64,000 nt of DNA from TPA_inf: Saccharomyces. Its lineage: Eukaryota. The stretch is taken from contig BK006948.2 of NCBI GenBank assembly GCA_000146045.2, positions 192,001-256,000 on the forward strand. Direction: 5' to 3'. Made by a program: the position numbers and the translations under genes. The notes beneath the pieces are model-generated. The model did no database searches. It worked only from the letters and a program-made list of their open reading frames with translations, and was not told the origin of the DNA. Positions 1-64,000 of this stretch are shown here, one piece after another (within the stretch, counting starts at the first letter, position 1; each line of letters starts with the position of its first letter).

Positions 1-1542
1 CACCGATAACATAGATAAACCGGAACATGATAGCTGACATAAAAATACAACAGCAAACTGATAAAAAAACTTCCTTGCATCTGCTTCCAATCCAAACATA
101 AAATATGTTATACTGACAAAAATCATGGTCATCGCGAAATCGTCAGAGAGGAAAAGTGAAATTTTTCTAGCTACGATGAATGCCAAAGGTGTTACCGAGC
201 CCTCTGCTCTTTCTCTGTCATATAACGCAATATCCTGCTCACAAAGTCGATAAGTATCAAAAAGCAAATACAAGTAACATTGCAAAATTGTGGACGCGTA
301 AAGACATGCGGTTGTTGTCCTTAAACCACCTATACTGCTTTTGTCAGGTTTATAGTAAATCCAACCGCAAACAGTACCAATAATCAACGGTTCTGCAAAA
401 GTAGATATTAAAGTAACGTAATCTGAAAAATTTAATTTGAAATTTCGCCTTGTTAGCACCGTAACTTGCTTCCAAAATGGCAGTCTGGTAGTCATATTCT
501 GAATTTGAATTTCCGTTGCGTTGCTTATATAAGATTCTGCCTGTAGTTGCAAATGAGTTCTCTCATAATCATGCCAATGATCAATCAATGAATTTAGCCG
601 ACTTTGCGTGGCAGCTTCTTCTTTATCAGATCTAGAGTCTACGCTTGATAAATCAATGAAATAATCTGCTGGATTTACCAGCTGGGGTACGTGATAACCA
701 ATAGACTCAAAATAAGGGATAGTATTATCCATTTTGTCACAATATACCACATTTCCCTTTGACAAAATACAAACCTGGTCCAATAAAAACAATATATCCG
801 ATCTCGGCTGATGAATTGACATGATAAAAGTCCTGCCATCTTCTTTAGCTAATTTTTTCAAAGTTTTAATAACCAAGAAGGCAGAATATGCATCCAGTCC
901 AGTGGTAGGCTCATCTAAGAACATGATGGAAGGGTTTGAAATCATTTGAGTACCAATACTTAGTCTTCTCTTTTCACCACCAGAAAGACCCCTGTGCGAG
1001 TTGTCCCCCACAAGAGTATCGGCACAATCCTTGAGCCCTAATTCTTCAATTAATTGCTCGACCATTAATTTCTTGGTTCGCTCAGAAGAGTTTAGTTTCA
1101 AATCAGCTGCAAACTTAAGAGTTTCTCTACAAGTCAACCTAGGAGAGAGTACATCTTGTTGAGGTAGGTACGCCATTATTACGTGTTTCTGGATGGGATG
1201 GTCTTGGCCATCCAAGTGAGCCCTCTTAGGCTCTGTTTCATTGGGTTCTGAACCTGTATCTTCCAATACGTACCGTATAGAACCATTATGAGTTAACCCA
1301 CCACTGATCTTGGATGCCAGAACATTCAGCAACGTAGTCTTCCCTGACCCCGAACCACCCATAACTGCCATGACCGACCCACTGGGCAGGTCCATGGAAA
1401 ACGTATTAACTAGCGTCGTATTTGTTTTGGATGCAACGATTGACAAATCCCTTACATGAAGGCTTATTCTAGGGATTCTTGAGAAGGAAAGTCTATTTTC
1501 GATTAATTCAGTGGCCACATCACCATTCTCCTGCTGTGACAT
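1..1542 (-). CDS. YOL075C: ABC transporter, N-terminal part only (ATG at 1542, continues past window start). Walker A GGSGSGKTT, ABC signature LSGGEKRRLSIG, Walker B IMFLDEPTTGLD and IHQP H-loop are visible, followed by transmembrane segments; white/ABCG-like, half of a two-NBD protein.
   Basis: My own translation of the minus strand from the ATG at 1540-1542. It is not in the ORF track because it is open-ended. Its position upstream of DSC2/THP1 matches chrXV gene order. Confidence 0.8.
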   Translation of the reverse strand, partial: MSQQENGDVATELIENRLSFSRIPRISLHVRDLSIVASKTNTTLVNTFSMDLPSGSVMAVMGGSGSGKTTLLNVLASKISGGLTHNGSIRYVLEDTGSEPNETEPKRAHLDGQDHPIQKHVIMAYLPQQDVLSPRLTCRETLKFAADLKLNSSERTKKLMVEQLIEELGLKDCADTLVGDNSHRGLSGGEKRRLSIGTQMISNPSIMFLDEPTTGLDAYSAFLVIKTLKKLAKEDGRTFIMSIHQPRSDILFLLDQVCILSKGNVVYCDKMDNTIPYFESIGYHVPQLVNPADYFIDLSSVDSRSDKEEAATQSRLNSLIDHWHDYERTHLQLQAESYISNATEIQIQNMTTRLPFWKQVTVLTRRNFKLNFSDYVTLISTFAEPLIIGTVCGWIYYKPDKSSIGGLRTTTACLYASTILQCYLYLLFDTYRLCEQDIALYDRERAEGSVTPLAFIVARKISLFLSDDFAMTMIFVSITYFMFGLEADARKFFYQFAVVFLCQLSCSGLSMLSV

Positions 1543-1831
1543 AGTGGCTGCAAGTGGATGTTTGGCGTTGGTGATTGTAGCTTAAAATACGATGATCGTT
1601 TGAAAACTGCCAAGCACTTGTGCCTACTTCTGCATTTACATCACAAATTCGTTTATCTCATCACTAGATCCTTCCTTTTTTTTTTTTCACTTTCTGATAT
1701 TTCGTATAAGTGTCAACCCAACAATACTAAAGCCAGACATATGATAGAAGTAACTGCCTCACATGGCTGTAAACGATGTTGCTAAACCGTTGCTATGTTT
1801 ATTTGTTTATGTAGGTATATGCTGATATAAA

Positions 1832-2800
1832 TCATCTCCTAAAGGTATCCAAAAATTGGACTCCCAGTGGTCTTGCAGGTTCATCGGCACCAGGCTCGTC
1901 ATCACCAGCGCTAGAGGTATTTGTAGGGGTGGTGCTTGAACCACGAAGCGGTAGGCTTGTAGGCCCAGAGTTGCCTGTATTTCCATTTCCTGTAGCAGCA
2001 GTAGCTGCTTCTACAGTGGCTCTTGCTGCTGCTGTATTCGTGGCCGCATTGGCCGCTATAGCAACGTTAGCCCTCGTGGGTGGGCCTTGAGAGATGAAAT
2101 AGGATACAAACGGTATTCTCCAATGGTCTAATCCCGGTAACAGGCCCTTATCGATGAAAATACCACACATCCAGCTTATGAATCCGCATAGTATTCCTGC
2201 AAACCCCTGATTTAATATAAGCAGGAGAATTAACCCATTTAAAAGAAACTGATCGTTGATTTTCCACTCTACGGCGCTCTTGTCTTCTCGCTTGTTATCA
2301 TTGTGACTTGATGCTCCTCCTCGAGGTCCTAGTAATCTTATATTCCATTCGTAAATCTGAGGGGTGTATTCTTTGTAAAAATGTACTAAGCTTAAAACAA
2401 TGGGCAGTGAACCTGTACTAAAATTGTTCCATTGAAGCCACTTGTACTGTCCAATAAATGCGTTCCAGATCAGATTCAATCCCCAAATTCCTAAGGTGGT
2501 GTAGGCCCATGACAAAACAATCAAGGTCAAGTACTTGTGGGATCCTAGTAGCCGTTCTAAATGCCTAAACAGATACCATATCAACGCCAGTATTACTGTA
2601 TCGGATTCATTGATGGCGCAGAACTGGAATATGAGCAGACGGTAGTATTGATGGTAGGTCTGCAGAAAAGGATCATATTGCAATAGAAATATATGTTTGT
2701 AACTTGCAATCGAGGCAACTAAGGGAACCACAAGCGTCGTGATCATGGCTAGCTTGGTGACGGGCATAGCCGTAAGCCCCACAGGAGGCTCCATAGACAT
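1832..2800 (-). CDS. DSC2: Multi-pass membrane protein of 322 aa with an S/T/A-rich C-terminal tail; subunit of the Golgi Dsc E3 ligase complex.
   Basis: ORF track 322 aa with ATG confirmed at 2798-2800; hydrophobic segments; neighbourhood order. Confidence 0.7.
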
Positions 2801-2969
2801 TATTTGTAGACTATTGTGTTTGCTTTTTATGTCGTTGACTTTCTCTCCCTTTAATAGTTAAGTTTATACGTCAAATTTCTCTTCTATACTTTTCCAAAAA
2901 AAAAAAACCATCTTCACATCAATGGCATTCAAAGTAAGAAACAGGGCAGGGATAAAAGGATAGATAGCA

Positions 2970-4337
2970 ATGGACATGGCCAACCAGTTGCTAGATGAAT
3001 TAGCACATGGAAATTTTTCCCACCTAACGCTAAACTTGTCCCAAAATGGTAGGGAAATTGCTATCTTACAGAAGCAATTGACCGGATTTGATGATAAACA
3101 GCTAGAAACGTTTGTAGAACAACACCCGGCTATGCCCAATGATACGAGATTCAAAATCATGTGTACATCCTTTTTAAATTATGCCCGAGATGTCGACCCA
3201 TGGTCAGCCTGGTCCAGTTCGGATCTAATTTTTGAGTTTTATCAATGTTTAATCAACTGTCTCATCAACGACAATGCTCCTCACATAGAAATGTTGATAC
3301 CAGTAGCAACTAGAGAAACAGAATTTATCATCAATCTCGCTGGGAAACTAGACTCTTTCCACTTGCAACTGCATACGAGAAGTCACCAATTTCTATCACA
3401 TATATCGTCCATCCTATCAAGACTATTTAACAGCATCAAACCTCCACGAGGTAACGCATCTTCTACAAATATACCTGGAAAACAACGAATACTGCTCTAC
3501 CTGGTCAATAAACTAAATAACATCTACTTCAGGATCGAGTCACCGCAATTATGTTCCAATATCTTTAAGAACTTTCAGCCAAAAAGCATGCTTGCACATT
3601 TCAACGAATACCAGCTCGACCAGCAAATAGAATACAGATATCTATTAGGAAGGTACTACTTGTTGAACTCTCAAGTACATAATGCCTTCGTTCAATTCAA
3701 TGAAGCTTTCCAGTCCTTATTGAACTTGCCGTTAACGAACCAAGCGATCACTAGGAATGGCACCAGAATACTAAATTACATGATCCCTACAGGGCTGATA
3801 CTGGGAAAGATGGTCAAATGGGGACCGTTGCGACCGTTCCTTTCCCAAGAAACAATTGATAATTGGAGTGTTCTCTACAAACACGTACGTTATGGGAATA
3901 TTCAAGGCGTGAGTCTCTGGCTGAGACAAAACGAGCGTCATTTGTGTGCAAGACAGTTACTGATCGTGCTCCTAGAGAAACTGCCCATGGTAACGTACAG
4001 AAATCTGATTAAAACGGTAATAAAGTCCTGGACCACCGAATGGGGTCAGAACAAATTACCGTACTCCTTGATAGAACGGGTACTACAGCTATCTATTGGT
4101 CCGACATTCGAGGATCCCGGCGCCCAGGAAATTACCATTTATAATGGCATTCACTCCCCCAAGAACGTCGAAAACGTACTTGTGACACTGATTAACTTGG
4201 GACTTTTACGCGCAAACTGTTTCCCACAGTTACAACTGTGTGTAGTGAAAAAGACTACAATGATACAAGAGATTGTTCCGCCGGTTAATGAACGAATCAC
4301 CAAGATGTTTCCTGCCCATTCTCACGTTCTTTGGTGA
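2970..4337 (+). CDS. THP1: TREX-2/THSC complex subunit with a PCI domain, 455 aa.
   Basis: ORF track; ATG at 2970; length and N-terminal sequence MDMANQLLDE recognised. Confidence 0.8.
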   Translation: MDMANQLLDELAHGNFSHLTLNLSQNGREIAILQKQLTGFDDKQLETFVEQHPAMPNDTRFKIMCTSFLNYARDVDPWSAWSSSDLIFEFYQCLINCLINDNAPHIEMLIPVATRETEFIINLAGKLDSFHLQLHTRSHQFLSHISSILSRLFNSIKPPRGNASSTNIPGKQRILLYLVNKLNNIYFRIESPQLCSNIFKNFQPKSMLAHFNEYQLDQQIEYRYLLGRYYLLNSQVHNAFVQFNEAFQSLLNLPLTNQAITRNGTRILNYMIPTGLILGKMVKWGPLRPFLSQETIDNWSVLYKHVRYGNIQGVSLWLRQNERHLCARQLLIVLLEKLPMVTYRNLIKTVIKSWTTEWGQNKLPYSLIERVLQLSIGPTFEDPGAQEITIYNGIHSPKNVENVLVTLINLGLLRANCFPQLQLCVVKKTTMIQEIVPPVNERITKMFPAHSHVLW

Positions 4338-4506
4338 TATGTAGATATATATAGGAAATAGAAGAGAAGGAGCGACATTATGCTGTTTCTTACAGATTTC
4401 ATAAGAGACTAGATTTTAAGTATATTTAGGATATATAAGAAAGGCGAAATTTGTAAAAAAAGAACAGGAGGAAAAAAGGGAGTACACTTTAAAAAGGAGC
4501 ACATAA

Positions 4507-4995
4507 ATGCACAATATGTTTCCAGCACTCACAAAGACACTGTCGTTGCAAGGCTACAAGATTATCAACTCTCAAACAGGGTCCGCTGCATGGTCGTGCG
4601 GTCGTAGGTGGTTTAGTAGTGATAAAGATGACCACGACGATGTGGTGACGAGGATTAAAATTGCCCCCATAAAGAGAACTAACGAGCCATTGGATAAGAA
4701 AAGAGCTCGGTTGATATATCAATCACGCAAAAGAGGGATCTTGGAGACGGACTTGCTGCTATCTGGGTTCGCTGCCAAATATTTGAAGAAGATGAACGAA
4801 GAGGAACTGGAAGAATACGATTCGCTATTGAATGAGTTGGACTGGGACATATACTATTGGGCCACAAAAAATTTCAAAACCAGCCCCTTGCCTGACAAGT
4901 GGGCCAATTCTAAATTGCTGAAGCAGCTACAAGAATTCAGTGAAAATAAAGAGAAGGAAATTTTAAGTATGCCGGACTTGTCCAAGTATCAATGA
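4507..4995 (+). CDS. SDH5: Succinate dehydrogenase assembly factor 2 (SDHAF2 family), mitochondrial, 162 aa.
   Basis: ORF track 162 aa; ATG at 4507; recognised sequence. Confidence 0.8.
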
Positions 4996-5219
4996 ATACA
5001 AGCCATTGAATTACTATCACTTTTTTTTATTTGTATATGACTTGTAAATAAACCGGAAGAGAAAGAAACTTATATATTACCACTATACTATACTATACTT
5101 ATTGCTATTATTATTATTCATTATTAGTATTATAATATATTATTGATATTGATATTGATATTGTTATTGTTATTGTTACTACCACTGTTACTATTACTAT
5201 TATTATTGTTGTTGCACCA

Positions 5220-6725
5220 TCAAAACCCTTCAAGAGCCTTTGTAGCTTTGTCTAATCTTTTCAGTCCTTCTTCATAGCGGTCCGGATCAAGAACCATGTC
5301 TGCTGTTAACCTGGACAAAGAGTCTACTAGTCTCTCCAGGGCACGTTTCTCCTCAATTTTCATCCCCAGTTGCGCAAATTCAGACCCGATTAAGGTTCCC
5401 TTTGTCACACTCAACAGTTGATTTAGTGTGTCGATATCAAAGGATCGCAATTCCTTCACAGATTTTTTTTTATTGAGCTTTTTTTTCGTATCCTTCTTGA
5501 GTTTAGTTTTCTTGGGCGTTTCCTCAATGATGTCCTCGTACATGTCATCATCTTGTTTGTTTGTCGAAGTAGAGGTATGATTTGCCCTATCATGAATAGC
5601 CTTCAATGTGTCGTCACGTTTCAAATTCGATGTAACTCTGCTATCCTCATTGGGTGTGCTGGGCAATGGTCTTGTCAAGTAAGTCTCTTCCTCTGGAGGC
5701 ATACTCGTTGCCGCAGAATAGTAAGATTCCGATTTTTGTTCACTAACTGTGGAAATCTGAGATGAGTTCTTATAGTGGCCACCAGGTTGGACCGGCGTTG
5801 GTAATATTTCTTCGGTTAAAAGATCCCCCTCGCCATCACCTTCTTCGATGAACAACCTTGACCTAGGACGGTCCTTACTTCTGGGCGGAATAGTTGGATT
5901 GTAGTCATTGGTTTCAGAACGTATTGGGTTTATCGCTTTGGGTGCTTCGTTGGTGGTTGTATACAACTCGGGTATGACACTGGAAACAATTGAAAGCTTA
6001 TCGCTAACATTTCCTTCCTCTTCTTCTTCGAGCTGCTCTTGAATAGATTGATGGAATTTGGTATTATAAGTGGAAGATCCGCTCTCGCTGGCCAAATTAC
6101 CTGATCCTATAGAGGAACGCATAACTTTTTCCTGACGTAGAGGACTAGATAACAGTTTCAGTGAGCCACGACCCTCTACTTTTTTTGAAGTGTTAGAGTT
6201 AAACCTTCCCACAGGTTTGGCATTAGTAACTGGTTTAATGACAATTTCGTCTGCATTGGTATTCGATTTTGTGCTTTGGTTATCACTTAGATGTTTTGTC
6301 AATGTCGCTTCTGAAGGCAACATGGGCAACGACGGTAACTCGTTCTTGCTCACGGGCTCTTTCAAGGAGTACAAACTATTGGAATCCTTACTTGTGCGCC
6401 GTTCTTGGGTCTGTTGCCGGTTTTTGACCACATATGATACTTCAACGCCTTCTTGAATAATTCCAGAGTAGTTGGAAATCATACTTGATCTGTTATCACC
6501 AGGTGGCAGCGAAACGTCACCAGCAGGTGATCTCAACAATCTCGATGGTGGTTTAAAGACATCACTTTGATCCGCCTTTTCCTCTGTGATCATTGTCCTG
6601 GTAGTTGTGGGAGATGGAAAGAGCCTGTCATCTTTCTCATTGTTCAGTGAATCGATCATTGCTGAAAGTCGCTGCGTATTCAGCGTAGCCCTAGATATCC
6701 CGTTTTCTTCCCTCTCTTCTGACAT
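5220..6725 (-). CDS. NBA1: S/T-rich, largely disordered protein of 501 aa (Nap1- and bud-neck-associated).
   Basis: ORF track; ATG at 6723-6725; low-complexity composition; neighbourhood order. Confidence 0.65.
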   Translation of the reverse strand: MSEEREENGISRATLNTQRLSAMIDSLNNEKDDRLFPSPTTTRTMITEEKADQSDVFKPPSRLLRSPAGDVSLPPGDNRSSMISNYSGIIQEGVEVSYVVKNRQQTQERRTSKDSNSLYSLKEPVSKNELPSLPMLPSEATLTKHLSDNQSTKSNTNADEIVIKPVTNAKPVGRFNSNTSKKVEGRGSLKLLSSPLRQEKVMRSSIGSGNLASESGSSTYNTKFHQSIQEQLEEEEEGNVSDKLSIVSSVIPELYTTTNEAPKAINPIRSETNDYNPTIPPRSKDRPRSRLFIEEGDGEGDLLTEEILPTPVQPGGHYKNSSQISTVSEQKSESYYSAATSMPPEEETYLTRPLPSTPNEDSRVTSNLKRDDTLKAIHDRANHTSTSTNKQDDDMYEDIIEETPKKTKLKKDTKKKLNKKKSVKELRSFDIDTLNQLLSVTKGTLIGSEFAQLGMKIEEKRALERLVDSLSRLTADMVLDPDRYEEGLKRLDKATKALEGF

Positions 6726-6941
6726 ACTTATACACCTATCTGGTTTTGATAATGGTCTTCTTGTTAGTCGAATATATCAGCGTTCTTTCTCTTCTTGATG
6801 GTGCCAGCCATTTGATCAAAAGATCGCTTTTCCGAATCGGGACATGTAACAAACAATAACAATTAAAATAAACAATATTATGAAAAAATACTGGTAAAAA
6901 GCATGTACTGAGGAGAAAGGCTCCAGCATCCCTTGAGCAAA

Positions 6942-8297
6942 ATGAGTAGGAATCAAGATGTGTTCCCCATTTTGGATCTACAGGAACTAGTTATATGTTT
7001 GCAAAGCTGTGATTTTGCGCTAGCCACACAGGAAAATATCTCTAGGCCCACCTCAGACTACATGGTAACCCTTTACAAACAAATCATCGAGAACTTCATG
7101 GGTATTTCTGTAGAGTCGTTGCTGAATAGTAGTAACCAAGAAACAGGGGATGGTCACTTACAGGAAGAGAACGAGAACATTTATTTGGACACGTTAAATG
7201 TTTTGGTATTGAACAAAATCTGCTTTAAGTTCTTTGAGAACATAGGTGTTCAAGATTTCAATATGACAGATTTGTACAAGCCCGAAGCCCAACGGACACA
7301 GCGCTTACTGAGTGCTGTGGTGAATTACGCTCGTTTTAGGGAGGAACGAATGTTCGACTGTAATTCTTTTATTCTTCAAATGGAATCGTTGCTGGGTCAG
7401 CTTCGCTCCAAATTCGATGATTATAACTTGATTCAGCAACAGCTAAAGCAATACGAGGACGTAGATGGGGATAATATACCTGATGAGCAAGAGCTCCAAA
7501 AGCTGGAAGAGCAAAATAAGGAGCTGGAAATTCAGTTGAAGAAATTGACCAAGATCCAAGAAACGTTATCCATAGATTATAATGACTATAAGATCTCCAA
7601 GCAGTCAATCTTTAAAGATCTGGAAGCTCTGAGTTTCCAAATAGTGGAATTAGAGTCCAATCGAGATAAACTGATCAAAATATCCAATACAGACATGGAA
7701 GAGTTATCCGAGGGAATCAAAGAGCTAAATGATCTGTTGATACAAAGGAAAAAGACGTTAGACGACTTAACCGCACAACAGAAAAACTTGCAAGATACAG
7801 TGACGACGTTCGAAACCATAATTAGTGAGCTCTATGATGTGCTGAGAATAATTTCCAGCGAGGTGCAAGAGTCTAATCGAACTGAAACGGAACTTGTGGG
7901 ATTAAAGCAAAATTTAATCAACAATAAGCTGAAATTGATGAATGTATTGGAAACAGGTATTATGTATAAATTAGAAATCTTACAAGAACAGTTAGATTTG
8001 CAACTCAAGAATTTGGAAAAGCTATCGCAAGATACTAAAGAAGAGTCGCGCCTAAATGATACTAAATTGATGGATCTACAAATCAAATATGAAAATGAAA
8101 TCAAACCTAAGATTGACAAAACGGACATTTTCATTCAAGAGGAACTGATCAGTGGTAAAATCAATAAATTAAATGATGAAATTAAACAATTACAAAAAGA
8201 TTTCGAAGTTGAAGTTAAAGAAATTGAGATTGAATATTCTTTATTATCTGGTCATATTAATAAATACATGAATGAAATGCTCGAATATATGCAATAG
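6942..8297 (+). CDS. NUF2: Kinetochore Ndc80-complex subunit, coiled-coil, 451 aa.
   Basis: ORF track starts at a TTG at 6933; first in-frame ATG is at 6942 (MSRNQDVF...); long heptad-repeat C-terminal half. Confidence 0.85.
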   Translation: MSRNQDVFPILDLQELVICLQSCDFALATQENISRPTSDYMVTLYKQIIENFMGISVESLLNSSNQETGDGHLQEENENIYLDTLNVLVLNKICFKFFENIGVQDFNMTDLYKPEAQRTQRLLSAVVNYARFREERMFDCNSFILQMESLLGQLRSKFDDYNLIQQQLKQYEDVDGDNIPDEQELQKLEEQNKELEIQLKKLTKIQETLSIDYNDYKISKQSIFKDLEALSFQIVELESNRDKLIKISNTDMEELSEGIKELNDLLIQRKKTLDDLTAQQKNLQDTVTTFETIISELYDVLRIISSEVQESNRTETELVGLKQNLINNKLKLMNVLETGIMYKLEILQEQLDLQLKNLEKLSQDTKEESRLNDTKLMDLQIKYENEIKPKIDKTDIFIQEELISGKINKLNDEIKQLQKDFEVEVKEIEIEYSLLSGHINKYMNEMLEYMQ

Positions 8298-8331
8298 CAG
8301 CGGTATACTTATTTTTACTCCCCCTTCTGTG

Positions 8332-8362
<31 letters not shown>

Positions 8363-8367
8363 GGAAT

Positions 8368-9879
8368 TTACTGTTGTTTCTTTCGTGGCTGTTTCTTAAT
8401 CTTATACGTACCTTTATCTATTTCCGTACAGTTGTAATCTATCTTCTTTAGATCTTGCCATTTTTTATGCGGTATATCCCAATGGCATTTTTTAGCTACG
8501 AGACTGGCCACGTCATCACAGAATCCCAACAGGTTTAAGTCAAACTCTGCATGTGTAACCATATCCCTATTGATCAAAATCTGCGGAACATGTGAAGGTA
8601 CCATATTGACAATTTCAGACACAGGAGCCACTTTCAAACTTGTTCCTATACAAATCAATAGATCGCATTCCAGTATATCTTTGCGGATGGTCTTATGAAA
8701 TCGCGATGGCAGGGCCTCGCCAAAAAATGTCATGTCTGGTTTCAAAACACCATACGACTTTAAAATGGGTGAGTTGAAATTTATGTTTGTTTGCACCGTA
8801 TTATTGCCATTACTCATAGGAAAATATTGTTTTCTTTTTTGATAACAGTAGGGACATAATGGTAGTTCAAGGTTTCTAATATTTTCGAATATTTTCTCAC
8901 CAGGTATTTGCCAATGGCAAGTCACACAAGATGCAGTGGCGAATGAACCGTGACATTGCACTAATTTATCAGGATCTATCCCTGCATACGATTCTAAGTT
9001 ATCTATATTCTGTGTGTAGTTTCTTAATAGTTTGCCCTTGTCTTGTAGCATTTTAATGAAGCTGTGCAACGGAGAATACATGTTCTCTGGTGGTAAAACC
9101 ATATGGGCAATATTGTAAAAAACAGAAGGGTCCTGTAAGAATATATCCAAGTTGAAAACATCCTGAGGGTCTTCCAATCCAAGGTGTCGGATCTTAGAAT
9201 AAAACCCCTCAGATGATCTAAAATCGGGAATACCTAAAGAAGTGGAAACTCCAGCGCCCGTCAGAACCAAAATTTTTTTGGCGTTACGCAAAGTGGCGGT
9301 GAAATGATCAATCGTATTGAAGTTGGGTAATCGAAGCCTTGTACTAAGGACTTTATTTATGGCTTTTTGTAAATCTTTGATTAATTTTACTGCATGCTTT
9401 TTCTCTAAGGGATCGGTCAACTCGTCCTCATCTTCAGCTTTTGCATGTATAGACGATAGTTCCGCACTAGAACGTTCTTTATTAGAAGTGATATTAGAGT
9501 TTAACGCCATAAATAGTTCTTTATCTTTGACGTCGAATCCCAGCAATTTTATCATGAAATAAATGTAGATCGAGTTGACTTCCACTGGCAAAAAATATTC
9601 TAAAAAAGTTTTCAAATCGTTGTCCTTCAAAAACAGTCTTGCATTCATAACATCATCTTTAGTGATTGCAGGAAAGATGAATTTGCCCGTCACCTTATCC
9701 TTCCCGAGGATACAAGGGTACGTTAATCTCGTTTTCAGCTTCTTCGTAGCATTATTATCTGACTCTTCTTCTTGAGGTCTTTTCAACATTGTCATGGTCA
9801 GCTCTCCAACATGAAAGTATCGCCCTTGACTAACCACCAAAATAAAACTAACTATCCGTTGCATTAGCAATATGTTCAT
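8368..9879 (-). CDS. HST1: NAD-dependent histone deacetylase, Sir2 family, 503 aa.
   Basis: Sirtuin core motifs (GAGVSTSLGIPDFRS, paired CxxC zinc ribbon); ATG at 9877-9879. Confidence 0.85.
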   Translation of the reverse strand: MNILLMQRIVSFILVVSQGRYFHVGELTMTMLKRPQEEESDNNATKKLKTRLTYPCILGKDKVTGKFIFPAITKDDVMNARLFLKDNDLKTFLEYFLPVEVNSIYIYFMIKLLGFDVKDKELFMALNSNITSNKERSSAELSSIHAKAEDEDELTDPLEKKHAVKLIKDLQKAINKVLSTRLRLPNFNTIDHFTATLRNAKKILVLTGAGVSTSLGIPDFRSSEGFYSKIRHLGLEDPQDVFNLDIFLQDPSVFYNIAHMVLPPENMYSPLHSFIKMLQDKGKLLRNYTQNIDNLESYAGIDPDKLVQCHGSFATASCVTCHWQIPGEKIFENIRNLELPLCPYCYQKRKQYFPMSNGNNTVQTNINFNSPILKSYGVLKPDMTFFGEALPSRFHKTIRKDILECDLLICIGTSLKVAPVSEIVNMVPSHVPQILINRDMVTHAEFDLNLLGFCDDVASLVAKKCHWDIPHKKWQDLKKIDYNCTEIDKGTYKIKKQPRKKQQ

Positions 9880-9984
9880 TTAGATTTTTTTTTCTCACAA
9901 AAACAACAAAAAAGAAGAGAAGTGTTCGTATCACTACCAACGAGGGTTATCACAACATAGCAATAGTGAGAGTCAGAAGTACTT

Positions 9985-10518
9985 TTAGCTACCATTACCG
10001 TACTCACCATACCCTCCGTACTCGAAGGAGCTCAACCTCTTTGCTGGCGGTCTTACTGAGTCATCATTTGTTGCGGCCAGCGGTCCCACGCCAATCCTGG
10101 ACAGGGCGACTTCAGCGCTGGTGTTCTCTAAGTTTATATCGTTGACAATGGTGCCTGTCTGCTTGGCCAACTGAGTGGCCTTCACCATCAGTTCCACCTC
10201 CTCTCTGTTCTGTGTGTCCACTTGATTTTGTAGATGTGATATGTACTCTACCGCCTGTGTGAGAATTTGGCCCTTGTTGGGCTTTCCGTCCTTGGTCCCT
10301 GTACCTTTGGCCTTGCTGGACAACCCAAGCGCACCGGGAGTGGATTCACTTAACGTGTCATTGCTACCAGAATTGCCGTAATAATCTCTAAAGAAGTCTT
10401 TGGGAATGATACTCAATAGTTCTTGAATACGGTCGTTGATCTTATCTCTGCGCTTGCGGTCATTCTTGAAATTAGCACCGCAGGACCCAGGATCAGTGCC
10501 AGCTGGAATGCTGCTCAT
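9985..10518 (-). CDS. RTG1: bHLH-leucine zipper transcription factor of the retrograde response, 177 aa.
   Basis: ORF track; basic region NDRKRRDKINDRIQEL; ATG confirmed at 10516-10518. Confidence 0.85.
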   Translation of the reverse strand: MSSIPAGTDPGSCGANFKNDRKRRDKINDRIQELLSIIPKDFFRDYYGNSGSNDTLSESTPGALGLSSKAKGTGTKDGKPNKGQILTQAVEYISHLQNQVDTQNREEVELMVKATQLAKQTGTIVNDINLENTSAEVALSRIGVGPLAATNDDSVRPPAKRLSSFEYGGYGEYGNGS

Positions 10519-10695
10519 GTTTGGTGTTGTGCTTTCTTTTGGTTCACTATCTAGTGTTTTTTGTCTGTGTTGTGGTTGAAGTTAATTCCATTCTTTTTAC
10601 TCAAAATTTTCGGTGGCGCCTTTTTCCGTTTCCAGTAATGAGTGGTTATTGTAGATATGATGTAAGATTACATGATAATATATATGCTAAATAGT

Positions 10696-12471
10696 CTAAG
10701 CTTTGTCGTCACTATTATCGTGGCCTTTGAAGGCAATGATGGTGCACTCCTCCTCGTAGCCTGGTATTTGTATGTAGTTCACACCGTGCGATTCCAGCTT
10801 GTTCAAACTTGTATTGTTTTTAACAAATGTATCGGGCTCCATAACCCCCACGAAGACAGTACCAATGGCACCTTGGGTGGCCAGGATTCTATCGCAGCAA
10901 GGCTCATTGCCACTTAGCCTGAAGGAACAGGGTTCCATGGTTGTATAGAGCACTGTTCCCATAGGGACTATAGTGGGACAGTTCGGGTGTAACTGCGAGT
11001 ACTTTATCAAAGCACACTGTTCTGCATGAGTGTTTCCTGGTAGCTCTCTTGAATATCCTGTGGCAAGTACTTGAGTTCCATGAACAAGAACGGCACCAAC
11101 ACTAAAAGCAGTCTTTGTCGGGCCACACTTACCAGCTTCCTTAACGGCCATTTCCATATATCGGCGATGTGGCTCTAAGGCCCATTCAGGGTATTTTGTT
11201 CTATAACTCCAGAGAGGTTTTTGCGTATCCGAATTTCTTTCCAATGACTCGTACCGGAAGGCATGCAGCCAGAGGTCGAGATCATTAGTACCGGGATCTG
11301 TGTACATTTCAGCCTCGCATTCTTCGCACTGACGGCCAAGCAAGTATTCACCCTCGCTATGAGGATGAATCCAGCTCTCTGCAGGATTAGTCTTGCCAAT
11401 AGCGTCTAGTTTCAGAACGATGTCATCATAGTTTTGAAGTCCACCGCGGCCCAAATCTGGACCCCAGATATCTGGGTTCGAGTATATAGGGTCATTTGCT
11501 ATGGGAAATCCCAAGTACTGCAAATGGACTCTTATTTGGTGAGTTCTACCTGTCAATGGTTTACACTTTACAATACTCGTCTGTCCATCATAGCTAACCC
11601 TTTGGAAAACGGTCTTGGCATGTTTAGCGTTTTCATCGCTCATCTCGCAAACAGCGTTTAGTGCAACTTTAGGGTTAACAGATCTGACAGGCTTATCTAC
11701 CTCTACTATACCTATAGGGAACTCGCCCTTCACGCGGGCTACGTATTCTTTGGTGACTTCCCTCGCTTTCATTTGGTCTCCCATTCTATCTGCACCTAAT
11801 GGAGTCTTGGCTAAAAACATTAGTCCACTAGTTGGCTTGTCTAGTCTATTACATGGATGTACTGAATAACCTAGCTGTCTTTCTAGCATTTTTGTAATGG
11901 TATTGAATCTGTATCTGCCCGTTGGGTGCACTGGAATACTGCTGGGTTTATCAATGACAAGGATATCTTCGTCTTCAAACACAATATCTATTGGTTTAGA
12001 TGTGACTGGCGGTTCATGTCGATGTACTTTATGTGTGATCAGATCACCGTCACGAATGATGGTATCAAGGTTTGCAGGTTCATCGTTTAAGTATACTTTT
12101 CCCTCTGCAATGGTTTTGGAATAATAGCTGGGCTCTCGATCCCTGAATTCGCTCACGAATACATCCACCAACTTACGATCTCTCCACCTCTCCTTACAGA
12201 AAGTTTTATAAGTGAAAAAATAAGGCTCAATCTTCCTTAAGGGTCCATCAATTGTCACTTCATAATCAGGGTCTGTCTTTTTAGTTTTGTGCCCATCGGT
12301 TTGAATAACTCTCAGTCTGAATCCACTCGCATCTTTGACTTTGGAACTGTTTTCGTTCCTATTATTATTCCTGTTCGCGAATTTTCTTAACTTCACTTCC
12401 TTTGCAGACTCAATTTCTTTGTTTAATAAGTTGTTGAAGTCATCGCTGGCTTCATTATTAGAGTCCTCCAT
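10696..12471 (-). CDS. RIB2: Bifunctional DRAP deaminase / pseudouridine synthase, 591 aa.
   Basis: RluA-type pseudouridine synthase region followed by a C-terminal CMP/dCMP-type deaminase motif (HAE...PCxxC); ATG at 12469-12471. Confidence 0.85.
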
Positions 12472-12730
12472 TTTGATTGGTTTGTTAATCTAATATTGAT
12501 AGTTTTTTTTTTAATGTTCTTCTCTCTCTTCTTCCTGTTTTTTCATGGCAATAATTTTGACTAGTTTTTCTTTTTTTTTTTTTTTTTTCATTCTTTTTCA
12601 TTATTACTTAAGTTCTGTAAAGATATATGGAAGAGAAAATAAAAAGAATAAAACCAAAGATAGTGGTACAACTGACGTTATCTGTTTCAGACATAAATGA
12701 AAAACTTCTAGCCTGACAGCCCAGATCACT

Positions 12731-13885
12731 TTACAGGATTTTTAATAGTAAATATAATAGTAAAGAACCTAATATCCAATAATGTACATTCTTAGTAACT
12801 AGCCAACCGCAGTACCCGATGACTGCGTCACCAATTTGTCCAATCAGGCCAGAGCTCCATGATAAAGGATACTTTTCGATATGTAAGGATAACGGCACTG
12901 GCGTCCCTGTAGACCTTGGTAATCTTACGGTAAGATTAACGGGTTGATGATCGCTAAATAATAGAGCATTGGACCTAGGGACGGAATGGTAAGTACCTTC
13001 TTGTGCGAAAGTTGGCACTGCATAGCTTTTGTAGAGAATCCTATCGCACCACGACGGGATTCTTTTTGTATTATATGTTTCCTTTTCAAACAACTTGAAT
13101 TTGTATGTCGGTGGAAATGTTATCTTCAGCTCCTGAAAACCTTTGCATAACGGTTCATCCTCTCCTTTACGTAGCAGATTTAGTTCTTCATGATTTTCTA
13201 ATAGACGCCTTAACGTTGTGGTGGACGAATAATTGGTAGTTGGATCATAAGTACTAGTAACCCTAAAATTCAAATCGCCTAGAAAGAAAAAGTGGTCGCT
13301 TTTTGCAACCTCAGAATCACACACTTCACTCATTATTCGTTTGTAATCATCTATTCTTTGATTTCTATTGTTGACACCTTCATTTGCATTTAAATGAGCA
13401 CAAATATAGCTAAATCTTTCCCAGTTCTCCTCGCCATTGCGTGTCATCTGAAAACTTATCAAAGTTCCACCTTTCAAGTGTGTACCAAACCAACCGCATT
13501 TCCCATTCCGTTTCAAAATATCATCTTTTACCTTTAGCGCATTATTATTGTATAATACTATTATGGTAATCGCCCCAAGACTATTCACCCCTAAACATGA
13601 ATACTGCTCATCCCCTTGTGTAGCTGACACTTTTTCATTCAGACAATTAACCGCAGTAGTTGTAATTCTATCGATTAAATCACGATTAACAGCAGGGAAG
13701 GAGCCTTGCCATATGGGGACTACTTCTTGGAACCCCAACACATATAGATCTTGCAATTCCAATTGGGAGATGCCGTCATCGTAGGGGAAAAGCAATTGCT
13801 TAACGATTGCTTTCGAATTTTCAACGGGAAATTCCTTACCACAATTGAATGTAGTTACAGATACCTTCCAATTCGTTTTGTTCAT
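12731..13885 (-). CDS. INP54: Inositol polyphosphate 5-phosphatase (endo/exonuclease/phosphatase fold) with a C-terminal membrane anchor, 384 aa.
   Basis: ORF track; 5-phosphatase motifs ([19 protein letters not shown]); ATG at 13883-13885. Confidence 0.8.
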
Positions 13886-14102
13886 TCGGTCAGAATCCTG
13901 CTGTATTTTCTTGTCTCACTTTTCTTCTTTGTTAGCCTACTCTTACCTCTTCAGTTTTGTTCTTTTCACTGTATTTTCCTTTTTTCACGCTATAACAACA
14001 ATAAAAAAAGGTTATCATTTAACTGGTATGTACATACACATACACACATATATATATGTACTCATATATTTATGTCTATCAATAAAGTAAAATATATGTT
14101 AT

Positions 14103-15176
14103 TTAGGCGTTTCTTGACTGAATGACATCGCATGATGTAGACACCACCAAGTCATGTAACTCGCGTGGGCCACTTGACGCTATAACTCCCTTCGTAGCTA
14201 GCGTTCTACCGTTACCGAAGTCTAGAGGAACATCTTCCATGGCATCTGTATGGATACCTCCAGCTTCATGGACAATAACGTTGCCTGCAGCATGGTCCCA
14301 GATCTTTTCTTGGTAAGAAAGTTTGATAGGCAGACGTAAATATACGTCTGCTAAGCCCAATGCTAACAAACAGTACTTGGCTTGAGAATCCAAGTGCAAA
14401 GATTTGGATATATTTAGTTTGTTTTTGATAGCAGTTTGTTCATCATGAGAGGAGTGTCCCTTTTCAACTCCCTCTAAAGTAATCATGTCTTTAGTGTCTT
14501 TTAAGTGTCTAACGTGGATTTTGGTCCATGACTCTGCATCTGAAGATGGAGAATAGAAGGCACCTAAACCTCTAACAGCACGAAAGATATAACCAAATGA
14601 CTCATGGCCTTTCAAATCTTGGGCCCCATAAGAACTTAAAACTAAGTTGGGGCATCCAATACAACCAAGCTGAACAACACCGTCCACAATTAAGGCCAGA
14701 CATACTGCAAACTGTTCACCTCTTAAAAACCCCTTGGTTCCGTCAATAGGATCCAAACACCAAAATCTTCCTTTTCTACCACCTTCGTAATTGCCGAAAT
14801 CGATGATTTGCCTGACGTCCTCCAAAGATTTTAGCGGAAACTGATCGTTTGTAAACAGAAAATCATCCTTTTTATAATTCTTGTTATAAACTTCGTCATT
14901 GGCTTTTATTTCGTTTAAAATTCCTGAGACGAATGCGTCGCTCAATCCTGATGAGGATTCTTCACCAACTACCTTATCATCAGGAAAATTGCTCTTGATA
15001 GCATTTATGATGATCGTTTGTGCAGCATAATCACCTGTGGTTACTGGAGAATTATCATTCTTGGTAATAGTAGTGGAGTCCTTGTGAGAAATCACTTCAG
15101 ATTGAATTCTCTTAGTCAATAAAGACGCCTTTCGTACAGCTTGAGTTGCAACCAATAATTCTCTTTCCAATGCCAT
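14103..15176 (-). CDS. MET22: 3'(2'),5'-bisphosphate nucleotidase (inositol monophosphatase family), 357 aa.
   Basis: IMPase motifs (DPIDGT, WD..AG); recognised HAL2/MET22 N-terminus MALERELLVATQAVRKAS. Confidence 0.9.
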   Translation of the reverse strand: MALERELLVATQAVRKASLLTKRIQSEVISHKDSTTITKNDNSPVTTGDYAAQTIIINAIKSNFPDDKVVGEESSSGLSDAFVSGILNEIKANDEVYNKNYKKDDFLFTNDQFPLKSLEDVRQIIDFGNYEGGRKGRFWCLDPIDGTKGFLRGEQFAVCLALIVDGVVQLGCIGCPNLVLSSYGAQDLKGHESFGYIFRAVRGLGAFYSPSSDAESWTKIHVRHLKDTKDMITLEGVEKGHSSHDEQTAIKNKLNISKSLHLDSQAKYCLLALGLADVYLRLPIKLSYQEKIWDHAAGNVIVHEAGGIHTDAMEDVPLDFGNGRTLATKGVIASSGPRELHDLVVSTSCDVIQSRNA

Positions 15177-15391
15177 AGTAAAGTGCTGATGTCTTCTGAG
15201 TTGTCTTTAAACTTCTTACTTACTAACTAATAAATTAAAGAGAAGTGCAAACGTTCTTTATATGTGGCATGGTTTCTTCTTTGCAAACTGAAAGTAAAAT
15301 CGCAACACGTGATATTGCTCGTCTGAGTCATTCGCGCATTTCAATGAAGGAAGGATTATTATATAGATGGCTATGTAAATGTCAAAATATG

Positions 15392-18265
15392 CTATTGTTG
15401 AGTTGTTCCATGCTCAGTTGTGATCTTGAATGCCCTCAAGGAGCCTCTTGATGCTACGTATAAGGTAGCATATCCCTTACGTTTTAACTCTTCACTGTCA
15501 GATGCATAAGTGTAATCTAGTCCGCAAATATCACCCATGGGGAAATAGACGTCGCACACGCCGCAGTATGTGTCCGAGCTCTCTCCATCTGCACCATACA
15601 TTGGTGCGTCAAACAAGTTCCTGTTACATCTGCACTCTGGACTAGGGTTAACAGGGTCTTGGACTTCCCATCCAAGAATATACTCTTGTCTAAACGAATA
15701 GATGCCTCTGTACTCTGTTAGTCTTAGTAATGAAATGAGACCCAATTGTGAAGCCACGGCTATGCAATTTAGTTCTTTGATGTGACACACAAAATTTATT
15801 CTGTTTAGTGCTTGGAGCAGCGACTTGGAAGCACACGTCACAACACCATCTAAGGGAAAAATCTCATGATGAGTTGCTGATATAATTATGAGTGGATTTG
15901 CTTTCATCAACACCAGCCTATGGGCTGTGGTTAGGAAGAAGAACTCGTCGTGCATTTCGGATAGTTGATACCCAAGAGGCGAATCTTCTGAGCCCGGTAC
16001 TGCTGACTCTAATAACCGCTTGACGTTTCTTACATAGTTGTGGAACCCCCAAGATTTCTGCGATTCTGATTTCAAGTGAGCACGCTGTTCAGTATCCCTA
16101 TATCTTCGCTGGAAACTTGTTAAGCTGCTACCAGATTCTTCATTTTCAGGGTCGCTATTGACATCGTCCTCTTCTGTAGAGTTCAGTTGAAGGCTACAAA
16201 TTTCTGGGTCCTTCAAGACCGTGTTCAAATCCTTGCCAAAAAGTGTTCTCCAATCGGCAGCGGCATCGGTGTTGTACCATAAAAAGTTTCCCGATTCAAT
16301 ATTTGGTATATGATTTACTGAACTTAGCGATTTGAACTCTTTTGAAGTTCGTAGTTGTCTTTGTTTATCCATTTTCAAATTACGAATACTTCTATTAAAT
16401 TCGCGAGATATATCTTCAATATCATTTTCGAGATCAGTAAGTTTATAAGTAGACGGCTCACAGATCTTTCTCCCAGAAGTGTTTTGATATTGCGATGTTT
16501 TATTTCTTCCACTAGGAGTTATCAACTGTGGAAAAGTATTAATAATATCCTTGTATTTCGAAAATCCACGCTCAGTAGCACGATAATGTTTATAACCAGA
16601 ATCCTCCCAAAATGTCCATTGGTGTAAATGCTGTTCACATGAGGTGTTTTTTGTCACTGCATCATTCATATCGTCTAAGTCACCGGCATGTAAAATAAGT
16701 GCAAAATCCTCTCTGCTGTACTCGTATTTTATCGAGCCCGTTGTAGTGTAATTTCTATCAAATGAGGTAAATCTTAATGGTATAACTTCATCGGGGATCC
16801 CTGCTGAAGAAGTCAGTCGTAGGTCTGTGACAGGAACCTGAAATTGATTGAGTAATGTACCAATACCGAAATTCCCAGAGAGGTAGGCGTTATCACAGTA
16901 ATACCCAAGTAAAAAATCATCTCGGCAAATAGAATATAACATGCTTTCTTTGAAACCGTCTTGGTAGTTAAGATTCAACAATTCGAAATTGTCAACTTTC
17001 GCAAAATCCTTCTTAGTCAGTGGAGTTATTGTCCATAAGTCGTCGCCAAAAAATTGAGTATCAAGGAAACTCGTTAAAATGGTACAATCATGCTCCTTTA
17101 ATTTAACGGTAACAACATTCCCAAATATAGAACAATAACTTAATGTAATATATCCAACAGAATCTTTTGAATTAGGAACAAAGTTAACACAAGGAACATT
17201 GTGAGATGAGGGAAGATCTAGAGGCCGAATGTACCGTCTTTCCTTCTTTACATCTTTATCGAATGCAAAGACTGTAACTCCAGGCTTGTTATGGCCAACA
17301 GCGATATATATGATGCCATTTATATCTATTACATCAACACTCCAACAAGATTCCTCTACTCTTAACACCATATATGGATCAACATTTATGTATCTTTCCC
17401 GGCTGTTATCTTTGCCTCCCAAGATATCCGAAGTAAATTTATTAAATATCTTAATAACTTTGTTGATTTCCCAGATATAAACGATTCCGTTGTCACCGCA
17501 AGCTAGTAGAAAATCTTGATGCATGAAGTTACAAATCTTCATAAAGTTGATAGAACATAGTTCAGGTATGCTGTTGAACTGTGTATCCTTAAATTTCACA
17601 TATGATGAATTGCGGAAGTTTCTTACATCTCCGTCATCTGGTATTATCACGGGCAATAAGGCGTGACATATTTCTAATGACGAAACGTTCAATAGTATAT
17701 CGAAATTATGAACTTCGACGCATTGACCGGCAGCCAGGAAGGAATAACTCCCATAAGTGACGAACAAATTGTTCTTGAACTGCAAACCACCATAAGCAAA
17801 CCTATTTGTGTATTGAAAAGGTGCGAACTCTAGTGGTATCTCTTGAACAAGTAGTTTTTCGTCCTGTGGCAATAGTAATTCAGCTGGATTCAAAAGCCTT
17901 GATGGTCCCCAGACGGGTTCTAAGTTGGAAAATGCAGATTTAGTATCCTCCAAGAAGGCTTTCTTGAATGAGTAAGCAGGATTTGGGATTTTCCATGAAG
18001 AGTCATGTTCTTCTAGGTTGTGTAATCGTTCTTTAATAAACTCCACGGTTTTTGGATGAAACGAATTGCAACTGGAGTTTGGCCACTTGAGTTGATAATA
18101 TTTCTTTAACGTTATTATCTCATTCGTTATATTCCAGCCACCAGACGCCAGAAATACTTCTGAGTCAAAGCACTCTCTTGTCGATACTGCCCTTTGTATG
18201 ATGGCCCGAGACTTAAGCCACCTTGTAAAGAGATCATCATTTTCATTGGGAATCTGAGGGGGCAT
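15392..18265 (-). CDS. CRT10: Large WD40-like protein of about 957 aa.
   Basis: ORF track starts at a TTG at 18280; first ATG is at 18263-18265; size and neighbourhood match YOL063C. Confidence 0.65.
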   Translation of the reverse strand: MPPQIPNENDDLFTRWLKSRAIIQRAVSTRECFDSEVFLASGGWNITNEIITLKKYYQLKWPNSSCNSFHPKTVEFIKERLHNLEEHDSSWKIPNPAYSFKKAFLEDTKSAFSNLEPVWGPSRLLNPAELLLPQDEKLLVQEIPLEFAPFQYTNRFAYGGLQFKNNLFVTYGSYSFLAAGQCVEVHNFDILLNVSSLEICHALLPVIIPDDGDVRNFRNSSYVKFKDTQFNSIPELCSINFMKICNFMHQDFLLACGDNGIVYIWEINKVIKIFNKFTSDILGGKDNSRERYINVDPYMVLRVEESCWSVDVIDINGIIYIAVGHNKPGVTVFAFDKDVKKERRYIRPLDLPSSHNVPCVNFVPNSKDSVGYITLSYCSIFGNVVTVKLKEHDCTILTSFLDTQFFGDDLWTITPLTKKDFAKVDNFELLNLNYQDGFKESMLYSICRDDFLLGYYCDNAYLSGNFGIGTLLNQFQVPVTDLRLTSSAGIPDEVIPLRFTSFDRNYTTTGSIKYEYSREDFALILHAGDLDDMNDAVTKNTSCEQHLHQWTFWEDSGYKHYRATERGFSKYKDIINTFPQLITPSGRNKTSQYQNTSGRKICEPSTYKLTDLENDIEDISREFNRSIRNLKMDKQRQLRTSKEFKSLSSVNHIPNIESGNFLWYNTDAAADWRTLFGKDLNTVLKDPEICSLQLNSTEEDDVNSDPENEESGSSLTSFQRRYRDTEQRAHLKSESQKSWGFHNYVRNVKRLLESAVPGSEDSPLGYQLSEMHDEFFFLTTAHRLVLMKANPLIIISATHHEIFPLDGVVTCASKSLLQALNRINFVCHIKELNCIAVASQLGLISLLRLTEYRGIYSFRQEYILGWEVQDPVNPSPECRCNRNLFDAPMYGADGESSDTYCGVCDVYFPMGDICGLDYTYASDSEELKRKGYATLYVASRGSLRAFKITTEHGTTQQ

Positions 18266-18519
18266 TATATTCAAAACCAAATTTTCAAGCCTAGAAGTAC
18301 CAGTGCCTCTTGATTGCGCTGTTGATCTTCATTACTATGGTGTTTTTGGTGTCTTGTATGGTTTTTCCATGTTTTTTCCCTGTTTTCTTTTCAATGAAAA
18401 ACTAAATTGCATGTCTCTCATAATAGAAAATATTCAATATTAACAAAATGTGCATTCTAAAGGAAATTACTATAAAAAATACAGGCATGATAAAAATATA
18501 TGTACACAAAAATTACGGG

Positions 18520-19995
18520 CTAGTACCTCACCTCGTAAGAACCGGCTTTCGATATATATTTAATCCATTTTACAGCACGATGCTTACTGTCTTTTCCAGA
18601 AATGGTAAAGTATCGTACGACTAAGCCAGAATTACTGAACATCATGACCTCGAATTCCAGGGATATTGGAGGTCTTGTCCATTGTTGAAGATTCAATTGA
18701 GTAGTATCACTTGTGGACACAGTAACTGCACTTAAAGTGTTTTCCGTCAACCCATTGTACTTGTTGAACCTCCAAATCATTGCATTTTCTTCTGGCACAA
18801 ACTTACAGTGGCCATTAGAGACACTTATCTTACAATCCACAGTGCTTGGTGGAACGGGTATATGTAGTACCACATCTTTGGCGGAAAGTTTTCCAGGAAA
18901 TAAAGACTTCAATGTTATCCTGTAATCAATCTCGTTATCTCTTGTAGAATGTGTAACAATAGGTGTAACCTTGAACGGCAGGTTTATGTTATCTCGTACA
19001 TGATATTTCATCAACTCCATCGAACCGTCTGGTGGGACGAATTCAATGATATGATTTCTGTTAAATTTGTCAAGTGAGACACATTCGTGAAACTTGCAAT
19101 CTTCCAACAAAACACTACCGGCAGCAGCTTTGGGAATGAAGTTCTTGTTTCCAAAATCGCTGCCAGAGTGACGCTGCTGCTGTGCTAACCATTTCTTCTC
19201 GTCTTCGGACTGCATTCCCAAAGAATCATTCAATCCAAATCTACAAATAGGGGTCCCACTCAAGTGTGTGGTGATATCTATGGTGCCATCAACGTATGAT
19301 TTCAAGATAGAACCATCCCTAGATACCAGAATGTTTATCCTCTCATTGACATACAAGAAAACTTCATCCTTCTTGTGTATTATCCCCTTGGGCCTCCAAG
19401 TGATCTTATTGTTATCATAGAAATCAGAAGTGGAGTCTCCTTGACCCAGGAAACTACTGCTTCTTTTTGTCAAAAATTTGGGAAAATGTAGTTCTCCTGC
19501 TGAAGAAGTAGGAGATGAAGAGGAAGATAATACATCATTTCCATCGGGACTATCTAACAATCCGCCCATATTTCTAACGGGTTTCACAGACATCTGCGCT
19601 ATAACAGAGTTCAATTCAGTGTCAATTGGTATCCCATTTCCACCCAACATTATATCCAGCATCTCATGCACAATCATGAATTCCTCTTTCAAGGCCTCCT
19701 CTCTATCCAATCGATAAGCATTCATCACTGCATCAAGCTTATATAAGAACTCCCAGATCGCCGCACTATTAGCGTTGCTTCTCGTAATGGTTACCAACCA
19801 CAAATTGTCACCATGCCTCGACCTGATGTGATGGAAAGTAGTTGAGCCCAGTGTCAAAACAGGCGATCTAACATCTAGATTATTGATCACTTGTACTCGG
19901 AAGATATCGGATATGGACCGCTTCAACGAGTTCTTGAAGAACTTGTTCAAGACAAGTTCACCTCTCGATGAGTATACCAGCACACCACTAATCAT
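18520..19995 (-). CDS. APM4: AP-2 adaptor complex mu subunit homolog, 491 aa.
   Basis: Longin-like N-terminus and mu-homology domain; ATG at 19993-19995. Confidence 0.8.
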   Translation of the reverse strand: MISGVLVYSSRGELVLNKFFKNSLKRSISDIFRVQVINNLDVRSPVLTLGSTTFHHIRSRHGDNLWLVTITRSNANSAAIWEFLYKLDAVMNAYRLDREEALKEEFMIVHEMLDIMLGGNGIPIDTELNSVIAQMSVKPVRNMGGLLDSPDGNDVLSSSSSPTSSAGELHFPKFLTKRSSSFLGQGDSTSDFYDNNKITWRPKGIIHKKDEVFLYVNERINILVSRDGSILKSYVDGTIDITTHLSGTPICRFGLNDSLGMQSEDEKKWLAQQQRHSGSDFGNKNFIPKAAAGSVLLEDCKFHECVSLDKFNRNHIIEFVPPDGSMELMKYHVRDNINLPFKVTPIVTHSTRDNEIDYRITLKSLFPGKLSAKDVVLHIPVPPSTVDCKISVSNGHCKFVPEENAMIWRFNKYNGLTENTLSAVTVSTSDTTQLNLQQWTRPPISLEFEVMMFSNSGLVVRYFTISGKDSKHRAVKWIKYISKAGSYEVRY

Positions 19996-20243
19996 TGCTC
20001 ACCATAACTCTATGTGATTCTTTTCTCCAACCGTTTATGAAAGGTTTCCACACTTTATCATCAAGTTCTCCTATACTAATCAATTAAGGAAAATATGGCT
20101 GTTACCCTTCGACCGCAGTTGAAAAAAATTTTCTATCAAATAATAAATGGCTACGATTAGCGAGAAGGGCTGGATGAGATGAGAGTAAGTTGGTCGAAAG
20201 TGACTTTGTTGGAGGTTGCTACGAGGCTAGGAACGCAGTCTGG

Positions 20244-21734
20244 ATGTCAATGAGTAATATTGTTGTTTTTGGAGGGGACTCGCACCCCGAGTTAGTTACT
20301 AAGATCTGTGAAAATTTGGACATTCACCCATCGAAAGTAGAATTAGGGAAGTTTTCTAATGGGGAAACGAACATTGCTCTTCGCGAATCTGTTCGTGAAA
20401 AGGATGTATATATCATCCAGAGTGGTTGTGGCCAGGTGAACGACACGTTCATGCAGTTGCTGATTTTAATCAGTGCCTGCAAGTCCGCTTCTGCCTCGAG
20501 GGTTACAGCCGTAATGCCATATCTCTGCTACTCGAGACAGCCAGATATTCCATATACTGCCAAGGGTGCTCCCATAATTTCCAAGCCTAAAGAAAACTAT
20601 ACTTTTGAATCGCATCCAGGCACACCCGTGTCATCTTCTTTAATGACGCAAAGACCAGGTGCTGAGAGCTCGTTGAAGAGTTTGGATAGTGCAATACGAT
20701 CAACTATCAACTTAGAAAATCCTCAACCTATCAGAACACCAAACAGCAGTGCTACGGCGAATAACAATTTCGACATCAAGAAGACGCTTTCTTTTTCAAG
20801 AATTCCTATGATTCCCGGTGGTAAGTTACAAAATACAAGCAATAGCACGGACGCTGGTGAATTGTTCAACGCTCAAAATGCAGGCTATAAGCTATGGGTA
20901 GTACAAGCCGGTACTTTGATTGCTCATTTGTTGAGTGCTGCAGGTGCTGACCATGTGATCACAATGGATTTGCACGATCCACAGTTCCCTGGGTTTTTTG
21001 ACATTCCAGTGGATAATCTCTACTGTAAACCCATTGCACAAAACTACATCCAGCATCGCATTCCAGATTATCAGGATGCTGTGATCGTTTCTCCAGATGC
21101 TGGTGGTGCAAAGAGAGCTACGGCTATTGCAGACGCCTTGGAATTGTCCTTCGCCCTAATTCATAAAGAAAGAAGATCTCAGTTATTGAAGGGCCCTCCA
21201 GATGCGACGTTAACCTCTGGTGGTTCGTTACCAGTATCTCCAAGGCCATTAGTTACTACTTTGGTTTCCTCCCAAAATACTACTTCTTCAGGTGCCACTG
21301 GGGTTGCGGCCCTTGAAATGAAGAAAACAACTTCAACATCTTCCACCTCGTCGCAATCTTCTAATTCGTCCAAGTTCGTTCAAACTACCATGCTTGTTGG
21401 CGATGTTAGAAACAAGGTGTGTATTATAGTCGACGACTTGGTGGATACTTCATACACTATTACAAGAGCTGCGAAATTGTTGAAGGATCAAGGATCTACC
21501 AAAGTTTATGCCTTAATAACGCACGGTGTTTTTTCCGGTGATGCGCTAGAAAGAATCGGCCAAAGTAGTATAGATAAGTTGATCATTTCTAACACGGTTC
21601 CTCAAGATAGAACACTACAGTACCTAGGTAAGGACAGAGTGGATGTTATTGATGTCTCCTGCATAATCGGTGAAGCAATTAGAAGAATCCATAACGGTGA
21701 ATCCATTTCTATGTTGTTCGAGCATGGATGGTAG
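20244..21734 (+). CDS. PRS5: PRPP synthetase (ribose-phosphate pyrophosphokinase) paralog, 496 aa, with two S/T-rich insertions that interrupt the catalytic fold.
   Basis: ORF track start is an alternative codon; ATG at 20244 ([17 protein letters not shown]); Prs family motifs with low-complexity inserts. Confidence 0.85.
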
Positions 21735-22016
21735 TGGCATTGATGTGTTCATTTTTTTATTGATAAAAATAGGGGAAAGTGTCTATATATTTTGCGTATA
21801 AAATTCTCTACATTTTTTTTTCTTTGTTTAGTATGTGTATTGAAACATTTTATTTATAGGTTAGAGAAACAAAAAAAAAAAAACTGCAATTTCTTCTTGT
21901 ATGTCTGTAGAAAAAATTTTAAGCTGCTCTCCCCTGTGATTTCATGCGTCTGGGACTAATAAGAACGGTGATGATGGTTATTATGATGCATGGGCAATTC
22001 TTTTGGCATAATCTCT

Positions 22017-24137
22017 TCATCTTTTTATGGTCGACGAGGAGCCGTTGGCATCATAATTGGAAGTTCTTGACAAAGAGTCGGTGAAATTAGAACGATCATT
22101 GTTGTTAGCGTTTTCGTTCTTAAATTTATTCTTAATACTGGAAAATAAACTTGCATTTGAACTTGAACTTTCTCTATCGTCACTTCGATTAGAATTCTCT
22201 TGATTGATATTCTCGTTTCCATATTCACTTTTGGATTCGTCCCAATCTTTTGCGGGGCCAATGATGGTTTTTGGAACACCTTTGACTGTGATGACAGATT
22301 CCACAATACCATTCTTCGTATTTTGGTAAGAGGTTGAGATTGTAACGTTTTGATTTTCGTTGCCGTGATTCGCGCCAGAATTTGGAATTGATATACTATC
22401 AGGGCTATTTCTCGTGGTTTTAGTCGAGGTAGTAACTTGAGTTGGTTGACCCGACCGTTGAGTATGGAGAACAGCTTGGCGAGATAGCTCTGCATGATCA
22501 CTTAATAGTTGTTGTTCTTCGGCGGAGAGTGATTTATCATTTGAGTGTGGTGCTGGAGAAGGCTCTTTGCTAGAATGAGGAGTGTGTGTAGTAATGATTT
22601 TCGGAACATTGGCAGGCTTTTTAATGGTAACAAAAGATTTATTTACGTTCAACGGGTTGGACGCTAGATTTGAAGGTATGATGGTGCCATGTTCCGTCAC
22701 TTGTGGAGTTGGAGACAATACAGCGTTGGACCTGTCGTAACCATCATTTGACTTCTGCTTCCAAGACTTATTATTCAAATCTTGCTGTGGGTGCTCGGAT
22801 GGGTGATTAGAATTGGATGGAGACAAGAGTGGAGACGATTCATCAGCTTGGTCAGCAGCTTTGTGCTCCTTGTGAGAGCTAGTGTACAAATGATGCAAAT
22901 AGGAAGTAATGTGCCTTTTGCTCAAGGGCCCCGGTTGTTGTCTCATAATATGCTGATGCATGTCCACAAAGACATCAGACTCGTCCACGATTTCTTCACC
23001 GATCAATTCTTCAATGACATCCTCCAAAGTTAAAACACCAATAGCGCCATGCGAGGAGCCCGGCTCTTTACTAACGACGCACATGTGAGCTTTCCCCTCC
23101 TGGAAGTAATTCAGAATATTCAAACAAGATGTGTTCGGGGAAGTTTCTGGCAACGTGGCTAGGGGGAAGTGGGAGATTGGGAGGCAGTCATCAGGATCGT
23201 AGGAGATAAGCACCCTGACAAGTAACATGCCGATGAAGTTGTTTGGTTCATTGGGCAAAAAAATCGGGATTCTAGAAAACCCTGAGTTGAAGATTTTTTC
23301 GACAGTTTTATCGTCTAGGATGGTATCGGCACTCATTGTGAACACGTTTTCAATCGGAGTCATGATTTCCTCAACCCTCTTTGCCTTTAGATCCAAAACA
23401 GCAGAGATGATTGTAACTTCGTCTTTAGTCAACCGTTCCACCCCCATGGTCCTATGCAAGGTGACCAAAGTCTTTAAGCCGGATTTTTTGTACATCGTAC
23501 CATGATCTTCACCCAGCATATAGTCCAGGAGAGTCGCGATCGGATATGCGACTGGGTACATCAGATACATCAGTACAAGAACAAAGGGGCAGAAGAATGC
23601 CCCAACTTGCAGCCCGTATTTAACACAGACACTCTGCGGAATAATTTCACCGAAGATCACAATTAGAATAGTTGACGACACTACAGCCTGCCAACCACCC
23701 CCAAGACACCTGTCCAAAACAATAGGCAATGTTTCGTTGGTTATAACATTAGAAAGCAGCAGTGTGACTAGAACCCAATGCTTCCCCCTAGATATTAGGT
23801 CAAGCACCCGCTTGGCCAGTTTCTTTTCAGAATTCGAGCCTGAAGTGCTGATTACCTTCAGGTAGACTTCATCTTGACCCATCAACCCCAGCGTCAATCC
23901 TGCAAATACACCACCCAGCAGCACTAGGATGATAGAGATAATATAGTACGTGGTAACGCTTGCCTCATCACCTACGCTATGGCCGGAATCGGCAACATCC
24001 CTAGAATTGAGTACGTGTGATCCGGATAACAACGGCAGTGAATATATCTTCGGTATCGTAAAGATGTGATATAAGATGATGTATACCCAATGAGGAGCGC
24101 CTGATCGTGACCTAGACCTTAGTGGCAAAAACGACAT
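22017..24137 (-). CDS. MAM3: CNNM/DUF21 + CBS-domain membrane protein, 706 aa.
   Basis: ORF track extends upstream via an alternative start; first ATG at 24135-24137 (MSFLPLRS...); DUF21 transmembrane block followed by CBS-pair region and an S/N-rich tail. Confidence 0.75.
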   Translation of the reverse strand: MSFLPLRSRSRSGAPHWVYIILYHIFTIPKIYSLPLLSGSHVLNSRDVADSGHSVGDEASVTTYYIISIILVLLGGVFAGLTLGLMGQDEVYLKVISTSGSNSEKKLAKRVLDLISRGKHWVLVTLLLSNVITNETLPIVLDRCLGGGWQAVVSSTILIVIFGEIIPQSVCVKYGLQVGAFFCPFVLVLMYLMYPVAYPIATLLDYMLGEDHGTMYKKSGLKTLVTLHRTMGVERLTKDEVTIISAVLDLKAKRVEEIMTPIENVFTMSADTILDDKTVEKIFNSGFSRIPIFLPNEPNNFIGMLLVRVLISYDPDDCLPISHFPLATLPETSPNTSCLNILNYFQEGKAHMCVVSKEPGSSHGAIGVLTLEDVIEELIGEEIVDESDVFVDMHQHIMRQQPGPLSKRHITSYLHHLYTSSHKEHKAADQADESSPLLSPSNSNHPSEHPQQDLNNKSWKQKSNDGYDRSNAVLSPTPQVTEHGTIIPSNLASNPLNVNKSFVTIKKPANVPKIITTHTPHSSKEPSPAPHSNDKSLSAEEQQLLSDHAELSRQAVLHTQRSGQPTQVTTSTKTTRNSPDSISIPNSGANHGNENQNVTISTSYQNTKNGIVESVITVKGVPKTIIGPAKDWDESKSEYGNENINQENSNRSDDRESSSSNASLFSSIKNKFKNENANNNDRSNFTDSLSRTSNYDANGSSSTIKR

Positions 24138-25125
24138 ATCTATTATAGTGGGGAGAGTTTCGTGCAAATAACAGACGCAGCAGCAAGTAACTGTGACGAT
24201 ATCAACTCTTTTTTTATTATGTAATAAGCAAACAAGCACGAATGGGGAAAGCCTATGTGCAATCACCAAGGTCGTCCCTTTTTTCCCATTTGCTAATTTA
24301 GAATTTAAAGAAACCAAAAGAATGAAGAAAGAAAACAAATACTAGCCCTAACCCTGACTTCGTTTCTATGATAATACCCTGCTTTAATGAACGGTATGCC
24401 CTAGGGTATATCTCACTCTGTACGTTACAAACTCCGGTTATTTTATCGGAACATCCGAGCACCCGCGCCTTCCTCAACCCAGGCACCGCCCCCAGGTAAC
24501 CGTGCGCGATGAGCTAATCCTGAGCCATCACCCACCCCACCCGTTGATGACAGCAATTCGGGAGGGCGAAAAATAAAAACTGGAGCAAGGAATTACCATC
24601 ACCGTCACCATCACCATCATATCGCCTTAGCCTCTAGCCATAGCCATCATGCAAGCGTGTATCTTCTAAGATTCAGTCATCATCATTACCGAGTTTGTTT
24701 TCCTTCACATGATGAAGAAGGTTTGAGTATGCTCGAAACAATAAGACGACGATGGCTCTGCCATTGTTATATTACGCTTTTGCGGCGAGGTGCCGATGGG
24801 TTGCTGAGGGGAAGAGTGTTTAGCTTACGGACCTATTGCCATTGTTATTCCGATTAATCTATTGTTCAGCAGCTCTTCTCTACCCTGTCATTCTAGTATT
24901 TTTTTTTTTTTTTTTTGGTTTTACTTTTTTTTCTTCTTGCCTTTTTTTCTTGTTACTTTTTTTCTAGTTTTTTTTCCTTCCACTAAGCTTTTTCCTTGAT
25001 TTATCCTTGGGTTCTTCTTTCTACTCCTTTAGATTTTTTTTTTATATATTAATTTTTAAGTTTATGTATTTTGGTAGATTCAATTCTCTTTCCCTTTCCT
25101 TTTCCTTCGCTCCCCTTCCTTATCA

Positions 25126-26448
25126 ATGCTTGCTGTCAGAAGATTAACAAGATACACATTCCTTAAGCGAACGCATCCGGTGTTATATACTCGTCGTGCA
25201 TATAAAATTTTGCCTTCAAGATCTACTTTCCTAAGAAGATCATTATTACAAACACAACTGCACTCAAAGATGACTGCTCATACTAATATCAAACAGCACA
25301 AACACTGTCATGAGGACCATCCTATCAGAAGATCGGACTCTGCCGTGTCAATTGTACATTTGAAACGTGCGCCCTTCAAGGTTACAGTGATTGGTTCTGG
25401 TAACTGGGGGACCACCATCGCCAAAGTCATTGCGGAAAACACAGAATTGCATTCCCATATCTTCGAGCCAGAGGTGAGAATGTGGGTTTTTGATGAAAAG
25501 ATCGGCGACGAAAATCTGACGGATATCATAAATACAAGACACCAGAACGTTAAATATCTACCCAATATTGACCTGCCCCATAATCTAGTGGCCGATCCTG
25601 ATCTTTTACACTCCATCAAGGGTGCTGACATCCTTGTTTTCAACATCCCTCATCAATTTTTACCAAACATAGTCAAACAATTGCAAGGCCACGTGGCCCC
25701 TCATGTAAGGGCCATCTCGTGTCTAAAAGGGTTCGAGTTGGGCTCCAAGGGTGTGCAATTGCTATCCTCCTATGTTACTGATGAGTTAGGAATCCAATGT
25801 GGCGCACTATCTGGTGCAAACTTGGCACCGGAAGTGGCCAAGGAGCATTGGTCCGAAACCACCGTGGCTTACCAACTACCAAAGGATTATCAAGGTGATG
25901 GCAAGGATGTAGATCATAAGATTTTGAAATTGCTGTTCCACAGACCTTACTTCCACGTCAATGTCATCGATGATGTTGCTGGTATATCCATTGCCGGTGC
26001 CTTGAAGAACGTCGTGGCACTTGCATGTGGTTTCGTAGAAGGTATGGGATGGGGTAACAATGCCTCCGCAGCCATTCAAAGGCTGGGTTTAGGTGAAATT
26101 ATCAAGTTCGGTAGAATGTTTTTCCCAGAATCCAAAGTCGAGACCTACTATCAAGAATCCGCTGGTGTTGCAGATCTGATCACCACCTGCTCAGGCGGTA
26201 GAAACGTCAAGGTTGCCACATACATGGCCAAGACCGGTAAGTCAGCCTTGGAAGCAGAAAAGGAATTGCTTAACGGTCAATCCGCCCAAGGGATAATCAC
26301 ATGCAGAGAAGTTCACGAGTGGCTACAAACATGTGAGTTGACCCAAGAATTCCCATTATTCGAGGCAGTCTACCAGATAGTCTACAACAACGTCCGCATG
26401 GAAGACCTACCGGAGATGATTGAAGAGCTAGACATCGATGACGAATAG
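25126..26448 (+). CDS. GPD2: NAD-dependent glycerol-3-phosphate dehydrogenase, the isoform with a mitochondrial-type N-terminal extension, 440 aa.
   Basis: Rossmann motif VIGSGNWGTT; differs from GPD1 at the N-terminus (MLAVRRLTRY... presequence); ATG at 25126. Confidence 0.9.
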   Translation: MLAVRRLTRYTFLKRTHPVLYTRRAYKILPSRSTFLRRSLLQTQLHSKMTAHTNIKQHKHCHEDHPIRRSDSAVSIVHLKRAPFKVTVIGSGNWGTTIAKVIAENTELHSHIFEPEVRMWVFDEKIGDENLTDIINTRHQNVKYLPNIDLPHNLVADPDLLHSIKGADILVFNIPHQFLPNIVKQLQGHVAPHVRAISCLKGFELGSKGVQLLSSYVTDELGIQCGALSGANLAPEVAKEHWSETTVAYQLPKDYQGDGKDVDHKILKLLFHRPYFHVNVIDDVAGISIAGALKNVVALACGFVEGMGWGNNASAAIQRLGLGEIIKFGRMFFPESKVETYYQESAGVADLITTCSGGRNVKVATYMAKTGKSALEAEKELLNGQSAQGIITCREVHEWLQTCELTQEFPLFEAVYQIVYNNVRMEDLPEMIEELDIDDE

Positions 26449-26865
26449 ACACTCTCCCCCCCCCTCCCCCTCTGATCTTTCCTGTTGCCTCTTTTTCCCC
26501 CAACCAATTTATCATTATACACAAGTTCTACAACTACTACTAGTAACATTACTACAGTTATTATAATTTTCTATTCTCTTTTTCTTTAAGAATCTATCAT
26601 TAACGTTAATTTCTATATATACATAACTACCATTATACACGCTATTATCGTTTACATATCACATCACCGTTAATGAAAGATACGACACCCTGTACACTAA
26701 CACAATTAAATAATCGCCATAACCTTTTCTGTTATCTATAGCCCTTAAAGCTGTTTCTTCGAGCTTTTTCACTGCAGTAATTCTCCACATGGGCCCAGCC
26801 ACTGAGATAAGAGCGCTATGTTAGTCACTACTGACGGCTCTCCAGTCATTTATGTGATTTTTTAG

Positions 26866-26872
26866 TGACTCA
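26866..26872. promoter_or_regulatory. Canonical Gcn4/AP-1 site TGACTCA (within GTGACTCATG), about 340 bp upstream of ARG1. A TGACTAA-like half-site (TTAGTCAC) lies at about 26821-26828.
   Basis: Motif read directly. ARG1 is a classic general-amino-acid-control target, so a Gcn4 element is expected. Confidence 0.7.
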
Positions 26873-27210
26873 TGTCGCATTTGGCCCGTTTTTTTCCGCT
26901 GTCGCAACCTATTTCCATTAACGGTGCCGTATGGAAGAGTCATTTAAAGGCAGGAGAGAGAGATTACTCATCTTCATTGGATCAGATTGATGACTGCGTA
27001 GCGGCAGATAGTGTAATCTGAGCAGTTGCGAGACCCAGACTGGCACTGTCTCAATAGTATATTAATGGGCATACATTCGTACTCCCTTGTTCTTGCCCAC
27101 AGTTCTCTCTCTCTTTACTTCTTGTATCTTGTCTCCCCATTGTGCAGCGATAAGGAACATTGTTCTAATATACACGGATACAAAAGAAATACACATAATT
27201 GCATAAAATA

Positions 27211-28473
27211 ATGTCTAAGGGAAAAGTTTGTTTGGCTTATTCTGGTGGTTTAGATACCTCCGTCATTTTGGCTTGGCTACTAGACCAAGGCTACGAAGTT
27301 GTAGCTTTCATGGCTAATGTAGGGCAAGAAGAAGATTTCGATGCCGCCAAGGAAAAGGCCTTGAAGATCGGTGCCTGCAAGTTCGTTTGTGTGGATTGTC
27401 GTGAAGATTTTGTCAAGGATATTCTATTCCCAGCTGTACAGGTCAACGCTGTGTACGAAGACGTTTATCTGTTGGGTACCTCTTTGGCAAGACCTGTTAT
27501 TGCCAAAGCCCAAATTGACGTCGCTAAACAGGAGGGCTGTTTCGCGGTCTCTCATGGTTGTACCGGTAAAGGTAATGATCAAATCAGATTCGAATTGTCA
27601 TTTTACGCTCTGAAGCCAGACGTTAAGTGTATTACACCATGGAGAATGCCTGAATTTTTCGAAAGATTTGCTGGCAGAAAGGATTTGTTAGACTATGCTG
27701 CACAAAAGGGTATTCCCGTCGCCCAAACCAAGGCCAAGCCATGGTCTACTGACGAAAACCAAGCCCACATTTCTTACGAGGCAGGTATCTTGGAAGACCC
27801 AGATACCACCCCACCAAAGGACATGTGGAAATTGATCGTCGATCCAATGGATGCTCCGGACCAACCACAAGATTTGACCATTGACTTTGAACGTGGTCTT
27901 CCAGTCAAGTTGACCTACACCGACAACAAGACTTCCAAGGAAGTTTCCGTTACCAAGCCTTTGGATGTTTTCTTGGCCGCATCCAACTTAGCAAGGGCCA
28001 ACGGTGTTGGTAGAATCGATATTGTAGAAGATCGTTACATTAACTTGAAATCCAGAGGTTGTTACGAACAGGCTCCATTGACTGTTTTGAGAAAAGCTCA
28101 TGTTGATTTGGAAGGTTTGACTTTAGACAAAGAAGTCCGTCAATTGAGAGACTCATTCGTCACACCAAACTACTCCAGATTGATATATAACGGTTCCTAC
28201 TTCACCCCAGAGTGTGAGTACATCAGATCTATGATCCAACCATCCCAAAATAGCGTTAACGGTACTGTCAGGGTTAGACTGTATAAGGGTAACGTCATCA
28301 TTCTGGGCAGATCTACAAAGACTGAAAAGTTGTACGATCCGACAGAATCCTCTATGGATGAGTTGACCGGTTTCTTACCTACCGATACCACCGGTTTCAT
28401 TGCCATCCAGGCCATTAGAATTAAAAAATACGGTGAATCCAAAAAAACCAAAGGTGAAGAGTTGACTTTGTAA
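27211..28473 (+). CDS. ARG1: Argininosuccinate synthetase, 420 aa.
   Basis: AYSGGLDTS PP-loop; ORF track starts at a TTG at 27199, true ATG at 27211 (MSKGKVCLAYSGG). Confidence 0.92.
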   Translation: MSKGKVCLAYSGGLDTSVILAWLLDQGYEVVAFMANVGQEEDFDAAKEKALKIGACKFVCVDCREDFVKDILFPAVQVNAVYEDVYLLGTSLARPVIAKAQIDVAKQEGCFAVSHGCTGKGNDQIRFELSFYALKPDVKCITPWRMPEFFERFAGRKDLLDYAAQKGIPVAQTKAKPWSTDENQAHISYEAGILEDPDTTPPKDMWKLIVDPMDAPDQPQDLTIDFERGLPVKLTYTDNKTSKEVSVTKPLDVFLAASNLARANGVGRIDIVEDRYINLKSRGCYEQAPLTVLRKAHVDLEGLTLDKEVRQLRDSFVTPNYSRLIYNGSYFTPECEYIRSMIQPSQNSVNGTVRVRLYKGNVIILGRSTKTEKLYDPTESSMDELTGFLPTDTTGFIAIQAIRIKKYGESKKTKGEELTL

Positions 28474-28766
28474 GTCCGCTAGTTCATCGCCTCAAGATAG
28501 ATAACGATCTCTTCCTCCACCTCCTATTTCTGCACACTCTTGTGATGTAAATACATATGTAGACATATGTAAGCTTTTGTATAAATAGTTTAAGAAAGCA
28601 TCATACCAATTTTGAATAGAAGAAAAAATAGCTAAGAGCATAGCCGCTCGGAATAAGTTGACGTAGCGAAAAATCCCAATATCGTAAAGGAAAAATACCT
28701 TCATGAGAACAGAACATTGAAAAGAAGAAAAAAAAAACTGAGCACTGCACCATTAAGTCCTCAAAG

Positions 28767-30902
28767 ATGAGCCACTTTTTCGCCGATCATGATGCTCCTC
28801 TGAGCATGCTTTCTGTTAAAACAGAATACTTTCCTCAATTGACTGATAAGGAACAAAAATATGCGCATTTCATGTCAAAGGCCTCCCATGCGGGTTCAAG
28901 GGTTGTAATGAGACAAGTTTCTCATGAGAGTGAGCCAATTTTTGACCTAATCCTTGCCATTCATTCAAAGCTAAACGGCAAGTACCCAGAGGACGATATT
29001 ACGCAGAAGCAGCAAACGGGTTTGTATTTGGAATACGTTTCTCAATTCTTATCTAATTTGGGTAATTTCAAATCGTTTGGTGACACTAAGTTTATTCCTC
29101 GTTGTGAGGTAAAATTCTTCAAACAGCTTTTGGAGCTGGCCAAGATTAATCCGTGTTCTTCTCCGCTCACTTTATCTCCTGTTGACGTTAACCATGAATT
29201 CACATCTCATCATCTTTTTTCCACCATCAATGAGCTAATTGATATTGGTATTTACCATGTGGAAGAGAAGGCGGCTCTCTTAGGGTTTCCCTCTCAAGGT
29301 TATACTTCAGCCTATTATCTGGGTTTACCTGTGACACCTGAAGATATGGCTCTTTTGAAAGAGCAGTTGTTTGCTGAACTTGCCATCTTGCCTGAAAACA
29401 CAAGAATCAACAAAGTTGGTGAAAACAGTTTCCAAATCTGGGTTGCCTCTGAGAATGTGAAAAACCAGATAACAGAAACCTACCCCAGTGGACAGATCAC
29501 ATTATCCAATGCTGTAACCAAAGTAGAATTCATTTTTGGTGATCATTCACGTGAAATGCGTTTAGTAGCATCGTATTTAAAGGAAGCTCAAAAATTCGCG
29601 GCTAATGATACTCAAAAAGCAATGCTTCAGGAATACATCAACCACTTTGTCACTGGCTCTTCTCAAGCACATAAAGAAGCACAAAAACTTTGGGTCAAAG
29701 ATATATCTCCCGTCATTGAAACAAATATCGGTTTTATCGAAACATATAGAGAACCCTCGGGCATAATTGGAGAATTTGAATCGTTGGTTGCAATTCAAAA
29801 CAAAGAACGTACTGCTAAATTTTCCAGCTTGGTTAACAACGCAGAAGAATTCATTTCCTTACTACCATGGTCTAAAGATTACGAAAAACCGATTTTCAAT
29901 CCACCAGATTTCACCTCTCTAGAAGTATTAACGTTTACTGGATCGGGTATACCAGCGGGCATCAATATTCCAAACTATGATGATGTTCGGCTTAAAATTG
30001 GGTTCAAGAATGTTTCTTTGGGGAATATCTTAAGCGCGGCTGCCAAAAGCTCATCCAAGCATCCGCCAAGTTTTATATCGCAAGAAGATCGCCCAATTTT
30101 TGAAAAATATCAAAGTGATTCTTTTGAAGTCCAAGTAGGCATCCATGAATTATTAGGACATGGTTCAGGAAAGTTGTTGACAGAATTTACAGACGGCTTT
30201 AATTTTGATAAGGAAAACCCTCCTTTAGGTTTGGATGGGAAACCGGTGAGCACATACTACAAAGTTGGTGAAACTTGGGGTTCCAAATTTGGACAGTTAG
30301 CTGGCCCATTTGAAGAATGTCGTGCGGAAGTAATTGCCATGTTTTTGCTTACTAATAAGAAGATTCTTGATATTTTTGGTTTCCATGATGTCGAATCTCA
30401 AGATAAAGTGATCTACGCTGGATATCTACAAATGGCCCGTGCGGGTCTCCTAGCTTTAGAATACTGGAATCCAAAAACTGGTAAGTGGGGACAACCACAC
30501 ATGCAAGCAAGATTTTCTATCATGAAAACATTTATGAAGCACTCTACAGATAAGAATTTCTTAAAGTTGGAGATGAACAGCACGAATGATGATTTTGCCA
30601 TCAAGTTGGATAAATCTCTCATTAAAACAGCGGGACATGAATGTGTGAAAGACTATTTAAAGCATTTGCATGTTTACAAATGTTCAGGCGATGTGGAACA
30701 GGGAAGTAAGTACTTTATTGATAGATCAACGGTGACACCGGATTTGGCGTCTTTAAGAGACATCGTCTTATCTAAGAGATTGCCAAGGAGACAATTCATA
30801 CAATCGAATTCTTATATTGACGACAATAACAAGGTAACCCTGAAAGAATATGATGAAACCCCACAGGGTATGCTCCAATCTTTCCTTGATAGAGAATTAT
30901 GA
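28767..30902 (+). CDS. YOL057W: Dipeptidyl-peptidase III (M49 zinc metallopeptidase), 711 aa.
   Basis: [10 protein letters not shown] zinc-binding motif and the downstream EECRAE second motif; ATG at 28767. Confidence 0.85.
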
Positions 30903-31267
30903 TGTCCTTAAGAGCACACGTTTTAATTAGCAACCTTTGCTGTTGCTTTTGTTCAAGCTATTAGATTATGTAAACAGATATATATTATGTAAGTGTGACA
31001 GGATACGACAGCACTAACTGTCAGCGAATTTTGATTTGTTACTTTTGCTAGTTTTGTGTGACTTTCCTTTGTTTTTTAACTTTTTTTTTCAGATTTGTAT
31101 TATGAGATGATAACAATGCGAGATTTCATTGACAAGTTCGATAAAACAATAGAAGCTTCCATTTTATACATATGTGATAAAACAACCTGCAATCGAGGAT
31201 TTACAATAAAAGTCTCTTTGAGAGGATTGAGAAATAGTGCAAAAAGATCTACTAATAACGAATAGTT

Positions 31268-32179
31268 ATGACTGTTACTGACACTTTTAAACTGTTTATT
31301 TTAAGGCATGGTCAAAGTGAATTAAACTCAGAAAACATATTCTGCGGATGGATTGATGCTCAATTAACGGAAAAAGGGAAGTCTCAGGCCCGCCACTCTG
31401 CAAAATTGATCAAGCAGTTTTGCGATTCTAACAATATCTCTTTGCCTCAGATTGGCTATACTTCAAGGTTGATTCGAACTCAGCAGACCATGGACGTTAT
31501 TCTCGAAGAGTTGGGACTAAAACACACCAATTATGTAATTACTACGAATACAAACATTAAGGAGGAGCTGCAGGACACAAGATTTGAAGGAAGTATGCCT
31601 GTGTTGCAAACCTGGAGGTTAAATGAGCGTCATTACGGCGCATGGCAAGGACAAAGAAAGCCAGATATCTTGAAAGAATACGGTAAGGAAAAATACATGT
31701 ATATCAGAAGAGATTACAACGGAAAACCCCCTAAAGTCAACCTAAACCTGGAAATGGTCCAAGAGGAAAATGATCAGGGGTCCTCCACAGGCTATGATTT
31801 TAAGGAGCCCAATAGACACTTAAAATACGGCCCCGAAGAGAAGGCTAATGAGCGTCTGCCAGAAAGTGAGTCTCTTTGTGAAGTGGTCGTCAGATTGAAA
31901 CCATTTTTAAATAATGTTGTTCTGTCTACCGCCAACAAAATCAGTCAAGAATCGTGTGTTATAGTTGGGCATGGCAGCTCTGTAAGATCTCTGCTGAAAG
32001 TATTGGAAGGTATCTCAGATGAAGACATCAAAGATGTCGATATTCCCAACGGCATTCCGCTAGTTATAGAGTTGGATAGAGACAATTACTCTTTTGTGAG
32101 GAAATTTTACTTGGATCCAGAATCAGCTAAAGTTAATGCTCAAATGGTTCGTGATGAGGGTTTCGAAAAGAATCCATGA
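31268..32179 (+). CDS. GPM3: Phosphoglycerate mutase paralog, likely non-functional homolog, 303 aa.
   Basis: LRHGQSELN histidine phosphatase motif; ATG at 31268. Confidence 0.85.
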   Translation: MTVTDTFKLFILRHGQSELNSENIFCGWIDAQLTEKGKSQARHSAKLIKQFCDSNNISLPQIGYTSRLIRTQQTMDVILEELGLKHTNYVITTNTNIKEELQDTRFEGSMPVLQTWRLNERHYGAWQGQRKPDILKEYGKEKYMYIRRDYNGKPPKVNLNLEMVQEENDQGSSTGYDFKEPNRHLKYGPEEKANERLPESESLCEVVVRLKPFLNNVVLSTANKISQESCVIVGHGSSVRSLLKVLEGISDEDIKDVDIPNGIPLVIELDRDNYSFVRKFYLDPESAKVNAQMVRDEGFEKNP

Positions 32180-32419
32180 ATAGTTTTTAAAAATAAAAAA
32201 TTAGCGCCATTTTTTTCATGGTTTCCTTTTATATTTCCTTCTTTCTTTATTGATAGAATAATGAGTAACGAAAAGCAGCTAAATAAACGTGTTTAAATTT
32301 CTATAAGAAGTTTTTATAGATTGTATAACAAAGAAACTTTTTTCTTATTATTATTTTTTTGTTTTTATAATTCATTATATGTAGGTATATCTTTATCTAT
32401 TGTGCATAAGCCATCTTAT

Positions 32420-34075
32420 CTACTCGTATTCTAGCGCAGCGGTCCAAAAATTTGTTTCTAATTCACAAACTTCAGCGTAGATTGTTACTAAAGTGTCAAG
32501 TTGCTCTGGAGGGTATGTTTCTAAGATGTGGTTCAAAAGTTTTTCACCTTCATCCATGGCTTCACGATACCATGAAGATGCGTAAGTTTCACACCATTCG
32601 TGGTAAACGGACCCTTCAGGTGCGGTGACTTTACCCTTCATTTTAGTTAAAGCTTCACCATAACCCATCAAACAAGGAGTAAGGGATGCAACCAATTCTT
32701 GCCAGTTACCTCTTCTGGAAACATCGTTAAAGTAACGAGAGTAAGCTCTTAATGCAGGTCCTCTCTTAATCTTTTGAAAGTAATCAGGATCTTTAACACC
32801 AAATACTTCTTTTAATCTCTTTTCATGTTGACCCATTTCAGTACGAACACCTCCAACAATGACTAGCTCCTTTTCCATATCTTCTAGGCATGGAGCTTTA
32901 CTACCCGCGATACAATGAACTCTAGCATAATCAACCAAGTATGCATAATCTTGTTCAATAAAGAACTGAAACTTCTTACGTTCTAATGTACCGTCCGCAA
33001 CCTTTTTAACAAACTCATGGTTAATATAGGAATCCCAGTGTGGCTTAACTTTAGGGTGATTGATCAGGTATTCATAGAAATTACCGCCTGGGATTTTGTC
33101 AGCAGCACTTTTGAGCGGCTTTTTAGGTATAACATCCGATGCAGTAAAACATTCATCACTGAGCATTTTCTCCAATGGAATTTCCACGGCGTAAACATGA
33201 TTAATTGGTCCATTATCCTTGACAGTTTCTTTTGTGACATCACAACCAATTGCCACGGCATTTTGGACGTATTCAATACCACCATAAACAGACTGAGGAA
33301 GAGAATAACCACGAGCCAAGTTTGATGCAATGGCAGAAGCTAGTGTGCACCCAGTACCATGTGTATGCGTGGTGTTAACGAAATTGCCTTTAAAGATAAT
33401 GAATTTTTGTTCAGCACCCAAGAAAAGAACGTCGGTAATGTACTTTTCCTTTTCATCATTCCATGGAATATGGCCACCCTTCACTAGTATATTCGAACAC
33501 TTGGTTATTTTAGCAAGGTCTTTTGCGATTTGGAAAATATCCTGTAATCCGTTAACCTTTCTTTCCTCACCTAACAATTTGTAACACTCTGGGATGTTAG
33601 GAGTCAAAATATCAGCAAAAGGTGCAACCTTCTCCGTAATCAAACTAACTATATCCTTTCCAGCTAAAGAAGAACCAGAAGTAGCGACAAGAACTGGATC
33701 AACAACCAACTTAGGTCTATTTTCGCCGAGTTGCAGCAGTTTTTCGTGCAAGACTTCGATAGCAGCTGCGGTAAGCATACCGGTTTTGATAACATTACAT
33801 TTCATATCCTTTAAATTGGATTCCAAAGTTTGGAAAACCACTTCTTTTGGTGTGTTATTTATGCTGTAGACTTTAACTGGAGTTTGAGCATTTAAAGCAG
33901 TGATACATGTCATGGCATAACATCTGTGTGCTGTGATAGTTTTGACATCAGCTTCGATACCGGCTCCACCACTTGGATCTGTTCCAGCAATGGATAAAAC
34001 TGTTGGCAACTTTTCGTTGCAGGCTAAAGTAAGATATGGTGGAGGCGTGTTGATGCTAACTGTAGAATAGGTCAT
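32420..34075 (-). CDS. THI20: Trifunctional HMP/HMP-P kinase fused to a thiaminase II (TenA) domain, 551 aa.
   Basis: ThiD-like N-terminal kinase domain and TenA-like C-terminus; ATG at 34073-34075. Confidence 0.85.
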   Translation of the reverse strand: MTYSTVSINTPPPYLTLACNEKLPTVLSIAGTDPSGGAGIEADVKTITAHRCYAMTCITALNAQTPVKVYSINNTPKEVVFQTLESNLKDMKCNVIKTGMLTAAAIEVLHEKLLQLGENRPKLVVDPVLVATSGSSLAGKDIVSLITEKVAPFADILTPNIPECYKLLGEERKVNGLQDIFQIAKDLAKITKCSNILVKGGHIPWNDEKEKYITDVLFLGAEQKFIIFKGNFVNTTHTHGTGCTLASAIASNLARGYSLPQSVYGGIEYVQNAVAIGCDVTKETVKDNGPINHVYAVEIPLEKMLSDECFTASDVIPKKPLKSAADKIPGGNFYEYLINHPKVKPHWDSYINHEFVKKVADGTLERKKFQFFIEQDYAYLVDYARVHCIAGSKAPCLEDMEKELVIVGGVRTEMGQHEKRLKEVFGVKDPDYFQKIKRGPALRAYSRYFNDVSRRGNWQELVASLTPCLMGYGEALTKMKGKVTAPEGSVYHEWCETYASSWYREAMDEGEKLLNHILETYPPEQLDTLVTIYAEVCELETNFWTAALEYE

Positions 34076-34610
34076 AGTAAAATGCGAGACGTTTTCCTTA
34101 TATATTATTTATTAATCTGTCTAGTATCATTGAGAGAAAAATAATAACGCAAGGAATGCAACCTTTATCGAAGTCTCAGTATGCTTTGTCTGATGGTTTA
34201 AATAATAGGATTTTTTCTGCCAGCTGGCATAGCTCTAAGGGTTTCCTAACCTTCATCGGGGATCATTAATCTATCAGAAAATAGAAGCTATACATATACA
34301 TGTCGCTAAAGAAGTACGGAGGGCTTGTGTAATAAAAGGCAACACAATACGTGGCTGCTAGAATGGATTCATCTTACACGCGGTCATATTAGGCTAAACG
34401 GCACATGTTAACTTTTTTCACATTTGTAAGTAAAAGTAATAGATCCAGTTCCCTTTATAGGATAACTGGCAACGATGGGGAACGTTGACAGAAATACTGG
34501 GCCCAAAAGAGGATAGAAAAAGAAAAAATAAAGTGTAATCAATAATTAATCAATCTATCAAAAGTTATATACATTGCAATGTTGAAATTAAAAAAATTCA
34601 ACAAAAAATT

Positions 34611-34681
34611 TGCGCAAGCCCGGAATCGAACCGGGGGCCCAACGATGGCAACGTTGGATTTTACCACTAAACCACTTGCGC
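34611..34681 (-). tRNA. tG(GCC): tRNA-Gly (anticodon GCC), 71 nt, no intron.
   Basis: Reverse complement reads GCGCAAGTGGTTTAGTGGTAAAATCCAACGTTGCCATCGTTGGGCCCCCGGTTCGATTCCGGGCTTGCGCA. A T6 Pol III terminator lies immediately 3' at 34603-34608 (plus-strand A6). Confidence 0.95.
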
Positions 34682-34689
34682 TGAATTTC

Positions 34690-35038
34690 TTGATGGTATT
34701 ACATCTCAGGATAGCATACCTCAGTATGACAATACATCATCTCGTAAACGCTCATATGAAACAACCTTATAACAAAACGAATAGAATGAGCAACATGAGA
34801 TAAAACTCCGCCTCCCGTAGTTGAACCACCCAAACGTATAAATCCCTGAACAATTAGTTTAGATCTGAGATTCCTCGCTTTCATCATTTAGTGTAATTCA
34901 TATTTTATATGATATATAGAATAAGCAACATCCCATGAATCAAGCTGATAATCCGTTTTGGCAACTGATTACTTCCCAAAGACTCCTTATATTAGGATTG
35001 TCTAGACACCCCGGTATTACTCGAGCCCTAATACAACA
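34690..35038 (-). mobile_element. Solo sigma element (Ty3 LTR), about 350 bp, immediately upstream of the tRNA-Gly 5' end.
   Basis: Diagnostic sigma blocks (CAGTATGACAATAC..., CATATGAAACAACCTTATAACAAAACGAA, TAAATCCCTGAACAATTAGTTTAGATC, ...GGTATTACTCGAGCCCTAATACAACA at the 3' end); typical placement within about 20 bp of a tRNA gene. The 5' boundary is approximate. Confidence 0.85.
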
Positions 35039-35059
35039 GTAAAAGTTTGTAAATATATA

Positions 35060-35300
35060 GAATTAATTGGTCACAATTGTTTGATGCTCCCCTTTCAATT
35101 AACGAATATCTATTGACTGGTATTTATATTACTATTATATTATCATATAAGACGTGACAAGATGACATAAAGACTAAGAAACAGTCATTAGATTCATATG
35201 AAAGCTAAATGCAAGGATAAATATTGTAATAAGATAATAAGGGCCTGCACATAAAAATGGGAAGAATAAAAAGAATAGTAATAATAATAATGATGATGAC

Positions 35301-35337
<37 letters not shown>

Positions 35338-35420
35338 ATGATTACAATGTATTTGATAATATACTAGTATCACGAATATTACTAAATGGATGACACTCTA
35401 GAGTTTCATCTGAATAATTA
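35060..35420 (+). mobile_element. Degenerate delta-like (Ty1/Ty2 LTR) remnant, followed by an inverted copy of the delta terminus (about 35349-35410).
   Basis: Similarity to the delta consensus (TATTTACATTACTA.TATATTATCATATA...GAAACAGTCAT.TAGATT...GCTAAATGCAAGGAT.AATATTGTAATA). Boundaries are approximate. Confidence 0.6.
35290..35340. repeat. (GAT)n / (ATG)n microsatellite of about 17 units, embedded in the delta remnant.
   Basis: Direct reading: tgatgatgacgatgatgatgatgatgatgatgatgatgatgatgattatgat. Confidence 0.95.
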
Positions 35421-35675
35421 CCAAATTATTCACCTATCTCTTAGTAGTATACCTATTTTTTCGTTTAATTAGTGTCCTTATTGGCTTTAAAGTAATTAAT
35501 GCAGATGGTTCATGGCATACAAAAAATACTTTGTTTCGTTTGTTTTTTTTTTCTTTTTGTTATGATTTTATTAGCCTAATAATGTCCTAGAGTTAACAAA
35601 TGTAAATTGTAAGAGGATACATTACATCTACAAAAATTAAAACCAGTTAACTCTCTATCCTCATCCTTTTAATTT

Positions 35676-35851
35676 TGTTGAATAAGAGGCAACCATAAAG
35701 GTTAAGAAATAGCATCAGATGTAATGGAAGCTGAAAAATGCAATGATTGATTATTCAATAATAGTGAATAACGGCGTGTAAATGAATAAGAAATGGTAAT
35801 AATAATACTGATGCCTTTTTATGGATTCCTATATCCTTGTGGAAAACCTCT
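35676..35851 (+). mobile_element. Truncated delta (Ty1/Ty2 LTR) fragment in plus orientation.
   Basis: Starts TGTTGAATAAGAGG (compare delta TGTTGGAATAGAAATC); contains ...GTAATGGAAGCTGAAAAATGCAA...CTTTTTATGGATTCCTATATCC. Confidence 0.7.
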
Positions 35852-36180
35852 TGAATACTGGGTGAATAATTTGATAATTGTTGTCATTCCATTGTTGGTG
35901 AAGGCTATAATATTATGTATACAGATTATAATAGAAATTTTCCTCGAGGATATAGGAATCCTCAAAAAGGAATCTATATTTCTACATACTAATATTACGA
36001 ATATTCCCAATTCCGTTTTATACATTTCATTATCCTATTACATTATTAGTCCTTGCATTTCGCTTCAATCAATCTAACTGTTTCCCAATCTTTATGTTAT
36101 CTTCTTACACTGCATGTGATAATATACTAGTAACACGAATACTACTAAAAAGATGATATTTTAAAGTTTCATTCCAACAC
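35852..36180 (-). mobile_element. Near full-length solo delta (Ty1/Ty2 LTR) in minus orientation.
   Basis: Plus strand reads as the reverse complement of delta: ...TTTCCTCGAGGATATAGGAATCC...ATCCTATTACATTAT...TGATAATATACTAGTAACACGAATACTA...TTCCAACA, ending with the TGTTGGAA terminus inverted at 36173-36180. Confidence 0.8.
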
Positions 36181-36275
36181 CTCTAACATGTTCTATATAC
36201 CTAATATTAAACCTTTATTAATAATGGAATCTCAACAATTGTCTCAAAATTCTCCCATTTCTCACAATCTTGTGC
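36181..36275 (+). mobile_element. Delta 3'-end fragment in plus orientation, about 55 bp upstream of tRNA-Asn.
   Basis: CTATATACCTAATATTAAACCTTTATTAATAATGGAATCTCAACAATTGTCTCAAAATTCTCCCATTTCTCACA matches the delta 3' region. Confidence 0.7.
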
Positions 36276-36330
36276 ATTGAGAACTGTGCATCATTAAGTT
36301 TCTAAAATTTAGATCTTTCATAAAATATTA

Positions 36331-36404
36331 GACTCCATGGCCAAGTTGGTTAAGGCGTGCGACTGTTAATCGCAAGATCGTGAGTTCAACCCTCACTGGG
36401 GTCG
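36331..36404 (+). tRNA. tN(GUU): tRNA-Asn (anticodon GUU), 74 nt.
   Basis: GACTCCATGGCCAAGTTGGTTAAGGCGTGCGACTGTTAATCGCAAGATCGTGAGTTCAACCCTCACTGGGGTCG, followed by the TTATTTTTG Pol III terminator. Confidence 0.95.
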
Positions 36405-36613
36405 TTATTTTTGAATACCCAATACTTTTTTTTCGGGCCATTTCACACAATGGCGTTTTTTATCCTATGTCCACTACAATTTAGATGAGCTCTCTTCTAG
36501 CATACAACTGCGATGAGGAATTTGATAATATTCTATTTTAAGCATTAAGTTTTCAGAAAACGAACGATCGCGTTTTTTCTCAGACAGAAAGTTTTAATAT
36601 ATTGATAAGAATA

Positions 36614-37834
36614 ATGGGCGACGAATTACACAACCGTTTACTTCACCAAAACGATGGCACCAAGGACGCCATACTTTATAAGATAATAGAATCGTTAGTT
36701 TGCTCCATCTGCCACGATTATATGTTTGTACCGATGATGACACCTTGTGGTCATAATTATTGCTATGGTTGTCTGAACACCTGGTTTGCCAGCAATACTC
36801 AAAAAGAATTGGCTTGTCCGCAGTGCAGATCTGATATTACCACCATTCCCGCATTGAATACAACGTTGCAACAGTATCTATCATTCATTTTAGAGAAATT
36901 AAGGGACCAGAATGATGAATCTTTTAAAAAACTTTTAACAACTAAAACCAAGGAGGAAAATGATTACAAGAATGACAAGGAAAAGGACACATTGTTTGAC
37001 AAAGTATTTAAGAATAGCGCATTGGCAGTGGCCGACGACTCGGATGATGGTATCACACGTTGTAGTAATTGTCATTGGGAATTAGACCCAGACGAAGTAG
37101 AGGACGGAAATGTTTGTCCCCACTGCAATGCCAGAATACGGAATTACGCAGGTGGTCGCGACGAATTTGATGAAGAAGAATACAGTGAAGGAGAGTTGGA
37201 TGAAATCCGGGAAAGCATGCGTAGGCGTAGAGAGAATCGATTTGCGTCTACCAATCCGTTTGCTAATAGAGATGATGTAAGTTCTGAAGACGATGATAGC
37301 AGTGAAGAGGAGCCCATGCGAGAACATATCCCACTAGGCCGTTGGGCCAGGTCACATAATCGTAGTATTGCTGTGGATGCTGTGGATGATGAAGACGACG
37401 AAGAAGAGGATGAGGAAGAAGAAGAGGAGATGGATTCCGATTTGAAAGATTTTATAGAGGATGATGAAGATGACGAAGATGAAGATGGAAGTAGGAGGAA
37501 TTTGGTATTGTCTGCACTCAAGAACAGACATGTAATTATTACTGATGATGAGGAAGAGGAGCAACGGCGACATGCTACAGAAGAGGAAGATCGCGATAGT
37601 GACTTTTACGAGCATAATGATGATGGTTTTGTAAGTGGTGATAGCCTTGATGAGGATCAGAAGGAGGTTACACGGATACAATCGAGTTCTGATTCCGAAG
37701 ATCGTTCACTTTCGTATTCCGGCTCCAGCGATGTCAAGGATAACAATGACGATAACACGGAAGAATTAGATGACCCACAACCGAAAAGGCAGAAACGCTT
37801 CCGTGTAGTTCTAGGAGACAGTGACGATGAATAA
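36614..37834 (+). CDS. PSH1: RING-finger E3 ubiquitin ligase (targets Cse4), 406 aa, with a long D/E-rich C-terminal region.
   Basis: C3HC4 RING (CSICHDYMFVPMMTPCGHNYCYGCL...CPQC); ORF track starts at a TTG at 36602, ATG at 36614 (MGDELHNRLL). Confidence 0.85.
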   Translation: MGDELHNRLLHQNDGTKDAILYKIIESLVCSICHDYMFVPMMTPCGHNYCYGCLNTWFASNTQKELACPQCRSDITTIPALNTTLQQYLSFILEKLRDQNDESFKKLLTTKTKEENDYKNDKEKDTLFDKVFKNSALAVADDSDDGITRCSNCHWELDPDEVEDGNVCPHCNARIRNYAGGRDEFDEEEYSEGELDEIRESMRRRRENRFASTNPFANRDDVSSEDDDSSEEEPMREHIPLGRWARSHNRSIAVDAVDDEDDEEEDEEEEEEMDSDLKDFIEDDEDDEDEDGSRRNLVLSALKNRHVIITDDEEEEQRRHATEEEDRDSDFYEHNDDGFVSGDSLDEDQKEVTRIQSSSDSEDRSLSYSGSSDVKDNNDDNTEELDDPQPKRQKRFRVVLGDSDDE

Positions 37835-38084
37835 TCTGAACATTTTAACTAGCGGGAACGGCATATGTACGGAACTTTTATGTATGTTTTTAAAAAATTT
37901 CCTTTCTATCCTTATTACATTAAGATTTTTAAGCGATAGTAGGATCGGAAATATAAGCACTCGTTTATGATATAAATAGGTCAAGAATTTCGTAAAGTAA
38001 AATCAATACATATGTGAATCTTTTTTTTTTTTTTTTTGGGACTGCTATTGGTATTTTTTTAGCGTCACGTTAATCAGCCCAATT

Positions 38085-39272
38085 ATGTGGGGGTTATGCA
38101 AGAAGCATTTTCCGAGCAATAAAATTCAAGTGCAGGAGAGAAACAAAGCATTAAAACCAAAGAAGAGTGGCAGCGAACATAAGACAAAGCAACTGTTTCC
38201 TGTATTCAATTGCAAGAAGAAGGAAAAAGGGGTAATGATACGGTTTGCGATTCTACGTAATGCTAACACATCTCTACTGTCCGCGAGAAGTATATGCTTA
38301 TTTACCCAGGCGCCTACCTATTGTCATGTAAGGTTGAATACCTTGAATAAAAGCATTACAACTAAAAGAAATTCATTGACAGAGTCGAAAAGGCATGTCC
38401 ATGATGGCAAGCATTTTTTTACGACGCCACATCAACAGCAACAGACGAAGTTGGGGGAAATTGAAGAGGGACACAGTCCTAACATAAAAGGAGAGGACTT
38501 GAGAAGCATTGGTCAAGCAATAACACATCAGCGAAACAAGCGCCGAAAGCAAATATGGTCCGCCATATTTGGTGGTATATTCGGTGTGATATTAGGATAC
38601 TCACTAATCTATAGAGTGATATATTTAAAGGAACAAAGTTTCTTACCATTGTTTCCATCATCCAAGATACGTAAACTGAGTACCAGAGATTTGAAAAAGG
38701 TTGACGTAAACCAAGTACAGAAGCTTTCTAAATTAAGGGTTTTAGAGATATTATCCGGTCATGACATGATCAAGGAACAATACGGAGTACCATTGCTTGA
38801 TAAAGATGGCAATTCACCCACGTTAAATGAATTCAGCATGTGGTGCGAAGATCAAGATCCATGTGTAACTGGTATTGTAATGGAGCCAGACGATAAAAGG
38901 GATAGTTCGCACACTTGGTATAGAATACCCTTTGTTTGCAAATGGAGGATAACGCATCGGCCAATAAGTATACGGGGAACCATCGACGATTTACTGAACC
39001 GCATTGGTTTGGAAACAGCCGATTTATTTGAGATTATATCGCCGGAGAGGGTATACGGGTCGTTCAAGTACGAATACCCACTGCAGGGGGACTCACATGC
39101 ATTACACCTTTGGTTTCATGGCGAAATCGAACTGGACGATGATTCTTTGATTGTATATAATGGAAAATACCACGTTGATGTTAAATTGCAAGAAATCGAC
39201 CTCTTCAGACGTGAAAAGAACGGACAACTAATACAGTACGTTCTATACAAAAACGAAGCGGGCGACAAGTAA
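38085..39272 (+). CDS. AIM39: Mitochondrial protein of unknown function, 395 aa, with one predicted transmembrane segment.
   Basis: ORF track; ATG at 38085; hydrophobic segment IWSAIFGGIFGVILGYSLIY; position matches YOL053W. Confidence 0.65.
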   Translation: MWGLCKKHFPSNKIQVQERNKALKPKKSGSEHKTKQLFPVFNCKKKEKGVMIRFAILRNANTSLLSARSICLFTQAPTYCHVRLNTLNKSITTKRNSLTESKRHVHDGKHFFTTPHQQQQTKLGEIEEGHSPNIKGEDLRSIGQAITHQRNKRRKQIWSAIFGGIFGVILGYSLIYRVIYLKEQSFLPLFPSSKIRKLSTRDLKKVDVNQVQKLSKLRVLEILSGHDMIKEQYGVPLLDKDGNSPTLNEFSMWCEDQDPCVTGIVMEPDDKRDSSHTWYRIPFVCKWRITHRPISIRGTIDDLLNRIGLETADLFEIISPERVYGSFKYEYPLQGDSHALHLWFHGEIELDDDSLIVYNGKYHVDVKLQEIDLFRREKNGQLIQYVLYKNEAGDK

Positions 39273-39569
39273 GAAAAATGTAAATATTTTTATCACAATT
39301 ATGATTATTATCGTTATTAAACTACTTATTTTCGGTTACGTAGATGAAATAGTGTTATATAAGAATATTTGAGAAAGTAAAACTGATAAATAAATATAAT
39401 GGAATGAAAAAATAGAGACGAACTGGAAGAAGAGAAAAAAAATTAAAGCACCAAATTTACTACTCTGGGGCCTATAGATGGAATATCAAAGGGGAAGATG
39501 AGAAAAGAAATTATACATTTCAGAAACGTCAATAGGGTATCATCATCGTGGCAGTAAGCGGCGTTTTTC

Positions 39570-39755
39570 CTAAATCAAAAAGGCCAAAGCACCACCAACA
39601 GCAGCACCGACGACTCCGGCGTTTAGTAGTTGACCATTTTGAGCGTGCAAAGCAGGAGCAGCGTTACTCGTGGTGTTGGATGCGTTTTGAGCATTTACGC
39701 TAGTAGCGAGGCCGAAGACAGAGATGGCAGAAATGAAAACTTGTGATACTTTCAT
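39570..39755 (-). CDS. DDR2: Multistress-response small hydrophobic protein, 61 aa.
   Basis: Exact recognisable sequence MKVSQVFISAISVFGLATSVNAQ...; ATG at 39753-39755; STRE-rich upstream region. Confidence 0.9.
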   Translation of the reverse strand: MKVSQVFISAISVFGLATSVNAQNASNTTSNAAPALHAQNGQLLNAGVVGAAVGGALAFLI

Positions 39756-39925
39756 GTTTAAATCGATATTAAATTAGCGTGCTTGCTTGGAGGGCTTTTC
39801 AGAATGAAAAAAAAAAGAATGAAGAAAGAATTAACCAAAGAATGGAGGTTATGTGTAAGAAATGGCATTTATATATACATTTATATAAAAATGTATAAAC
39901 ATACTTGCATTATTGATGTCCCATA

Positions 39926-40247
39926 AGGGGTGAGAAAAGACAAAAATGGAAACAGGGGAAAAGAAGAAGAGTAAAAAAAGGATTATTTTAGGAGAGAAAG
40001 GGGATTAGAAGAACATCGGGCATAAACCTTTGAGCATCATCCTTTATTGATGTTTGACACCTTGCGATTGATGAAAAATATTGATGATATTAAGGTATTT
40101 CTGATAGCCACTGCCCCGTCCCTTGAAGCGGCCTTCCGTCGAGGCCTTGGCAACCGTGTCTGGGTGTGTGATATATTACATCAGAGGAAATAAAAGCTTG
40201 AGCGGCTAAACTCCCTTAGCTCAGGGGTGGTCTGGCCAGGAATTTTC
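39926..40247. promoter_or_regulatory. Cluster of four STRE cores (AGGGG at 39926-39930, 39954-39958, 39999-40003, 40223-40227) plus an HSE-like GAAttTTC at 40240-40247, 170-490 bp upstream of DDR2.
   Basis: Motifs read directly. DDR2 is one of the genes in which the Msn2/4 STRE (CCCCT/AGGGG) was defined. Confidence 0.7.
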
Positions 40248-40445
40248 AGTGGCCATTTTTCCTGTTCCGGGTCCGGCCAATCTGTGCCGGTTTTCTCTAG
40301 AGGAAAAAAAAAAGCATGCGGGGTAATGATGTAGAAGATATACAAGCGGGTTAAACTACATTAGTTATGAGTGCTAGAAAGCAAGCGAAGGATAATAGAA
40401 GAGGGCTATTCTATGTAAGTATGAGGAGACACAAATGGCGGCTTT

Positions 40446-41636
40446 TCATATTTTCTTCTGCAATTTCATATAGAAAAGGTGGTAGTCGTCCAGATCATAA
40501 ACAATTTTGTCTAACTTGATGTAGTCGGGCAGTGACTCGTTGATGCTTAGTAGTTTTTGGAAGGATTGGTTCTGATAATTTTTGGTAAAAAAGGTCATCG
40601 AGAACTCTCTTGGTTGAAAAACGTTCAGAATATGTAGAAGAACGTCCAAGTTGTCTTGCTTCCCTTGGGAAATGTCAAATACGGGTATGTTACTTTCGAA
40701 AGAGGCGTAAGACCAACCCTTTTCCGGAGTCACGTGCAGGGTGTAATAGTATTTTTCAGCGAGAATCATATTGGATGAGTATCCACATGGCGTGAACGCA
40801 AATGCATCGTGGTGAAATGATAAATCGGAGTCTTGGGCCGAGTTGACATATATTTCGTCAAGCCTTGTATTTTTAGTCATTTGGTAGCCGAGGTTGTGGC
40901 CCTTATCTTCGTTTGGCTCCACGAGAGCGGTTGTGGATGCCTCAGGCCCGCAAACAAACTTACTAGCGCATTCTGGGTCCAGCTCCGTCATCAGTACTTC
41001 GAAAGTTTCGTCGTCATCCTCGATGTACTCCTTTCCCTTAGGTGTGGAGCGGTCCGTCTCGGTGACGTACAGGTTCCAGTGGTTGCTCTTGTCATTTCTT
41101 CCCACGGAATAACTTTTACCATTGTCGAAAAATTTGTTCAAATAGTCGACTTCGTCAGCCCAGTTTTGATGGATAGCGGCTTGCTTACAGGGGAAAAGGA
41201 AACATCGTCTAGAATAAAACACTTTAAATGGTTTGTACTTGCCCCCTTGTGTTGTGCGGAAAGCCCACGATAACTCTTGCTCAACGATCTGGAAAAGCTT
41301 TTCGAGACAGAACAATGTGGTTGTAGTACCGCACGTCTTCATCGTCAATTTGTGATCGAAGACGAAGAGGGAAGACTCACTCAACAAAAAGGCATCCAGT
41401 TCTTTAGTCTTCTTCATGGAAAGAACTTCGCATTTCACTAATTTCAAAATCTCGATCCATCTATCCATGCCAATATTTCTTAATGTCTTTTCGGTCGTGA
41501 TGGACTTCTTGTGAGGGAAGAACCAGATTTCCAGCAACTTCTCGGGACCCTCGAACGCATCCGTTGAGTCTAAAGTGGCTGATAGTTCGTGGTCAATGTA
41601 GTTGTGGTTAGTCAATTCTTTTATGGTGACAGTCAT
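40446..41636 (-). CDS. SPE2: S-adenosylmethionine decarboxylase proenzyme, 396 aa.
   Basis: FEGPEKLLE autoprocessing-site region; ATG at 41634-41636. Confidence 0.9.
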   Translation of the reverse strand: MTVTIKELTNHNYIDHELSATLDSTDAFEGPEKLLEIWFFPHKKSITTEKTLRNIGMDRWIEILKLVKCEVLSMKKTKELDAFLLSESSLFVFDHKLTMKTCGTTTTLFCLEKLFQIVEQELSWAFRTTQGGKYKPFKVFYSRRCFLFPCKQAAIHQNWADEVDYLNKFFDNGKSYSVGRNDKSNHWNLYVTETDRSTPKGKEYIEDDDETFEVLMTELDPECASKFVCGPEASTTALVEPNEDKGHNLGYQMTKNTRLDEIYVNSAQDSDLSFHHDAFAFTPCGYSSNMILAEKYYYTLHVTPEKGWSYASFESNIPVFDISQGKQDNLDVLLHILNVFQPREFSMTFFTKNYQNQSFQKLLSINESLPDYIKLDKIVYDLDDYHLFYMKLQKKI

Positions 41637-42939
41637 TCTATGGTCCGCCTATTTGCGTAAGACACTATATGAAAACCTAAAAAATATAAAAAAGAAGCTA
41701 CAGTACAGTAATTGATTAACCTGGAAGAAAAAAAAGAAAAAAAGAGTTGATGCAAGGAGCGAGCTGTAGCGAATACAATATATACACGTATAGATATGCA
41801 GAGATGCTTTTAGTCGATTAGCAAAGTTTATTCGATGCCTAAATACCGGAGAACCGTGTTTGGAATTTTTTTTCTTCGAGTGGAAAAAAGTGAAAATTTC
41901 CAAAGTCAATCATTGTGTACGTACGCTGAAATTGGATGCAGAAGAGGTAAAAGGCGAAGGAAAAGAGGGCGAGGGTAAAAAGCCTGATTGCCAAACCATG
42001 GTGCCCAATTTATTGGATATTACTACTGATGGAAGGCTACATATCTCTGGCGCTTTCTATCAGCTGTCATCGATTTGAAATTCTTCTAGCCCTAGGAACG
42101 CCATTATGGGGCTTATCCGGGTAGCCAGTTGGCGGTTTTAGTTTTTTCACTTCTTGATTTTTTTCTAGTTCGAAGAATTTTTTCCACTGATGATTGAGCT
42201 ATAAAAGAGCCTGATTAAGATGAAGAGCTCCGATTCTCTTCGTTAACGGAGCATCAAACATGACGTTAGCGTCAAGTAACCTACGATATTTGTGCAACAG
42301 ACATGATGGAGTACCCTCATGCTTTGGCGCGTGCGCATCTATATAAGGTTAGGGACTGCAAAAGAAGCGGCGAGGCAGCCCACATCAAGTGGAACTACAC
42401 AGACTTCCTTGTCGCGATACTACGGTCCCAAGAGCAATCCTAACAAGCAATTACATATTCCCCCGCTGAACCTGTACAGTCCACGGATGGTGCAGAAGTT
42501 ATATGATTTGGGGGAAGACGCTTTTTCACATCTTCTTGCATGATAAGAGTAGTAGTAACTAAGTAATATGATTCAGTCAGTCTCTAGTTAATATAATTAG
42601 GCATTACCCTACATTGTGGCGGCCTCTTTTTTATTTCGAATCGGGCCTTCCTTCCACCCCGGCCCCGGTTGCGTCGATCAGAAAATTATATTATGGATGA
42701 GGATGATGAAGGTGCTTAACCTTTACAGTCAAACTTTTAATAGTCAACCATTCACAAGGACTAGGAATTTGTCTCTGGAAACAGCTGGTTCCACAAAGAA
42801 GTACTTCCACGACATTGCTATATACTTGTGCTGGTATATTTTTCTTTGTTAGTTAAACCCCATTTTTATAAGCGTATCGTTTCGTATAGTGCCGTACTCA
42901 AAGATCAAGGATTAAAACGCTATTTCTTTTAAATCTGCT

Positions 42940-44957
42940 ATGTCTGCTGCTCCTGTCCAAGACAAAGACACTCTGTCCAATGCCGAGCGTGCGAAGAACG
43001 TCAACGGGTTGCTTCAGGTGCTCATGGACATTAACACTCTGAACGGAGGGAGCTCCGACACTGCTGATAAGATAAGAATTCATGCCAAAAACTTCGAGGC
43101 AGCTTTGTTCGCAAAGAGCTCTTCAAAGAAAGAATACATGGACAGCATGAACGAAAAAGTTGCTGTCATGCGCAACACGTACAATACGAGGAAAAACGCC
43201 GTTACTGCTGCTGCCGCTAATAACAACATTAAACCCGTGGAACAGCACCATATTAACAACTTGAAAAATTCTGGCAACAGCGCCAATAATATGAATGTCA
43301 ATATGAATCTAAACCCACAGATGTTCTTGAATCAGCAGGCTCAGGCAAGGCAACAGGTTGCGCAACAATTAAGAAATCAACAACAACAACAACAACAGCA
43401 GCAGCAGCAACAGAGGCGTCAATTGACTCCTCAACAACAACAATTAGTGAACCAGATGAAAGTGGCACCTATTCCCAAACAATTACTGCAAAGAATTCCT
43501 AACATTCCACCCAATATCAACACCTGGCAGCAGGTCACTGCTTTGGCTCAACAAAAGCTATTGACACCTCAGGATATGGAAGCTGCGAAGGAAGTCTACA
43601 AGATTCACCAGCAGTTGCTATTCAAAGCAAGGCTACAGCAACAACAAGCACAGGCTCAAGCACAAGCTAATAACAACAACAACGGCCTCCCCCAAAATGG
43701 TAATATTAACAATAACATAAATATTCCTCAACAGCAGCAAATGCAACCTCCCAATTCAAGTGCGAACAACAACCCTTTGCAACAGCAATCATCACAAAAT
43801 ACCGTACCAAACGTCCTCAACCAAATTAACCAAATCTTTTCTCCAGAGGAGCAACGCAGCTTATTACAAGAAGCCATCGAAACCTGCAAGAATTTTGAAA
43901 AAACACAATTGGGTAGTACGATGACGGAACCTGTCAAGCAAAGTTTTATTAGGAAATACATTAACCAAAAGGCCCTGAGAAAAATCCAAGCTTTGAGAGA
44001 TGTTAAGAACAACAATAACGCTAACAACAACGGCTCGAACCTTCAGAGAGCCCAAAATGTCCCTATGAATATCATCCAACAACAACAACAACAGAACACG
44101 AACAATAATGACACCATTGCCACTTCTGCTACACCTAATGCTGCCGCTTTCTCTCAGCAACAGAACGCAAGTTCTAAATTATATCAGATGCAACAACAGC
44201 AACAAGCTCAAGCTCAAGCTCAAGCTCAAGCTCAGGCACAGGCTCAAGCACAAGCTCAAGCACAGGCGGCACAAGCGGCGCAAGCGCAAGCACAAGCACA
44301 AGCACAAGCACAAGCACAGGCACAGGCACAGGCACAAGCCCAGGCGCAGGCCCAAGCCCAAGCCCAAGCACAAGCACAAGCACACGCTCAGCACCAGCCC
44401 TCCCAACAACCACAACAAGCTCAGCAACAACCTAACCCACTACATGGGTTGACACCTACTGCAAAGGATGTCGAAGTAATTAAGCAATTGTCCTTGGATG
44501 CTTCTAAGACCAACCTAAGGCTTACGGACGTAACAAATTCTTTATCCAATGAAGAAAAGGAAAAAATTAAAATGAAGTTAAAGCAAGGTCAAAAGCTTTT
44601 TGTTCAGGTGAGTAATTTCGCCCCACAAGTCTACATCATCACAAAGAATGAAAACTTCTTGAAGGAAGTTTTTCAGTTAAGAATCTTTGTAAAAGAGATC
44701 CTAGAAAAATGTGCCGAGGGTATATTTGTTGTTAAATTAGACACCGTTGACAGGTTAATTATTAAGTATCAAAAATATTGGGAAAGTATGAGAATTCAAA
44801 TTTTAAGAAGACAAGCTATTTTAAGACAACAACAGCAAATGGCAAACAACAATGGGAACCCAGGCACTACTTCTACTGGAAACAATAATAATATTGCAAC
44901 TCAGCAAAATATGCAACAGTCACTACAGCAAATGCAGCATTTACAGCAATTGAAAAT

Positions 44958-45023
<66 letters not shown>

Positions 45024-46185
45024 ACAGCACATATATCCCTCCTCGACTCCTGGTGTGGCTAATTATTCGGCAATGGCTAATGCACCCGGTAACAATATCC
45101 CATATATGAACCATAAAAATACCTCTAGCATGGATTTTTTGAACTCTATGGAAAATACACCAAAAGTTCCCGTATCCGCTGCGGCAACCCCATCACTGAA
45201 CAAGACGATCAACGGTAAGGTGAATGGCAGGACAAAATCTAATACGATACCTGTTACCAGCATTCCATCAACAAATAAGAAACTATCAATTTCAAATGCC
45301 GCTAGTCAACAACCCACTCCTAGGTCTGCATCAAATACCGCTAAGTCAACCCCAAATACAAATCCTTCTCCACTGAAAACCCAAACTAAAAATGGCACAC
45401 CAAACCCCAATAATATGAAGACTGTACAGTCTCCTATGGGTGCACAACCATCATATAATAGTGCCATTATAGAGAATGCATTCAGAAAGGAAGAACTCTT
45501 GTTAAAAGATTTGGAAATCAGGAAGTTGGAGATATCTTCTCGTTTTAAACATCGCCAAGAAATTTTCAAAGATTCTCCTATGGATTTGTTTATGAGTACG
45601 CTGGGTGATTGCTTAGGTATCAAAGATGAAGAGATGCTTACGTCATGCACTATCCCAAAGGCTGTGGTTGATCACATCAACGGCTCTGGCAAAAGGAAGC
45701 CTACAAAAGCGGCTCAAAGGGCTCGCGATCAAGATTCCATTGACATTTCCATAAAAGACAACAAATTGGTTATGAAGAGTAAATTCAATAAGAGCAATAG
45801 GTCGTATTCGATAGCGTTGTCCAATGTAGCTGCTATATTCAAGGGTATCGGTGGTAACTTTAAAGACTTGTCCACTTTGGTTCATTCATCATCGCCGTCC
45901 ACATCTTCTAATATGGATGTCGGCAACCCAAGAAAAAGAAAAGCCAGCGTATTAGAAATAAGCCCGCAAGATTCGATAGCCTCGGTGCTATCACCAGATT
46001 CAAATATAATGAGTGATTCTAAAAAAATTAAAGTAGATTCTCCTGATGACCCATTCATGACAAAATCAGGAGCCACAACTAGTGAAAAACAAGAAGTAAC
46101 AAATGAAGCTCCATTTTTAACTTCTGGGACTAGTTCAGAACAATTCAATGTATGGGATTGGAATAATTGGACAAGTGCTACTTGA
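42940..46185 (+). CDS. GAL11: Mediator tail subunit Med15, 1081 aa, with an N-terminal KIX domain, polyQ tracts and a long (QA)n tract.
   Basis: Size, composition and recognised sequence; ATG at 42940. Confidence 0.92.
44203..44390 (+). repeat. Coding (CAAGCT/CAGGCA)n hexanucleotide repeat of about 30 units, encoding (QA)n in GAL11. Further polyQ CAG/CAA tracts lie at about 43378-43413 and 44958-45027.
   Basis: Direct reading of the sequence. Confidence 0.95.
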
Positions 46186-46615
46186 ACATTTGAAGTTTCC
46201 ATACTTTTGATACTTTTGAAGTTACTTCGTTTGGTGTTATGGTCACCAACATCTTTTTTTTCTCCTTCTTTCAAACTCTTTTTTAACTCCAGAAAAGAAA
46301 TTCTTTATTTCACAAAAATTTCTCCCCACTTTTAATGTAATTTTTCTTTATATAATATATATATATATATACATGAGTATCAATACAATATAACCTAATC
46401 TAGCTTTTTATCCAATGGACTTGACTATCATCAGTACTAGAAAGTGTCATTTCCATCAGTACGCTTTTTTGGCCGGGTTAGCTAGTGCTGACAAATAGTT
46501 GAACCTTCTTGAATTATCTAAATGTCTCCCAAATCAACCACATCCATATACGATCCTCCAAAGGTAGCAAAGTGCCACTTCAAGCAATTATAGGAAGAAA
46601 GCACTACTCCTATAA

Positions 46616-48094
<1,479 letters not shown>

Positions 48095-48203
48095 GTGTAC
48101 ATGTACTATACACATAGATGCTAGGAAGATGATGCTAGAACTTGATTAACAATTAGTTAAGGAATATATAATCACACTTCTACATAAATTTGCTGTTTTA
48201 GGC

Positions 48204-48947
48204 TCATTCCTTCTTTCTTTCACCCTTTAGTAGCGAAGTACACCATTTAGCTGCACCAACAGTGTTGCTAGATATGGTGACTATTGTGAAGAAGGGTATT
48301 AACTCTAGTAGACCGGCAGACATACCGAAACATATGAAACTTGCGTAATGCTCGTACTGAAAATCTTTGGCCTGTTTCTTACTGAATCCCTTTAGTAAAA
48401 AGTACCTCTGCAAATAGGTAAAGGTTCTTTTTGGGGCCATTAGTTGATTTGCCAAGATTGGTCCTACAATAGGAATTAGCGACAGTAATGTTAGTGAAGT
48501 AAAATTGGAGACTTTAAAAAACATTCTGAATAGTAATCTGGGAATCTTAAAAATCCGACTTCCCTTTATTGTGTTGAAATTTCTCACCGCATCAGGTTCA
48601 TCGATTTTTCTATGTGGCTTTTGTGGTTTAGGCAATACCTTCACCTCGTTTAGAAATTCATCTTGGTCTTGCAACACCAAAGATATATCAAATATCTGAT
48701 TCGTAATATGGGTCAGGACCAGTGTTCTACAAACAAAGGCAGTCAAGACATTCGTTTGTAAAATCCATTGAATATGAACCAGTATCACACCAAGAGGCCC
48801 TAATAACAGTATGGCCCATGTCACTAAAAGCGGTACAAGTGTGACATAAAAGAGACCAGCAATAGTGACAAAAATCAGGGCATAGCAAACCGCAAACAGT
48901 AAAATATGCTTCCAATAAACAGGATTCGTCAGCACTTCATAAAACCC
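48204..48947 (-). CDS. RRT8: RRT8 exon 2 (247 codons plus stop), multi-pass membrane protein.
   Basis: In-frame continuation GFYEVLTNPVYWKH... after the TAG acceptor at 48948-48950. Paralogous to exon 2 of the next gene. Confidence 0.7.
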   Translation of the reverse strand, partial: GFYEVLTNPVYWKHILLFAVCYALIFVTIAGLFYVTLVPLLVTWAILLLGPLGVILVHIQWILQTNVLTAFVCRTLVLTHITNQIFDISLVLQDQDEFLNEVKVLPKPQKPHRKIDEPDAVRNFNTIKGSRIFKIPRLLFRMFFKVSNFTSLTLLSLIPIVGPILANQLMAPKRTFTYLQRYFLLKGFSKKQAKDFQYEHYASFICFGMSAGLLELIPFFTIVTISSNTVGAAKWCTSLLKGERKKE

Positions 48948-49025
48948 CTACGGTTAACAAATAAAAATTAAATATGTTAGTCATAAAACAAGTCATATCA
49001 ATGCAAACAAAAATCATGTACTTAC

Positions 49026-49310
49026 TAAGAATGGGTAGATAAATGCTCTTGAGTTGAAAATTTCTTTAATGAAGTTTTTTCTAAGCAGTTCGTATCTCAC
49101 TTTCATTGTTGGTATCGTTTCAGGAAACCAAATATCAAACTGTCTTATGAAAATCTTTAGCCAACGACTTACGTTACTTTCCTTTGAAGAACTGTGTTCT
49201 TTGAATTGTCTTTTTAAACGTTGTGGCCCCTTTTCTGCAAGGGTCATAGAATTAGCATATGTGGCGTGAGAAGCCTGGCTGTGACTTATAAGCTCAATTC
49301 CGGCTTTCAT
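49026..49310 (-). CDS. RRT8: RRT8 (LDS family, spore-wall and lipid-droplet protein), exon 1 (95 codons). Intron at 48948-49025: 5'SS GTAAGT, branch GACTAAC, 3'SS TAG.
   Basis: ATG at 49308-49310. The exon-1 ORF ends 3 codons after a perfect GTAAGT. A branch-point-like TGACTAAC and a CCGTAG acceptor join in-frame to the downstream 247-codon ORF. Confidence 0.7.
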
Positions 49311-49613
49311 CCTTAGTTTGTCTTTACAGCCAACCAGGGGTCCTCAGGGATATACCTTGCCCTTTTTTTCCTTTTTTTGACGTCCCTTCACCTTTCTTGA
49401 AAGTGATTTACTTTATTTAGGTTTTGAAGTTCCGAGTGTAACCACCCTGATTTTCATAAGTCCCCTGATTTCCCAAATTTTTTATGCATATACAAATGTT
49501 GAAAAGAAACGAATATTATTAGCAAGTAATATATAGTATATAGTATATATATATATTTATATATGTAAACATATAATGAATATATAAATTGGTATGTAAA
49601 AGAGTTGCGAGCT

Positions 49614-50441
49614 TCATGGCGGATTAATGTGAGCTATAGATTGTTGGATTGGAGGTGCATAGGATCCTACAGTAGGCTCTTCTGGTTCCGCAGGAGGGGA
49701 AGGAGGTACGGCTGGCTGGTCCCGGTCTTTTATCTCTTTAACTATCCAAAGCGAAGCACCTACTGCGTTTGTTCCAATGAACAACCCACCCAGAATGGGA
49801 ATAGACTCTAATAAACCGCTGGATATCGAGTAAAGGAGCCACTTGGCAAAGCCCTTGTAGTAAACTTTGGAAAGTTTGCGCGAATCCAAATGTAGCACGT
49901 CAACAAAATAAGGCTCAAAATAGTAAAATCCCATTCCGGGGCTAAATGGTAGCATATTGATTGTAATTGGACCCACTATTGGAACGAGCAACAATAAAAG
50001 AAACATAAAGGCTATGAAGATGTACCAGAAGAAAAAAATGAAAAACTGCGGCAAAGAGACGAGGTAAAACCGTTTCGAAAAGAGGCCACCCAAACGATGT
50101 GACCTTCTGTAGACAAAGGGCGTGAAACTTATCGTTTCACAGGCTTCACTCAACTCTGTTAATCCCTTTCTTGCGAACGTCACTCCATAAATACGTGTGA
50201 AAAGAACGAAATCGGTACCCTTCACCATAGAATTACATAGCGTTGTGGAAATCAGAATAGTTTGCATATAAGCCAGAGGTAACGCAAAGAGTCCGAGAAA
50301 GGGCAAATAGATGCACACTAACAAGGACCACGCAAGGATTGACGTAAACGCAACAATAAGCAGGAGATTCAGCAGGTAGTATCCAAATATTAGGAAAAAT
50401 AGATGCAAATAATCCGAGTTTCCCACGGATTCGCTAATTCC
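49614..50441 (-). CDS. LDS2: LDS2 exon 2 (275 codons plus stop), multi-pass membrane protein.
   Basis: ORF track ORF (TTG-initiated at 50447) trimmed to the splice acceptor; homology to the RRT8 exon 2 product. Confidence 0.65.
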   Translation of the reverse strand, partial: GISESVGNSDYLHLFFLIFGYYLLNLLLIVAFTSILAWSLLVCIYLPFLGLFALPLAYMQTILISTTLCNSMVKGTDFVLFTRIYGVTFARKGLTELSEACETISFTPFVYRRSHRLGGLFSKRFYLVSLPQFFIFFFWYIFIAFMFLLLLLVPIVGPITINMLPFSPGMGFYYFEPYFVDVLHLDSRKLSKVYYKGFAKWLLYSISSGLLESIPILGGLFIGTNAVGASLWIVKEIKDRDQPAVPPSPPAEPEEPTVGSYAPPIQQSIAHINPP

Positions 50442-50504
50442 CTTCAAAGGCGGTTAGTATGACGGCTTAAAAAACATGATCTGCTTATTGGAACATCAAC
50501 ATAC

Positions 50505-50747
50505 TTTATACGGATACCAGATGATCTGGTGCGACGACTCTAGGTCTTTCCAAAAATTGTCTTTAACAAGCATAGCATTCTTGTACCATCGAACTATCGG
50601 AGCCTTGTATGCCATCCAAATTTTTGATTTCTTATGGTTCCCTTGGTCTTGGATGGGGAGTAATTGTGGTTCCTCCCCTTCTGCCAGTGGCGTAGAGGCA
50701 TATGGATGTCTATGGTAATACCAATCAGGTTGGGGTCTAGTCGACAT
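50505..50747 (-). CDS. LDS2: LDS2 (paralog of RRT8), exon 1 (81 codons). Intron at 50442-50504 (63 nt): 5'SS GTATGT, branch TACTAAC, apparent 3'SS AAG.
   Basis: ATG at 50745-50747. ...WYPYK is followed by GTATGT. CATACTAACC lies 12 nt before GAAG|GGA. The join is in frame, and the exon-2 start (G-I-S-E...) aligns with RRT8 exon 2 (G-F-Y-E...). Confidence 0.65.
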
Positions 50748-51465
50748 GTTTGCTTGGTGTCTTAGCAGCTCTTATAGTTCTAATGCTATAACTAAGAAAG
50801 TAATAATAATAATAATAAAAAGCTTTATATAATGTTTTATTATGGAAGTTTCGTTTTTGTGGCGCGACGCGATCAGCCAAAATCAGCGGAAAAATTCGTC
50901 GGAACATTTTTTTCTTTTTTGGCCAAGCTATTGTTACAGGTGGGGCAGGGGCAAGAGACGATATGTCATCGCGAAGCTGTAAAGACACTTGTCGAAGTGA
51001 TAAAGCGCAAGAGCTGTTTGTCTACGGAACCAGCAAGTACTATCTAATAGCGTGTTCCAGAGAATAACAGCATTTTTCAACTTCTTTCTCCTGGTGTGAG
51101 TAATCAGTACGTGAAAAGAGAACGAAGTTAAAAAAAAAAACAAGAAAAAGAAACAAGATCAAAAGAAACGATAAAGGCTGGCTTATAAAATAATAGCATC
51201 GCGAACGATCAATAAGGGGCCCTGTTTATTTTTAACAAAGTTTACATATTTCGTTTTCCTCTTTAAGCTGACATCACGTCTATACCCTGTTTTATTCCTT
51301 GTTAGAAACATAACGGAGCAGGTAGTAACAACAACAGTATAAACTATCATAAACTTTTTTCCTTCCTTATTGGTGACTTTTAACACTTAGAATTCTAAGT
51401 CTGGCAAGAACAGTAATCATACTTCTTTGCAGGGCGTTTTATTGTTACTCCTCTGCCCTGCTAGA

Positions 51466-52140
51466 TTAAAGTAAAGAATCATAAACAAAGAACACAATGA
51501 CATACCCGGTTAGTGCAGCCGCTCCTGCCGACATTTCATATTCTAAAAATACCCCGTTGGTAGGGCTCTCTAAACCTCCATGCTTGTACCAACACGCTTC
51601 CTCGTCCGTCGATTCGTTTTCGTCAACATTCAGTGATGATGATCGTTCGGACCTTGTTGCTGTACCTAATGAGTCGCCGCATGCATTTTCGTATAATCCC
51701 ATATCACCAAACTCACTGGGAGTAAGGTTGACCATCTTAAGAAGGTCTTTGGAAATAATGGTAAACAGTCCTGACATCTTACATGAGTTGAAGAAAAAAG
51801 CACCCGTAATAGCATACCCCCCCTCACTTAGACACACAAGAAACTTAACAGAGACTGCCACGTTATCAGCATCGCGAGATCCGTTAAATGGGTCTCTAAT
51901 TTCACCATTAGTATCCAATATGCCATCTCCTGCTAGTAGACCCGTGATACAGAGAGCAACGTCCTTAATGGTGTTGCCTGATAATGATACTGCCAGTAAA
52001 CTGAATCCAGCCAAGTCCGAGTTAGAAAACTTGTTATTCTTGCTAAATTTAGCATTGGAAAACAATTCCTTCGAAAGAGCTTCCGATTTACACATGCTAT
52101 CGTTATTGAATATCAAGAAAATAAACTTTGATTCAGACAT
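51466..52140 (-). other. 224-codon ORF antisense to the 5' end of PSK2, probably non-coding (corresponds to dubious YOL046C).
   Basis: In the ORF track but entirely embedded in PSK2 on the opposite strand; no recognisable domains. Confidence 0.3.
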
Positions 52141-54802
52141 TCAAAAATCAGAAACTTTGAAAAAGGTTTTATTAGATAGTTTAGCAGAACCATTTTTTGA
52201 AAACTACAAGAAGTTCCCTCACAAAGATTTAGGTTCGAAATCGCAATATAATGAATATGAGGAGAAACACGATGATATAGTCTCCTTAGCAGACATCAAA
52301 CCACAACAGGACTATAGCCGAATTCTTCATCCTTTCACATCTGCAAAAAATTCTGGTCCAGAGGCCATTTTTACATGTTCTCAACAATACCCCTGGAACT
52401 TCAAAGCTGCCAATGATTTGGCGTGTCTAACGTTCGGTATATCAAAGAATGTTATCAAGGCACTTACTTTACTAGACCTTATTCATACGGATAGCAGAAA
52501 TTTTGTTCTAGAGAAAATCATGAATGCAGAAGATGATAACCAAGAAATTGTGTTTACCGGAGAAACTATACCTATCGTCCAGCCAAATTCGACAAGCAAT
52601 AATAATGTACCAAATCTGATTTGGGCTTCACTATGGGCCAAGCGGAAGAATGGCCTACTGGTCTGCGTATTTGAAAAAACGCCTTGCGATTACATTGACG
52701 TCATGTTAAACTTGAGAGATTTTTCAGTGGACAGCATTATTGATACAACACACTTTCTGGAAAACTTTGACAAGAAAAAGCAGCAAGAATCAACTTCGCC
52801 AATGACAGAAAAGAAAACGGTAAAATTTGCAAATGAAATTCACGATATTGGGTCAGTAAGTCACTCACTGAGTAAACTAATTGATGATGTACGTTTTGGA
52901 AAAGTGTTTTCTGCAGATGATGATTTATTACCCTTGTCTATCAGGGTGGCAAATCATGTCAACGAAGAGAGATATTTTACGTTGAATTGTCTATCTGAAA
53001 ATATACCATGTGCTGTTACAACTTCCGTATTGGAAAACGAAATAAAATTAAAAATTCATAGTTTGCCCTATCAGGCTGGGCTATTTATTGTTGACAGTCA
53101 CACTTTAAGTCTTTTAAGTTTCAACAAATCAGTCGCCAAAAACATGTTTGGCTTGCGACTTCACGAGTTGGCCGGTAGTTCGGTTACTAAGTTGGTTCCT
53201 TCTTTGGCGGACATGATATCTTATATCAATAAAACTTATCCTATGTTAAATATCACATTACCAGAAAATAAAGGATTGGTTTTAACAGAACATTTTTTCA
53301 GAAAAATTGAGGCTGAAATGCATCATGATAAGGACTCGTTTTACACTTCTATTGGTCTAGACGGCTGTCACAAAGATGGTAATTTGATAAAGGTGGATGT
53401 TCAATTACGGGTCTTGAATACGAATGCTGTATTATTATGGATTACACACTCAAGAGACGTGGTCATTGAAAATTATACCACCGTTCCTTCGCAGCTACCG
53501 ATGTTAAAGGAGAACGAAATTGATGTCGTTGGCAGTAGAGGTAGTTCCAGTGCATCTTCCAAGAAATCTTCGGAAAAAATTCCTGTGAATACTTTGAAGG
53601 CAATGGCTGATCTGTCGATTAGCTCCGCTGAAACGATTTCTAATTCAGACGATGAAGTAGACTTAAATCAAGTGAATGAAAAACTACGAGAAACTTCTTG
53701 CGGTAAAGTGAGAGGTATCGAATCTAATGACAACAATAACTATGACGATGACATGACAATGGTTGATGATCCTGAGTTAAAACATAAAATTGAATTAACG
53801 AAAATGTACACGCAGGACAAATCAAAATTTGTAAAGGACGACAACTTTAAAGTGGATGAAAAATTTATAATGAGGATAATTGAACCGATAAACGGAGAAG
53901 AAATCAAAAAGGAAACAAATGAGCTAGACAAAAGAAATTCTACTTTAAAAGCTACGTACTTGACTACTCCAGAGGCTAATATAGGCTCACAAAAGCGCAT
54001 AAAGAAATTTTCTGATTTTACTATTCTGCAAGTGATGGGTGAGGGTGCGTACGGTAAAGTCAATTTATGCATTCATAACAGAGAACACTATATCGTGGTC
54101 ATCAAAATGATTTTCAAAGAGAGGATTTTAGTAGACACATGGGTGAGAGATAGAAAATTAGGTACTATACCTTCTGAGATCCAAATTATGGCGACCTTGA
54201 ATAAAAATTCCCAAGAAAATATCTTGAAGTTATTAGATTTTTTTGAAGATGACGATTATTATTACATTGAAACACCGGTCCATGGAGAAACTGGTAGTAT
54301 TGATCTATTTGATGTTATCGAATTCAAAAAAGATATGGTTGAACATGAAGCTAAACTGGTGTTTAAACAGGTAGTCGCTAGTATAAAGCATTTACATGAC
54401 CAAGGAATTGTTCATAGAGACATAAAGGACGAAAATGTTATTGTTGATTCTCATGGCTTTGTAAAATTAATCGATTTCGGTTCGGCTGCCTATATCAAGA
54501 GTGGACCATTCGATGTTTTTGTGGGAACAATGGACTATGCTGCACCTGAAGTCCTTGGTGGTTCCTCTTACAAAGGTAAACCACAAGATATTTGGGCTCT
54601 TGGTGTGCTACTTTATACCATAATTTATAAAGAGAATCCTTATTACAACATTGATGAAATCTTGGAAGGTGAATTAAGGTTCGATAAATCGGAACATGTC
54701 AGTGAAGAATGCATCAGTTTGATAAAAAGAATTTTGACAAGAGAAGTTGATAAAAGACCTACTATTGATGAAATATATGAAGATAAATGGCTTAAAATCT
54801 AG
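51497..54802 (+). CDS. PSK2: PAS-domain serine/threonine protein kinase, 1101 aa.
   Basis: C-terminal kinase domain (GEGAYGKV, HRDIKDENV, DFGSA) with N-terminal PAS region; ATG at 51497. Confidence 0.85.
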   Translation: MTYPVSAAAPADISYSKNTPLVGLSKPPCLYQHASSSVDSFSSTFSDDDRSDLVAVPNESPHAFSYNPISPNSLGVRLTILRRSLEIMVNSPDILHELKKKAPVIAYPPSLRHTRNLTETATLSASRDPLNGSLISPLVSNMPSPASRPVIQRATSLMVLPDNDTASKLNPAKSELENLLFLLNLALENNSFERASDLHMLSLLNIKKINFDSDIQKSETLKKVLLDSLAEPFFENYKKFPHKDLGSKSQYNEYEEKHDDIVSLADIKPQQDYSRILHPFTSAKNSGPEAIFTCSQQYPWNFKAANDLACLTFGISKNVIKALTLLDLIHTDSRNFVLEKIMNAEDDNQEIVFTGETIPIVQPNSTSNNNVPNLIWASLWAKRKNGLLVCVFEKTPCDYIDVMLNLRDFSVDSIIDTTHFLENFDKKKQQESTSPMTEKKTVKFANEIHDIGSVSHSLSKLIDDVRFGKVFSADDDLLPLSIRVANHVNEERYFTLNCLSENIPCAVTTSVLENEIKLKIHSLPYQAGLFIVDSHTLSLLSFNKSVAKNMFGLRLHELAGSSVTKLVPSLADMISYINKTYPMLNITLPENKGLVLTEHFFRKIEAEMHHDKDSFYTSIGLDGCHKDGNLIKVDVQLRVLNTNAVLLWITHSRDVVIENYTTVPSQLPMLKENEIDVVGSRGSSSASSKKSSEKIPVNTLKAMADLSISSAETISNSDDEVDLNQVNEKLRETSCGKVRGIESNDNNNYDDDMTMVDDPELKHKIELTKMYTQDKSKFVKDDNFKVDEKFIMRIIEPINGEEIKKETNELDKRNSTLKATYLTTPEANIGSQKRIKKFSDFTILQVMGEGAYGKVNLCIHNREHYIVVIKMIFKERILVDTWVRDRKLGTIPSEIQIMATLNKNSQENILKLLDFFEDDDYYYIETPVHGETGSIDLFDVIEFKKDMVEHEAKLVFKQVVASIKHLHDQGIVHRDIKDENVIVDSHGFVKLIDFGSAAYIKSGPFDVFVGTMDYAAPEVLGGSSYKGKPQDIWALGVLLYTIIYKENPYYNIDEILEGELRFDKSEHVSEECISLIKRILTREVDKRPTIDEIYEDKWLKI

Positions 54803-55149
54803 TTTTCCGTACTCTCCAAGATAAAGGGAAAGAATAATTTAATCCATTTTCATAACCATTTACCTTCATAAATGTTCTATTCTTTTTTTGGCTATATATT
54901 AATTACATTTTTAATATCATATCATTGCTCTATATCCTTCTTGTCCAGCCTCTATGCAGTATTTTCTTTCATTCTATTTTGGGGCAAACTTCTGCGCTGA
55001 GCGGCTTATCGCCGTCGGAGTGACATCAAGTACCATAGAAAAGTCATCGTAGACTTACATATTTAGGCAAGAGAAATAGTTAGGTAAACAGAAAGAGGCA
55101 CTAGCAGAACGTACTACGGTGTGGTTTATACAAGAGGGTTCTGTGAATA

Positions 55150-56301
55150 ATGGCTGCAAGTGAGATAATGAACAATCTGCCTATGCATTCCCTCGATTCT
55201 TCTCTAAGGGATTTACTTAACGATGACTTATTCATTGAAAGTGATGAATCGACCAAGTCGGTAAATGATCAGAGGAGTGAAGTATTTCAAGAATGTGTGA
55301 ACCTTTTCATAAAAAGAGATATCAAGGATTGCCTAGAAAAAATGTCTGAGGTTGGATTTATTGATATTACCGTTTTCAAGTCCAACCCTATGATATTAGA
55401 TTTATTTGTCAGCGCCTGTGATATTATGCCCAGCTTTACCAAATTAGGTTTAACACTGCAGAGTGAGATTTTGAATATTTTCACGTTAGATACCCCTCAA
55501 TGTATTGAGACAAGAAAAATTATTCTCGGTGACCTCAGTAAACTTTTGGTCATCAATAAATTCTTTCGATGCTGTATCAAGGTTATTCAGTTTAACTTAA
55601 CTGATCACACCGAACAAGAAGAAAAAACTCTGGAGCTTGAATCCATAATGAGTGATTTCATTTTCGTATACATAACGAAAATGAGGACAACTATAGATGT
55701 AGTTGGCTTACAAGAATTAATCGAGATATTCATCTTTCAGGTGAAGGTAAAACTGCATCATAAAAAACCCTCACCGAATATGTATTGGGCGCTTTGCAAA
55801 ACATTACCTAAGTTATCTCCAACCCTAAAGGGCCTTTACTTATCTAAAGATGTTTCCATAGAGGATGCTATTCTGAACTCAATAGATAATAAAATACAAA
55901 AAGATAAGGCGAAGTCTAAAGGTAAACAAAGAGGAGTGAAACAGAAAATACACCATTTTCACGAGCCTATGTTACACAATAGTAGTGAAGAACAGGTTAA
56001 GGTTGAGGATGCGTTTAATCAACGCACCTCTACTGATAGTAGACTCCAGAGTACTGGAACGGCGCCCCGTAAAAAAAACAATGATATTACTGTTCTGGCT
56101 GGTTCATTTTGGGCTGTCCTGAAGCATCATTTCACAAGAAGTGTGCTGAACAAAAACGGACTTCTGCTCACAGGTCTGCTGCTACTCTTATGTTTGAAAA
56201 AATATAAGTCATTGATGGCAATTTTCAAACATGTTCCAGCGGCCTTTCACACTGTATACCCCCAGATTGTAGGGTTGCTAAAACTTCTAGCGAGTATATG
56301 A
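55150..56301 (+). CDS. PEX15: Tail-anchored peroxisomal membrane protein (Pex6 receptor), 383 aa.
   Basis: ORF track; ATG at 55150; C-terminal TM segment LLLTGLLLLLCL; neighbourhood order. Confidence 0.75.
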   Translation: MAASEIMNNLPMHSLDSSLRDLLNDDLFIESDESTKSVNDQRSEVFQECVNLFIKRDIKDCLEKMSEVGFIDITVFKSNPMILDLFVSACDIMPSFTKLGLTLQSEILNIFTLDTPQCIETRKIILGDLSKLLVINKFFRCCIKVIQFNLTDHTEQEEKTLELESIMSDFIFVYITKMRTTIDVVGLQELIEIFIFQVKVKLHHKKPSPNMYWALCKTLPKLSPTLKGLYLSKDVSIEDAILNSIDNKIQKDKAKSKGKQRGVKQKIHHFHEPMLHNSSEEQVKVEDAFNQRTSTDSRLQSTGTAPRKKNNDITVLAGSFWAVLKHHFTRSVLNKNGLLLTGLLLLLCLKKYKSLMAIFKHVPAAFHTVYPQIVGLLKLLASI

Positions 56302-56391
56302 GAAATATTTGAATAGTTTATAAAACCCTACCTACTTATTTTAATGACATACATAATGGTTTTTCATCTTTTTCCACAATGAATGGTGGTT

Positions 56392-57534
56392 CTATTTTTT
56401 CTTGTGTCTTTCTGTTGTAATTCCATTTGTAACCGTGTCCAACCAATGCGAATATACTTTCTCGATGTCTTCTTTGTCCTCCAATTGATGAAATTTGGAA
56501 GATTCGATTAGCTTCTCATTGCGAGCATTGCAGACATCGTTTGCTAGACATAAATCACACCTCTTACCCCTGGCCATGCAGATCAATTGACCAAATCCAA
56601 CCAAAACGGTGTTTATTTCGTACCACAGTGAGTGAGGTAGCCAAACCTGTAACTCCTTTCTAGTATGCTCGGCAGTCTTACACTTAATAGGGTCTACCCA
56701 ATTCCACATTTTACACAGCCTATGGACATGAACATCGACGCATATGCCGGCAATCAGCCCCCAACCTTTTTGCAGTGTTAAATATCCCATTTTAGGTCCA
56801 ACTCCAGGTAACGAGAGAATTCCCTCTATATCATACGGTATATCTGAATCGAAATTGTCTACCAATAATTGTGCGGTTCTTTTGATGAAATTGGCTTTTC
56901 TGGTATAGAAGCTAACGCATCGAATTAGATTTGCTAATACAGGTTCATCAATTTTAAGCAGTCCATCTAGCGTAATACCCTCTGCTATTTTTAATGTGTT
57001 TAAGCAGTATTCGGTGATATTCAAAGCCGCTTGCGCCATCCTTTCGTCCCTCGTTTGAGCAGAAAGCATAGTGCCAATAAGAAATTGAAGCCTGAAATTC
57101 TTTGGATCGACTTTTTCACTAGGTATCCCACATTTATTAGAAACTAAAACAGGAATCATGCTACATCCCATAGCATCTACCGGGGTTTTAACCTTGGACC
57201 TCATTAATCTCACCCGATTATATATGGGTAAGAAACTCTCAGGAACTTTCGCCCCAGAATCGTTAATCATTTCTTCTTTAGTTATTGGCCGTCCCCAAGT
57301 TCTCGGATCATCACAAGTCCTTGATTCGATCCATTCAAAATACTCTATTGGCTTCAGTGCCTTGATCCAGTCAATATTTACTCCGCCGTAATTTTGCAAA
57401 TCTTTATTGATTTTATTTTCTTTTACTAACTCAACAGTTCTCTCATTCTTTTTGAAATACTTAGATCGAACTTCTACCTCTTCAATATCAACAGGAATAT
57501 GCTTTCTCTTCCTAGACCTACTTTCCTCTCTCAT
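56392..57534 (-). CDS. NTG2: Endonuclease III-like DNA N-glycosylase/AP lyase with a C-terminal [4Fe-4S] cluster, 380 aa.
   Basis: HhH-GPD motif (LPGVGPKMG), catalytic-Lys region and Cx6CxxCx5C at the C-terminus; ATG at 57532-57534. Confidence 0.85.
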   Translation of the reverse strand: MREESRSRKRKHIPVDIEEVEVRSKYFKKNERTVELVKENKINKDLQNYGGVNIDWIKALKPIEYFEWIESRTCDDPRTWGRPITKEEMINDSGAKVPESFLPIYNRVRLMRSKVKTPVDAMGCSMIPVLVSNKCGIPSEKVDPKNFRLQFLIGTMLSAQTRDERMAQAALNITEYCLNTLKIAEGITLDGLLKIDEPVLANLIRCVSFYTRKANFIKRTAQLLVDNFDSDIPYDIEGILSLPGVGPKMGYLTLQKGWGLIAGICVDVHVHRLCKMWNWVDPIKCKTAEHTRKELQVWLPHSLWYEINTVLVGFGQLICMARGKRCDLCLANDVCNARNEKLIESSKFHQLEDKEDIEKVYSHWLDTVTNGITTERHKKK

Positions 57535-57824
57535 TATATACTGTGAAAGACGTTGTGCTTATACATTTTTTGTGTGCTCCCAATAAGCAACAGATTCAAA
57601 ATGCTAAAGAGGTCCTTGCCTTCCTTCCTTTCTACTACATGTATATTCCCAAGTTAGGATAACTGCTTCACCAGCTGATTTTGATTTCTCGGCAACAAAA
57701 CTAACAAATTAACCATGAGTTGTTTAATTGTTCCTGTTAGAGAAGAAAGGAGATCTACACAAACTAAGCTGGATAACGGCAAAAAAGAACATTGGAGAGA
57801 GATTTACTGCTCATACAAGTAACA

Positions 57825-58916
57825 ATGTTTACTCGAAGGTTTATTCCAGTTGTTCAGTCAACTAAGCAAAACATCGGTAAATATGTGCGAAAAGATGCTA
57901 GGTTCACTTTATTAACATACAACATGCTCTCACCGTCATATATGTGGCCACAGGTATACACATACGTTGCAGAGCCATACAAAAACTGGAGTTATAGGCA
58001 CAGACTGCTGGAGAAAGAACTTTTGAATACTTTCAAGGCTGATATTATGTGTCTCCAAGAAATGACCGCAAGAGATTATGAAGATTATTGGCACGATTCC
58101 ATAGGGGTAGATGTCAATTATGGGTCCAAATTCATTTCCAAGACACCCCCAAAGTATTGGAAAAAACCGGTTAAAGATATGGACGGTGTATCTATTTTCT
58201 ATAATCTTGCAAAATTTGACTTTATATCGTCATCAGGGATCTACTTAAACCAGCTACTGAATGTTTTCAATCAAAGGGAACTGAAATACTTATACAATAA
58301 GAAGGTAACATTAACCGATGGTGCTTCCAATGTTATTGGTGAAGACAGCTTATTGGATGTTTTAAAAGGCAAGAATCAGGTATGCTTATTCGTATCTCTA
58401 AGACATAAGGAGACGGGTACTATTTTTGTCGTTTTAAATACTCATTTGTATTGGAAATATGACGAAGTTAAGCTAACACAATGCATGATTATAATGAGAG
58501 AGTTATCAAAGATCATTAAGCAGCTCCTACCGGGAGATGTAAAAGGCCAAGAAAGGGTGAAGATTTTATTCACTGGTGATCTAAATTCTACAAGAGATTC
58601 GCTAGTTGTTAATTTTCTGCAAGGTCAGATAGTTAGCCATGGAGACCTTAATCTTATTAACCCAATGAGGCCGTATTTGGATCGTTGTGTCTATGACGAT
58701 ATACCAAAGGATTATTTTGTACATACGTGCTATTCAGGAAAATTGAAGGGCATCTTTGATTACGTATGGTACCATGATTCAGATTTTTTACTAACTAAGA
58801 TCCTAACCGGTAATGAAGTATCAGACGAATTGCTAGCGTCTAATCAGTTGGGTTTACCCAATGAAAACCATCCTAGTGATCATATACCTCTACTAACAGA
58901 ATTCAAAATACTGTGA
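57825..58916 (+). CDS. NGL1: CCR4-family endonuclease/exonuclease/phosphatase-fold protein, 363 aa.
   Basis: ORF track starts at an alternative codon at 57792; first ATG at 57825 (MFTRRFIPVV); EEP family motifs (LQE, GDLNS, SDH). Confidence 0.75.
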   Translation: MFTRRFIPVVQSTKQNIGKYVRKDARFTLLTYNMLSPSYMWPQVYTYVAEPYKNWSYRHRLLEKELLNTFKADIMCLQEMTARDYEDYWHDSIGVDVNYGSKFISKTPPKYWKKPVKDMDGVSIFYNLAKFDFISSSGIYLNQLLNVFNQRELKYLYNKKVTLTDGASNVIGEDSLLDVLKGKNQVCLFVSLRHKETGTIFVVLNTHLYWKYDEVKLTQCMIIMRELSKIIKQLLPGDVKGQERVKILFTGDLNSTRDSLVVNFLQGQIVSHGDLNLINPMRPYLDRCVYDDIPKDYFVHTCYSGKLKGIFDYVWYHDSDFLLTKILTGNEVSDELLASNQLGLPNENHPSDHIPLLTEFKIL

Positions 58917-59266
58917 GGCATTACTATCTTGCCTTTTTTGTGCTTTTTTTCTTCATTCCTTGTTTTATTTTATTTGTACCTCTCTTATAACCTTGTTATC
59001 ATACTTTTTATTCATTTCAAATATTCTTTCCATTATTGCAGTATTCTTTAAGTAATATTCCGAACGTGTTCCATAATTTGGGTATGAATGTATTTATAGA
59101 AATATATAAAACGCATGATTTTTCTTTTTTATATGTATATTATACTATTAGAACTATGTAAAAAAATGCCAGCATGTATAGAGGAAGCTACAAGAGATAA
59201 GAAATAACTAGTAATAATATACAGTGTATCTCTAACAAAATTGATATTGTGTGAAAACTAATGAAA

Positions 59267-60646
59267 CTATTTCTTGCTCTTTTCAGCTTGAGCTTTCTTG
59301 AATGCTATCGATCTTTTGGTAACCCTACCTGTAGCGGATCTTTGTTTCTTCTTTTTTAGATGGGTGGAACCTTCGCCTTTCTTTGCTCTTAAACCTTCGA
59401 TAGTTATCTCTTGGCCCAAAGTGGCTCTATCAGCCTTACCTAAAATCTTTTTAGCTCTACCTGCTCTGGTTCTTTGTGAATCTGTCAACCCATTTCTATC
59501 CAAGCCGGTCCCAATAGTAGTACCCTTCTTCATGTTCTTACATCTGGAAACACGCAATTTTCTTGCCTTTTTAGTTGGTTTCTTTGTATTTTCGTCTTCT
59601 TGTTTTTGTGACTTCATAGGCTTTTCGTTCAATAAAAGTGCTTTGTTTACACTTTGTAAATCTTTAAATTGAACATAAGCAAATCCCTTACCCATATTTG
59701 TCTTTGAATCTCTGATAATACGGACATATTCAATATCGCCACATGGTTCAAAATGTTTCCAAAGACTTTCTTCTATTTCTTCAAAATCCAAGTTACCTAC
59801 AAAGATTGAACGCTTCTTATCATGCGGAGCTGGATGAGCAACTGAATCAACTCTTAAGTGATGATCTTGGAAAACGACAGCATTCAAATTCGAGCAGATT
59901 TTTCTTACAGCAGACTTATTCTTATAGACGATGTAAGCGTTTATTGTATCCCTTGACTTATGAAATTTTTGTTGGACAAACGCAACTTTTCTAGGAAGAG
60001 CTTCATCAAAGGAAATAGATCTGAATCTTATGCTTTCAATGGCAAATTCGTTATTGTCACTTTTCTTAGAACTTTCCTCTTCTTTTTCATTACCAGATTC
60101 CTCAGTTTCTGCTATCGGATTTGTACCAAAAAGTTTTTTGAATTCTTTATAAACCTTTTTAGATGTGATGACAGTACTTAAGATGTTACCAATGAAAACA
60201 GTTCTTTCTGCCTTTTCTAACTCGTCTTCTTTGAAATCAACTTTCTTAGCTGCTGATGTCAGTGGTACTGAAGTTTCATCAGTTTTCGTTACTGTTGGTT
60301 TATCATCCTCAGCCTCAGCTTCTTCATTTAGTAGTTTCGCATAATAGCGGGCTTCTAAGTCTTCATCCTCGTCATTCCTTTTACTTTTTTTGGCCTTCTT
60401 TACTTTTGGAAGGGCAACTTCTTCAGTTTGCTCATCTGAAACATCAGGTTTGCTTGCTTCTTTTTCTTCTTGATCAGCTTCGGCAGCTCTTTCCCTTTTC
60501 TTCGAATCAGGAAGGACAGTACGTGTTTTGCTTTTGACTTCCAATTTATTAATAGGTCCACAGGATGAACTAAATAGCTTATCTACTGAAGATTCTATTT
60601 TTTTCTCATCAATGTTACCAAAGAGATTGTCAATTGCAGAGGACAT
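59267..60646 (-). CDS. NOP12: Nucleolar RRM-containing ribosome-biogenesis protein with K/E-rich termini, 459 aa.
   Basis: RNP motifs (KGFAYVQF; TVFIGNI); PAC+RRPE promoter pair upstream; ATG at 60644-60646. Confidence 0.8.
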
Positions 60647-60772
60647 TTTTCACTTTAAAATTTATAGCGTGATAATCTGGTGGATGATATGTCGACTGTT
60701 TTCTTAATAAAGTGCCTCAAGCTATCTACCTTCAATATAACAGTTTAAAATTTAGACAAGCAAAAAAAAATT

Positions 60773-60793
60773 GCGATGAGCTTGAAAAAATTT
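60773..60793. promoter_or_regulatory. PAC (GCGATGAG, 60773-60780) and RRPE (AAAAATTT, 60786-60793) pair, about 130-150 bp upstream of the NOP12 ATG.
   Basis: Motifs read directly; this pair is typical of the ribosome-biogenesis regulon. Confidence 0.75.
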
Positions 60794-61148
60794 CGAAGTT
60801 CGTTTTAAGTGATCAATATATCAAAGAAAATAGAAAGTTGATGAAAGTAGTCCGTGACAGTAAATGAAGCACTTGAGTTGAGGTTTCACGTCCGCTTACA
60901 ATATATATCATATATGAGGACGAACATTTACAGTAATGATGGAAGGCAATTTAAAAGCTGTCTGCGGAAACAAGTGCTATTGTTGCTTTCCGTGTACAAC
61001 CCCCATTCACTTCATAAAAGAAATTAAACAAATATAATATAATAGATTATAATAATAATACCAATAAACAAAAATTTTATTTTCCTAATACCTAGACATT
61101 ATATATAAAAAAGATACAAGGATGACTGCGATTCTGTTATTAGGGAGC

Positions 61149-61577
61149 TTATTTCAATGGGATGAAACGGGAAGTAGTAGCACCGGCTCTACCATGTCTG
61201 ACTGGGGTGTAAGTAATGGAGAATTCACCCAAATAGTGACCCAACATTTCTGGTCTGATTTCAACTTGGTTGAAAGCCTTACCGTTGTAGATACCGACGA
61301 CGGAACCGATCATTTCTGGAACAATGATCATGTTTCTCATGTGGGTTCTGACTGGAGCTGGCTTTTCATTTTCTGGGGCAGCCAACTTGGCAGCTCTCAA
61401 CTTCTTCATGAAACCGGCTGGCTTGGAAGTCATACCACGGGCAAATCTTCTTCTAACTCTAGCTGGGGCCAACTTGACGAAATCTTCAGTGGACATTTCC
61501 AACAATTTTTCCAAATCGACACCTCTGTAAGAGTGGGTCTTAAAAACTCTCTTCTTGGCATTAACAGCTTGAGACAT
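61149..61577 (-). CDS. RPS15: 40S ribosomal protein S15 (uS19), 142 aa.
   Basis: Full recognisable sequence [28 protein letters not shown]...; ATG at 61575-61577. Confidence 0.95.
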
Positions 61578-61902
61578 GATCGGTCGTGATTATCTTGTTG
61601 TGTACTTCTAGTTCGTCTTATTCTACAATGTAAGGATAAGCACTAACAAATAAGAAAAAAATGAAATCCAAGAACAAATAAAAGAAGAGACCATACCATA
61701 ATGTGAAACTCTGCACAAAAGATTAAAAAGGAATAAATTGATTGCGGATAGGAAGGGCCAAGCAGACGATTACGGTGTTGTCTCGCAGCTTCCCAGCAAG
61801 GAGTTTCTCAGAGAACCTACTCCGAGTGAAACGGACGGAAGAGACCTTCCAAAGAGAAACGAAAATCGGTTCTAGGAGGACGCTCCCTCTAAGTGTCTAG
61901 GC

Positions 61903-61933
61903 CCGTGTTGGGCGGAACTGCCGCCCAACACGG
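61903..61933. promoter_or_regulatory. Perfect GC-rich inverted repeat CCGTGTTGGGCGG-aactg-CCGCCCAACACGG (13-bp arms, 5-bp spacer; CGG-N5-CCG at the centre) in the divergent RPS15/RPP2A promoter. A Rap1-like ACGCCCAGACATA follows at about 61946-61958.
   Basis: Read directly on both strands; its function is unknown to me. Confidence 0.5.
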
Positions 61934-62296
61934 TTTCCGGGACTATACGCCCAGACATAACATTGATTTATACGCGCGGTGTACGGATTAAAAAAGTTTT
62001 GTACCTGTTTTGAGGCTGTAACTCATGGCAGCCGAGGGGAATACCAGGGGAGAGACTATACCGGACGATATGCGGAAGACGCGCGAAACGTGAAACATTT
62101 TGCATGGAACTCCAAAGCGTTGATACCCGCTTGAAGTTTAGTTAACCTAGTAGCGGAGAGCCGTTATTATTCGAGGTTTTTCAATTGTTACTTCTGGTAA
62201 TTTCTACTTCCGTTTATTCAAAAGCTTTTTCTATTATTTTAGTGATTTTTTTCTCATTGGAAATTCATACACAACAACAGAACCAATCATACAAAA

Positions 62297-62617
62297 ATGA
62301 AGTACTTAGCTGCTTACCTATTATTGAACGCTGCTGGTAACACCCCAGATGCCACCAAGATTAAGGCTATTTTGGAATCCGTCGGTATCGAAATCGAAGA
62401 CGAAAAGGTTTCCTCCGTTTTGTCCGCTTTGGAAGGTAAGTCTGTTGACGAATTAATTACTGAAGGTAACGAAAAGTTGGCTGCTGTTCCAGCTGCTGGT
62501 CCAGCTTCTGCTGGCGGTGCTGCTGCTGCCTCTGGTGATGCTGCTGCTGAAGAAGAAAAGGAAGAAGAAGCCGCTGAAGAATCTGACGACGACATGGGTT
62601 TCGGTTTATTCGACTAA
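62297..62617 (+). CDS. RPP2A: 60S acidic ribosomal stalk protein P2-alpha, 106 aa.
   Basis: Recognisable sequence ending ...[13 protein letters not shown]. Confidence 0.95.
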
Positions 62618-63337
62618 GGTTGAGTAAATTTGTGCAATCTCGTTATATCATATCTTGGAAGTTATAGAGGGAAGGGCGCAAAAATAAACCCTTTCCTCTT
62701 TTTTACGGCGACCATACTCTTTTTTTCCTAATCCTTTTCAAGTTTAAATCCATGATTTAATATCTATTTATACATATAAATAATATAAGTAATGGTTTAA
62801 TGCATTGTTTCAAAAAAAAAATAAAAAAAAAAGGGAAGAAATTATATATAAATATACTTCTTCATCTTCAAAATTCAAACCGATTGTTTTACTGGTTAGA
62901 ATATTATGTGTGCTCTTTCTTTGCTCTATGACATGGCTCTGTTTTGTACCTTCCTTTTTTTTATGCTATTGAATAAATTTGTTGTAGCCGCTTTCCTCAG
63001 GAAGGACCCCATGTATTTCATCAAATCATATAAGTTGAATATCCCATCAATTGCGTACCTAGTACTTAAATAAAATACTCACGTCGCTTTCTTTGAATAT
63101 TTGGAAATGAATTGAGACCTAGTGTGCTGTGTGCCCTTGTTCATTGACGATTAAAGCTTTAAGGACCATTACTATGGGTAAGAATATCATCCGGGCAACG
63201 GTATTTCTTAATCTTTTCGAAGATTCTTTTGCCACCGGAAGGGAAAGAAAAGACATCATATATAGGTGGTAGCAAAACCTTCAAGTTAGTGCTCAGCAGT
63301 TCATCAGGATCAGTTGCATAAACACAATTACACAAAA

Positions 63338-64000
63338 TGAGTGGTTACGATAGAGCTTTGTCCATTTTCTCCCCAGATGGACACATTTTCCAAGTGGAGT
63401 ACGCCCTGGAGGCGGTAAAGAGGGGTACCTGTGCTGTAGGTGTCAAGGGTAAGAATTGTGTAGTATTGGGCTGCGAAAGAAGGTCTACTTTGAAGCTGCA
63501 AGACACTAGAATTACGCCTTCCAAAGTTTCCAAAATTGACTCGCATGTGGTGTTGTCATTTTCTGGTTTAAATGCAGATTCCAGAATTCTTATCGAGAAG
63601 GCTAGAGTGGAGGCCCAAAGTCACAGACTAACGTTGGAGGATCCCGTGACGGTGGAGTATCTCACACGTTATGTCGCTGGTGTGCAACAAAGGTACACGC
63701 AGTCAGGAGGTGTTAGACCATTTGGTGTGTCGACGCTGATTGCCGGCTTCGACCCGAGAGATGATGAACCCAAGCTTTACCAGACCGAGCCAAGTGGTAT
63801 ATACTCTTCGTGGTCCGCTCAGACCATTGGGAGAAACTCCAAGACGGTACGTGAGTTTTTGGAGAAGAATTACGATCGCAAAGAACCACCAGCCACAGTG
63901 GAAGAATGTGTCAAACTTACTGTAAGATCTCTGTTGGAGGTAGTTCAAACAGGTGCAAAAAATATTGAAATCACTGTTGTTAAGCCGGACTCAGATATTG
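63338..64000 (+). CDS. PRE6: 20S proteasome alpha-type subunit, N-terminal 221 codons (runs off the window end).
   Basis: My own translation from the ATG at 63338: [40 protein letters not shown]... (proteasome alpha N-terminal signature). Absent from the ORF track because it is open-ended. Confidence 0.85.

Follow-up and report, generated by a model that had tools for sequence, protein, structure and literature searches.

An AAG 3' splice site 12 nt from the branch point in the LDS2 intron of Saccharomyces

AAG Acceptors in Yeast Introns and the LDS2 Locus

Introns ending in AAG are rare in Saccharomyces cerevisiae, as was held in the original prediction that led to this analysis. The standard introns listed by Talkish et al. 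2019 comprise 15 AAG acceptors against 156 TAG and 126 CAG, which places AAG at 15 of ~297 (~5%), and the class is called "standard" in that work (PMC6726248). Among the described cases, a distance of 12 nt separates the branch point from the AAG in S. bayanus RUB1, and the second intron of the Y' element uses the first AAG past the branch site (PMC6726248). Both resemble LDS2 (YOL047C) in combining GTATGT and TACTAAC with an AAG near the branch point, while they belong to different genes. TFC3 resembles LDS2 in another respect, as productive splicing uses its proximal AAG, which is followed shortly downstream by an out-of-frame YAG, namely a CAG located 30 nt from the branch point. This CAG lies 17 nt beyond the AAG and accounts for ~27% of the spliced product in upf1-delta, whereas the corresponding UAG of LDS2 lies 8 nt off and is undetected at a 3-read threshold. 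A proximal AAG does not always prevail, since it loses to a distal YAG in ECM33, APE2, and DMC1. The closest described system is the annotated YOL047C/LDS2 intron itself (SGD and the Ares-lab list), from which the intron examined here shows no difference in sequence, coordinates, splice sites, branch point, or protein.

The locus was examined within a window, which denotes here the whole stretch of 64,000 nucleotides that was analyzed. A window coordinate equals the chrXV coordinate minus 192000, because the published YOL047C intron and branch point map exactly onto the window with this offset. The features of LDS2 and of its tandem paralogue RRT8 are listed in Table 1, together with the homologous introns of three other yeasts. 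On the minus strand, a GTATGT following ...WYPYK and a perfect TACTAAC are both present as predicted. The donor (GUAUGU), the branch site (UACUAAC), and the branch-AG distance all match those of standard GT-AG introns of S. cerevisiae, and the acceptor deviates from the YAG consensus in having A instead of a pyrimidine at position -3. The sequence 3' of TACTAAC reads CGCCTTTGAAG/GGAATTAG/CGA, in which the TAG located 8 nt beyond the AAG is composed of the last base of an Ile codon and the two first bases of a Ser codon (ATT AGC); a third AG appears 136 nt from the branch A. As a side observation, exact TACTAAC heptamers occur 6 times in the window, compared with 6.8 expected by chance, and the five others are located at 15221, 23069, 57424, 58789, and 58891 (plus strand).

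Table 1. Window coordinates of the LDS2 and RRT8 features, and properties of the homologous introns.
Feature	Position in window	Strand	Description
LDS2 (YOL047C) exon 1	50505..50747	-	ATG at 50747 to ...WYPYK; 243 nt, 81 codons, ends in phase 0
LDS2 spliceosomal intron	50442..50504	-	63 nt; annotated as chrXV 242442-242504
LDS2 5' splice site GTATGT	50499..50504	-	Consensus
LDS2 branch site TACTAAC	50453..50459	-	Consensus; branch A at 50454
LDS2 used 3' splice site AAG	50442..50444	-	First AG past the branch point, 12 nt from branch A
LDS2 downstream TAG	50434..50436	-	Second AG, 20 nt from branch A, out of frame; no detectable use
LDS2 exon 2	49614..50441	-	Starts GGA ATT AGC (G-I-S-E-S...); 275 codons + stop
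LDS2 exon-2 inverted repeat AAUCCG-N9-CGGAUU	about 50408-50435	-	Putative hairpin
RRT8 (YOL048C) exon 1	49310-49026	-	Tandem paralogue of LDS2
RRT8 intron	49025-48948	-	78 nt; GTAAGT / GACTAAC / TAG; branch point to acceptor 29 nt
RRT8 exon 2	from 48947	-	
Lachancea meyersii homologue, intron			124 nt; CAG; branch point to acceptor 21 nt
Tetrapisispora phaffii homologue, intron			91 nt; TAG; branch point to acceptor 27 nt
Naumovozyma dairenensis homologue, intron			103 nt; TAG; branch point to acceptor 39 nt

Splicing at the AAG removes 63 nt, leaves a phase 0 junction, and opens a reading frame extending to 49614 that encodes 356 aa. Splicing at the TAG removes 71 nt and causes a frameshift, which leads to a stop 66 codons past the junction and a product of 147 aa. 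The unspliced message would be terminated earlier still, two codons into the intron, to give 83 aa. The AAG is hence the only in-frame acceptor, as had been claimed; the claimed shift of the frame at the TAG was also recovered, although the distance to the stop had been put at about 70 codons. The AAG-spliced product is identical, residue for residue, to Lds2p of S. cerevisiae S288C (UniProt LDS2_YEAST, "Outer spore wall protein LDS2"), whose sequence was found on 64 contigs, and 356-aa orthologues are annotated for S. paradoxus, S. mikatae, S. kudriavzevii, and S. uvarum. The LDS2 AAG junction is correct and already known, being both reference-annotated and published. The present finding adds little in this regard: it rediscovers the reference annotation, and shows that a non-consensus acceptor can be recovered from sequence alone. 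We read the locus as a known constitutive intron whose AAG is docked first by second-step selection, leading to the 356-aa protein, and assign this reading a probability of roughly 0.93.

Use of the Two Acceptors in Published RNA Data

The most direct evidence was obtained from Talkish et al. 2019 (PMC6726248), who analyzed rRNA-depleted RNA of NMD-deficient upf1-delta cells before and 60 min after rapamycin addition. Their S1 Table lists YOL047C among the "Standard introns" (chrXV 242441-242504 with a 0-based start, minus strand, 63 nt, "Ares intron") as GTATGT / TACTAACC / AAG, with the branch located 51 nt from the 5' splice site and 12 nt from the 3' splice site. The intron sequence given in that row is identical to that of the window. 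For YOL047C, no junction reads were counted before rapamycin (0 and 0), compared with 42 and 14 once it had been added (PMC6726248). The junction-read check that accompanied the original prediction is thereby answered with a total of 56 published reads at the AAG junction. Upon rapamycin treatment the exon-2 coverage increased from ~8/2.5 to ~40/25 (PMC6726248). The rise in junction reads is the sole hint that LDS2 might belong to the meiosis-regulated introns (Mer1/Nam8-dependent or competition-sensitive), and it mostly reflects transcript induction. All these S. cerevisiae reads originate from vegetative, rapamycin-treated cells, while LDS2 is normally expressed in sporulation. A single read was also reported for the orthologous AAG junction of S. 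mikatae (PMC6726248).

Reads joined at the TAG and an absence of splicing had been named in advance as the outcomes that would speak against the AAG, and neither was found in published tables. The S2 table gives alternative junctions overlapping standard introns, which become more visible when NMD is absent; with rows going down to 3 and 2 reads, it contains no YOL047C row and no TAG junction at 242433/242434, and neither does the complete S4 table of "filtered reads" (PMC6726248). With 56 reads at the AAG and none listed at the TAG, use of the TAG can be estimated as below ~5% if it had 0 reads, or below ~10% if as many as 2 reads went unreported; a TAG use of a few percent is thus compatible with the 56-read depth. 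That a consensus UAG located 8 nt downstream is apparently silent even without NMD is one of two mildly new points of this analysis.

Other data sets agree with this assignment. The supplement of Kawashima et al. 2014 gives YOL047C as GTATGT / AAG. In the part of the Roy et al. 2023 supplement covered here, LDS2 is recorded with AAG (class "RAG"), a branch point at chrXV 242454, a distance of 12, and matching intron coordinates, and the same part contains no LDS2 junction other than the annotated one. A vegetative reporter carrying the natural YOL047C intron was measured by Schirman et al. 2021, in which a fraction of 0.80 was spliced at the AAG, 0.09 was cryptic, and 0.11 was unspliced. The internal ATGs were altered in this construct, and natural exon 2 is represented by 5 nt only. 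Since the reporter is thus devoid of the natural TAG, it indicates that the AAG is competent and does not address the competition between AAG and TAG. A search of main texts in the literature for the YOL047C/LDS2 intron gave nothing relevant, and the record sits in supplementary tables. Davis et al. 2000 (NAR) were reportedly the first to test this intron experimentally. Identity to the reference protein, junction reads, conservation in six species, and splicing of the reporter all agree that the AAG is a functional acceptor, as was originally proposed.

We considered whether both acceptors are used, such that the out-of-frame 147-aa product is degraded by NMD and a conserved, unproductive valve tunes LDS2 in the manner of TFC3. 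The pair of a proximal AAG and a distal YAG, 8 nt apart, is indeed kept in 6/6 Saccharomyces species, and the NMD-sensitive CAG of TFC3 gives a precedent. Cryptic 3' splice sites are also used more often in natural AAG introns than in those ending in YAG (PMC8496845), and the paralogue RRT8 uses an alternative AAG located 13 nt downstream of its main acceptor, for which 48 reads were published in upf1-delta against 2009 for the main junction. Such a product should, however, be stabilized by upf1-delta, in which 56 reads were found at the AAG while the TAG was absent down to the 2-3-read rows, and the covered part of the Roy et al. 2023 supplement again gives the annotated LDS2 junction alone. 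The conservation of the YAG is fully accounted for by the ATY AGY codons. We consequently consider such a valve improbable, with some room left for a low-level or sporulation-specific use of the TAG. Equally little credit is given to a condition-dependent switch, built on the invariant combination of a weak AAG at 12 nt and a YAG at 20 nt (in sporulation, with temperature, or under limiting Prp17, Prp18, Fyv6, or Prp22), for which the ratio would be set by a hairpin in exon 2. If this switch were true, ligation at the YAG would produce either an NMD substrate or a 147-aa protein, and outer-spore-wall assembly would be placed under control at the level of splicing.

Conservation in Saccharomyces and Choice of the Acceptor

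The LDS2 loci of S. cerevisiae, S. paradoxus, S. mikatae, S. kudriavzevii, S. uvarum, and the S. eubayanus-type subgenome of S. pastorianus were compared. Across 6/6 species, neither the TACTAAC nor the AAG nor the 12-nt spacing changes, while the eight spacer bases from TACTAAC to AAG vary among them. S. cerevisiae, S. paradoxus, S. mikatae, and S. kudriavzevii have GTATGT as the donor, while S. uvarum and S. eubayanus have GTACGT. The two exons keep constant lengths of 243 nt and 828 nt, whereas the intron measures 63, 62, 61, 62, 59, and 62 nt in the six species; the mean pairwise identity is 0.83 for exon 1, 0.80 for exon 2, and 0.62 for the intron. In each of the six species, the 356-aa product is obtained via the AAG only. 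Splicing at the YAG at 20 nt leads to a premature stop in all of them, which is encountered directly past the junction in four species. The comparison with sensu stricto species that the original prediction had called for therefore favors the AAG, which is invariant and alone keeps the 356-aa frame. The downstream YAG is also kept in 6/6 species, where it is formed by ATT or ATC (Ile) followed by AGC or AGT (Ser). Coding constraint on these Ile-Ser codons (ATY AGY) suffices for its conservation.

The same comparison bears on whether there is a functional intron at all, the alternative being that chance motifs lie between separate ORFs or within a pseudogene. A single S. pastorianus record, along with several calls derived from assemblies, does give only a 277-aa ORF (MKGISES) or exon-1 fragments of 100-104 aa. 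The 277-aa "Lds2" was rejected as an artefact, since its start is a TTG inside the intron, as in bacterial-style gene calling, and the S. pastorianus DNA behind this call retains the intron with its AAG intact. The 100-104-aa entries were likewise rejected as exon-1 read-throughs of unspliced gene calls. The faulty entries include S. pastorianus L006 3001-3834 and the proteins P0003, P0018, P0019, and P0028, with a 264-aa fragment, likewise from an unspliced gene call, among them. Absence of an intron is refuted by the published junction reads. Furthermore, the composite signal GTATGT-N(30-60)-TACTAAC occurs 1 time in the 64-kb window, compared with 0.03 expected from shuffles, and between exons of fixed length the intron varies by numbers of bases not divisible by three, while splicing at the AAG brings back the frame in all six species. 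This alternative is accordingly regarded as next to impossible.

For the constitutive use of the AAG, the following course is proposed. The consensus donor GUAUGU would pair with U1, and the consensus branch site UACUAAC with U2. After branching at A 50454, the first AG past a minimum of ~10 nt would be docked, which is the AAG at 12 nt. The A at position -3 would be tolerated, and ligation at the AAG would precede competition from the UAG 8 nt further on, so that exon 1 and exon 2 would be joined in frame to encode the outer spore wall protein of 356 aa. The downstream YAG would persist as Ile-Ser coding sequence and not as a splice signal. Anatomy, frame, identity to the reference protein, AAG junction reads, and conservation are direct observations on LDS2, and it is the cause of the choice, namely proximity to the branch point, that we infer. 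Properties of other introns are consistent with this course. Natural introns have their acceptor no closer than 10 nt to the branch point, a distance for which Prp18 was proposed as a ruler (PMC10711555). AAG reporters behave like the wild type (PMC12707134), and synthetic AAG introns are spliced as well as those with CAG or UAG (PMC8496845). A "first AG" rule alone may not be the whole explanation, given the behavior of ECM33, APE2, DMC1, and TFC3. In contrast to these four genes, LDS2 provides a clean natural case in which proximity to the branch point would outweigh the strength of the acceptor.

Another possible contribution is RNA structure, as the inverted repeat AAUCCG-N9-CGGAUU, at about 50431-50411, follows directly after the LDS2 TAG, and in four of the six species an extension of it would cover the AG of the YAG. 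A hairpin formed by this repeat might hide the YAG, by which structure would replace or supplement proximity. The repeat is found in 6/6 species, with 91% of its pair cells being standard compared with 30-38% when the partner columns were slid, and the folding z ranges from -2.2 to -2.6 in S. mikatae, S. kudriavzevii, S. uvarum, and S. eubayanus. For most species, folding predicts that the G of the YAG is largely paired, and masking of cryptic 3' splice sites by a stem has been documented in COF1 and UBC13. These observations are offset by the fold of S. cerevisiae (z = -0.93) and S. paradoxus (z = -1.23), which is not better than that of shuffles, and by the extension covering the AG, in which pairing is interrupted for S. 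cerevisiae and S. kudriavzevii. The predicted accessibility of AAG and YAG is also inconsistent across species and folding windows, and compensatory changes are zero at every pair. As the stem is located within conserved coding sequence, its own conservation is uninformative. The predicted hairpin may hence be an unproven contributor, and coding conservation alone is a possible account of the repeat; that the hairpin takes part in the choice appears doubtful, though less so than the use of both acceptors.

The Paralogue RRT8 and the Age of the Intron

RRT8 and LDS2 share 26% identity (BLASTP, E = 4e-16), and both introns are in phase 0. The predicted alignment of the two junctions was reproduced, since BLASTP pairs K81/G82 of LDS2 with L95/G96 of RRT8, with no gap at this site. 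Thus, ...YPFL/GFYEV of RRT8 and ...YPYK/GISES of LDS2 mark a homologous intron position, at which the acceptor is canonical in RRT8 and AAG in LDS2. Further RRT8 variants were noted in upf1-delta, comprising an upstream alternative GTAAGT donor with 14 reads and a GC-AG variant with 11.

Outgroup and RRT8-like homologues were reached by an exhaustive HMMER search. The search for protein homologues of Lds2 gave three clusters, and the same three were obtained at a looser E-value. Homologues in Lachancea, Tetrapisispora, and Naumovozyma contain a phase-0 intron at the same ...YPxx/G... position (Table 1). The syntenic Lds2p of Nakaseomyces bracarensis (378 aa; L010 1501-2637) and the "YOL047C" homologue of Zygosaccharomyces parabailii (294 aa; L011 1501-2385) are both intronless. 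Since these two lack the intron that is kept in Lachancea, Tetrapisispora, and Naumovozyma, independent losses in the family are implied. Judged from the compared sequences, the intron position is ancient in the LDS2/RRT8 family. The AAG state of Saccharomyces LDS2 looks derived, as its relatives end in TAG or CAG at 21-39 nt, and the AAG together with the 12-nt spacing looks to have been fixed before the Saccharomyces radiation. The second mildly new point lies here, in that an AAG at 12 nt is genus-wide while homologous introns have a YAG at 21-39 nt.

The protein family was also examined with Pfam, which has no bearing on the choice of splice site. The search of Lds2 gave no match, and spliced Rrt8 (window 48204-49310) gave a sub-threshold hit to EI24/CysZ (PF07264; 31.1 bits against a cut-off of 32, E = 3.3e-07). 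Sequence similarity at this level suggests that the EI24/CysZ membrane-protein fold may include the LDS1/LDS2/RRT8 spore-wall family as a divergent branch.
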